Part shown: positions 1 to 31,747 of the stretch, one piece after another
How positions within the stretch are numbered: the first letter of the stretch is position 1
Layout of the letters: each line of letters begins with the position of its first letter
Assembly (NCBI GenBank): GCA_029859185.1
Contig: JAOUDR010000001.1
Span: forward strand, 1 to 31,747
Length of the DNA stretch: 31,747 bases
Direction of reading: 5' to 3'
DNA from: Gemmatimonadota bacterium
Lineage (GTDB): Bacteria; Gemmatimonadota; Gemmatimonadetes; Gemmatimonadales; GWC2-71-9
Position numbers and translations under genes: made by a program
Notes under the pieces: model-generated
What the model was told of the DNA's origin: nothing
The model's input: only the letters and a program-made list of their open reading frames with translations
Database searches by the model: none

Positions 1-42
1 TTCAAGCTGTTCTTCAATGCGGTCTATTCGGCGGGACGGTAG
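1..42 (+). CDS. 3' end of a gene entering the window (FKLFFNAVYSAGR*), possibly an M14-type zinc carboxypeptidase family protein
   Basis: Open frame from base 1 to TAG at 40-42. FKLxFNA resembles C-termini I recall from large M14-family proteins, but only 13 residues are visible. Confidence 0.35.
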   Translation, partial: FKLFFNAVYSAGR

Positions 43-137
43 CCGTCGGTAGGGGACGGTAGAGGGGGTGCCGGAATCTGGGGCTCGACGCCCGGATTCC
101 GGCACCCCTTCTGCCGTCTTCTACCGTCTTCTACCTA
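35..137. terminator. Long inverted-repeat element between convergent genes, likely bidirectional terminator or REP-like hairpin
   Basis: Perfect 14-bp stem GGGGTGCCGGAATC (65-78) / GATTCCGGCACCCC (95-108), flanked by 10-nt-period units GACGGTAGnn on the left and CTRCCGTCTT on the right. Confidence 0.7.
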
Positions 138-1484
138 CGTCCCCACTCTCGTAAGCCGATAGATCAACACGGCCGCGCGCTTGGCCATGAACGGGATGGA
201 GCCGAGGTCCACCTGCTCGTCGACCGTGTGGCCGCCGTCGCCCACCACGCCCAGGCCGTCGAGCGCCGCGCCGACGTCGGCGGCGACGAACGAGATGTCG
301 GCCGCGCCGCGCTCCGCCGGATCCACCGCCTCGACGGCTCCCTGTCCCAGATCGCGCGCGACTTCCTGCAACCGAGCGAGCAGCGCGTAGTTGGCGGCTG
401 TCGGCGCAAACGGGGGCGACGAGTCCTCGAACTCGATGGTCGCCGACGTGCCGGGGAGACTCTGGGCAACGATCGCCCGCATGCGCGCCTTGGTGCGCTC
501 ACGCTGCTCCAAGGAGACGGTCCGGAGGTCGCCAGTCGCGACCGCCGTCTCGGCGATGATATTCGTCTTGCCGAACGTCGTTCCCCGCCCCTGCATGGCA
601 TCGAAGTCCACCGTGGTACCGCCGAGCGCCACACCGGGATTGAAGGTGAGGTACTGCTCGCCGACCAGCGTTTCCCGGAACGTGTCGAGGATGCGCGCCA
701 ACTCGAAGACCGCCCCGTAGCCAAACGCTTCCTTGAAAATGAGCGACGAGTGACCTGGAGTCGCTTGCACGGTCAGCTTCCACCCCGTGAAACCACGCCG
801 CGCGACGGTCGCCGATCCGCGCCCCCCAACGCCACCTTCGAAGCCAAGCGCGAACTCGCTCCGGCGGCCGGCCTCGACGAGATCCCGGCGGCTGATGGAC
901 AGGGGATCGCCCGTGTCTTCCTCGTCGCCGATGAGCGCCACGATCAGGTTCATGTCATCGATCACACCGGCATCCCGCAGCGCCTGGAGCGCAAGCAGGA
1001 CGACCCCATTCCCGCCCTTCATGTCCTCTGTTCCGGGGCCGCGCGCCCAGTTCCCGGCTGCCAGCTCGAAGCGCTGGAACGGCGAGTCTTCTTCGAACAC
1101 GGTGTCGAGGTGCCCAATCACCAGCACGCGGGGCCCACTCCCCTCTCGCTCGGCAAACAAGTGGGGTCCCCGCTGGACCTCCGCCATGTCCACGAGCCGC
1201 GTGGTGAAGCCCAGGGCATCCAACTCCGCCTGATAGAGCTCACCGACCACTCGGACCCCCGCCGGATTCATCGACCCGCTATTGACGTTCACTGCCCGCT
1301 CGAGCAGGGCAACCGCTTCGGCGGTGTGTGTGTCTACAGCAGCGACGATGCGGCGTTCGACGGGGGAGAGGGATTGGGCTGAGAGGTTGACGGCCGGAGA
1401 CGACAACGGCAGAAGAAGCAACGGCAGAAACAACGGCAGAGAAGAGAACGGCAGAAAAGTGCACGGCAAGGACGGAAGACGCAC
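135..1484 (-). CDS. Exported M20/M25/M40 family metallopeptidase (carboxypeptidase G2-like)
   Basis: Motifs GHLDTV, EDMKGG, GDEED, FEGG and C-terminal GGHTVDE. Probable GTG start at 1484 preceded by GAGG; signal peptide ends LSA/Q. The ORF-track extension to 1703 is repeat-derived. Confidence 0.9.
   Translation of the reverse strand: MRLPSLPCTFLPFSSLPLFLPLLLLPLSSPAVNLSAQSLSPVERRIVAAVDTHTAEAVALLERAVNVNSGSMNPAGVRVVGELYQAELDALGFTTRLVDMAEVQRGPHLFAEREGSGPRVLVIGHLDTVFEEDSPFQRFELAAGNWARGPGTEDMKGGNGVVLLALQALRDAGVIDDMNLIVALIGDEEDTGDPLSISRRDLVEAGRRSEFALGFEGGVGGRGSATVARRGFTGWKLTVQATPGHSSLIFKEAFGYGAVFELARILDTFRETLVGEQYLTFNPGVALGGTTVDFDAMQGRGTTFGKTNIIAETAVATGDLRTVSLEQRERTKARMRAIVAQSLPGTSATIEFEDSSPPFAPTAANYALLARLQEVARDLGQGAVEAVDPAERGAADISFVAADVGAALDGLGVVGDGGHTVDEQVDLGSIPFMAKRAAVLIYRLTRVGT
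1405..1479. repeat. AACGGCAGA tandem array inside the signal-peptide coding region of the M20 gene
   Basis: ACGG cores at 1406, 1421, 1433, 1448, 1463 and 1472; spacings 15, 12, 15, 15, 9. Confidence 0.75.
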
Positions 1485-1559
1485 GTGGGCCTCGGGTGTC
1501 AGTCTGACGGATGTTCCACACGCGGACGCGTCGGGGCAAGACCGCCCCCCGGTCGCCCT

Positions 1560-1663
1560 TGCCGTCGTCCCCTGCCGTTGTTCTCTGCCGTTGTCCCCTG
1601 CCGTTGTCCCCTCCCGTTGTCCCCTGCCGCCGTCCCCTGCCGCCGTCCCCTGCCGTTGTCCCC
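1560..1663. repeat. Tandem array of eight 13-mers, consensus TGCCGTTGTCCCC
   Basis: Units start at 1560, 1573, 1586, 1599, 1612, 1625, 1638 and 1651, read directly from the sequence. Confidence 0.95.
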
Positions 1664-1704
1664 GATTGTCCGACCCAAGCCTTGCCCCCATCCCCATTGG
1701 CATC

Positions 1705-1723
1705 TACTTTGCAGTACAAAGCA
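1705..1723. promoter_or_regulatory. Palindromic operator candidate TACTTTG-N5-CAAAGCA
   Basis: AT-rich inverted repeat (6 of 7 matching) 27 nt upstream of an operon that encodes a winged-helix regulator. Confidence 0.6.
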
Positions 1724-1750
1724 CTCTAACCCGTTGGCCCGGGAGCACCT

Positions 1751-2332
1751 GTGACCTTGCCGACCCACGACGAGCGCGAGCACGCCAAGGAAACGCTGGA
1801 CTACATCCGCCGGACCATGGAATCCGCCTCCAGCTTCACCGCGGTGGCGGGGTCCGGCATGGTGGGGGTCGGCCTCATCGGTTTGGTGGCGGCGGGCGTA
1901 GCCAGTCGCCTCGGGAACCCGGTGGACCTGCGGGTCTGGGTGCCGGCGGCAGTAGTCGCCATGGTCCTGGCGGGGGCCGCCAATGCGCGCAAGGCAAGCC
2001 GGATGGGCGTGCCGCTCTGGTCGGGCGCGTTCCGGAAGACCGTGTGGGTCATGGCCCCGGTGCTGGTCTCGGGGGCCATCCTCACGTTCGCCCTCGGGCG
2101 TCAGGGAGCCGACGCGCTGATTCCCGGCATGTGGCTCGCGCTCTACGGCGCCGGCGTGACGGCCGGGGGCACCCTTTCCATCCGTGCGGTCCGCGCCATG
2201 GGCCTGGCCCTTACGGTGCTCGGCGCCGTGGCGCTGCTGCAGCCCGAGTGGGGGGCCCCGCTGCTCGCGGCCGGATTCGGCGTGATGCACATCATCTTCG
2301 GCCTGCTACTCCTGACGCGGCATGGCGGGTAA
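1751..2332 (+). CDS. Conserved-type hypothetical integral membrane protein (about 6 TM)
   Basis: GTG start after GGGAG; short soluble N-terminus (HAKETLDYIRRTMES) then several hydrophobic segments; overlaps the next gene by 11 nt. Confidence 0.8.
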   Translation: MTLPTHDEREHAKETLDYIRRTMESASSFTAVAGSGMVGVGLIGLVAAGVASRLGNPVDLRVWVPAAVVAMVLAGAANARKASRMGVPLWSGAFRKTVWVMAPVLVSGAILTFALGRQGADALIPGMWLALYGAGVTAGGTLSIRAVRAMGLALTVLGAVALLQPEWGAPLLAAGFGVMHIIFGLLLLTRHGG

Positions 2333-2645
2333 TATCGTGGTCGACGAACTGGATCGGCTCATCCACGAGCGGATCCGGCTGGGCATCGTCTCGGCGCTCG
2401 CCGCTAACGAGTCCCTGCCGTTCGCCGACCTGCGGGACATCCTCGGCACCACCGACGGGAATCTCAGCGTGCACGCCCGCAAGCTCGAGGATGCGGGCTA
2501 CGTACGCGTTACCAAGGGCTTCGAAGATCGGAAGCCCCGCACCGAATACAGCCTCACGGCCAAGGGGCGGCGCGCTTTCGAAGCCTATCTGGGACAGATG
2601 GAACAGATCTTGAGCGCAGCTCGGGAAGCGCTGGAGAAGACATGA
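2322..2645 (+). CDS. Winged helix-turn-helix transcriptional regulator (HTH_34 / MarR-ArsR-like)
   Basis: LDRLIHERIRLGIVSAL, TDGNLSVHARKLEDAGYV and KPRTEYSLTAKGR are typical of this small wHTH family. Confidence 0.9.
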   Translation: MAGNIVVDELDRLIHERIRLGIVSALAANESLPFADLRDILGTTDGNLSVHARKLEDAGYVRVTKGFEDRKPRTEYSLTAKGRRAFEAYLGQMEQILSAAREALEKT

Positions 2646-3388
2646 CCGGAATGCACGTGGCGATCATCATGGACGGCAACGGCCGCTGGGCCCGCCAACA
2701 AGGGAAACCCCGGTGGCGCGGGCACCTGGCGGGCGTGGACAGCGTGCGCGACACGGTGCGCGGCAGCCCTGATCTCGGCATCACGACGCTGACGCTCTAC
2801 GCGTTCTCCTCGGACAACTGGAAGCGGCCCGCCGCCGAGGTCGGCCGACTGTTCTGGCTGTTGCGCGAGTACTGCCGGCGCGAGCGGAACGAGCTGATCG
2901 AGAACGGCGTGCGCGTCTCGCATGTGGGGCGCCGGGACCGGCTGCCCACCAAGGCGCTCACGGCCCTCGACGACCTGGCCCGGCAATCAGCCGCGGGAAC
3001 CCGGCTGCACCTCCGCCTGGCCATCGACTACAGCGCGCAGGAGATGATCGCTTCGGCCTCACGCCGGTTGGCCGAAGAGGTACAGGCGGGAACCCGCCGG
3101 CCGGACGAGGTGACGCGTGACGCGCTCGAGCTGGCGCTGACTGATGGGGTCTCGCCCGTGGACCTCCTGGTCCGGACCGCCGGGGAGCAGCGGCTCTCCG
3201 ACTTCATGCTGTGGGAGACGGCCTACGCCGAGTTGTACTTCACCCCGGTCCTGTGGCCCGACTTCCGCCGTGCCGACCTCGCCACGGCGCTCACCGCGTT
3301 CCAGCGGCGCGAGCGCCGGTTCGGTGGCCTCGTGGCGGTGAATGGGAGCGCCGCCGGTGCCCCCGCGCCCAAACTGGCGGTGGGATAG
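2642..3388 (+). CDS. uppS: cis-prenyltransferase (undecaprenyl/decaprenyl diphosphate synthase family), probable paralog
   Basis: HVAIIMDGNGRWA, GHLAG, YAFSSDNWKRP, DLLVRTAGEQRLSDFMLWETAYAELYF. ATGA overlap with the regulator. Confidence 0.92.
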   Translation: MTGMHVAIIMDGNGRWARQQGKPRWRGHLAGVDSVRDTVRGSPDLGITTLTLYAFSSDNWKRPAAEVGRLFWLLREYCRRERNELIENGVRVSHVGRRDRLPTKALTALDDLARQSAAGTRLHLRLAIDYSAQEMIASASRRLAEEVQAGTRRPDEVTRDALELALTDGVSPVDLLVRTAGEQRLSDFMLWETAYAELYFTPVLWPDFRRADLATALTAFQRRERRFGGLVAVNGSAAGAPAPKLAVG

Positions 3389-3421
3389 CGCCGGTAGCCG
3401 GGGACGGAGCCGGCCGCGTCG

Positions 3422-4597
3422 CTACACCGGCGACCGAAGCACCACGCGCGCCGAGCGACGCTCCGCTCCTCGCTGCAAGTCGAGCGTCACGATCGTCCCG
3501 TCCGGCTGCCGCGACAGCCGCCACAGATCCACCAGCCGCATCTCGGTTGCCGGCCGCCCGTTGACGCTCACGACCACATCGCCCTGCCGCACCCCGGCCG
3601 CGGCGGCCGGACCGCCGTCGAGGACGAAGCGGACACGGAATTCCGTGAAGTCACTCCCCGCCGCGACGACCCACATCCCGCTCCGGTCCACCGCGGGCGG
3701 ATCGTCGAACTGCGCGCCCGGCACCAGCACCATCCGGCTGCCCGCATAGTCCAGCGTGACCGTGAACCGCCGGAGAATCTCGGCGCCGATGGTCCCGGCA
3801 TCCGACCGGTTCTCGAACCCCGCCGACTCGAGCGTGGCGCCGATCACCGCATGACGAATCTCAAACCGCCCCAGCCTGAAGCCGTCCACACCAAACAGCA
3901 GCCCGTCGGTCTCCCCGCCAACCGCGACCCCCGGAATCGTCCGCGTCCGTTGGCCGGGTGCCAGCACGCCGGCATCCTCCAGAAAGCCCCGGTTGAGCCC
4001 CGCGGCATCGAGGCTCCCCGTATCGAGCTTGAACCGTCCCCTTATGGCCGAGTCATGCGGTTGCCGGATCACCCCGTCCACGAACGGTTCGTTGGCGATG
4101 ATTGTGAGGGCGAGGGTGTCCCCCGCGGGCAGGATCCCGCCCGCGGACGGCTGCACGATCAGCGTCCGCCGATCGTAGTCGATCGTGAGCACGTACTGCT
4201 CAATGACATCGTGCCCGATGACGCCGTCCAGCCGGCGACCGACGACAGGCTCCAACCCACCGAGCGGTACCGCCTGGAGGGTCAGCGGCGCCACCCGCAC
4301 GCCACCGATGCGGAGGGCCACGTCGGCCACCGCGCCGACTTCGACCGCCCCGCCGGGCTGCGGAACGAGTCGGGGTTCCGCGACGTCGAGCCCCAGCTGC
4401 TTGGCGACCGACGCATTGATCAGGCTGTACTCGAACCCGGTATCCAGAATGAACGACAGGGTATCGGCCGCTCCCACGGACACCGCGACCCAGACGAGTC
4501 CAAACGCGTCGTCGAACGGCACGCGCACCGAGGCGTGCTCCTGCCCCTGTGCCCCGGAGCCGATGCTCAGCGCGAGCGCGATCCCGGCCCATCTCAT
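3422..4597 (-). CDS. Exported aspartyl protease family protein: two retropepsin-like domains plus C-terminal PDZ
   Basis: Signal peptide MRWAGIALALSIGSGAQG; two DTG motifs (FILDTGF, FKLDTGS); GVIGHD and GTIGAE flap-type motifs; PDZ-like VLDGGPAAAAGVRQGDVVVSVNG. Start trimmed to ATG 4597, which overlaps the upstream stop. Confidence 0.85.
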   Translation of the reverse strand: MRWAGIALALSIGSGAQGQEHASVRVPFDDAFGLVWVAVSVGAADTLSFILDTGFEYSLINASVAKQLGLDVAEPRLVPQPGGAVEVGAVADVALRIGGVRVAPLTLQAVPLGGLEPVVGRRLDGVIGHDVIEQYVLTIDYDRRTLIVQPSAGGILPAGDTLALTIIANEPFVDGVIRQPHDSAIRGRFKLDTGSLDAAGLNRGFLEDAGVLAPGQRTRTIPGVAVGGETDGLLFGVDGFRLGRFEIRHAVIGATLESAGFENRSDAGTIGAEILRRFTVTLDYAGSRMVLVPGAQFDDPPAVDRSGMWVVAAGSDFTEFRVRFVLDGGPAAAAGVRQGDVVVSVNGRPATEMRLVDLWRLSRQPDGTIVTLDLQRGAERRSARVVLRSPV

Positions 4598-5061
4598 GGG
4601 ACCCGTCCCTTCCGCCGGAACCACCAGCGCATGCAGCGATGCCCCAGGTCCACCGGCTCGCAGTACATCAGCGGGCATCCCCCCGCGATGCAGGCGATCC
4701 CGAGTTCGTCAGCCGCGCGGAGGGCCGCCTCCGATACGCTGCCCTGCCCGAACGACCGGTGGAGCCACACATGCCGCACCCCGCACGCCGCGGCCTGCCG
4801 CACGATCGACTCGGCCGTATCCGGATGCGTGGTCACGACGACGCCGTCGAGCGATCCCGGCACGGCGGCCAGATCCGGGTAGCTCGGCACGCCTTCCACT
4901 TCGGCCGCTCCGGGATTGAGCGGAACCACATCGAATCCTGCGGCACGGAGCTTCTTGAAGACGGCGTTGCCGACATGCCCAGGCTCGCGGGACACTCCCG
5001 CGACCGCCACGCGCCGCCCAGCCAGGAAAGCCGCCACGGCGTCCGGAAGCTGCTTGGGCAT
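4594..5061 (-). CDS. CoA-binding domain protein (YccU-like)
   Basis: VAVAGVSREPGHVGNAVFKKL, VVPLNP, YPDLAAVP, DGVVV, VWLHRSFGQGS, IAGGCPLM. ATG at 5061 after GGAGGAAGTGGAG; only the last 155 aa of ORF 4594..6045. Confidence 0.88.
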   Translation of the reverse strand: MPKQLPDAVAAFLAGRRVAVAGVSREPGHVGNAVFKKLRAAGFDVVPLNPGAAEVEGVPSYPDLAAVPGSLDGVVVTTHPDTAESIVRQAAACGVRHVWLHRSFGQGSVSEAALRAADELGIACIAGGCPLMYCEPVDLGHRCMRWWFRRKGRVP

Positions 5062-5093
5062 CTCCACTTCCTCCCCAGCGTGTCCTGCCCGTC

Positions 5094-6437
5094 CTACGTG
5101 ACTGTCGCGGCAGAAGTTTCCCCATCGCTCCCCGCCACCGAGCGGGCCTGCCGGAGCGCCTGCCCCACCGGGCGCGCGAGGTAGAGTACGGCGGTCAGTC
5201 GCCCCCCGACAAACGCCGTGACCGCACTGACGACCCCCGCCCACCCGAACACGGCACTCAGGACGGGGAACGCCACGGCCACCACCGCAATCTCGAAAGC
5301 GGTGGCCCAAGTCACGGGCCCCGTCCGACGCGCCAACACAAGGACGCCGCGCTGCACGGACTGCAGGACGGACAACCCCGGCAACGGGATCAGGATGAGC
5401 GCGGGCAGGATTGCGAACCGGACCAGCTCCGGCGTGAGCGCCGAGATCACGCCGAACCAGATACCGGCCAGCGGAGTCGCGGCAATCGCCGCGAGACCCA
5501 GCGAGGCCCCAATCCCCAGCATCAGCGCAAACCGGCTCACGGCGGCCATGTCCTCGAACCGCTTCCCGGCCAGCGCGATCGTGACTTCCTGGTACGAAAG
5601 GCCGAGTGCCCGGAAGATGAAGGACAGCGCGTGCACCACGGGGAAGACCGCGAGCGACTCGACCGGCGACGGCGCGCGTCCCATGAAGAACGTCAGCATG
5701 GGCTGGAGCACGAGGCCGATGAGTGACGTCAACGCGAGCGGGTAGTAGAACTGGAGGATCCGCGCATAGCTCGGCGCGTTCCCGTGCGTGTCCGCCGTGC
5801 CCGCGATGCCGGCCAGGACACCGCGCACCATGACCCGGCTGCCGAGTGCCTCGAGCACGACGCCCGCACTCAGGGCCGCCGCGCCCACGTACGCCCCGGG
5901 CCACGTACCGGCATGGTAGAGGAGCAGACCGGTCGCGGCCATCGTGACGAGCCGGATGACCGTCCCGTAGGCGACCAGCCGCGTCCGGCCGCCGCGGATC
6001 AGCAGCCCCTGATAGAACCGGCGGTACCCGATGGCGGCGGGCCACGGGAGCAGCAACCAGAGGGACACGTAGGTGAGTCGCGCCACCTCCGGCGGCAGGG
6101 CGACCAGATCCTCCATCACGACCCGATAGACCGCCGGCACCAGGAACCCGAGCATGGCGGCGGTCATCAGCGCATTGAGCGCCCAGGCAAACCGGCGCAG
6201 GCGCCTGAGGCTGGTGGCATCTTCGACGAGCGCCGTGGACGCGCTCATCATCATGATGACCGGCGCCTCCGCCAGGAGCGCGAACGCGTACGCGACGCCA
6301 TACGCGGCCAGGTTGAACTTGGGATCGGCGAGCCGGGCAATGACCGCGGCGAGAAACGGTCCCTCGGCGGCCATCATGAGCCAGGTCGCCGCCAGCGGGG
6401 TCCAGAAGCGCAGGATGGAGCGTTGCGTGTGAGGCAA
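5094..6437 (-). CDS. MATE/MOP-superfamily membrane transporter, ANKH-like
   Basis: About 12 hydrophobic segments; internal two-fold repeat (ILRFWTPLAAT...LAAYGVAYAF and ILQFYYPLALT...LAVFPVVHAL); TTG start. Confidence 0.75.
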   Translation of the reverse strand: MPHTQRSILRFWTPLAATWLMMAAEGPFLAAVIARLADPKFNLAAYGVAYAFALLAEAPVIMMMSASTALVEDATSLRRLRRFAWALNALMTAAMLGFLVPAVYRVVMEDLVALPPEVARLTYVSLWLLLPWPAAIGYRRFYQGLLIRGGRTRLVAYGTVIRLVTMAATGLLLYHAGTWPGAYVGAAALSAGVVLEALGSRVMVRGVLAGIAGTADTHGNAPSYARILQFYYPLALTSLIGLVLQPMLTFFMGRAPSPVESLAVFPVVHALSFIFRALGLSYQEVTIALAGKRFEDMAAVSRFALMLGIGASLGLAAIAATPLAGIWFGVISALTPELVRFAILPALILIPLPGLSVLQSVQRGVLVLARRTGPVTWATAFEIAVVAVAFPVLSAVFGWAGVVSAVTAFVGGRLTAVLYLARPVGQALRQARSVAGSDGETSAATVT

Positions 6438-6764
6438 GATCGGGCGGTCAGGCGGTTGGATGGTCAGGCGGTAGCGCGGTCCCGCGAGGGATGCTGCAAT
6501 CTAGTCCTGGGGTCGGGCCTCCAAGCAGTGCCGCGCCGGCAGTCTGCCGATCATCCCGGAGGTCATCGTCCGGTTGGCAGAGCCGCGAGCGCTCTTCCGG
6601 TGGCATCGTCGCGTACCTGGAACTCGAGCCACAACGGCGACGACGATGGACGGCGAGAGACGACCACGGGACACCGCTGACCTCCCGGCACGTCCCCCCT
6701 CGATCACCCGTCATCGCCCACCTTCGGCGGGCATCCGCTCGCCTTCTCCGGTGTGAGAAACGGC

Positions 6765-7319
6765 CTAGAACGGATTCAGGACGTACCCGTCCTGCTGCAG
6801 GACCGTGAGCGCGGTCATGGCCGACAGCGCCAACTCGACCTGCGGCGCCAGCAGGTCTGGATAGAAACCGCGAGACATCGACGACTGGCCGCACAGGATC
6901 ACCCGCACCCCGGCCTCATGCAGCGCCTGGAGGATGCGGAGGTCCGGGTTACCCACGCCAAAACGGGTCATGTACGTGTCGTCGCGGAGGGCGGCGCGCG
7001 CGGCGGGACCGTGAATCACGACGGCAGCCTCGAGGCTGTCCCGGGGGACTCCGGCACGCGCGTGCATGTTGAGAAACCTGGCGACCGTGATGAGGCGCTC
7101 GTTCGGCGCCGTCGAGTCCGCGGGCGCCAACGCAACCTCGAACACCAGCCGGTACGCGCGGTTCGTGGGCGTGGAAAACGTCGGCGCGACGATGTCGTAC
7201 ACCGGCCCGAAGTCCCGGATGACCGGCCCGGCGCGTGGCACCGGCTGCGCGGCGCTCGGAGCACTCATGGCGCAGGCGAGTACGGCAAGCGTTGCCAGGG
7301 TGTGGGAACCGTGATTCAT
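6765..7319 (-). CDS. Exported DsrE/DsrF-like family protein
   Basis: Signal peptide ending SAA/Q; VARFLNMH, VVIHGPA, NPDLRILQALHEAGVRVILCGQS, LSAMTAL...QQDGY. Start trimmed to ATG 7319. Confidence 0.8.
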   Translation of the reverse strand: MNHGSHTLATLAVLACAMSAPSAAQPVPRAGPVIRDFGPVYDIVAPTFSTPTNRAYRLVFEVALAPADSTAPNERLITVARFLNMHARAGVPRDSLEAAVVIHGPAARAALRDDTYMTRFGVGNPDLRILQALHEAGVRVILCGQSSMSRGFYPDLLAPQVELALSAMTALTVLQQDGYVLNPF

Positions 7320-7449
7320 GGCGGCGATGACCTCGAAGCGGGAGTCGTTTCCGCGCGGGAGAGGCGCGGGCTGCCGACAAGGTACCGCGAAATGCAGATT
7401 GCAGCGGCCAGACTGCGGGATGCAGGCCAACCCCTCCCTGCTGCGTGCG

Positions 7450-7962
7450 ATGAACGAACTACGGATTCAACTGACGAAGCGACGTGATGGCGACGTCGTG
7501 CTGCGGTGCATCCGTGCGGACGGGTCGGCCACGTGGCAGCGTCACCGGGGGCGACAGGCGGGGTTCTTCCCGCTGCACGACCTCACGCACTACGCGGTCG
7601 AAACGGAGTTGGGGTTTGGGCGCGGGTTCTACGGACTCATCGCCGAGGGCTGGGACATCGAGGATACCGGGGTGTCGCCGACGCGCGGGCCGCTTCCCCC
7701 CGAAGCGCTCATCGTCGAGCACATCGTGGGCTCCCTGGACGTGCAGCGCGCCGATGGGTCCACCTGGACCGCAGGCGACTTCAACGAACGGGTGGCGCGA
7801 TTCGCGGCCACTCGGGGCCTCGCACCGCCGCGGGCGTTCACCGAAGACGACGTGACGCGGCTACGGAGCCGGCTCCGTGAGCTGTTGGCGCGGTGGGCAG
7901 CGCTTCCCGCCGGAGAGATGCTCGAGCTCCCGTTCGACCGCCGCCAGGCGCCTGCACCCTGA
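7450..7962 (+). CDS. Hypothetical protein with HDLTH motif
   Basis: Protein-like 170-aa ORF filling the gap divergent from the DsrE gene; FFPLHDLTHYAVETELG...GFYGLIAEGW. Start choice is uncertain. Confidence 0.75.
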   Translation: MNELRIQLTKRRDGDVVLRCIRADGSATWQRHRGRQAGFFPLHDLTHYAVETELGFGRGFYGLIAEGWDIEDTGVSPTRGPLPPEALIVEHIVGSLDVQRADGSTWTAGDFNERVARFAATRGLAPPRAFTEDDVTRLRSRLRELLARWAALPAGEMLELPFDRRQAPAP

Positions 7963-8070
7963 CGAGCACGTAGGCGTCTTCTCCCTCCGTTTCCCCGTAT
8001 TGCAACCACTCGAGCGCGTCAGGAGTCTAACCCACCAGCGCCCCACGCGACGTCTCCGAGGAGCGGTTGC

Positions 8071-10479
8071 ATGAGCCTCACGAGCGACATCCGCCACACC
8101 CTGCGTTCCCTCCGCCTGGAACCCGGGTTCACCGCCGTTGCGGTCCTGACCCTGGCCCTCGGCGTCGGGGCAAACACCGCGGTGTTCAGCGTGCTGAACA
8201 GCGTGATTCTCGCTCCGCTCCCCTTCGATCAGCCCGAGCGCCTGGTCCGCATCTACACGGCCTCCCGGGACGAGGGGTCCCAACGGTTCTTCCACACCGT
8301 TCCTGACATCCTCGACGTGCGGGAGCAGGTGGACGCTTTTGCGTCGGTCGGCATCATGTACACCTACCGAGAGGTCGGCCGAGACCTGACGGCGGGCGGT
8401 GGCACCCAACGCGTGCGGGTCGTCCCGGTGAGCGCCGACTACTTCCGGACCCTGCGGGCAACCCCATTGCTGGGCCGGGTCTTCACGCCCGACGAAGAGC
8501 AGGGGGAGGTTCGCCGTATCCTGCTGAGCCACGCGCTCTGGTCGAGCTTCACCGGTCGCGACCCCGACATCGTGGGTCGGACCATCGAGGTCGATGGCGA
8601 AGCGTACGAAGTGATCGGGGTCCTGCGACCGAGTTTCCTGGACGTCGTCACCGGCGAAGCGGCCGCCTGGGTGCCCCTGACCCTGGAGCGCGCCGGGAAC
8701 TCCCGCGACAATCACTATCTCTCCGCCATCGGCCGGCTGGCGCCCGGCATCCCCATCGAGCAGGCGCAGGCGCAGGTGGACGCGGTGATGACTCGGCTGG
8801 AACGGGAGTTTCCCACTACCAACGAGCGGCGCACGATGCGCTTGGTGCCCCTGCATGACGATGTCGTCGGCGCCTCCACCACCGCGCTCTACGTGCTCAT
8901 GGGCGCCGCCGGTCTGGTCCTGCTGATCGCGTGCCTCAACGTCGCCAACCTGTTCCTGGCGCGCAGCATCGCCCGGACCAAAGAGACGGCCATCCGGACG
9001 GCGCTGGGCGCCGGCCGGTTGCGTCTCGTGGGTCAGCGGCTGTTCGAGAGCCTCTTCGTGGCGTTCGCCGGCGGGCTGGTGGGATCGGCGGTGGCGTACT
9101 GGGGTGTCAAGTTCCTGCTGGCCGTGAGCCCCGAGTCACTCGCGCGGGCCGAGGAAGTGGGGTTCGATCCATCCCTGCTCGGATTCGCCGTCGCCACCAC
9201 GCTCGTCACGGGTGTGCTCTTTGGCGCCGCCCCAGCCATCCGCGCCTCCCGCACCGACCCCGCGGACGCGCTCCACGAGGGCGCGCGCGGCAATAGCGGC
9301 GGCCGCGGGAGTCGCCGGGCCCGGAGCGTGTTGGTCGCGTGCCAGGTGTCGGTGGCGCTCATCCTGCTCGTGGGCGCGGGAACGCTCATCCGATCGTTCG
9401 TCGCGCTGCAGCACGTGGACCTGGGCTTCGAGCCCAACAACGTCGCGACGTTCGAGGTCAATCTCGGGACCGCGCGGTACGAGGACCCCGAGCGGCGCGT
9501 TCAGTTGCATGCGGCGCTGCATGACCGGCTGCGCTCGCAGCCCGGGGTGAACTACGTGGGCGCGACGTCCTGGCTGCCGGCCAATGGACATTACCACGAG
9601 TGGGGCTACGGCTATCTCGACGACGCGGGGCAGCGGCAGTGGACGTCCGCCATGATCCGGGTCATCGATGGCGACTACTTCGAGGCGCTCGGCATCCCGC
9701 TGCTTCGCGGGCGGGGGTTCGCGACCAACGATCGTCTCGACACGGAGGATGTCGCCCTGATCGGCCGGTCACTCGCGGATCGCGTGTACGGCGCCCGGGA
9801 TCCCCTCGGACAGCCATTCCGGACCGGCGGCAAGGATTTCACGGTGATCGGCGTCGTGGGCGACGTCGCCGCCGAGGCGAACGGCACCCCGTTCGACATG
9901 ATCTATCTCAGTCACGACCAGTTTGCCGACGATCGTACCTGGGCGCTGACGTACGTCGTCAGCACGAGCATCCCGTCCGAGCAGATCATCGAGCCCGCGC
10001 GACGGTCGCTGGCGGCCATCGACCCCACGCTCGTCCTGTATCACCCACGATCCATGAGTGACGTGCTCGCACGCCACCGCGCCCGCGATCGGTTCACCCT
10101 GCTCTTGATGGCGACGTTCGCCGCGGTCGCGCTGAGCCTGGCAGCGGTAGGCGTGTATGGCGTGCTGGCGTACGCCGTCACGCAGCGCACGCACGAGATC
10201 GGGGTGCGGATGGCGCTGGGTGCGCAGCCTGGACAGGTGCGCGCCATCGTGTTGCGCCAGGCGATTCTCGTTGCGGGGATCGGGATGATCCTCGGCCTGG
10301 GTGGTGCACTCGCGCTGAGCCGCCTGCTGGGGTCCCTCGTGTTCGGTGTCAGCACCCGCGACCCGCTCGTGTTTGCGGGTGTCGCCCTCACCTTGAGCGC
10401 GGTGGTGCTCGCGGCGGGGTACGTCCCGGCGCGCCGAGCAACGCGGGTGGATCCCCTCGAGGCGCTGCGCGGCGAGTAG
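8071..10479 (+). CDS. ABC transporter permease, duplicated MacB/FtsX (ADOP-type)
   Basis: FTAVAVLTLALGVGANTAVFSVLNSV, LLIACLNVANLFLAR, ETAIRTALGAGR, QRTHEIGVRMALGAQ, PARRATRVDPLEALR. Confidence 0.95.
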   Translation: MSLTSDIRHTLRSLRLEPGFTAVAVLTLALGVGANTAVFSVLNSVILAPLPFDQPERLVRIYTASRDEGSQRFFHTVPDILDVREQVDAFASVGIMYTYREVGRDLTAGGGTQRVRVVPVSADYFRTLRATPLLGRVFTPDEEQGEVRRILLSHALWSSFTGRDPDIVGRTIEVDGEAYEVIGVLRPSFLDVVTGEAAAWVPLTLERAGNSRDNHYLSAIGRLAPGIPIEQAQAQVDAVMTRLEREFPTTNERRTMRLVPLHDDVVGASTTALYVLMGAAGLVLLIACLNVANLFLARSIARTKETAIRTALGAGRLRLVGQRLFESLFVAFAGGLVGSAVAYWGVKFLLAVSPESLARAEEVGFDPSLLGFAVATTLVTGVLFGAAPAIRASRTDPADALHEGARGNSGGRGSRRARSVLVACQVSVALILLVGAGTLIRSFVALQHVDLGFEPNNVATFEVNLGTARYEDPERRVQLHAALHDRLRSQPGVNYVGATSWLPANGHYHEWGYGYLDDAGQRQWTSAMIRVIDGDYFEALGIPLLRGRGFATNDRLDTEDVALIGRSLADRVYGARDPLGQPFRTGGKDFTVIGVVGDVAAEANGTPFDMIYLSHDQFADDRTWALTYVVSTSIPSEQIIEPARRSLAAIDPTLVLYHPRSMSDVLARHRARDRFTLLLMATFAAVALSLAAVGVYGVLAYAVTQRTHEIGVRMALGAQPGQVRAIVLRQAILVAGIGMILGLGGALALSRLLGSLVFGVSTRDPLVFAGVALTLSAVVLAAGYVPARRATRVDPLEALRGE

Positions 10480-10518
10480 CCCGTCCGGCGGATGGGCGGG
10501 GTAGTCCTGCGTTGGGAC

Positions 10519-10544
10519 TTGACAAAGCACGAACGTTCGTGCTT
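10519..10544 (+). promoter_or_regulatory. TTGACA -35 box followed by a perfect 20-bp palindrome AAGCACGAACGTTCGTGCTT (TetR operator candidate)
   Basis: TTGACA at 10519-10524; palindrome at 10525-10544, 9 nt before the TetR ATG. Confidence 0.8.
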
Positions 10545-10553
10545 ATTCATTCT

Positions 10554-11159
10554 ATGACAAAAGGCACCGATACCCGCACGACGATCCTCGATGAGGCTGC
10601 TAACCTCGCGAGTATCAATGGTTTGAACGGGCTCACGATCGGGACACTAGCGGCCCACACCGGCATGTCCAAGAGCGGCCTGTTCCGCCACTTCGGGTCG
10701 AAGGAAGACCTCCAGGTCGCGACGCTCCGGGCTGGGGTGGACCGGTTCACGGAGACCGTGATCCGCCCTGCCCTCAAGGCCCCGCGGGGCCAGGCGCGCG
10801 TGCGGGCGCTGTTTGACCGCTGGCTCGAGTGGGGCACCGGCCACGGGCTTGCGGGTGGCTGCATCTTCATCCCCGCGTCCTTCGAGCTGGACGATCAGCC
10901 CGGCACGGCCCGCGATTACCTGGTGACTACCCAACAGGACTGGCTCGACCTGCTGGCTACCACCGCGCGGAAGGCGGTCGAAGCGGGCGACTTCCGGCCC
11001 GACCTCGATACCGCCCAGTTCGCGTACGAGTTCAACACCATCCTGCTCGGCTTCAATCAGGCCTATCGGTTGATGCGTGATCCGAAAGCCGCGGAACGCG
11101 CCCTTCTGCAGTACGAACGCCTCATCAAGGACGCGATCCATGCTGACCAGCTTGCGTAG
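10554..11159 (+). CDS. TetR/AcrR family transcriptional regulator
   Basis: TRTTILDEA...GLTIGTLAAHTGMSKSGLFRHFGSKEDL HTH; C-terminal GCIF and DLDTAQFAYE. Confidence 0.95.
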   Translation: MTKGTDTRTTILDEAANLASINGLNGLTIGTLAAHTGMSKSGLFRHFGSKEDLQVATLRAGVDRFTETVIRPALKAPRGQARVRALFDRWLEWGTGHGLAGGCIFIPASFELDDQPGTARDYLVTTQQDWLDLLATTARKAVEAGDFRPDLDTAQFAYEFNTILLGFNQAYRLMRDPKAAERALLQYERLIKDAIHADQLA

Positions 11160-11982
11160 AGCCGCCTTCCGCGCGTACGGCACCCTGTTCCCCGGCCACG
11201 CCATCCGGTGGTTCGAGCGCCAGATCCTCACGCCTCGACCCGCACCCGCCCTGGACCTGGCTGAACCGCGGGTGCCGCATGCCGTGCGCCGCGTTCCGTA
11301 CGGCAGTGGCTGGCTGAGCGTGACGGAATGGAGTTCGGGACCTGCGGTGTTGCTCGTGCACGGATGGGGCGGTCGCGCGCGCAGCTTCGATGGGTTCGTC
11401 GAACCGCTGGTCGCAGCCGGCTACCGCGTGGTCATGCTGGACCTTCCGGCCCATGGCACTTCGGACGGACGGCGCACCAACCTCATCGAATGCGCCGGCG
11501 CCGTGTTGCAGGTCGGCCGCGGGGCGGGGCCGCTGGCCGGCATCGTGACGCACTCGTTCGGCGGCCCGGTCACGGCCCTGGCCTGCCACCACGGTCTCCA
11601 CGCCGACCGCGTCGTCATGCTCGCACCCCCGCAATCCATGCCCAGTGTCTCACTGCCGGTGGGCGACTGGTTGGGGCTCCCGCGTGCGGTCTCGGAAGCC
11701 GTGATGGACGGGTTCGCCCGTCGGTTCCGGATCACGTGGGATGAGGTGCGAACCGATCGGCTCGTGGCTGAACTCGATGTGCCATTCCTCGTCGTGCATG
11801 ACGAGGATGACCGCATCGTCCCCTGGAGTCAGGGCGCGGCGGTGGCGCGCGGGGCCCCGCAGGGAATCCTGCACACCACCTCCGGCCTGGGTCATCGCGA
11901 CGTGCTGGTGGACCCGTCGGTGATCGCCGACGCCGTCGGATTCCTGACGGAGACGGCAGGTGCCGACCAGAAGGTCGCCTGA
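11140..11982 (+). CDS. Alpha/beta fold hydrolase
   Basis: VLLVHGWGG, LDLPAHGTS, nucleophile elbow THSFGG, acid VVHDEDD, His GLGHR; overlaps the TetR 3' end. Confidence 0.92.
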   Translation: MLTSLRRAAFRAYGTLFPGHAIRWFERQILTPRPAPALDLAEPRVPHAVRRVPYGSGWLSVTEWSSGPAVLLVHGWGGRARSFDGFVEPLVAAGYRVVMLDLPAHGTSDGRRTNLIECAGAVLQVGRGAGPLAGIVTHSFGGPVTALACHHGLHADRVVMLAPPQSMPSVSLPVGDWLGLPRAVSEAVMDGFARRFRITWDEVRTDRLVAELDVPFLVVHDEDDRIVPWSQGAAVARGAPQGILHTTSGLGHRDVLVDPSVIADAVGFLTETAGADQKVA

Positions 11983-12005
11983 AGAAACTGCGCAGCTGGG
12001 GTAGA

Positions 12006-12048
12006 AGCGGGAGGAGGGAGAGGACTCTTCGCTCCTCCCGCTCCTCCC
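12006..12048. terminator. Hairpin between convergent genes
   Basis: AGCGGGAGGAG (12006-12016) pairs perfectly with CTCCTCCCGCT (12032-12042); GCTCCTCCC is directly repeated; no U-tract. Confidence 0.6.
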
Positions 12049-12058
12049 ACACCTCTCC

Positions 12059-12484
12059 TTACACCGGCCAGTCGCGGAGAATCCGCTCCGTCTCCTCGGA
12101 GTGCCCGCTCTCGTCGCGCACCATGTCCTCGAGCTGCACCATCAGGCCCTTGTCGCCAATCGCCTCTGCATCGAGGGCGCGCTGCGTGTAGTCCTTGGTG
12201 GCACGCTGCTCCGCCGCGAGTACGGCCTCGAGCATCTCCCGGTTCGTGGCCGCCGCCGGCACGGGGCGCGGCTGCGTGGTGGGTTCACCGCCCAGCGCCA
12301 CGATCTTGTTGGCCAGGAACTGCGCGTGCAACCGCTCGTCCGCCACCTCCGCCAGGAAGAACTGCGTCAGCTGCGGCCGATAGGGACCGGTGGCCTTGGC
12401 TGCATAGGTCAGATACTGAATGATGGCGCCGAACTCGCCAGACAGGTCCTCATTCAGACGCTTGATCAGCTCTTTCTTGGTCAT
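12059..12484 (-). CDS. Ferritin-like / bacterioferritin-like domain protein
   Basis: LNEDLSGEFGAIIQY, EVADERLHA, EQRATKDY, DESGH: four-helix di-iron ligand pattern. ATG 12484 has GAGGA at suitable spacing. Confidence 0.88.
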   Translation of the reverse strand: MTKKELIKRLNEDLSGEFGAIIQYLTYAAKATGPYRPQLTQFFLAEVADERLHAQFLANKIVALGGEPTTQPRPVPAAATNREMLEAVLAAEQRATKDYTQRALDAEAIGDKGLMVQLEDMVRDESGHSEETERILRDWPV

Positions 12485-12600
12485 GTCCATTCCTCTTGAA
12501 GCCTCTAACCCGACACATTGGTGATCTTCCAACAACGCGGTAGACCTGGCGTGGAGTACCGGTTTCTCCCTACCCCCTCGGCTTCGCCCGGCTCAGGGGC

Positions 12601-12606
12601 TATCCT
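12601..12606 (+). promoter_or_regulatory. -10 box TATCCT six nt before the DUF1684 ATG (leaderless-type promoter)
   Basis: TANNNT hexamer followed by ACGGAC-ATG; no Shine-Dalgarno. Confidence 0.45.
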
Positions 12607-12612
12607 ACGGAC

Positions 12613-13413
12613 ATGAGGTTCCCAGCCCTCATCCTCTTGTTGCCGACCGTCGCCGTGGCCCAGGCGCCGCCCGAGCTCGCCGCGGAGCGGGCAGACTTTG
12701 CCCGTTGGCTCCAGACGGCGCCGGGTTCACCCTTCGCCGCCATCTATCATCAGCCGTTCGCCGACGACCTCGTGTTCGGCCCAGGCGGCGAGCCGGGCCT
12801 CGAGGGTCTCCCGTCGGCCACGCTGAGCCAGGGGCTGCTGCGGCTCTCGCTCGAGAGCGCGGACGGCAGCCGCGGCGTGCCGCGGAACCGGGATGTGTCG
12901 CTCGGAGCGGAGTGGCGTCTCCGTGTCACCGGCGACCGCGGGCGCAGCGTCGTGACCGTGTTCGGCCCTGTGCGCGAGCCGAAGATCCCCGGCTGGTATG
13001 CGTATGACAGCACGGTGGTGGTGGAGGGGACGCTGGAGCCGCCCCCCAAGCGGGCGTCACGCCGCATGCTCGGGCTGGACGGGGTCGAGGTCGAGGGATC
13101 GCACGCGGGCACGTGGGTCGGCCACGTGGCGGACCAGGACGTGCGCCTGACGGTCTACCGCATGCCCGAGCCGGGCACCGCGGAAGCGGATCTCATGATC
13201 TTTTTCCGGGACGCCACGAATGGCCGGGGTACCTACCCCGCCGGCCGGTTTCTCGCCCTGCGGCCGCAGGGCGGCAACCGCTACCGCGCGGACTTCAATC
13301 GTGCGCGGAACCCCTTCTGTGCCTACAACGGGATCTTCCCCTGCCCCGCGCAGTGGCCGGGCAACGCCATCGACTCGGCCGTGGAGGCCGGTGAACGGTA
13401 CCTGAGCCCATGA
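12613..13413 (+). CDS. DUF1684 domain-containing exported protein
   Basis: Signal peptide; FFRDATNGRGTYPAGRFL and DFNRARNPFCAY...CP...N...VEAGE are hallmark DUF1684 motifs. Confidence 0.88.
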   Translation: MRFPALILLLPTVAVAQAPPELAAERADFARWLQTAPGSPFAAIYHQPFADDLVFGPGGEPGLEGLPSATLSQGLLRLSLESADGSRGVPRNRDVSLGAEWRLRVTGDRGRSVVTVFGPVREPKIPGWYAYDSTVVVEGTLEPPPKRASRRMLGLDGVEVEGSHAGTWVGHVADQDVRLTVYRMPEPGTAEADLMIFFRDATNGRGTYPAGRFLALRPQGGNRYRADFNRARNPFCAYNGIFPCPAQWPGNAIDSAVEAGERYLSP

Positions 13414-14630
13414 CACGGTTCACGCGCGGCGCCGGGCTGCTCGCGATCGCCGGAGCCGTGGCGGCACCTGCGGCACGCGCCCAGGACGCGCGGGCAGCGG
13501 TTGCCGGCGAGTGGCGCGCGGCGCTCGACCTCGCCGGCGGCGAGTTGCGCTTCCGTCTGCAACTCGACGGTGCCGAGGGCGTGCTCTGCAATGCCGGAAC
13601 CTGTCAGCCGTTCTCGGCGGTCACCGGAGTTCCCGGTGCCGCCGACTCGGTGGTCCTCGACATGGCGGACTACGCGGCGGCCATCCGGGCACGTGTCTTG
13701 GGCGACTCACTGGTGGGGTTCTACCGGAACGTGGGGAACCGCGGGCCGCGTACCATCCCATTCCGTGCCTCACGGGGCACCTGGCCGGCGGAGCCGCCGT
13801 CAGCGGCACTGATTGGAACCTGGGATGCCACGTTCAATCCGCTCGAACGGCCGAGTCCGCGGGTGATCGAGTTGCGCGCCACGGAGCGCGGCCTCGAGGG
13901 AACGATCATCTCGAACAGCGGTGACTACGGGGTCTTCTGGGGCGACGCCGCCGAGGGGTCGTTCGACATGGCCCATTTCGACGGCTCGTTCGTGTACATG
14001 CTGACCGGTACGCTCGACGGTGACACGCTCCGCGGCACGTTCCACGCCGGCCTGCGCACCCAGACACCCTTCGTGGCGGTGCGCTCCACGGGTCGCCCGC
14101 ACCTCACGCCGCCCACCGAGGTCGTGCGCGCCGACACGACCGGGCCGTTCACGTTCGCGTTTCCGAGCGTGGATGGCACCATGGTCTCGAGCGATGACCC
14201 GCGGTTTCGCGACAAGGTCGTCATCGTGGAGATCTTCGGCACCTGGTGTCCCACCTGCCACGAATCCGCGCCCGCGATGGTCGCCCTCTACGAACGCTAC
14301 CGTGATCGCGGCCTCGAGATCGTCGGGATGGCTTACGAGGTCACGGGCGACTCCGCGGTGGATGGCGCGATCGTGCGCCGCTATCGGGACAAGTTCGGGA
14401 TCACGTTCCCGCTGCTGCTCGCCGGCGTGAACGACGGCACGAGTGCCGGCGAGACCCAGCCACAGCTCGCGGGCCCCATCGCGTTTCCCACGACGATCTT
14501 CCTGGACCGCACGGGGCGCGTGCGGAAAGTCCACGCCGGGTTCTACGGACCCGCGACGGGGACCGCGCACGAAGCGTTGTTGCGGGATTTCAGGGAGACG
14601 GTGGAGGGACTGCTGGCGGAAGGCCGCTAA
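13410..14630 (+). CDS. Exported TlpA-family thiol-disulfide oxidoreductase with N-terminal beta-rich domains
   Basis: Signal peptide ARA/Q; FRDKVVIVEIFGTWCPTC active site; cis-Pro motif IAFPTTIFLDRTGRV. ATGA overlap with DUF1684. Confidence 0.9.
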   Translation: MTRFTRGAGLLAIAGAVAAPAARAQDARAAVAGEWRAALDLAGGELRFRLQLDGAEGVLCNAGTCQPFSAVTGVPGAADSVVLDMADYAAAIRARVLGDSLVGFYRNVGNRGPRTIPFRASRGTWPAEPPSAALIGTWDATFNPLERPSPRVIELRATERGLEGTIISNSGDYGVFWGDAAEGSFDMAHFDGSFVYMLTGTLDGDTLRGTFHAGLRTQTPFVAVRSTGRPHLTPPTEVVRADTTGPFTFAFPSVDGTMVSSDDPRFRDKVVIVEIFGTWCPTCHESAPAMVALYERYRDRGLEIVGMAYEVTGDSAVDGAIVRRYRDKFGITFPLLLAGVNDGTSAGETQPQLAGPIAFPTTIFLDRTGRVRKVHAGFYGPATGTAHEALLRDFRETVEGLLAEGR

Positions 14631-14641
14631 CCATGCGAACG

Positions 14642-14740
14642 GTAGGGGCGACCCGTCGGGTCGCCCCTACCGTTACCCCGCTGGCGGCACGCCGCAATCC
14701 GTAGGGGCGACCCGCCGGGTCGCCCCTACGGTTACCCCGC
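14642..14740. repeat. Doublet of GTAG-type REP-like palindromes
   Basis: GTAGGGGCGACCC-N3-GGGTCGCCCCTAC at 14642-14670 and 14701-14729, each followed by (C/G)GTTACCCCGC; period 59 nt; between convergent genes. Confidence 0.9.
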
Positions 14741-14742
14741 CG

Positions 14743-15522
14743 TCAGCCCGCGCCGCCGGCCGGCGCCTCGACCTCCATGCCTTTCCCCAACGTCGCCCGG
14801 ATCAGGTCGCGGTTGAGCCGAGCGATGAAGTCGAGACTGATGCCCTTGGGGCACGCCGCCTCGCACGAGCCGTGATTCGTGCAGCTGCCGAAGCCTTCTT
14901 CATCCATCGTCCCCACCATGTCGAGCACGCGCGAGAACCGCTCCGGCTGGCCCTGGGGTAGCAGTCCGAGATGCGAGATCTTGGCCGCGGTGAACAGCAT
15001 GGCACTGCCGTTGGGACACGCCGCGACGCAGGCACCGCACCCGATACAGGCCGCGGCGTCCATCGCGGAGTCGGCGTCACGCTTGGGAATCGGCACCGCG
15101 TTCGCGTCCGGCGCCGCGCCGGTCCGGATCGAGATGTAGCCACCGGCCTGAATGATCCGGTCGAACGCGCTCCGGTCCACTACGAGGTCCTTCAGTACCG
15201 GGAACGCCCTCGCCCGCCACGGCTCCAGCCAGATGTCGTCGCCGTCCTTGAAGCTCCGCATGTGGAGCTGGCAGGCGGTGACTCGCTGCACCGGACCGTG
15301 CGGGCGCCCGTTGATCACCATGCCGCACGAACCACAGATGCCTTCCCGGCAGTCGTGCTCGAAGGCGATGGGATCCTTCCCCTGCTCGATCAGCCGGTTG
15401 TTCAACACGTCGAGCATTTCCAGGAACGACATGTGTTCGTCGGCGTCCGGCATATCGTACCGCTCGAACCGCCCGGATGGAGATCCGCTCGCCTGACGCC
15501 AGACGTGGAGAGTGAGGCGCAT
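14743..15522 (-). CDS. sdhB: Succinate dehydrogenase/fumarate reductase iron-sulfur subunit
   Basis: [10 protein letters not shown]...[12 protein letters not shown] and [12 protein letters not shown] clusters; ATG overlaps the sdhA TAA. Confidence 0.97.
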
Positions 15523-17435
15523 TACTTGTAACTCCGCGTCGCGAGGTGTACATACTCGAAGGCCAGCGGCTCCTTGTGGAGCGCGGGTGTCGCATTCGGA
15601 CCCTGGTACGCCCACGCAGCCACGTGCGCGAACTGCTCGTCGTCGCGCTTGGCCTCGCCGTCGGGCGTCTGGTGCTCTTCGCGGAAATGGCCGCCGCAGG
15701 ACTCGTCCCGCCCGAGCGCGTCGAGGCACATCAATTCGGCGAACTCGAGGAAGTCGGCCACGCGACCCGCCTTTTCTAACTCCTGATTGAGCTCCAGCCC
15801 GCTGCCCGGCACACGCACATCCGTCCAGAACTCCTCGCGGATCCGCGGGATCTCGGCCAGTGCCCGCTTGAGTCCGGTGGCGTTGCGCGCCATGCCGCAC
15901 TCGTTCCACATCACGCGGCCCAACTCGCGATGGAAGACATCCACGGTCCGCTTGCCATTCACCCCGAGGAGCCGCTGCGTGGTTTCCGCCGCCTGCGCTT
16001 CCGCCGCCTTGGCTTCCGGGACGTCAGCCGCGACCGATCCGGCCTTGTTCGACGTGAGGTACTCGCCGATCGTATACGGCAGCACGAAGTAGCCGTCGGC
16101 CAGCCCCTGCATCAGCGCGCTCGCGCCCAGCCGGTTGGCGCCGTGGTCCGAAAAATTGGCCTCGCCGATCACGAACAACCCCGGGAGCGTGCTCATGAGG
16201 TTGTAGTCCACCCAGAGTCCCCCCATCGTGTAGTGGGGTGCCGGGTAGATCCGCATCGGAACCTGATAGGGGTTCTCTCCCGTGATCTGCTGATACATGT
16301 CGAACAGGTTGCCGTACCGCTCGGCAATGACGTGCTGCCCCAGGCGCTGAATGGCATCCTGAAAATCCAGGTACACGCCGTTCTTCTCGACCCCCACCCC
16401 CTGCCCGTTGTCCACCATCTCCTTGGCCCGCCGCGACGACACGTCGCGCGGCGACAGGTTCCCGAAGCTGGGGTAGATGCGCTCCAGGTAGTAGTCGCGC
16501 TCGGCGTCAGGGATGTCCTTGGCCGCCCGGGTGTCGCCAGGCTGTTGTGGCACCCAGATGCGCCCGTCGTTCCGCAGCGACTCGCTCATCAGGGTGAGCT
16601 TGGACTGATAGTCGCCCGCCTGCGGAATGCAGGTGGGGTGAATCTGCGTGAAACACGGGTTGGCGAACGCCGCGCCGCGCCGATAGGCACGCCACGTGGC
16701 CGTGACGTTGCAGGCCTTGGCGTTGGTCGAGAGGAAGAAGACGTTGCTGTAGCCGCCCGTGCCCAGCGCCACGGCGTTCGCCATGTGCGAGCTGATCTTC
16801 CCCGTCACCATGTCCCGCACGACGATGCCGCGCGCGTGTCCGTCCACGACGATCACGTCCAGCATCTCGGAGCGCGGGTACATGGTCACCGTGCCGGCCG
16901 CGATCTGTCGCTCGAGCGCCGAGTACGCACCGAGCAGGAGTTGCTGACCCGTCTGGCCGCGCGCGTAGAACGTCCGCGACACCTGCGCCCCGCCGAACGA
17001 GCGGTTGGCGAGCAGGCCGCCGTACTCGCGGGCGAACGGCACGCCCTGCGCCACGCACTGGTCGATGATGTTCAGGCTCACCTGCGCGAGCCGGTAGACG
17101 TTCGCTTCGCGCGCGCGGAAGTCGCCACCCTTCACGGTGTCGTAGAACAGACGGTAGATGCTGTCGCCGTCGTTCTGGTAGTTTTTGGCGGCGTTGATCC
17201 CGCCCTGCGCGGCAATGCTGTGCGCGCGGCGCGGGCTGTCGTGGTACGTGAAGCACTTGACCTTGTAGCCCAGCTCGCCCAGCGTCGCGGCCGCGGCGGC
17301 ACCCGCAAGGCCGGACCCCACGACGATGATCTCGTATTTCCGCTTGTTGGCGGGGTTCACGAGCTTCAGATCGAAGCGGTGTTTGTCCCACTTCTGCTCG
17401 ATCGGCCCATCAGGTACTCGAGAGCGCAGTTCCAT
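15522..17435 (-). CDS. sdhA: Succinate dehydrogenase/fumarate reductase flavoprotein subunit
   Basis: [13 protein letters not shown] motif, [54 protein letters not shown]. Start trimmed to ATG 17435 (637 aa). Confidence 0.97.
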
Positions 17436-17446
17436 CTCCCCTGCCC

Positions 17447-18124
17447 TCACTTCAGCACGCCGAGCTGCACGGCAACCGGCACCGTCGCGAACCCAACGAG
17501 CAGGACGATAGCGAGGACGGCCGCGATTCCGCGCCGCCACGAGTTGTACTTCGGGTGGTTGAGTCCGAGAGTCTGCAATGCGCTCCACGTGCCATGATAC
17601 AGGTGCAGCGCGAGGACGAACACGGCAATGACGTACGCGGCGGCGGCCGTCGTGCTCTCGAACCCCACCACCAAGTTGTGGTACGCGTCCCCCGGGATGA
17701 AGTCCGGGTTTACGTTCCCGATGGTGAGATGCATGAGGTGATATACGACGTAGCCGCCAATCAGCAGCCCACCCCAGCGCATGGTGAGCGAGGCCGCGGT
17801 GGTTTGGAGATACGGGGTCTTTTCGTACCCGATCGGGCGCGCGCGATTCGACACCAGCCAGAGCTGAATACCGAAGAACGCGTGGATCAGCACCGAGCCC
17901 AGGAGGACGATCCGGAACAGCCACAGCGCCTGTCCGTGTCCGAAGAACGGCGCACCGAGCGCGCGCAGCGCTTCAGCGTAGGTGTTGAAGTACTCCGCCC
18001 CCATGAACGCCTTGAGATTGCCGATCATGTGGACGACCACGAAGCCGAGCAAGACGAAGCCCGTGATCGCCATCAGCACCTTCTTGCCGACGGTCGAACG
18101 ATAGAAGGCCGAGACCCGAGCCAT
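17447..18124 (-). CDS. sdhC: Succinate dehydrogenase cytochrome b558 membrane anchor
   Basis: [34 protein letters not shown]...QTLG; five TM segments; first gene of sdhCAB. Confidence 0.95.
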
Positions 18125-18198
18125 TGCGTCTCCGAGCGCGACGAAGAGGAAAGCGAACGCCGGAGTCTACAATTGCGTTACGCGGGGGGGCAAGCGCC

Positions 18199-18304
18199 CC
18201 GATGGCCGATTGCCGACAGCCGAGAGCCGACGGTTCGGCCATCGGCCATCGGCCGTCGGCTATCGGCTATCGGCCATCGGCTTTCGGCTCTCGGCCATCG
18301 GCTA
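18199..18304. repeat. Heptamer tandem array hairpin: five CCGANNG units facing ten TCGGCYN units
   Basis: Left arm 18199-18233, right array 18235-18304; the last unit contains the M23 gene stop. Confidence 0.95.
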
Positions 18305-19180
18305 TTGATCGAACAAACGTTCGAGCGGAGGCAGGGCAAGCAGCGACGCTCCGTCCGCGGATGACCGGCCGATGCGGACCATCCAGTGCAGGTGGGGGCC
18401 CGTTACCCGTCCCGAGGCGCCGACGCGGCCGAGGAGCTGGCCCGCCTGCACCGTGTCGCCTTCAGCCACGAGGACCTCACTCAGATGCAGGTACGCCGTG
18501 ACGAGGCCGGCACCGTGGTTCAGGTACACGATCCGTCCCGCATAGTAGAAATCCCCGATCAGCTCGACGATGCCGCGGTTGGTGGCCCGCACGGGATCGC
18601 CCGTCTCCCCTTGGTAGTCGGTGCCGAGGTGGCGGCTCTGCACCCGGCCGTTGAACACCCGGCCGATGCCGAACACGCTGGTCACGCGGGTCGGTCGCGG
18701 CCGCACGAACTCCCTGGACCAGAGGCGCGGCGTCGCGAGTGCCGCCTCCGTCACGCGCCGCGCGCGGGCGTTCTCGCGCGCAATCCTGGCCTGAAGCGCC
18801 GAGTCAGGCGGACGCGTGAACCGCGGATCCACCGACAAGCGCTCGGTCGGGAACCGTGCCCGCGCAACCGGGAGTCGCCGCACGATCTGTCGCGTGCGTC
18901 CTTTGGCGAAGTCGAGGACGAGTGCGACGGTCACCGAGTCCGTGGCGCCAAGCGGGACGACGGCGAGCGCGGCAAGCTGGCCACCCGGAGCGCGAACGAA
19001 CGCGAGTGGGAGGGAGTCGAGCGTCCCGCGCGCGACGACGGGTGTGGGATTCCCCGCCACGACCACGTAGGCGAAGGTACCCTGTCGCGGGGTGCCTGCG
19101 TGCCAGGAGACCTGGACGCTTTGGCCCGCGGCTATCGTCGGAGCCAGGGTCGCCAACAGCACTGCGATTCCGATGCGCAT
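18302..19180 (-). CDS. Exported M23 family metallopeptidase
   Basis: HLGTD (HxxxD), YLHLSE (HxH) and VTGPHLHW motifs; signal peptide from ATG 19180; TACCTT -10 box 7 nt upstream supports this start. Confidence 0.93.
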   Translation of the reverse strand: MRIGIAVLLATLAPTIAAGQSVQVSWHAGTPRQGTFAYVVVAGNPTPVVARGTLDSLPLAFVRAPGGQLAALAVVPLGATDSVTVALVLDFAKGRTRQIVRRLPVARARFPTERLSVDPRFTRPPDSALQARIARENARARRVTEAALATPRLWSREFVRPRPTRVTSVFGIGRVFNGRVQSRHLGTDYQGETGDPVRATNRGIVELIGDFYYAGRIVYLNHGAGLVTAYLHLSEVLVAEGDTVQAGQLLGRVGASGRVTGPHLHWMVRIGRSSADGASLLALPPLERLFDQ

Positions 19181-19358
19181 AGGTCGCAAGGTAACCACCG
19201 CAACCGCGGCACCTCTGAACTGCAGCCCTCAGCCGCCTGCTACCACCGAGGTGCACACCCTCGAGCGCCACCAAGACGCCGCCTCCGGCAATTGCGCGTC
19301 CACCGACCTGCATACGGGTTCACGCACCAACCCCACCGCAGGCCCACTACACCTTCTT

Positions 19359-19386
19359 ACGGCCATCGGCCATCGGCCAACGGCCA
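19359..19386. repeat. Four heptamers (WCGGCCA) just after the S9 peptidase stop
   Basis: ACGGCCA TCGGCCA TCGGCCA ACGGCCA, then GCGC and the stop. Confidence 0.8.
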
Positions 19387-19390
19387 GCGC

Positions 19391-22216
19391 CTACCGGTCC
19401 CACTCCGTCTCGAGCCCCAGCGTCGTCCCCTTCTCCGTCGCCGGCACACCCTCCGCCAGCCACCGCGGTGCCGGTGCGCCCTTCAGGTAGTGATCGAAGA
19501 ACTGCTGCATCCGGATGTTCCAGTCGCGTCGCTTGGGATAGGGCAACGGCCAGTGCGGTTCGCCGTTGTAGTTGACGAGCCACGCGGGCTTGCCCAGGCG
19601 GCGCATCGCGGTGAACAGCTCGATACCCTGATACCACGGCACCGCGCCGTCGTTGTCGTTGTGCAGGATCAACAGCGGCGTCTCGACCCGGTCGATCCAG
19701 AACAGCGGTGAGTTCTCGAGGTAGCGGAGCGGCACCTCCCAGAGACTCGCCCCCAGGCGACTCTGGGTCCGCTCGTACTGGAACATCCGGCTCATGCCGG
19801 ACTCCCATCGGATGCCGCCGTAGGCGCTGGTCATGTTGGCCACGGGAGCACCGGGTGCGCCGGCCGCGAAGAGATTGGTCTTCGTGACCATGTAGGCGAT
19901 CTGGTAGCCGCCCCAGCTATGGCCCTGGAGGCCGATGTGCTTCGGGTCCACGAATCCACGCTCGATCAGCTCCAGCACGCCCGGCACGACGCAATCCACG
20001 GCGCTCTGACCGGGGTACCCGATCTTGTACACGACATCCGGGATGAACACCAGGTAGCCACGGCTCGCGTAGAACGACGGGCGAATCGTGGAGCGGTGCG
20101 GAATCGCCGGACTGTGGGCGTGCAGGTTGTCCGAGTTCCGCTCGTAGAAGTTGACGATCATCGGATACTGCTTCGTGGAATCGAAGTCCACCGGCTTGTA
20201 GAGCAGGCCGGCCAGCGGCGCCCCGTCCGCTGCCCGCCAGTGTACCAGCTCGACCGTCGCCCAGCGATACTCCGCCTGCTGCGGATTGGCGTCGCTTATC
20301 TGCGCGGCTCGCCCGAGATCCGCCTCCGCCACCCACAGGTTCGGAAACTCCGCGAGCGACTCGCGCGTGAACAGCAGCATGTCAGCCGCCTCTGCTTTTC
20401 GCGGCGTCGAGAAGCGCCGGTCCATCCACAGCAACCGCTCCGGAGCCCGGTCGCCGGTAACCCGATCCCGGTAGAACCCCGCGGCCTTCGTGCGGTAGTC
20501 GAACGCGGAGAGCAGGAGCGGCTCTCCCGCTGCCATGGCCTCCCGCTCGCGGTCGAGGTCCACCACGCGGAACCGCACGCTGTCCCGCCGTCCCACACCA
20601 TCGGTCAGGTTACGCGGCGCGCGCCCGCCCGCGGGATCCAACGCCCAGACGTCGTAGCGGTCGTAGATCAGCACCTCACCGTCGCCGTCCGTCCAACCCG
20701 CGATCCCGTAGGTACGGGCGGGCGTCGGACTGTCATTCTCCTCGTCCTCGAGCGGGTAGGGGATGCCGGTTGTGACGGTCGCCGTCCTGCCCGTGGCGAG
20801 ATGGTAGGTCACACCGGTGCGCGTGGCGACATCATACCAGGCGGCGTAGGTCCCGCCGGCAGAAAGCTCTGCCCTCGCCTGCGTCTCCCGCAGGAGCAGG
20901 GTGCGGCCACCCGTCGCGAGGTCAACGGCGTACACGTCTTGCCAGCCGGGAGTGTCCCAGGAGATCCGGATCCGGTATGCGCGATCATCCGTCCCGAGGC
21001 CGAACGCGCCGTCACCGCCATCTGGCAGGTCGATGGACGGCAGCGCGGTGTCGGCGAGCTGGACGATCCGGCTGCCCACGAGATCGGCGACCGCGAGGTA
21101 GTTGCGGCGCCGCTCCTGGTTCGCGCGCCGGAGTTGCATCGGCTGCAACTCGGCATCCTGCCAGTGCCAGATGTCCACCGGCACGCGCTCGTCGTCGGGC
21201 GTACTATCCTCCGGCGGCGGGGCCTCCCACGGTGCCGTCCCGAAGTAGAGCCGCCCGCCGTTGCGGGAGAATGACGGGGCGCGATGCTCGCTGACGCTCC
21301 AGCCCTCGGGCACCCCGGTGCTTCCCGCCTGCGCCGCCAGCCGCGCGCCGGTCTCCCCCAACTGCCAGGCGTAGAGCGCGAACCGCGGGTGCGCCGCCTG
21401 CGCGTCGTCCCGGGTCGTGAGGAACGCCAGGCGGTCACCCGCCTCGGCAAAGGCAAGACTCCGATAGACTCCCCGCCCACCAGCGATCTGGTGATCAGCC
21501 GGCTCTTCCGCGAGCTCGAGTACCAGGACGCCGTCCGCGGCGCCGTCCCGACTGGAGACCGCCGTGGCCAGCCGCGCACCGTCGCGCGAGAACTCGTACT
21601 CCATGACGTCGTCATACCGACGCTCCACACCACTCGCGAGGTGGCGCACCACCAGCGGACTGCCAACCTCACTGTCCTTTTTGGCCTTTGGGGCCGTGCT
21701 GTCCGGCTGGGCAGCGGTCGTGTCTCTGCCGTTCCCCTTTTTTTCCTCTTTCGGGCGGTCCACGAGGTAGGCCACGGACTCCCCGTCCCGCTCCGGCACC
21801 TTGAACGACTTCACCTGCTCCACACGCACGACCTCGCCCGTGGTGAGGTCGAGGATGCCGAGGGAATCCTTGGGAAGGTCGTCGCCACGCTTCTTGGCCA
21901 CCTTGGCCGCGCGGACGGCCGCGTACTCGGGTTTGATCGTGAACACGACGTGCCCGCCGCGTGGGGCAAACCGAGGGTCGCGGCCGCGGGCCACCCGATA
22001 CTCCGTCGTAGCGCGCGTGGCGCGGACCACCAGTTCCGCGTCACCTTGCTGTGGTTCGAGGACGTAGACCACCCACTGACCGTCGCGCGAGAGCGCTTCC
22101 TGCTCGATCGTGCGCCAGCGATCGTACGCATCGTGGTCGAGCGGTCGTTGCGCTTCCAGCAGAGCGGGCAGAATCCCGAGCAGAACGATCGGAGTAAGTC
22201 TGGTGTACGCGGACAT
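19391..22216 (-). CDS. Exported S9 (prolyl oligopeptidase / dipeptidyl aminopeptidase-like) serine peptidase
   Basis: Signal peptide; beta-propeller repeats; catalytic GHSWGGY, NDNDGAV, GEPHW. Confidence 0.95.
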   Translation of the reverse strand: MSAYTRLTPIVLLGILPALLEAQRPLDHDAYDRWRTIEQEALSRDGQWVVYVLEPQQGDAELVVRATRATTEYRVARGRDPRFAPRGGHVVFTIKPEYAAVRAAKVAKKRGDDLPKDSLGILDLTTGEVVRVEQVKSFKVPERDGESVAYLVDRPKEEKKGNGRDTTAAQPDSTAPKAKKDSEVGSPLVVRHLASGVERRYDDVMEYEFSRDGARLATAVSSRDGAADGVLVLELAEEPADHQIAGGRGVYRSLAFAEAGDRLAFLTTRDDAQAAHPRFALYAWQLGETGARLAAQAGSTGVPEGWSVSEHRAPSFSRNGGRLYFGTAPWEAPPPEDSTPDDERVPVDIWHWQDAELQPMQLRRANQERRRNYLAVADLVGSRIVQLADTALPSIDLPDGGDGAFGLGTDDRAYRIRISWDTPGWQDVYAVDLATGGRTLLLRETQARAELSAGGTYAAWYDVATRTGVTYHLATGRTATVTTGIPYPLEDEENDSPTPARTYGIAGWTDGDGEVLIYDRYDVWALDPAGGRAPRNLTDGVGRRDSVRFRVVDLDREREAMAAGEPLLLSAFDYRTKAAGFYRDRVTGDRAPERLLWMDRRFSTPRKAEAADMLLFTRESLAEFPNLWVAEADLGRAAQISDANPQQAEYRWATVELVHWRAADGAPLAGLLYKPVDFDSTKQYPMIVNFYERNSDNLHAHSPAIPHRSTIRPSFYASRGYLVFIPDVVYKIGYPGQSAVDCVVPGVLELIERGFVDPKHIGLQGHSWGGYQIAYMVTKTNLFAAGAPGAPVANMTSAYGGIRWESGMSRMFQYERTQSRLGASLWEVPLRYLENSPLFWIDRVETPLLILHNDNDGAVPWYQGIELFTAMRRLGKPAWLVNYNGEPHWPLPYPKRRDWNIRMQQFFDHYLKGAPAPRWLAEGVPATEKGTTLGLETEWDR

Positions 22217-22335
22217 ATCTTGCAGCCTCGGTCACGAGCCGTGGGAATGCGGACGGGCTCAACCTATCCGCCGGGCGCGGCGTAGGGGAGGTGACCGTCA
22301 CCATGCATCACCTTGGAATGAGGAGAAGACCTGCC

Positions 22336-23955
22336 ATGTCGTTAGCCGTTCGCCGTTGGCCGTTGGCCGTTGGGGTTGCCCTGCTGGGAGCGCCGGCACT
22401 CTCCGGCCAGTCACTTCCGACCGCCGACCCGATCCTGAAGCGGATTTGGGAACAGGGCATGGAACGCTCCCAAGCCGATGCCCTGGCTCAGACGCTGATG
22501 GACTCGATCGGACCCCGGCTCGTCGGCGCGCCCGGTATGAAGGCAGCGAGCGACTGGGCAATCGCGATGTACGGGTCGTGGGGGATCGGCGCGCGGGCGG
22601 AATCGTACGGCACGTGGAAGGGTTGGAAGCGCGGCCTCACCCACCTCGACCTGATCGCACCACGCGAACGGTCGCTCGAGGGTGGGGCGCTGGCCTGGAG
22701 CGTCGGGACCGGCGGTCGCCCGGTCGAAGGCCCCGTCGTCACCCTCCCGGCATTGGCCGACAGCGCGGCATTCGCGAACTGGCTGCGCACGGTGCCTGGT
22801 AAGTACGTCGCGATCTCGTTCCCGCAGCCCACGTGTCGCCCGGACGCGGATTGGGAGGAGTTCGCGGGTGGTGACCCGCGCATGGCCGCGATCGGCCGCA
22901 TGTTCGGGGGTGGCCCCGCGCGGACGGCGTTCCACCGCATGCGGGCGGAGCGTGCCGCGGCGGACAGTGGGTGGCGGGCACGGCTCGCCGCCACCGGGAT
23001 GCGCGAGAACGATCTGCGCGCGGCACTCGGCGCGGCCGGCGCGGCCGGCGTGCTCACGAACAGCTGGCCCCAGGGCTATGGGGTCACCCGCGTGTTCGAT
23101 GCCCGCACGGACAAAACGCCGGTCTACTGGTTGGGCTGTGAGGACTACGGACTCGTGGCCCGACTCGCCGAGCGGAATCAAGGACCACGGCTCCGCGCCA
23201 CGTCGACCGCCGCGTTCACCGGCGAGGCGCCGGCCATCAACACGATCGCGGAGATCAAAGGCACCGAGAAGCCCAACGAGTACGTCGTGCTCTCGGCCCA
23301 CTTCGACTCGTGGGACGGGGGCTCCGGGGCCACGGACAACGGCACCGGCACCGTCATCATGATGGAAGCCGCGCGGATCCTGAAGGCCGTCTACCCCAAT
23401 CCCAAGCGCACGATCATCGTGGGTCACTGGAACAGTGAGGAGCAGGGCCTGAACGGCTCGGCAGCCTTTGCGGCGGATCACGCCGAAGTCGTGAGCGGCA
23501 TGCAGGCCCTGTTCAACCAGGACAACGGCACCGGCCGGATCGCTTCGGTGTCGGCGCTCGGGCTGCTGGGCACGAGTGAGGCCCTCGGCCGGTGGTTCAC
23601 GAAGCTGCCCGACGAAATGATGCGCGACACGCGGCTCGATCTTCCAGGCGCCCCATCCGGCGGTGGCACCGACCATGCCTCCTTCATCTGTGCCGGCGCC
23701 CCCGCGGTGGGTCTCAACTCCGAGCCGTGGGACTATTTCAGCTACACCTGGCACACCAACCGCGACACCTACGACAAGGTGGCGATGGAGAACGTGCGTC
23801 ACAACGCGACGCTGGTCGCGATGCTCGCCTACCTGGCCTCCGAAGATCCGGTCACAACCGGTCGCGACCGTCGCGTGATGGGAATCAGCCAGCGGACCGG
23901 CCAGCAGGCTCAGTGGCCGACGTGTTCGCCGCCGGATCGCGCCTTCTCCAGGTAG
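22336..23955 (+). CDS. Exported M28 family peptidase (carboxypeptidase Q-like)
   Basis: SAHFDSWD, GATDNGTG, NSEEQGL, NQDNG, GTDH, WHTNRDT. ATG 22336 follows AGGAG. Confidence 0.93.
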   Translation: MSLAVRRWPLAVGVALLGAPALSGQSLPTADPILKRIWEQGMERSQADALAQTLMDSIGPRLVGAPGMKAASDWAIAMYGSWGIGARAESYGTWKGWKRGLTHLDLIAPRERSLEGGALAWSVGTGGRPVEGPVVTLPALADSAAFANWLRTVPGKYVAISFPQPTCRPDADWEEFAGGDPRMAAIGRMFGGGPARTAFHRMRAERAAADSGWRARLAATGMRENDLRAALGAAGAAGVLTNSWPQGYGVTRVFDARTDKTPVYWLGCEDYGLVARLAERNQGPRLRATSTAAFTGEAPAINTIAEIKGTEKPNEYVVLSAHFDSWDGGSGATDNGTGTVIMMEAARILKAVYPNPKRTIIVGHWNSEEQGLNGSAAFAADHAEVVSGMQALFNQDNGTGRIASVSALGLLGTSEALGRWFTKLPDEMMRDTRLDLPGAPSGGGTDHASFICAGAPAVGLNSEPWDYFSYTWHTNRDTYDKVAMENVRHNATLVAMLAYLASEDPVTTGRDRRVMGISQRTGQQAQWPTCSPPDRAFSR

Positions 23956-23979
23956 CGGGACGAAAGAGGGCAGGCAATC

Positions 23980-24128
23980 GGCGGTAGGGCAGACGGCCAG
24001 ACGGCGAGACGGCCAGCGGTTTGCAGTGGTGAGGTGGTAGGGGTGCACGGGCGTAACTCGTCCACCCCTGCCACCTTTCGCCACCCAACCGCTGGCCGTC
24101 TTGCCGTCTCGCCGTCTATCCTGCCACC
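23980..24128. repeat. About 150-nt imperfect hairpin element with AGACGGCN octamer arms
   Basis: Arms 23980-24021 and 24087-24128 match at 36 of 42 positions; inner stem 24033-24049 / 24059-24075 matches 15 of 17. Confidence 0.92.
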
Positions 24129-24190
24129 GGTCCCCTCCACTCCGGGAACCCCCAACCAGCGCAAGTGTTACCAGTTGAACGGGAGGACCC

Positions 24191-24694
24191 ATGCAACGAT
24201 CTCTGTACCTAGTCTCCTTGCTCCTGACGGTTTCGCCACCTCTTGCCGCTCAGCAGCAATCGCCGCCCTGCTCGGCTCCGGAGTATCGCCAATTCGATTT
24301 CTGGGTGGGCTCATGGAACGTGTTCAACCCTCAGGGTCGCCAGGTGGGAAGCAATACCATCAGCCGCGTGCTGGGGGACTGCGCGTTGCACGAACAATGG
24401 GAGGGCGCGGGACCGAGCCGCGGCTTCAGTTACAACCTCCATGACCGCACCACCGGTCGGTGGCACCAGACGTGGGTGGACAACAGCGGGATGCTGCTGC
24501 TGATCGAGGGCGGACTCGTCGAGGGCAGTATGGTCCTCAGCGGGGTGACCCAAAATGCCCAGGGCGCCGCGGTGACGAACCGCATCACCTGGACCCCAGT
24601 GTCGGCGGATAGCGTGCGTCAGATCTGGGAGACGTCGACTGATCAGGGGAAGAACTGGTCGGTGGTGTTCGATGGCATGTACGTGCGCAGGTGA
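24191..24694 (+). CDS. Small secreted hypothetical beta-barrel protein (DUF1579-like)
   Basis: GGAGG RBS; signal peptide PLAA/Q; C...YRQFDFWVGSWNV, LGDCALHEQW, WHQTWVDNSG, VRQIWETSTDQGKNW..FDG.Y.R. Confidence 0.85.
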   Translation: MQRSLYLVSLLLTVSPPLAAQQQSPPCSAPEYRQFDFWVGSWNVFNPQGRQVGSNTISRVLGDCALHEQWEGAGPSRGFSYNLHDRTTGRWHQTWVDNSGMLLLIEGGLVEGSMVLSGVTQNAQGAAVTNRITWTPVSADSVRQIWETSTDQGKNWSVVFDGMYVRR

Positions 24695-24717
24695 AAGGCG
24701 GGAGCCCAGGGAGCAGG

Positions 24718-24864
24718 GTGGCAGGGTAGACGGCGAGACGGCAAGACGGTTAGCGGGTGATAGGGACGAGGTGACGGTGGTGAGCGGATCTCGAAGCCGC
24801 GCCACTGTCACCTTTCGCCTGCATACCCCTCACCGTCTTGCCGTCTTGCCGTCTGTCCTGGCAC
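24718..24864. repeat. Second copy of the octamer-arm hairpin element, between convergent genes
   Basis: Arms 24718-24750 and 24832-24864 match at 29 of 33 positions; inner GGTGACGGTGG / CCACTGTCACC stem. Confidence 0.92.
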
Positions 24865-25332
24865 CTACCTCCCGGCCTCCACCCCCTGCCGACCTCGAGC
24901 GGCAAGCAGTCGATCGACGGAGAGGGCTCCGCCGCCGCCAATGAACAGAGCGAGCGCCATGGCGATGGCGAGGATGTGGAACTCGAACCCCTCGCCGGAC
25001 AACTGGCCGCCCCAGTTCATGAAGAACCCAACCCGCCAGTGAACCAGCGTTACGGCTCCCAGCATGACCATCGCGATGCCCGCGGCCGCGACCCGGCTCA
25101 TGAACCCGGCGATCAGCGCGAGGGCCCCAAGGGACTCCGCCCCGATGACGAGCACCGTCACGATGGCCGGAATGCCCCAGGTCTGCTGGAAGAAGCCGAT
25201 GGTGCCACCGGGTCCGGAGCCCCCAAACCAGCCCAGGAGCTTCTGGGCGCCGTGCGGGAAGATCACGACGCCGAGCCCGATTCGCAGGATCGCCAGCGTG
25301 AGGTCGTTCGTCGTCTGCATGAGCCGTTTCAT
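24865..25332 (-). CDS. DoxX family membrane protein
   Basis: LAILRIGLG..IFPHGAQKLLGWFGGSG, HWRVGFFMNW, GEGFEFHILA, GGGALSVD; GGGAG RBS. Confidence 0.93.
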   Translation of the reverse strand: MKRLMQTTNDLTLAILRIGLGVVIFPHGAQKLLGWFGGSGPGGTIGFFQQTWGIPAIVTVLVIGAESLGALALIAGFMSRVAAAGIAMVMLGAVTLVHWRVGFFMNWGGQLSGEGFEFHILAIAMALALFIGGGGALSVDRLLAARGRQGVEAGR

Positions 25333-25359
25333 GATGTCGTGTGCTCCCTGCGCAGGGTT

Positions 25360-25851
25360 TTACGAATCGCGGTCGGCGTGTGCCGCTCGCACCGCGTCGA
25401 GCAGCCCGATGAGCCGCTGCTGATCACGCTTGGCCAGACCACGCACCGCGGTGTGATCGGCGGCATCCACCGGTTCGTCGAGTCGCTTCATGAGCGCGAG
25501 CCCCTCGGCAGTGATGACGCAGTGGATCTGCCGCCGGTCCGCAGAGGTGCGGCGGCGATGGACCCAACCCCGCACCTCGAGGCGGTCAATCATCCGTGTG
25601 ATCCCCGGGGCGCGCTGCACCATGCGTTCGGCCACCTCGAGCGTGGGCAGCCCACTCGGCCCGGCCCCACGGAGGATGCGCAGCACGTTGTACTGCTGAA
25701 GGGTCACCCCCTCCCGCTCCACGACTTCACCGTAATACCGCCGGACCAGGTCCGCGGTCCGGAATAGGGCAACCACCGCCTCCTGCCCGATGGACTGGAA
25801 CGGGCGGGTCTGGCGGATCTCCTGCTGGATCGCACTGGCGCGTCGTGTCAT
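25360..25851 (-). CDS. MarR family transcriptional regulator
   Basis: GVTLQQYNVLRILRGA, PGITRMIDRLEVRGWV.R...DRR...ITAEG. Confidence 0.93.
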   Translation of the reverse strand: MTRRASAIQQEIRQTRPFQSIGQEAVVALFRTADLVRRYYGEVVEREGVTLQQYNVLRILRGAGPSGLPTLEVAERMVQRAPGITRMIDRLEVRGWVHRRRTSADRRQIHCVITAEGLALMKRLDEPVDAADHTAVRGLAKRDQQRLIGLLDAVRAAHADRDS

Positions 25852-25873
25852 GGCGTGATAGGATTAATGGACA

Positions 25874-25893
25874 ATAGTTGACATGTCAAGCAT
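25874..25893. promoter_or_regulatory. Palindromic operator ATAGTTGACATGTCAAGCAT with TTGACA on both strands
   Basis: Perfect 12-bp core TTGACATGTCAA at 25878-25889 in an AT-rich patch upstream of marR and of the divergent cytochrome gene. Confidence 0.75.
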
Positions 25894-25996
25894 TTGTCGG
25901 GAACCTCCGGCAACACCGGACGCGCTGATTCGGTCCGGTACAGCCCGCTGGAAGATCCCGTGCCGCCATCCTGCACCTCAGCCCCAGGAGAACGAC

Positions 25997-26446
25997 ATGC
26001 AACCACGCCTCGTGCTCACACTCGCCCTGAGCTGCTTGCTCACGGCCTGTCCCGGAGACGGAACGGGCCTGGACGAGAACGGCAACCCCCTGGGCCCACC
26101 TGGACCCGACGAGGGTGTGACCCTCTCCAGTGACGTGCAGCCGATCTTCACGGCGAGCTGCGCGTTTACCGATTGCCATGCCGGCAACAACCCGGTGCTG
26201 GGTCAGAACCTCTCCGCCGGCCAGGCGTACGGGAGCATCGTGAACGTCAACTCTCAGGAAGTCCCCGCCCTCAAGCGCGTGCTGCCGCTCTTCCCAGACT
26301 CCAGCTACCTCGTGCACAAGATCCAAGGAACCCAGGGTTCCGTGGGAGGACTGGGGGGGCGCATGCCGCTCGGTGGCGCCGCGCTCACTGACGAAGAGAT
26401 CGCCACTATCCGGGCATGGATCACGGCCGGTGCTCCAAACAACTGA
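25997..26446 (+). CDS. Putative monoheme c-type cytochrome lipoprotein with CX4CH motif (planctomycete cytochrome C-like domain)
   Basis: AGGAG RBS; lipobox LTA/C18; DVQPIF..SCAFTDCH; PDSSYLVHKI; candidate distal ligand RMP; LTDEEIATIRAWITAGA. Confidence 0.8.
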   Translation: MQPRLVLTLALSCLLTACPGDGTGLDENGNPLGPPGPDEGVTLSSDVQPIFTASCAFTDCHAGNNPVLGQNLSAGQAYGSIVNVNSQEVPALKRVLPLFPDSSYLVHKIQGTQGSVGGLGGRMPLGGAALTDEEIATIRAWITAGAPNN

Positions 26447-26457
26447 CGGAGGTCACG

Positions 26458-27519
26458 ATGCGAACGCTGCTGCTTCCCCTCGGCCTCCTGGTCGCCACCA
26501 CCCCCGCGGCCGCCGAGCCGTACCTGGCACTCCGGACCGGGCTCAAATGCTCGTCATGTCACACGAACCTGACGGGCGGTGGGAACCGCAACACCTACGG
26601 TGGCATTTTCTCGCAGACGCAGCTGCCAATGAGGCCCGGCACGGTCGTCAGCAAGAACGTCACGGATTTCCTCCAGATCGGCTGGGACCTGCGGGTCGAA
26701 GCGTCGGGGACGTTCAAGGCGTCCACGCCACGCACCAGCATCGGACTCGACGTCGCGCAGCTGTACGCCGCCGCCGAGCTGCTGGAGAACCGGCTGGTGC
26801 TCTACATCGACCAGACGGTCGGTCCGGACCGCGCCGTCGCGCGCGAGGCCTTCGGCATGGTGAAGCGCCTCCCTGGGGAGGGCTACATCAAGGCCGGGAA
26901 GTTCCTGCTCCCCTACGGCCTCCGATTACAGGATGATGCCGAGTACATCCGCGAACGAACGGGATTCTCTTACAAGACACCGGATCAAGGCGTCGAGGTT
27001 GGACTCGAGCCGGGTCCGCTGGCGATCGCCGTCGCCCTGACCAACGGCAGCACGGGTGCCGTCGAGAACGACAACGGCAAGCAGGTCACCTCGAGCGCCG
27101 CCGTGGTCTTCCGTCAGTTCCGGCTCGGGGCCTCGGCCTCGCGCAACGACGGAACGGATCAACGCCGGGAAGTCGTGGGCGGCTTCGGCGGCTTCAACGT
27201 CGGCCCACTGGTCCTCATGGGAGAGCTGGACTACGTGCGGGACAAGCCCGTGCAGGGTGACACGGTACGCCAACTCATGGCCTACGGTGAGGCGGACTGG
27301 TTGCTCATACGCGGGCTCAACGCCAAGGTCACGTACGGGTGGCTCGACCCCAACATGGACGTCGCCGAAAACGAGCGGATTCGCGCCCGGTTCGGGCTCG
27401 AGTTCTTCCCGACTCCGTTCCTGCGGTTCGCGGGCTTCTACGGCCTGTTCAAGGACATCCCGCAGGCGACGACAACCAACCTGGACCGTTGGAGCGTCGA
27501 GGCGCACGTGTTGTTCTGA
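26458..27519 (+). CDS. Outer-membrane beta-barrel with an N-terminal CXXCH heme motif (cytochrome-porin fusion, Cyc2-like)
   Basis: GGAGG RBS; signal peptide PAAA/E; EPYLALRTGLKCSSCH (motif at 26548-26562); amphipathic beta-strand patterns; terminal Phe (SVEAHVLF). Confidence 0.82.
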   Translation: MRTLLLPLGLLVATTPAAAEPYLALRTGLKCSSCHTNLTGGGNRNTYGGIFSQTQLPMRPGTVVSKNVTDFLQIGWDLRVEASGTFKASTPRTSIGLDVAQLYAAAELLENRLVLYIDQTVGPDRAVAREAFGMVKRLPGEGYIKAGKFLLPYGLRLQDDAEYIRERTGFSYKTPDQGVEVGLEPGPLAIAVALTNGSTGAVENDNGKQVTSSAAVVFRQFRLGASASRNDGTDQRREVVGGFGGFNVGPLVLMGELDYVRDKPVQGDTVRQLMAYGEADWLLIRGLNAKVTYGWLDPNMDVAENERIRARFGLEFFPTPFLRFAGFYGLFKDIPQATTTNLDRWSVEAHVLF

Positions 27520-27521
27520 GG

Positions 27522-27592
27522 CGATGGCCGACAGCCGGTAGCCGAACGCTCTTGCACTGTTCGGCTATCGGCCGTCGGCCATCGGCTATCGG
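27522..27592. repeat. Heptamer-array hairpin between convergent genes
   Basis: 27522-27547 pairs with 27559-27584 at 24 of 26 positions; the extra TCGGCTA unit holds the amidohydrolase stop. Confidence 0.9.
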
Positions 27593-28869
27593 TTCAGGTA
27601 GTCCAGCAGCACCGCCGTCATGACCCGAATGCCAACCGGAATCGCGGAGTCGTCGGCCTGGAAGGTCGGCGTGTGGTGATCGCCGGAGACGGTTCCCGGC
27701 TTCTGCACCCCGAGACGATAGAAGAACCCGGGCACCTCGTTGGCGAACAGCGAGAAGTCCTCGCCCACCATGGCCGGCTCGAGTTCGACGACATTGTCGT
27801 CACCGAGCACGCGCGCGATCGTGGGCACGGTGCGCTGCGTCAGGGCGACGTCGTTGATCACGGCAGGGGAACCGCGCTGGTAGGTGATCTCGTACGTCCC
27901 GCCACCCGCCGAAGTGATCCCGGCCACGATCTCCTGCATGCGGCGCTCCACGATGTCCTGGGCCTCCGTGGAGTAGGTGCGCACGGTGCCTTCGAGCTTC
28001 ACTTCCGCCGGGATGATGTTGAACCGCTCGCCCCCGTGAATCCTGCCCACGGTCACCACACTCGGCGCCAGCGGCGAGAGGTTGCGCGAGCGGATCGTCT
28101 GGAGCCCCATCACGACCTGCGACGCCATGACGACCGGATCCACGCTCAGGTGGGGTGACGCCCCGTGGGCTTGTCGGCCCCGGACGGTGATCCAGAACTG
28201 ATCCACGGCCGCAAGCGCGGGTCCCGGCGTGTACCCGACGACTCCCACGTCCAGCGACGCCATGGTGTGCAACCCGAACACGGCACTGGGCCGCGGGTCG
28301 GCGAACGCCCCCTCTTCAAGCATGAGGGACGCGCCGCCCTCTTCCCCCGGCGGCGGGCCTTCCTCGGCCGGCTGGAAGATGAACAGCACCGTCCCCGGCA
28401 GGTCGGCGCGCATGCCGGCCAGCACCTCGGCCACACCAAGCTGCACGGCGACATGCACATCGTGGCCGCACGCGTGCATCACACCAACTTCCTGCCCCAG
28501 GTAGGTGGTGCGGACGGTCGATTTGAACGGGTAGGGCGTGTCCTCCGTTACCGGGAGGGCATCCATGTCCGCCCGCACCGCGACCACGGGGCCCGGCCGG
28601 CCGCCGCGGAGCACCCCCACGACACCAGTATGCGCGATGTCGGTGCGCACCTCGTCCAGGCCAAGCCCGCGCAAGCGCGAAGCAACGACCCTCGCCGTCT
28701 CCACCTCGCGGTTTCCCAGCTCAGGGTTTTGATGCAGGCGGTGCCGGATGTCCACCATGGCGGGCGCCACCTCACGTACCGCCGCCGCGACACGGGCATC
28801 CCGTTCCTGGCCGATCACGACGGTGGTGACTCCACCGAGCATCACTACCGAGAGCATCAGGACACGCAT
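27586..28869 (-). CDS. Exported M20D family amidohydrolase
   Basis: HRLHQNPELGNRE, RADMDALP, MHACGHD, FQPAEEG, GLHT, GEDF, HHTP; signal peptide. The start could be 28875 instead. Confidence 0.95.
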   Translation of the reverse strand: MRVLMLSVVMLGGVTTVVIGQERDARVAAAVREVAPAMVDIRHRLHQNPELGNREVETARVVASRLRGLGLDEVRTDIAHTGVVGVLRGGRPGPVVAVRADMDALPVTEDTPYPFKSTVRTTYLGQEVGVMHACGHDVHVAVQLGVAEVLAGMRADLPGTVLFIFQPAEEGPPPGEEGGASLMLEEGAFADPRPSAVFGLHTMASLDVGVVGYTPGPALAAVDQFWITVRGRQAHGASPHLSVDPVVMASQVVMGLQTIRSRNLSPLAPSVVTVGRIHGGERFNIIPAEVKLEGTVRTYSTEAQDIVERRMQEIVAGITSAGGGTYEITYQRGSPAVINDVALTQRTVPTIARVLGDDNVVELEPAMVGEDFSLFANEVPGFFYRLGVQKPGTVSGDHHTPTFQADDSAIPVGIRVMTAVLLDYLNR

Positions 28870-28910
28870 GATCATGTTCCCCTGCGGTTGTCTATGGTCG
28901 TCCCCATCGT

Positions 28911-28949
28911 CCGTCCCCGTCCGTCCCCGTCCGTCCCCGTCCGTCCCCC
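28911..28949. repeat. Tandem 10-mer array (CCGTCCCCGT)x3 plus a partial copy
   Basis: Read directly; lies in the divergent intergenic region. Confidence 0.9.
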
Positions 28950-29008
28950 AAACAACCCCCCCGCACCCGCAGGCGCCAGCGCGAGTGGTCCATTAGCTTG
29001 ATCGCCAT

Positions 29009-29977
29009 ATGTCGCTGCCCATCGCGCTGCTGTTCGTGTTGGCTGGGATCGGCCTGTTGGCCGGCGGCGGTGAGGCGTTGGTCCGCGGCGCGGTGTCACT
29101 GGCCCGTCGGCTGCGCGTGAGCACGGTCGTCATCGGCTTGACGATCGTGGCAATGGGTACGTCCGCCCCGGAGCTGGCGGCAAGCCTGACTGCGGCGCTC
29201 CACGGCCGCGGCGACATCGCGGTCGGCAACGTCGTCGGCTCCAACATCCTCAACATCGCGATGATCGTGGGCATGTCGGCGGTGCTGCTACCCATCACCG
29301 TCCACCTGTCCGCCATCCGGGTCGAGTGGCCGGTGATGCTCGCGCTGTCGGTGGCGGTGGTCGCCATGGCGCAGAATGGGATCATCAGTCGCGCCGAGGG
29401 AATCGGGCTCGTTCTCACGTTGATGGGCTTCATCGTGTACCTGATCGTGAGCGCCGAGCGCCCGGCGAGCGCCCGTGACCGGCCGTCGATCGAGATCGAG
29501 GTGGACTCGCTCACCGTTCGTGCCGCCCGTTACCAGGGCTTCATCGACGTGGGGCTGATTCTGTTTGGCGTGGCCATGCTGGTCGGCGGTGCCCAGGCGC
29601 TGGTCCGCGGCGCGGTCGTGCTGGCCGAATTCGCGGGCCTGTCCGAACGCGTCATCGGCCTCACGGTCGTGGCGTTCGGCACGAGCCTGCCGGAACTCGC
29701 GACCAGCCTGGTCGCCGCGCGCCGTGGACAGGCCGAAATTGCGCTCGCCAACGTGATCGGCTCAAACATCTTCAACCTCACGGCCATCCTCGGCACCGTG
29801 GCTATCGTGACGCCGCAGAGCGTACCACGGGAGACCATCACGCTCGATTTCTGGTGGATGCTTGCCTATGCGGTCGTCCTGCTGCCAATGATGCGAGTGG
29901 GCATGCGCATCACGCGGGTCGAGGGCGCCGCACTGCTTGCCAGTTACGGCGTCTACCTGTTCTTCCTGCTCCGCTAG
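29009..29977 (+). CDS. Calcium/sodium:proton antiporter (CaCA, YrbG-like), copy 1
   Basis: Alpha repeats GTSAPEL...GNVVGSNILN and GTSLPEL...ANVIGSNIFN. Confidence 0.95.
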   Translation: MSLPIALLFVLAGIGLLAGGGEALVRGAVSLARRLRVSTVVIGLTIVAMGTSAPELAASLTAALHGRGDIAVGNVVGSNILNIAMIVGMSAVLLPITVHLSAIRVEWPVMLALSVAVVAMAQNGIISRAEGIGLVLTLMGFIVYLIVSAERPASARDRPSIEIEVDSLTVRAARYQGFIDVGLILFGVAMLVGGAQALVRGAVVLAEFAGLSERVIGLTVVAFGTSLPELATSLVAARRGQAEIALANVIGSNIFNLTAILGTVAIVTPQSVPRETITLDFWWMLAYAVVLLPMMRVGMRITRVEGAALLASYGVYLFFLLR

Positions 29978-30003
29978 ACTGGACCAACCCGAGGATCCCC
30001 GCG

Positions 30004-30966
30004 ATTTCCCCACTCGTCGCCCTCGCCCTGGTCGTCGTCGGGATCGCCGCCCTGGCTGCCGGCGGGGAGTTGCTGGTTCGCGGTGCCGTTTCGCTGGCCC
30101 GCGCCCTCCGCGTGAGCACCGCCGTCATCGGACTGACGGTGGTGGCGGCGGGGACCTCGATGCCCGAGCTGGCCGTGAGCCTGTTCGCCTCCCTCCAAGG
30201 AAAGGCGGACATCGCGGTCGGCAACGTCGTGGGGTCCAACATCTTCAACGTCGCCGCCATCCTCGGCATCGCGGCGCTGCTCGCCCCAATGGTCGTGCAC
30301 CTGACCGCGGTGCGGCTGGAGTGGCCGGTCATGGCCATCGTCTCGGTCGGGTTCCTCCTGCTCGCGCGGGACGGCATCATCGATCGCCTCGAGGGCGGTG
30401 TGCTCCTCGTCGTGCTGATCGGGTTCACCACCTACATGATCCGGCTGGCCCGACGGCACACCACGCCGGAGGACGCGGCGGCGTTCGCCACGAGCGTGGA
30501 CGGATGGACGGGACAGGGACGCCGCCTGGCCGTGGACCTGGGGCTCGTGGCGGGTGGCGTGATCCTGCTGGTGGGTGGCGCGCAGGTGCTGGTGCGCGGC
30601 GCGGCGACGCTTGCGACGGCGGCGGGCCTGTCGGAGCGGGTGGTCGGGCTCACGATCGTCGCGGCCGGAACCTCGATGCCGGAGCTCGCCGCCTCGCTCG
30701 TGGCTGCGCGGCGCAAGCAGGCCGGGATCGCGCTCGCCAACGTCATCGGCTCGAACATCTTCAACCTCGCCGGCATTCTGGGCCTGGTCTCGGTCGTCAC
30801 GCCGCAACGCGTGAATTCCGCCATCATCCACAGCGACAACTGGTGGATGGTCGGCTTTGCCATCGTGCTGTTCCCCATCATCCGCTCCGGCATGCGCATC
30901 GGCCGCGGAGAGGGCGCCGTGCTGTTGGCGGCCTACGGTGTGTACCTCGCGCTGCTGCTGCGATAG
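30004..30966 (+). CDS. Calcium/sodium:proton antiporter (CaCA, YrbG-like), copy 2, probable ATT start
   Basis: GTSMPEL...GNVVGSNIFN and GTSMPEL...ANVIGSNIFN; N-terminus colinear with copy 1 from ATT 30004; GAGGA 8 nt upstream. Confidence 0.9.
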   Translation: MSPLVALALVVVGIAALAAGGELLVRGAVSLARALRVSTAVIGLTVVAAGTSMPELAVSLFASLQGKADIAVGNVVGSNIFNVAAILGIAALLAPMVVHLTAVRLEWPVMAIVSVGFLLLARDGIIDRLEGGVLLVVLIGFTTYMIRLARRHTTPEDAAAFATSVDGWTGQGRRLAVDLGLVAGGVILLVGGAQVLVRGAATLATAAGLSERVVGLTIVAAGTSMPELAASLVAARRKQAGIALANVIGSNIFNLAGILGLVSVVTPQRVNSAIIHSDNWWMVGFAIVLFPIIRSGMRIGRGEGAVLLAAYGVYLALLLR

Positions 30967-31021
30967 GCCGCGGCGCAAGATCCGGGTTGAGCCCGGCCCC
31001 TTCCTGCCCGAGATTCACCCC

Positions 31022-31747
31022 ATGCCACTGACCGACTATGACCGGATGACCCAAGCGCTCGCCTTTCTGGACGCGCACGCGGACCGCCGCCCCTCGCTCG
31101 ACGAAGTCGCCGAGGCGGCGGGTCTGAGCCCGTTCCACTTCCAACGGCTGTTCCGGCGATGGGCCGGCGTGAGCCCGGCGCGGCTCGTGCAGTACCGAAC
31201 CGCCCAGCGGGCCAAGGCGGCCCTCCGCGAGGGGCGCACCGTCCTCGATGCCGCCTACGAGGTCGGGCTCTCGGGGCCGGGACGGCTACACGATCTCCTC
31301 GTTGCGGTGGACGCCGTGACGCCGGGGAACGTCCGCACCGCCGGTGCCGGTCTCACGATTCGTCACGGCTATCACCAGACCCCGTTCGGGGGAGCGACGG
31401 TCGCCGTCACCGACCGGGGCATCTGTGCCCTCGGGTTCGATGACGACGAGCGCGGCGCCACGGTCGAGCGGCTCGAGCATGACTGGCCGGCGGCACACCT
31501 CGTAGGGGACGAGCGCGGGACCGTCCCCGTGATCGAGCAGATCTTCGACCAGGCCAAGGCCGGGCAGCCACTCACCTTGCACCTGCGCGGCACCAACTTC
31601 CAACTCAAGGTCTGGGAAGCGCTGCTCGCGATCCCCGAAGGCGCCACGACCTCGTACGGACAACTCGCCAAGACCATCGGGAAGCCCACGGCGAGCCGCG
31701 CGGTGGGGAGCGCCGTCGGCGACAATCCGGTGTCGTTCCTCGTCCCG
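31022..31747 (+). CDS. Bifunctional AraC-type HTH / methylated-DNA--protein-cysteine methyltransferase (Ada-like), truncated by the window end; missing from the ORF track
   Basis: My translation: MPLTDYDRMTQALAFL...PSLDEVAEAAGLSPFHFQRLFRRWAGVSP...GLSGPGRLHDL...GTNFQLKVWEALLAIPEGATTSYGQLA...ASRAVGSAVGDNPVSFLVP, stopping just before the expected CHRV. Confidence 0.93.
   Translation, partial: MPLTDYDRMTQALAFLDAHADRRPSLDEVAEAAGLSPFHFQRLFRRWAGVSPARLVQYRTAQRAKAALREGRTVLDAAYEVGLSGPGRLHDLLVAVDAVTPGNVRTAGAGLTIRHGYHQTPFGGATVAVTDRGICALGFDDDERGATVERLEHDWPAAHLVGDERGTVPVIEQIFDQAKAGQPLTLHLRGTNFQLKVWEALLAIPEGATTSYGQLAKTIGKPTASRAVGSAVGDNPVSFLVP

Follow-up and report, generated by a model that had tools for sequence, protein, structure and literature searches.

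A lipoprotein cytochrome and a compact fused cytochrome–porin as a candidate two-haem outer-membrane electron conduit

The gene pair and its surroundings

The window, a 31,747-nucleotide stretch of a Gemmatimonadota genome, contains two forward-strand genes that are as tightly linked as the original prediction described. Gene A (25997–26446, + strand) encodes a 149-residue lipoprotein with the features of a monohaem c-type cytochrome (PSCyt1-like, class-I-like fold), and gene B (26458–27519, + strand) encodes a 353-residue protein assigned as a fused monohaem cytochrome–porin from a compact sister family of Cyc2. Each has its own ribosome-binding site: AGGAG (25986–25990), read from the sequence 7 nt before the ATG of gene A, and GGAGG (26448–26452), within the 11-nt gap that follows the gene A TGA. 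All features of the two genes given below lie on the + strand.

A divergent MarR gene (25360–25851, − strand; Pfam MarR, E = 1e-10) precedes the pair, and a palindrome, AATAGTTGACA and TGTCAAGCATT (25873–25894, unstranded), with 11-nt arms that are 82% complementary and the core TTGACATGTCAA, lies between it and gene A. The palindrome is a candidate MarR operator or promoter region whose tie to the pair is uncertain; it recurs upstream of the pair at none of the other fetched loci, and a promoter and terminator scan found nothing. A DoxX gene also adjoins the pair in the window. MarR and DoxX were rejected as conserved neighbours, being unconserved next to the pair elsewhere. In the family to which the window belongs, an aldehyde dehydrogenase gene, two unknown genes and a PD40 gene often come after the pair; this cluster, which a histidine kinase gene interrupts at some loci, was likewise rejected as part of the module, being absent from the window, its genus and distant loci. 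In a sister species, two blue-copper lipoproteins are encoded beside the pair, and cupredoxin linkage was dismissed as a general feature since it occurs at no other of ~100 loci. Across phyla, no third gene is common to more than ~15 of 80 loci.

Gene A, a candidate lipid-anchored cytochrome c

The N-terminus of A, MQPRLVLTLALSCLLTA followed by C18, reads as a signal peptide II with the lipobox LLTA-C18 (25997–26050). C18 is invariant among 115 close homologues, and in A partners from other phyla the lipobox Cys stands 3–7 residues ahead of a conserved motif, G-x-G-L-D-x-N-G-x-P (G22–P31, 26060–26089), that directly follows the lipidated Cys and may act as a tether docking to B or binding Ca2+. 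The predicted haem attachment site, C55-AFTD-C60-H61 (26159–26179), is identified by homologue and profile alignments and has the form CX4CH, canonical CXXCH being absent from A; the lipid-anchored protein with one haem-type motif that had been predicted is borne out by these features. Haem attachment by Ccm at a CX4CH motif occurs in Desulfovibrio cytochrome c3. A literature search on CXXXXCH maturation returned nothing usable.

The CX4CH motif is retained in 117 of 120 close homologues. Among 82 A domains from many phyla, C55 is kept in 76, C60 and H61 in 78 each, M123 in 80 and P124 in 81. Orthologous partners carry CXXCH, CX3CH or CX4CH in one common alignment column, and thus offer a natural series of the three spacings at a single orthologous position. 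The M123–P124 stretch (26363–26368) aligns with the G-x-M-P (GAMP) stretch of cytochrome c6, and together with its conservation this makes M123 the probable distal haem ligand.

By both structure and profile, A is closest to PSCyt1 (PF07635) domains and to the C-terminal cytochrome-like domain of hydrazine synthase alpha (5c2v_A, residues 638–766; profile E = 5e-4; top Foldseek match), with 26–28% identity over ~130 columns. In the profile alignment, 'CAlsgCH' of A falls on 'CAM--CH', the CXXCH site of the hydrazine synthase domain, and the two share an 'IF..C..CH' start and a 'P...L..E...I..WI..GA' end. A differs in the two-residue insertion in its attachment site, in its Met-Pro ligand motif and in being a stand-alone lipoprotein with the conserved GxGLDxNGxP tether. 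An Atlas feature search placed A next to PSCyt1 clusters (0.94). The best Pfam match of A was Cytochrome_CBB3, whose 16.8 bits fall short of the cut-off of 27, with no PSCyt1 match, and no Pfam or NCBIfam family exceeded its threshold for either A or B. Kinship with FoxE, a periplasmic c-type cytochrome implicated in Fe(II) oxidation in Rhodobacter ferrooxidans SW2 (PDB 5mab), was rejected, as the weak matches are non-significant (Foldseek E = 0.57, profile E = 0.44). Taken together, the alignments support A as a PSCyt1-like His/Met cytochrome c of the CX4CH type.

The non-canonical motif of A and the failure of both proteins to reach a Pfam cytochrome gathering threshold leave a reading in which the Cys-His motifs are haem-free disulfides or metal sites on an ordinary lipoprotein and an ordinary porin. 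We regard this as highly improbable. A His directly follows the second Cys in 78 of the 82 A domains, along with the Met-Pro ligand motif, and the Cys spacing varies (2, 3 or 4 residues) with CH fixed, as in known haem c sites. The N-terminal module of B is homologous to that of Cyc2, whose covalent haem has been shown experimentally (PMC8406198). Cytochrome c maturation genes are also present: ccm/ccs genes are missing from the window, as was first noted, and the genome encodes System I components (CcmF and CcmE on contig C202, CcmC on contig C201), while ResB was not found in the 82%-complete assembly.

Gene B and its relation to Cyc2

B begins with a signal peptide I (26458–26514), called by eye from the sequence, in which MRTLLLPLGLLVATTPAAA, ending in PAAA, is followed by EP, with cleavage between AAA and EP; E20–P21 at the predicted mature N-terminus is near-invariant in the family alignments. 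An N-terminal haem module (E20 to ~P60, 26515–26637) follows, delimited by conservation, a pLDDT of at least 95 and homology to the Cyc2 module. Its signature is EPYLAxRxGxKC-x2-CH-x-N-x-T-GGG-x-R, and its haem motif, C31-SS-C34-H35 (26548–26562), is a CXXCH at mature residues 12–16. E20, P21, G28, C31, C34, H35, N37, G40–42 and R44 are invariant or at least 90% conserved across the family.

The AlphaFold2 model of B (mean pLDDT 93.6, pTM 0.88) consists of a short helical N-terminal module and 16 beta strands, which form a predicted barrel spanning residues 72–353 (26671–27516) and ending in a C-terminal beta-signal (...AHVLF). Foldseek matched OmpT, chitoporin, PorB, OprP and OprO at E values from 1e-12 to 1e-10 (OprP 2o4v_A, E = 1.4e-11; OprO 4rjw, E = 3.2e-10), matches in the AlphaFold DB bear the name 'cytochrome c domain-containing' porins, and Pfam Porin_4 was detected at E = 2e-4, under its gathering cut-off. 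The model therefore agrees with the predicted outer-membrane barrel bearing one haem motif at its mature N-terminus. Judged by its high pLDDT and by analogy with Cyc2 models, the haem module most likely sits within the barrel or against it, like that of Cyc2. Conserved charged residues in the barrel comprise R79, D118, R129, E130, K145, R156, D159, R165, E180, E256, E278 and R309. A conserved sixth (distal) haem ligand is not evident in the B family alignments.

The B family comprises 1081 clusters at 50% identity (E ≤ 1e-3), mostly of 345–415 residues, and has no Pfam or NCBIfam model. Exactly one CXXCH occurs in 113 of 116 distant full-length relatives, down to ~30% identity; two of the remaining three have a second CXXCH and one has none. 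The motif lies within residues 7–59, nearly always 23–59. Since the CX4CH and CXXCH motifs are conserved across the homologues of A and B, they are not chance occurrences.

Co-conservation of the pair is equally broad. In 301 Gemmatimonadota genomes, 23 of 27 B loci have A directly 5′ of B in the same orientation. Among 74 loci spanning about ten phyla (Gamma- and Betaproteobacteria, Acidobacteriota, Myxococcota, Bacteroidota, Fibrobacteria and others), retrieved with a degenerate DNA signature for the N-terminus of B, 58 show the same arrangement. In other phyla, the upstream partner sometimes has two or three domains. Sixteen of the 74 loci (about one fifth) have a solo B, with neither A nor an adjoining CXXCH gene, as do two Gemmatimonadota loci (G070 and G090), suggesting that B can act without A or with an unlinked partner. 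Carriers of the pair are sediment heterotrophs, from marine and estuarine sediments, and to our knowledge these heterotrophs are not known to oxidise iron; Roseateles agri R3-3 is one cultured carrier. A literature search turned up no paper on a Cyc2-like porin together with a lipoprotein.

The comparison with Cyc2 made at the outset also held. In a genome search, the B profile matched the N-termini of 420–550-residue ORFs (E = 1e-4 to 6e-8). All 23 Cyc2-type ORFs from the fetched loci contain [AS]xPx[FY][AS][RE][RQ][TY]Gxx-CxxCH, with P-x-L 2–6 residues past CxxCH in nearly all of them. Aligned by hhalign, the B haem module and canonical Cyc2 match with a probability of 97% (E = 8e-11, 121 columns), and the reverse search from the Cyc2 side recovers gene B (E = 1.1e-4). 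At the profile level, the haem module of B is thus demonstrably homologous to the canonical Cyc2 module, and B, by its sequence, is no isolated novelty but one of a large, unannotated family that is sister to Cyc2. Cyc2 is taken here as clusters 1–3 of McAllister 2020 and Keffer 2021.

B was compared with Acidithiobacillus ferrooxidans Cyc2, Mariprofundus Cyc2PV-1 and Leptospirillum Cyt572, and with the published Cyc2 criteria (PMC8406198). Like Cyc2, it has an N-terminal signal peptide (the by-eye call), a single CXXCH (C31-SS-C34-H35) close to the start of the mature protein and, in the model, a 16-strand OprO/OprP-like porin body; the two N-termini share A-x-P-x-hydrophobic-A-x-[R/Q]-T-G-x-x-C-x-x-C-H at identical spacing. 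It departs from Cyc2 in three respects. In place of AXPXFAR[Q/K][T/Y] upstream of CXXCH, B reads A-E-P-Y-L-A-L-R-T, in which the A, P, A and T match at equal spacing and L-A-L-R replaces F-A-R-Q/K (F>L, R>L, Q/K>R); the family consensus is AEPYLAVRxG, against A[VI]PxFARQTG in the fetched canonical sequences. The PXL expected ~4 residues past CXXCH is missing, and B instead has H-T-N-L-T-G-G-G-N-R, with a near-invariant N-x-T-G-G-G-x-R. Finally, B has 353 residues, against at least 365 and mostly at least 400 in Cyc2. Beyond the first strands of the barrel, the local profile alignment stops. Because B departs from three published criteria, Cyc2 function is not simply transferable to it, and because it is shorter and motif-divergent, it would be discarded both by the published pipeline and by FeGenie (PMC8406198). 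A canonical Cyc2-type gene is present in the source genome as well, and B may thus have another role. The usual partner of B, an upstream PSCyt1-like lipoprotein, was not found beside canonical Cyc2 genes.

Metatranscriptome libraries contain contigs that match parts of A (0–1 mismatch in 161–174 nt) and also parts of B, a hint of expression; such contigs may derive from contaminating DNA.

A proposed electron route and its comparison with known conduits

We consider it probable that the pair is an operon for a minimal two-haem outer-membrane electron conduit. B would be exported by Sec, receive one covalent haem from Ccm at C31/C34/H35 and fold into a 16-strand porin. A, whose C18 tether probably sits in the outer-membrane inner leaflet, would act as a His61/Met123 class-I-like cytochrome c with covalent haem at its CX4CH site. 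By analogy with Cyc2 and its acceptors Cyc1 or rusticyanin, the B haem would take single electrons from a small soluble donor reaching through the pore and, through presumed physical contact between the two proteins, hand them to A, from which they would move on by way of periplasmic carriers to a terminal oxidase or reductase. The prime candidate substrate in these marine and estuarine sediments would be Fe(II), and electrons would flow from B to A. The minimal monohaem-to-monohaem conduit that had been proposed is supported, at the sequence level, by conservation of the haem residues, co-conservation of the genes, the presence of Ccm and homology to Cyc2.

The architecture is symmetric, and direction is not fixed by sequence. 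The same two haems could work outwards, with respiratory electrons leaving via A and B to reduce chelated Fe(III), Mn(III/IV), humics, O2-derived species or a similar acceptor outside the cell or within reach of the pore, or with excess reductant being dissipated. That the carriers are sediment heterotrophs fits this reading, which we nonetheless judge unlikely: the probable His/Met ligation of A (M123) is typical of high-potential cytochrome carriers that feed oxidases, and outward electron conduits known to us rely on multihaem chains. Annotation does not suffice to decide whether Cyc2 homologues of marine Gemmatimonadota serve oxidation or reduction (PMC11316326), whereas the characterised fused cytochrome–porins, Cyc2 and Cyt572, are all oxidases (PMC8406198, PMC13741234).

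A different role would follow if B were a porin whose haem serves as sensor, gate or catalytic site, for instance for peroxidase- or detoxification-type chemistry on a solute inside the pore, with A as redox partner or regulator. The lack of a conserved distal ligand in B would suit a five-coordinate, ligand-binding haem, and the many conserved charged residues of the barrel, the existence of solo B genes and the MarR regulator and DoxX gene adjoining the pair in the window point the same way. Yet AlphaFold 3 models of bona fide Cyc2 oxidases likewise show a proximal His only (PMC13741234), MarR and DoxX are not conserved neighbours, and tight pairing with a cytochrome of the His/Met electron-carrier type favours electron transfer. 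We find such a role distinctly improbable, and the 'redox-gated channel' first offered as an alternative to a conduit gained no specific support.

A bolder version of the conduit reading, which we regard as possible rather than probable, is that the pair is a widespread and unrecognised 'electron porin' by which ordinary heterotrophs oxidise Fe(II) or small redox solutes, distinct from canonical Cyc2 and unseen by marker-gene tools, with the strictly conserved GxGLDxNGxP segment of A docking into B and wiring both haems. Its carriers would include Gemmatimonadota, Steroidobacteraceae, Roseateles, Cellvibrionaceae, Acidobacteriota, Myxococcota and others. Inference of microbial iron oxidation from genomes and metagenomes relies mainly on Cyc2 as its genetic marker, and the published Cyc2 filters leave out a sister family that spans about ten phyla and numbers at least a thousand clusters at 50% identity. 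Should this family prove to transfer electrons through the outer membrane, a whole class of carriers, many of them common heterotrophs, is being overlooked when extracellular electron transfer and cryptic iron cycling are surveyed in sediments and soils. With two haems and ~500 residues in total, the pair is also a very small study system for outer-membrane electron transfer.

Among known conduits, the cyc2–cyc1 (+ rusticyanin) rus operon likewise places the gene of an outer-membrane monohaem cytochrome–porin beside that of a periplasmic c-type cytochrome, which is thought to accept its electrons (PMC13741234). There the partner is downstream, a soluble or membrane-anchored Cyc1, whereas A is upstream, lipid-anchored, monohaem and PSCyt1-like, and the A–B operon lacks oxidase and cupredoxin genes. 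MtrAB, MtoAB and PioAB resemble the pair in joining, through adjacent genes, an outer-membrane barrel to a periplasmic-side cytochrome for trans-outer-membrane electrons. They thread a decahaem cytochrome through a 26-strand barrel that is itself haem-free (PMC13741234). The pair lacks both that ~10-haem cytochrome and the haem-free 26-strand barrel of the MtrAB/PioAB type, and would instead carry one haem on the 16-strand barrel of B and one on the lipoprotein A.

Architecture and genomic context of the pair

The two linked genes lie where the original prediction placed them. Gene A (25997-26446, 149 aa), a predicted monohaem cytochrome lipoprotein, and gene B (26458-27519, 353 aa), a predicted fused monohaem cytochrome-porin, share one strand and are separated by 11 nt from stop to start, with a GGAGG for gene B inside this gap and an AGGAG 7 nt ahead of the gene A start. 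Gene A carries a lipobox (LLTA-C18), one haem-type site of the CX4CH form (C55-AFTD-C60-H61) and an M123-P124 motif. In gene B, the signal peptide ends between AAA and EP, the C31-SS-C34-H35 motif lies 12 residues into the mature chain, and the C-terminus reads ...AHVLF.

The pair is flanked upstream by divergent genes for a MarR regulator and a DoxX membrane protein and downstream by a convergent M20 peptidase gene; the remainder of the window holds housekeeping genes and numerous peptidases. Two tandem Na+/Ca2+ exchanger-family genes with overlapping ORFs (322 and ~370 aa; 29009-30966) were also observed just downstream of the peptidase gene. The 145-nt gap between the MarR gene and gene A contains a palindrome (25873-25894; arms AATAGTTGACA and TGTCAAGCATT, core TTGACATGTCAA) that overlaps a -35-like TTGACA and is a possible MarR operator; this palindrome did not recur ahead of the pair in other genomes.

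As the original prediction stated, the window contains no cytochrome maturation genes. Elsewhere in the 82%-complete assembly, one contig encodes CcmF and CcmE and a second encodes CcmC; ResB was not found. Near-identical DNA is present in metagenomes of marine, estuarine and aquatic sediments. Four RNA libraries yielded contigs matching parts of gene A (161-174 nt, 0-1 mismatch) and of gene B (160 nt, 0 mismatches), a related strain covering ~640 nt of the latter. Because these contigs carry no strand, they hint only weakly at expression of A and B.

Conservation of the pair across phyla

Of 301 sampled Gemmatimonadota genomes, which include one unpublished genome (G157) that also enters the Cyc2-type tally below, 26 carry B, at a total of 27 loci. 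No individual claim depends on G157. At 23 of these loci, including a distant one whose B is 39% identical, the gene directly preceding B on its strand is A; of the other four, one is cut by a contig end, one B (G235) sits at a contig start, and at two (G070 and G090) B is preceded by other genes. A degenerate DNA signature of the B N-terminus matched at least 120 species-representative genomes, with 80 loci among the matches listed. These span Gamma- and Betaproteobacteria (Steroidobacteraceae, Cellvibrionaceae, Nevskia, Psychrosphaera, Rhodoferax and Roseateles, including the isolate R. agri R3-3), Binatia, Latescibacterota, Acidobacteriota, Myxococcota, Bacteroidota, Fibrobacteria and Gemmatimonadota. 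An A-type gene directly precedes B in 58 of the 74 listed loci having at least 600 nt upstream; the remaining 16, chiefly from Binatia and Latescibacterota, lack any other CXXCH gene in their vicinity.

No third gene generally conserved with the pair was found among the Gemmatimonadota and cross-phylum loci. Within the window's family, many genomes (L006-L022, e.g. L016:7642-13090) have a conserved block after the pair, encoding an aldehyde dehydrogenase (~542 aa), two proteins without Pfam match (~420-580 and ~425 aa) and a PD40/TolB-like protein. This block is interrupted by a PAS histidine kinase at three loci and is missing from the window and from its genus. In a sister species of the same genus (G059), two lipoproteins (L005:7212-9026 and L005:9064-9402, both +) flank A-B divergently, each ending in a type-1 copper (cupredoxin) signature, H-N...Y-x-C-S-I-H-G-x-P-x-x-G-M. 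This arrangement, absent from ~100 other loci, recalls rusticyanin beside cyc2.

Predicted haem sites and a putative electron conduit

Gene B has no NCBIfam match, and in Pfam matches Porin_4 alone, below threshold. An exhaustive HMMER search returned 1081 cluster representatives at E ≤1e-3 (172 at ≤1e-30). Exactly one CXXCH is present in 113 of 116 full-length representatives down to ~30% identity (two in 2, none in 1), positioned at residues 7-59, nearly always 23-59, and most of the 116 end in x-H-x-F-F. The mature N-terminal signature of the family is E-P-Y-L-A-x-R-x-G-x-K-C-x-x-C-H-x-N-x-T-G-G-G-x-R, with E20, P21, G28, C31, C34, H35, N37, G40-42 and R44 invariant or at least 90% conserved. 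Short ORFs in two Burkholderiales genomes (L149, G474:C188:2802-2990, 125 aa; L150, G392:C57:1341-1535, 162 aa) match this N-terminal module (E 4e-10 and 2e-9) with a TGA inside the match and may be broken or truncated copies. The AlphaFold2 model of gene B, built from the family alignment (mean pLDDT 93.6, pTM 0.88), comprises two short helices (21-27 and 46-54) followed by 16 strands. Its Foldseek matches are general porins, OprP and OprO (E 1e-12 to 1e-10), and AlphaFold DB clusters matching B are named 'porin' and 'cytochrome c domain-containing protein'.

The gene A model is helical (pLDDT 84). In both structural and profile searches, A is closest to the C-terminal domain of hydrazine synthase alpha (5c2v_A, residues 638-766; Foldseek E 1.5e-3, 26-28% identity; profile E 5e-4), with 'CAlsgCH' of A aligned onto the 'CAM--CH' site; the C-terminal part of A aligns with the Met-ligand stretch (G-x-M-P) of cytochrome c6, and an Atlas feature search placed A beside PSCyt1 (PF07635) clusters. 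Close homologues keep C18, C55, C60, H61 and M123-P124. In a set of 82 A-type domains spanning many phyla, C55, C60, H61, K108, M123, P124 and W141 are each kept in 76-81, and H107 is not kept; His/Met haem ligation is therefore likely. A rival reading takes the Cys/His motifs as non-haem sites. Most Proteobacteria have 2 residues between the Cys pair; a few loci have 3, and Gemmatimonadota, along with scattered other loci, have 4. Such variation suits a haem c site and would be unusual for a structural disulfide. Two or three A domains occur in some A-type partners, and much longer ones (400-680 aa; L044, L063, L073, L095, L103 and L104) have two to four haem motifs or A domains, indicating that certain lineages duplicated the partner to give di- or trihaem forms. 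The segment directly after the lipidated Cys, G-x-G-L-D-x-N-G-x-P, is strikingly conserved; we speculate that it docks to B.

The original prediction proposed a candidate electron conduit, and its three preset computational tests, namely Cys/His conservation, co-conservation of the genes and genome-encoded maturation, all came out in its favour. The simplest reading, which we hold to be probable, is that A-B forms a two-haem outer-membrane electron conduit. The B haem would take or give single electrons and be reachable by small solutes in the pore, and A, tethered beside B, would relay electrons to periplasmic carriers. Alternatively, and less probably, the B haem could serve sensing, gating or catalysis. 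For the conduit, inward flow from Fe(II) would be our first choice over the rival outward direction, because of the analogy to Cyc2 and Cyc1 and the probable high-potential His/Met partner.

Relationship of gene B to Cyc2

Canonical Cyc2-type genes are present in 126 of the 301 Gemmatimonadota genomes, in agreement with published FeGenie reports for the phylum (PMC9769843, PMC11316326); B is rarer (26/301). The window's genome also carries one (399 aa, AIPAFARKYGVSCRLCH..PKL, ending ...GVTAAF; L178:1483-2682, +), preceded by a histidine kinase gene and followed by a 132-aa monohaem cytochrome c gene (CSACH ... PMPAKGG; L178:2763-3161, +), on contig C239 at ~8.7-10.4 kb. Several canonical genes have a different cytochrome gene downstream, and an A-type neighbour was not found beside them. 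In another Gemmatimonadota genome (G086:C81:567-7278), a canonical-type Cyc2 match (581-aa ORF) shares contig and strand with an A-B pair ~4.7 kb away.

Cyc2 is defined by a signal peptide, one CXXCH, AXPXFAR[Q/K][T/Y] upstream and PXL downstream of it, a 16-strand OprO/P-like barrel and a length of at least 365 aa (Keffer et al., PMC8406198). Canonical Cyc2-type sequences for comparison were ORFs recovered with the B-family profile from 301 genomes of the order holding a Rhodoferax carrier. This search found one true B and also matched the first ~40 residues of 420-550 aa ORFs in ~80 genomes (per-genome E 1e-3 to 6e-8). A relaxed regular expression recovered 23 of these ORFs, carrying [AS]-x-P-x-[FY]-[AS]-[RE]-[RQ]-[TY]-G-x-x-C-x-x-C-H (majority A-[VI]-P-x-F-A-R-Q-T-G) and, in nearly all, P-x-L 2-6 residues past the haem motif; most thus fit the canonical signature. 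The spacing of the N-terminal motif is identical in gene B (A-E-P-Y-L-A-L-R-T-G-L-K-C-S-S-C-H), profile-profile comparison aligned the two families over 121 columns covering the haem module and first strands (probability 97%, E 8e-11), and the canonical profile matches gene B at E 1.1e-4. The haem module of B is therefore homologous to that of Cyc2, and its body shares the Cyc2 fold. Gene B nevertheless departs from Cyc2 in the FAR motif, PXL and length, and represents a separate, more compact sister family rather than Cyc2 in the published sense.

Follow-up and report, generated by a model that had tools for sequence, protein, structure and literature searches.

The gene at positions 26,458-27,519 of the window analysed here (the whole 31,747-nucleotide stretch from a Gemmatimonadota bacterium) raises the question of whether its product is an iron oxidase of the Cyc2 type, a member of a separate family built on the same plan, or an ordinary porin. 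When Fe(II) oxidation by microbes is deduced from genomes and metagenomes, Cyc2 serves as the main genetic marker. The initial annotation had suggested a family that is sister to Cyc2 and so divergent that standard Cyc2 models may overlook it. Our preferred reading, to which we assign a probability of roughly 0.6, is that the protein (P0001) belongs to a large, unannotated sister family of Cyc2 and that, together with the putative cytochrome encoded directly upstream (P0002), it would form a two-protein electron conduit of the outer membrane.

The open reading frame lies on the forward strand and gives a stop-free translation of 353 residues. A Sec-type signal peptide, MRTLLLPLGLLVATTPAAA (residues 1-19, 26458..26514, forward strand), was recognised from a basic residue, a hydrophobic core and A-A-A before Glu20, the cleavage site being placed by inspection, without a predictor. 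The predicted mature chain begins EPYLALRTGLKCSSCH, with precursor Cys31 as mature residue 12. It opens with a putative haem-binding segment (residues 20-55, 26515..26622, forward strand) whose CXXCH motif (26548-26562) is directly followed by TNLTGGGNRNTYG, and continues into a predicted 16-strand porin β-barrel (residues 72-353, 26671..27516, forward strand) ending in Phe. Re-reading the sequence reproduced what had been stated of the N-terminus, the position of the first Cys, the segment after the motif and the length of the precursor. The Acidithiobacillus Cyc2 N-terminus quoted in the initial annotation was nearly right: the one fetched here from an Acidithiobacillus sp. MAG reads LPTFARQTGWSCATCH, and its register, P-x-x-x-A/x...T-G-x-x-C-x-x-C-H, does match that of P0001. 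With this layout the protein would combine a monohaem c-type cytochrome and a 16-strand porin barrel in one chain, its N-terminal segment probably binding haem covalently through Cys31 and Cys34, with His35 as proximal ligand, either at the barrel's periplasmic mouth or inside it. The source genome encodes cytochrome c maturation genes.

Conservation of the haem motif far exceeds chance. All 30 close homologues have C31, C34 and H35, and the CXXCH is kept in 115 of 116 full-length representatives at 50% identity and in all 234 family sequences analysed, 232 of which carry a single copy. The motif is embedded in a longer family signature, E-P-Y-L-A-x-R-x-G-x-x-C-x-x-C-H-x-N-x-T/S-G-G-G-x-R, with high identity across the 234 sequences both up to the motif (E20 95%, P21 99%, G28 94%, C31/C34/H35 100%) and after it (N37 95%, G40 100%, G41 97%, G42 100%, R44 100%). 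Only one further His or Met is conserved, His350: of 114 distant representatives, 105 have His there, and in roughly one in four of all 234 sequences the position holds Gln or Arg. Many charged residues are conserved in the barrel, including a block at about residues 145-186, and the C-terminal residue is Phe in 203/234.

Structure prediction returned the barrel that the initial annotation had expected. The AlphaFold2 model (mean pLDDT 72, pTM 0.74) contains 16 strands over residues 72-352, its only long helix (160-168) falling inside the conserved block 145-186, and Foldseek aligned it with the 16-strand porins OprP (2o4v) and OprO (4rjw) at a TM of 0.66, and with PorB, Omp32 and VhChiP at 0.6-0.65. 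An AFDB cluster search gave generic porins and two entries named "cytochrome c domain-containing protein" that match the model in their barrel region, a result that decides nothing by itself, while matches in the ESM Atlas were confined to unnamed or "putative cytochrome c domain" clusters. At the sequence level, Porin_4 (PF13609) reached 21.7 bits on P0001 against a gathering threshold of 27, over residues 154-294 only, and a precomputed PF13609 match is present in a few homologues. Pfam and NCBIfam scans of P0001 and distant family members gave no family above threshold, and a PDB sequence-profile search with the family gave no significant match; Pfam and NCBIfam hold no Cyc2 model, and three canonical Cyc2 proteins likewise matched no family above threshold.

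An ordinary solute porin, in which the N-terminal CXXCH would serve as a metal site, disulfide plug or gate with neither haem nor electron transfer, would account for a barrel that resembles general and phosphate-selective porins (OprP, OprO, PorB, Omp32; Porin_4, Porin_O_P) in fold and strand number, for the sub-threshold Porin_4 score and for a haem-free model that has low pLDDT in, and is uninformative on, the N-terminal segment. Those porins, however, have no haem segment, the sequence similarity of P0001 to them stays below the Porin_4 cut-off, and the family does not nest within a non-haem porin family. A disulfide, moreover, would not need the His that is invariant in 234/234 sequences; the segment shares ancestry with the haem segment of Cyc2, for which haem binding is experimentally established (PMC8406198); and the conserved neighbouring gene itself encodes a putative cytochrome. 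A plain non-haem porin was rejected on the invariant His and the Cyc2 homology, and the solute-porin explanation is left with the smallest probability of all those weighed.

The cytochrome-porin reading draws on the comparison with the fused cytochrome-porin Fe(II) oxidases of Cyc2 clusters 1-3 (McAllister/Keffer), represented by A. ferrooxidans Cyc2, Mariprofundus Cyc2PV-1, Ghiorsea Cyc2TAG1 and Leptospirillum Cyt572. With these P0001 shares a signal peptide, a single CXXCH with its first Cys at about mature position 12, an upstream register of A(-12), P(-10), hydrophobic(-8), A(-7), basic(-5), T/Y(-4) and G(-3), a 16-strand OprP/OprO-like barrel, a C-terminal aromatic residue and homology detectable over the full length. 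Profile-profile alignment with hhalign paired the family with Cyc2 over 328 collinear columns (98.9%, E 2.7e-17), and the match persisted for the N-terminal segment alone (97.1%, E 5e-11) and for the barrel alone (95.9%, E 5e-9), the reversed, shuffled and cross controls being null (7% or less). As judged from these profiles, the family is a remote homologue of Cyc2.

Remote homology leaves a further question, namely whether P0001 is simply a divergent Cyc2, such as a long-branch Cluster 3 protein, with the same Fe(II) oxidase role and no separate family. The shared architecture and register and the highly significant profile match would suit this view, and Cluster 3 is known for its high divergence (PMC8406198). 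The motifs speak otherwise. AxPxFAR[QK][TY] has been described as unique to Cyc2 and was applied as an inclusion filter by Keffer et al. (PMC8406198), and the definition of Cyc2 also includes a PxL four residues after the CXXCH (Keffer et al., 2021; FeGenie). P0001 reads A-E-P-Y-L-A-L-R-T where Cyc2 has A-x-P-x-F-A-R-[Q/K]-[T/Y], the Phe of PxFAR being replaced by Leu and the Arg moved by one position. Neither PxFAR[QK][TY] nor, at offsets +3 to +10 after the CXXCH, PxL was found in any of the 234 family members. In the comparison set of 90 Cyc2 sequences fetched here, which were picked by the PxFAR motif and may under-sample motif-less Cluster 3 outliers such as Cyt572, PxL occurs in 83 within the same offsets (60 at the exact offset) and the G-x-G-x-R signature in none. 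The family haem segment aligns gap-free to the Cyc2 AxPxFAR..CxxCH block up to a 3-residue indel at PxL, where the family has N-x-T/S-G-G-G-x-R with a 3-residue insertion. Since both Cyc2 recognition motifs are replaced by a different invariant signature, the haem environment differs from that of Cyc2.

Scores and phylogeny separate the two groups in the same way. P0001 scored 22.0 bits against an HMM built from the 90 Cyc2, as opposed to 132-410 for true Cyc2, and 20 bits against the A2 profile in a genome search in which the Cyc2 of the same genome scored 313.6. Reciprocal scores between Cyc2 and the family ranged from 2 to 53 bits (self-scores 132-525), and bridge sequences link the two families: P0265, which gave 53 bits against the Cyc2 HMM with both of its modules matching, and the L116 Cyc2-motif protein, whose full-length match to the family HMM reached 42.6 bits. 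In the joint tree all 62 Cyc2 rows fall on one side of a branch with an SH-aLRT of 100, and P0001 lies outside the Cyc2 clade, within the starred set of 50 family-only rows. The family is also shorter than Cyc2 (median 362 vs 450 aa), and its barrel is better conserved (mean column identity 32% vs 20%). A separate partner gene is conserved with the family, and both types occur in one genome: a canonical Cyc2 with its own cytochromes is encoded elsewhere in the genome that carries P0001. Membership of P0001 in Cyc2 proper was rejected because it lacks the defining motifs, and we consider the divergent-Cyc2 explanation very unlikely. The claim of a sister family is thus upheld by remote profile homology, low reciprocal scores, the fully supported branch and mutually exclusive motifs. 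The suspicion that standard screens may miss it also proved well founded: the FeGenie Cyc2 filter asks for at least 365 residues (PMC8406198), a length that P0001 and, with it, 130 of the 234 family members do not reach, and P0001 has no PxFAR[QK][TY], which Keffer et al. require.

The sister family, unlike Cyc2, has a dedicated upstream partner. In the window this is P0002 (25997..26446, forward strand), the first gene of a two-gene cassette and single-copy in the source genome, whose 149-residue product is, from its lipobox and haem motif, a putative lipoprotein and monohaem c-type cytochrome. The lipobox reads LTAC, and Cys18, Cys55, Cys60, His61 and Met123-Pro124 are invariant in 15 homologues. 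Its haem-attachment motif, CAFTDCH (26159..26179, forward strand), is of a non-canonical C-x4-C-H form; across Gemmatimonadota loci the same column holds CA[FLIV][ST]xCH in 17 and the canonical C-x-x-C-H in 8, and because both forms share one alignment column they represent the same haem site. P0002 resembles class-I c-type cytochromes (of the PSCyt1, cytochrome c6 and FoxE kind) in having one haem motif with its His, a downstream Met-Pro and a C-terminal amphipathic helix ending W-I-x-x-G-A, but differs from them in the lipoprotein anchor and in the C-x4-C-H variant of one clade, and its database matches are all below curated thresholds. Cytochrome_CBB3 matched 6/15 partner members weakly (best member E 2.8e-5; P0002 16.8 bits, cut-off 27) and PSCyt1 matched two; weak PDB profile matches were to cytochrome c6 (E 1.2e-4), the cytochrome domain of hydrazine synthase alpha (E 6.9e-4) and FoxE (E 0.014). 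The AlphaFold2 model of P0002, with a mean pLDDT of 56, was too poor for a fold search.

Gene order ties the partner to the haem-porin. In 23 of the 25 Gemmatimonadota loci sampled, and in five distant ones, it is the gene immediately upstream, and the pairing crosses phyla, including a Hydrocarboniphaga MAG (L157); at L158 two partner domains stand in tandem. Contigs of four RNA libraries cover parts of both genes at 96-100% identity, with DNA carry-over possible as their source. The two genes would be co-transcribed. In the mechanism that we favour, a small soluble redox species would pass into the pore, which is conserved and charged, and there exchange an electron with the haem of P0001; membrane-tethered P0002, probably with His61/Met123 ligation, would act as the relay that links this haem to carriers in the periplasm or inner membrane. 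The two proteins may be in physical contact; a complex predicted from both mature proteins and two haems scored 0.26 (mark 0.32), which speaks neither for nor against it. As a concept the pair recalls MtrCAB, MtoAB and PioAB, in which an outer-membrane barrel and c-type cytochrome(s), encoded by adjacent genes, move electrons across the outer membrane. Those systems use a 26-strand barrel sheathing a separate decahaem cytochrome (PMC8406198), whereas here one haem would be fused to a 16-strand barrel and the monohaem lipoprotein partner is too large to thread the pore. In a literature search with incomplete coverage of journals, no description of a pair of Cyc2-like protein and lipoprotein cytochrome, or of a TGGG-type variant, was found.

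What the conduit would carry, and in which direction, is suggested by its relatives. Cyc2 from all three clusters has measured Fe(II)-oxidase activity (PMC8406198, PMC13692758), and by homology Fe(II) would be the leading substrate and inward the most likely direction. Electrons might instead flow outwards, leaving the periplasm for an acceptor outside the cell (Fe(III), Mn(IV), humics or ferric chelates, among others), for instance in reductive iron acquisition with the product entering via the same pore. A single-haem porin is symmetric in principle, direction was unreadable from sequence in Gemmatimonadota Cyc2 homologues (PMC11316326), and a Cyc2 potential measured as low as -130 mV indicates that such haems can be low-potential (PMC13692758). 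His350, if it were the distal ligand, would give bis-His coordination and favour a low potential, but its frequent replacement by Gln or Arg weighs against the outward reading. Similarly, TonB-dependent receptor or PepSY_TM/FMN_bind genes lie near some loci, but such iron-uptake neighbours were seen in two loci only, on the opposite strand. With the characterised relatives all oxidases, we regard an outward, reductive conduit as unlikely, though it is the strongest of the competing explanations.

A broader variant of the conduit reading is possible, if tentative: the cassette may be a distinct and widespread two-component outer-membrane redox module with a substrate other than that of Cyc2, for instance Mn(II) or reduced sulfur or nitrogen species, or with electrons flowing outwards so that metals are taken up reductively. 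Among carriers of the family in the phylum sample, 13 genomes also have Cyc2 and 13 lack it. This occurrence with or without Cyc2, in addition to a host that already has one, argues for a distinct rather than a redundant role.

The surroundings of the cassette bear on yet another possibility, that the pair is an envelope device against redox stress, handling a reactive small molecule (peroxide, sulfide/thiosulfate or nitrogen oxides) at the outer membrane, apart from energy metabolism. Divergent neighbours of the cassette are genes for a MarR-family regulator (25360-25851, reverse strand; Pfam MarR_2 9.4e-11) and DoxX (24865-25332, reverse strand; Pfam DoxX 2.2e-17), the cassette stands apart from respiratory genes within the window, and its neighbours in L125, L158 and L159 include ECF sigma factors together with anti-sigma factors of the zf-HC2 (ZAS-type) or RskA kind. 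This neighbourhood varies, however: none of the other loci inspected had MarR and DoxX next to the cassette, and no peroxidase-like or sulfur-oxidation signatures were found. In some relatives the cassette belongs to an extended cluster in which a dihaem cytochrome c gene directly precedes the partner; these clusters also include genes of cupredoxin-like and cytochrome bd-like proteins, or have a Cyc2-like gene at a distance of 3-5 kb, a content that is as expected of an electron-transfer chain. A stress device therefore appears improbable, more so than the outward conduit.

Regulators near the cassette elsewhere include ECF sigma factors with zf-HC2 anti-sigma factors, sigma-54 regulators and two-component systems; neither these nor the MarR/DoxX genes of the window point to iron in particular. 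Downstream, a strong GC-rich hairpin (27519..27588, no strand assigned; MFE -56.2 kcal/mol, z -9.9 vs 200 shuffles) separates the convergent haem-porin and M20 peptidase genes and is a candidate bidirectional terminator, with no T tract. A scan of 25700-27700 for consensus promoters and terminators found none.

The analysis thus describes a sister family that keeps the fused cytochrome-porin design of Cyc2 but differs in its haem pocket, which bears an invariant signature of its own, in a pore that is better conserved and in a lipoprotein cytochrome dedicated to it as partner; the published recognition rules (motif filter and 365-aa length filter) leave the family out. If its members do carry electrons across the outer membrane, environmental surveys miss some of the organisms able to exchange electrons extracellularly, and the comparison of the TGGG-R and PxL haem pockets becomes a natural experiment on the tuning of one-haem pores. 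Should the module have a substrate of its own or run outwards, many sediment and soil bacteria not deemed iron oxidisers (Gemmatimonadota, some Gammaproteobacteria, Acidobacteriota) would gain an unrecognised extracellular electron route, one that iron-gene annotation tools now systematically filter out.

At 50% identity the family comprises 1081 clusters or more, none of them named, and the database entries seen were all labelled "hypothetical protein". Outside Gemmatimonadota it is rare in the sampled genomes, since none was found in 401 genomes of Pseudomonadota, the phylum of Wenzhouxiangella (E<=1e-20), or in five Cyc2-bearing genomes of other phyla (E<=1e-10), though named members exist. 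Carriers make up about 9% of the Gemmatimonadota genomes sampled; the family is also present in Acidobacteriota and in the Hydrocarboniphaga MAG, and in marine, estuarine and sediment samples.

The open reading frame at window 26458-27519 (+), encoding the haem-porin P0001, comprises 353 codons with no internal stop and begins with a Sec-type signal peptide whose cleavage region is A-A-A. The mature chain reads EPYLALRTGLKCSSCH, with its first Cys at mature residue 12, and translation gave TNLTGGGNRNTYG for the segment following the haem motif, just as the initial annotation had read it. No Pfam or NCBIfam model scored P0001 above threshold, Porin_4 reaching 21.7 bits in the Pfam scan against a threshold of 27. 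The AlphaFold2 model, based on a 30-sequence alignment, is a 16-strand barrel spanning residues 72-352 (mean pLDDT 72, pTM 0.74), bearing out the beta-barrel proposed from the sequence alone; confidence was low over the first ~55 residues, which is to be expected of a haem-binding segment when the haem is left out of the model. Foldseek matched the model to the 16-strand porins OprP (2o4v) and OprO (4rjw) at TM 0.66, and to PorB, Omp32, VhChiP and P2 at TM 0.6-0.65; OprO and OprP are also the templates on which Cyc2 models were built (PMC8406198).

P0001 is a fused monohaem-motif porin in which the haem motif is strictly conserved. Its homologues formed 496 clusters at 90% identity in a word-indexed search, those with names being nearly all "hypothetical proteins" of Gemmatimonadota MAGs, while exhaustive phmmer over 1.84 billion representatives returned 1081 at E ≤ 0.001 and 172 at E ≤ 1e-30. 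Residues C31, C34 and H35 were invariant among 30 close homologues, as were E20, P21, T27, G28, L29, N37, G40-G42 and R44, and CXXCH lay at positions 23-59, inside the same block, in 115 of the 116 full-length sequences among the best 150 representatives. The signature C-x-x-C-H-x4-G-x-G-x-R was found throughout the family alignment (234/234), with a single haem motif per protein in 232 and a C-terminal Phe in 203 of these sequences. Besides the haem motif, the sole further conserved His/Met is His350, located in the last strand three residues before the C-terminus; present in 75% of all family sequences and 105/114 distant representatives, it is a candidate distal haem ligand, although some members of the close clade have Gln or Arg in its place.

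Cyc2, the fused cytochrome-porin Fe(II) oxidase, has been defined by a signal peptide, one CXXCH, the motif A-x-P-x-F-A-R-[Q/K]-[T/Y] upstream of it (termed "unique to Cyc2"), P-x-L four residues downstream and a 16-strand barrel, with a FeGenie minimum length of 365 aa (Keffer et al.; PMC8406198). Screening one genome per prokaryotic species for DNA that could encode P-x-F-A-R-[QK]-[TY]-x3-C-x-x-C-H, by means of a degenerate pattern, retrieved 119 loci, spread over Acidithiobacillus, Mariprofundus and other Zetaproteobacteria, Chlorobiaceae, Nitrospira, Acidobacteriota, Bacteroidota and Gemmatimonadota. The comparison set consisted of 90 complete proteins, none shorter than 365 aa, and, being picked by motif, may lack motif-poor Cluster 3 outliers. 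Cyc2 sequences scored 132-410 bits on the Cyc2 HMM and family members 254-525 bits on their own, with cross-scores of 2-53 bits. Neither P-x-F-A-R-[QK]-[TY] nor P-x-L occurred in any of the 234 family members, and G-x-G-x-R was found in 0/90 Cyc2. A maximum-likelihood tree built jointly from 122 sequences had an SH-aLRT 100 branch with every one of the 62 Cyc2 rows to the same side of it; P0001 belonged to a set of 50 rows, all from the family, that had 98% support. The absent motifs, the score of P0001 on the Cyc2 HMM (22.0 bits) and the SH-aLRT 100 split make its membership of Cyc2 unlikely; judged by sequence, the family is clearly separate. Its deepest branches (P0265, P0250 and P0257) carry A-[LV]-P-R-F-A-A-R-T-G and look intermediate upstream of the haem motif, retaining N-P-T-G-G-G-M-R downstream of it. 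The genome containing the window (3.75 Mb, 82% complete) also encodes a canonical Cyc2 of 399 aa on another contig (C239:8712-9914, equivalent to L120:1507-2706 in the fetched locus), which reads A-I-P-A-F-A-R-K-Y...C-R-L-C-H-D-P-A-P-K-L and scored 313.6 bits with the Cyc2 profile, against 20 bits for P0001 in the same search; a histidine kinase gene precedes it and two small class-I cytochrome c genes follow.

The two groups belong to one superfamily, remotely homologous in both modules. By hhalign, a 64-sequence family alignment matched a 40-sequence Cyc2 alignment at 98.9% (E 2.7e-17) over 328 collinear columns. Since porin barrels can inflate profile scores, the modules were also compared separately, giving 97.1% (E 5e-11) for the N-terminal segments and 95.9% (E 5e-9) for the barrels; in the controls, which paired the N-terminal segment with the barrel, reversed the columns or shuffled them, the probability never exceeded 7%. 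The family motif A-E-P-Y-L-A-V-R-T-G..C..CH aligned without gaps to A-I-P-A-F-A-R-K-Y-G..C..CH of Cyc2. The haem motif is followed by a three-residue gap, at which P-x-L of Cyc2 faces T-G-G-G of the family; beyond it, [FY]-G-x-x-[FY] is common to both. The kinship and sister-family status proposed in the initial annotation are thus both upheld, and the Acidithiobacillus Cyc2 N-terminus it had given was nearly exact, the fetched protein reading LPTFARQTGWSCATCHTSYPQL.

A co-oriented lipoprotein cytochrome gene is conserved beside the haem-porin, as gauged from gene order and sequence. In the window this partner, P0002 (25997-26446, +), has the lipobox LTAC and the haem motif C-A-F-T-D-C-H (C-x4-C-H; 26159-26179), and ends 11 nt before the P0001 start. 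The lipobox Cys, both haem Cys, the His, Met-Pro and a C-terminal W-I-x-x-G-A helix were invariant or nearly so among 15 homologues, and the weak database matches were exclusively to c-type cytochromes (Cytochrome_CBB3, PSCyt1, PccH, cytochrome c6, the hydrazine synthase alpha cytochrome domain and FoxE). At the same alignment column, 17 Gemmatimonadota loci carry CX4CH (CA[FLIV][ST]xCH) and eight the standard CXXCH, a natural pair of clades for studying variant haem attachment. Among 27 haem-porin places in a 301-genome Gemmatimonadota sample, the partner was directly upstream in 23 of the 25 with upstream DNA, the other two having a two-component system or an unrelated membrane protein instead. 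The partner domain also lay upstream (121-267 bits) in five distant loci, one of them from a Hydrocarboniphaga MAG; it was doubled in tandem at one locus and had CX4CH at one. Only the deepest, "bridge" subgroup (L127:1542-4029, with the 415-aa P0265, and L128) lacks it, having a cupredoxin-like lipoprotein in its place and a dihaem cytochrome c on the downstream side, an arrangement reminiscent of the Acidithiobacillus cyc2-cyc1...rus logic. P0002 is single-copy in its genome, where cytochrome c assembly genes are present.

The family occurred in 26 of the 301 sampled Gemmatimonadota genomes (20/127 genera) and canonical Cyc2 in 123, one of these being the unpublished genome G157; comparing the two tallies, 13 family carriers had Cyc2 and 13 did not. 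The search of 401 sampled Pseudomonadota genomes detected no member of the family; named members are known from Hydrocarboniphaga and Acidobacteriota. Genomes G060, G105 and G086 have a lower-scoring Cyc2-like gene 3-5 kb from the haem-porin on the same contig, and in the first two the partner is immediately preceded by a gene for a dihaem cytochrome c. There (L161, G105:C57:1-9000; L162, G060:C8:49000-58600), the Cyc2-like gene (181-194 bits), dihaem cytochrome c, partner and haem-porin occupy ~6 kb on one strand, an order indicating that both kinds of cytochrome-porin can share one cluster. In a relative (GCA_036679645.1, L124:699-10265), the cassette sits within a larger redox cluster with a 614-aa cupredoxin-like protein, a dihaem cytochrome c, two CarboxypepD_reg proteins, a 668-aa cytochrome bd subunit I-like protein and more cytochromes c. 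The window stretch was found in marine, estuarine and sediment metagenomes, and contigs from four RNA libraries matched parts of both cassette genes at 96-100% identity, weakly suggesting transcription, with DNA carry-over possible.

By analogy with Cyc2, whose models place the haem at the periplasmic mouth of the barrel (PMC13741234, PMC13692758), P0001 would bear an attached haem at that position, the substrate would be a small species entering the pore and P0002 would relay electrons. Homology makes Fe(II) oxidation the first guess for its role. Another substrate or direction is nonetheless conceivable, given the different haem-pocket signature, a charge-rich barrel much better conserved than that of Cyc2, the co-occurrence with canonical Cyc2 and the variable regulators of stress type. 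No description of the P0001-type variant or of the haem-porin/lipoprotein-cytochrome pairing was found in the literature searched.

Directly upstream of the cassette, genes for a MarR-family regulator and a DoxX membrane protein are divergently oriented (window 24865-25851, -). In three distant lineages, the cassette is adjoined by an ECF sigma factor with a zf-HC2 or RskA-type anti-sigma (L158:59-2579, L159:208-2655 and L125:5153-6534), accompanied in two of them by an S8 peptidase, which hints at envelope- or redox-stress control. The haem-porin gene and the M20 peptidase gene converge on a very stable GC-rich hairpin (window 27519-27588; -56.2 kcal/mol, z -9.9, no T tract), probably a bidirectional terminator or else another kind of element. 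Otherwise the window carries housekeeping genes (SdhAB, UppS, a MacB-type permease, TetR and peptidases); the SdhA and SdhB-like genes lie at 14743-17924 (-), and a DUF1684 gene followed by that of a 406-aa protein with a C-terminal Redoxin/AhpC-TSA domain at 12613-14630 (+).
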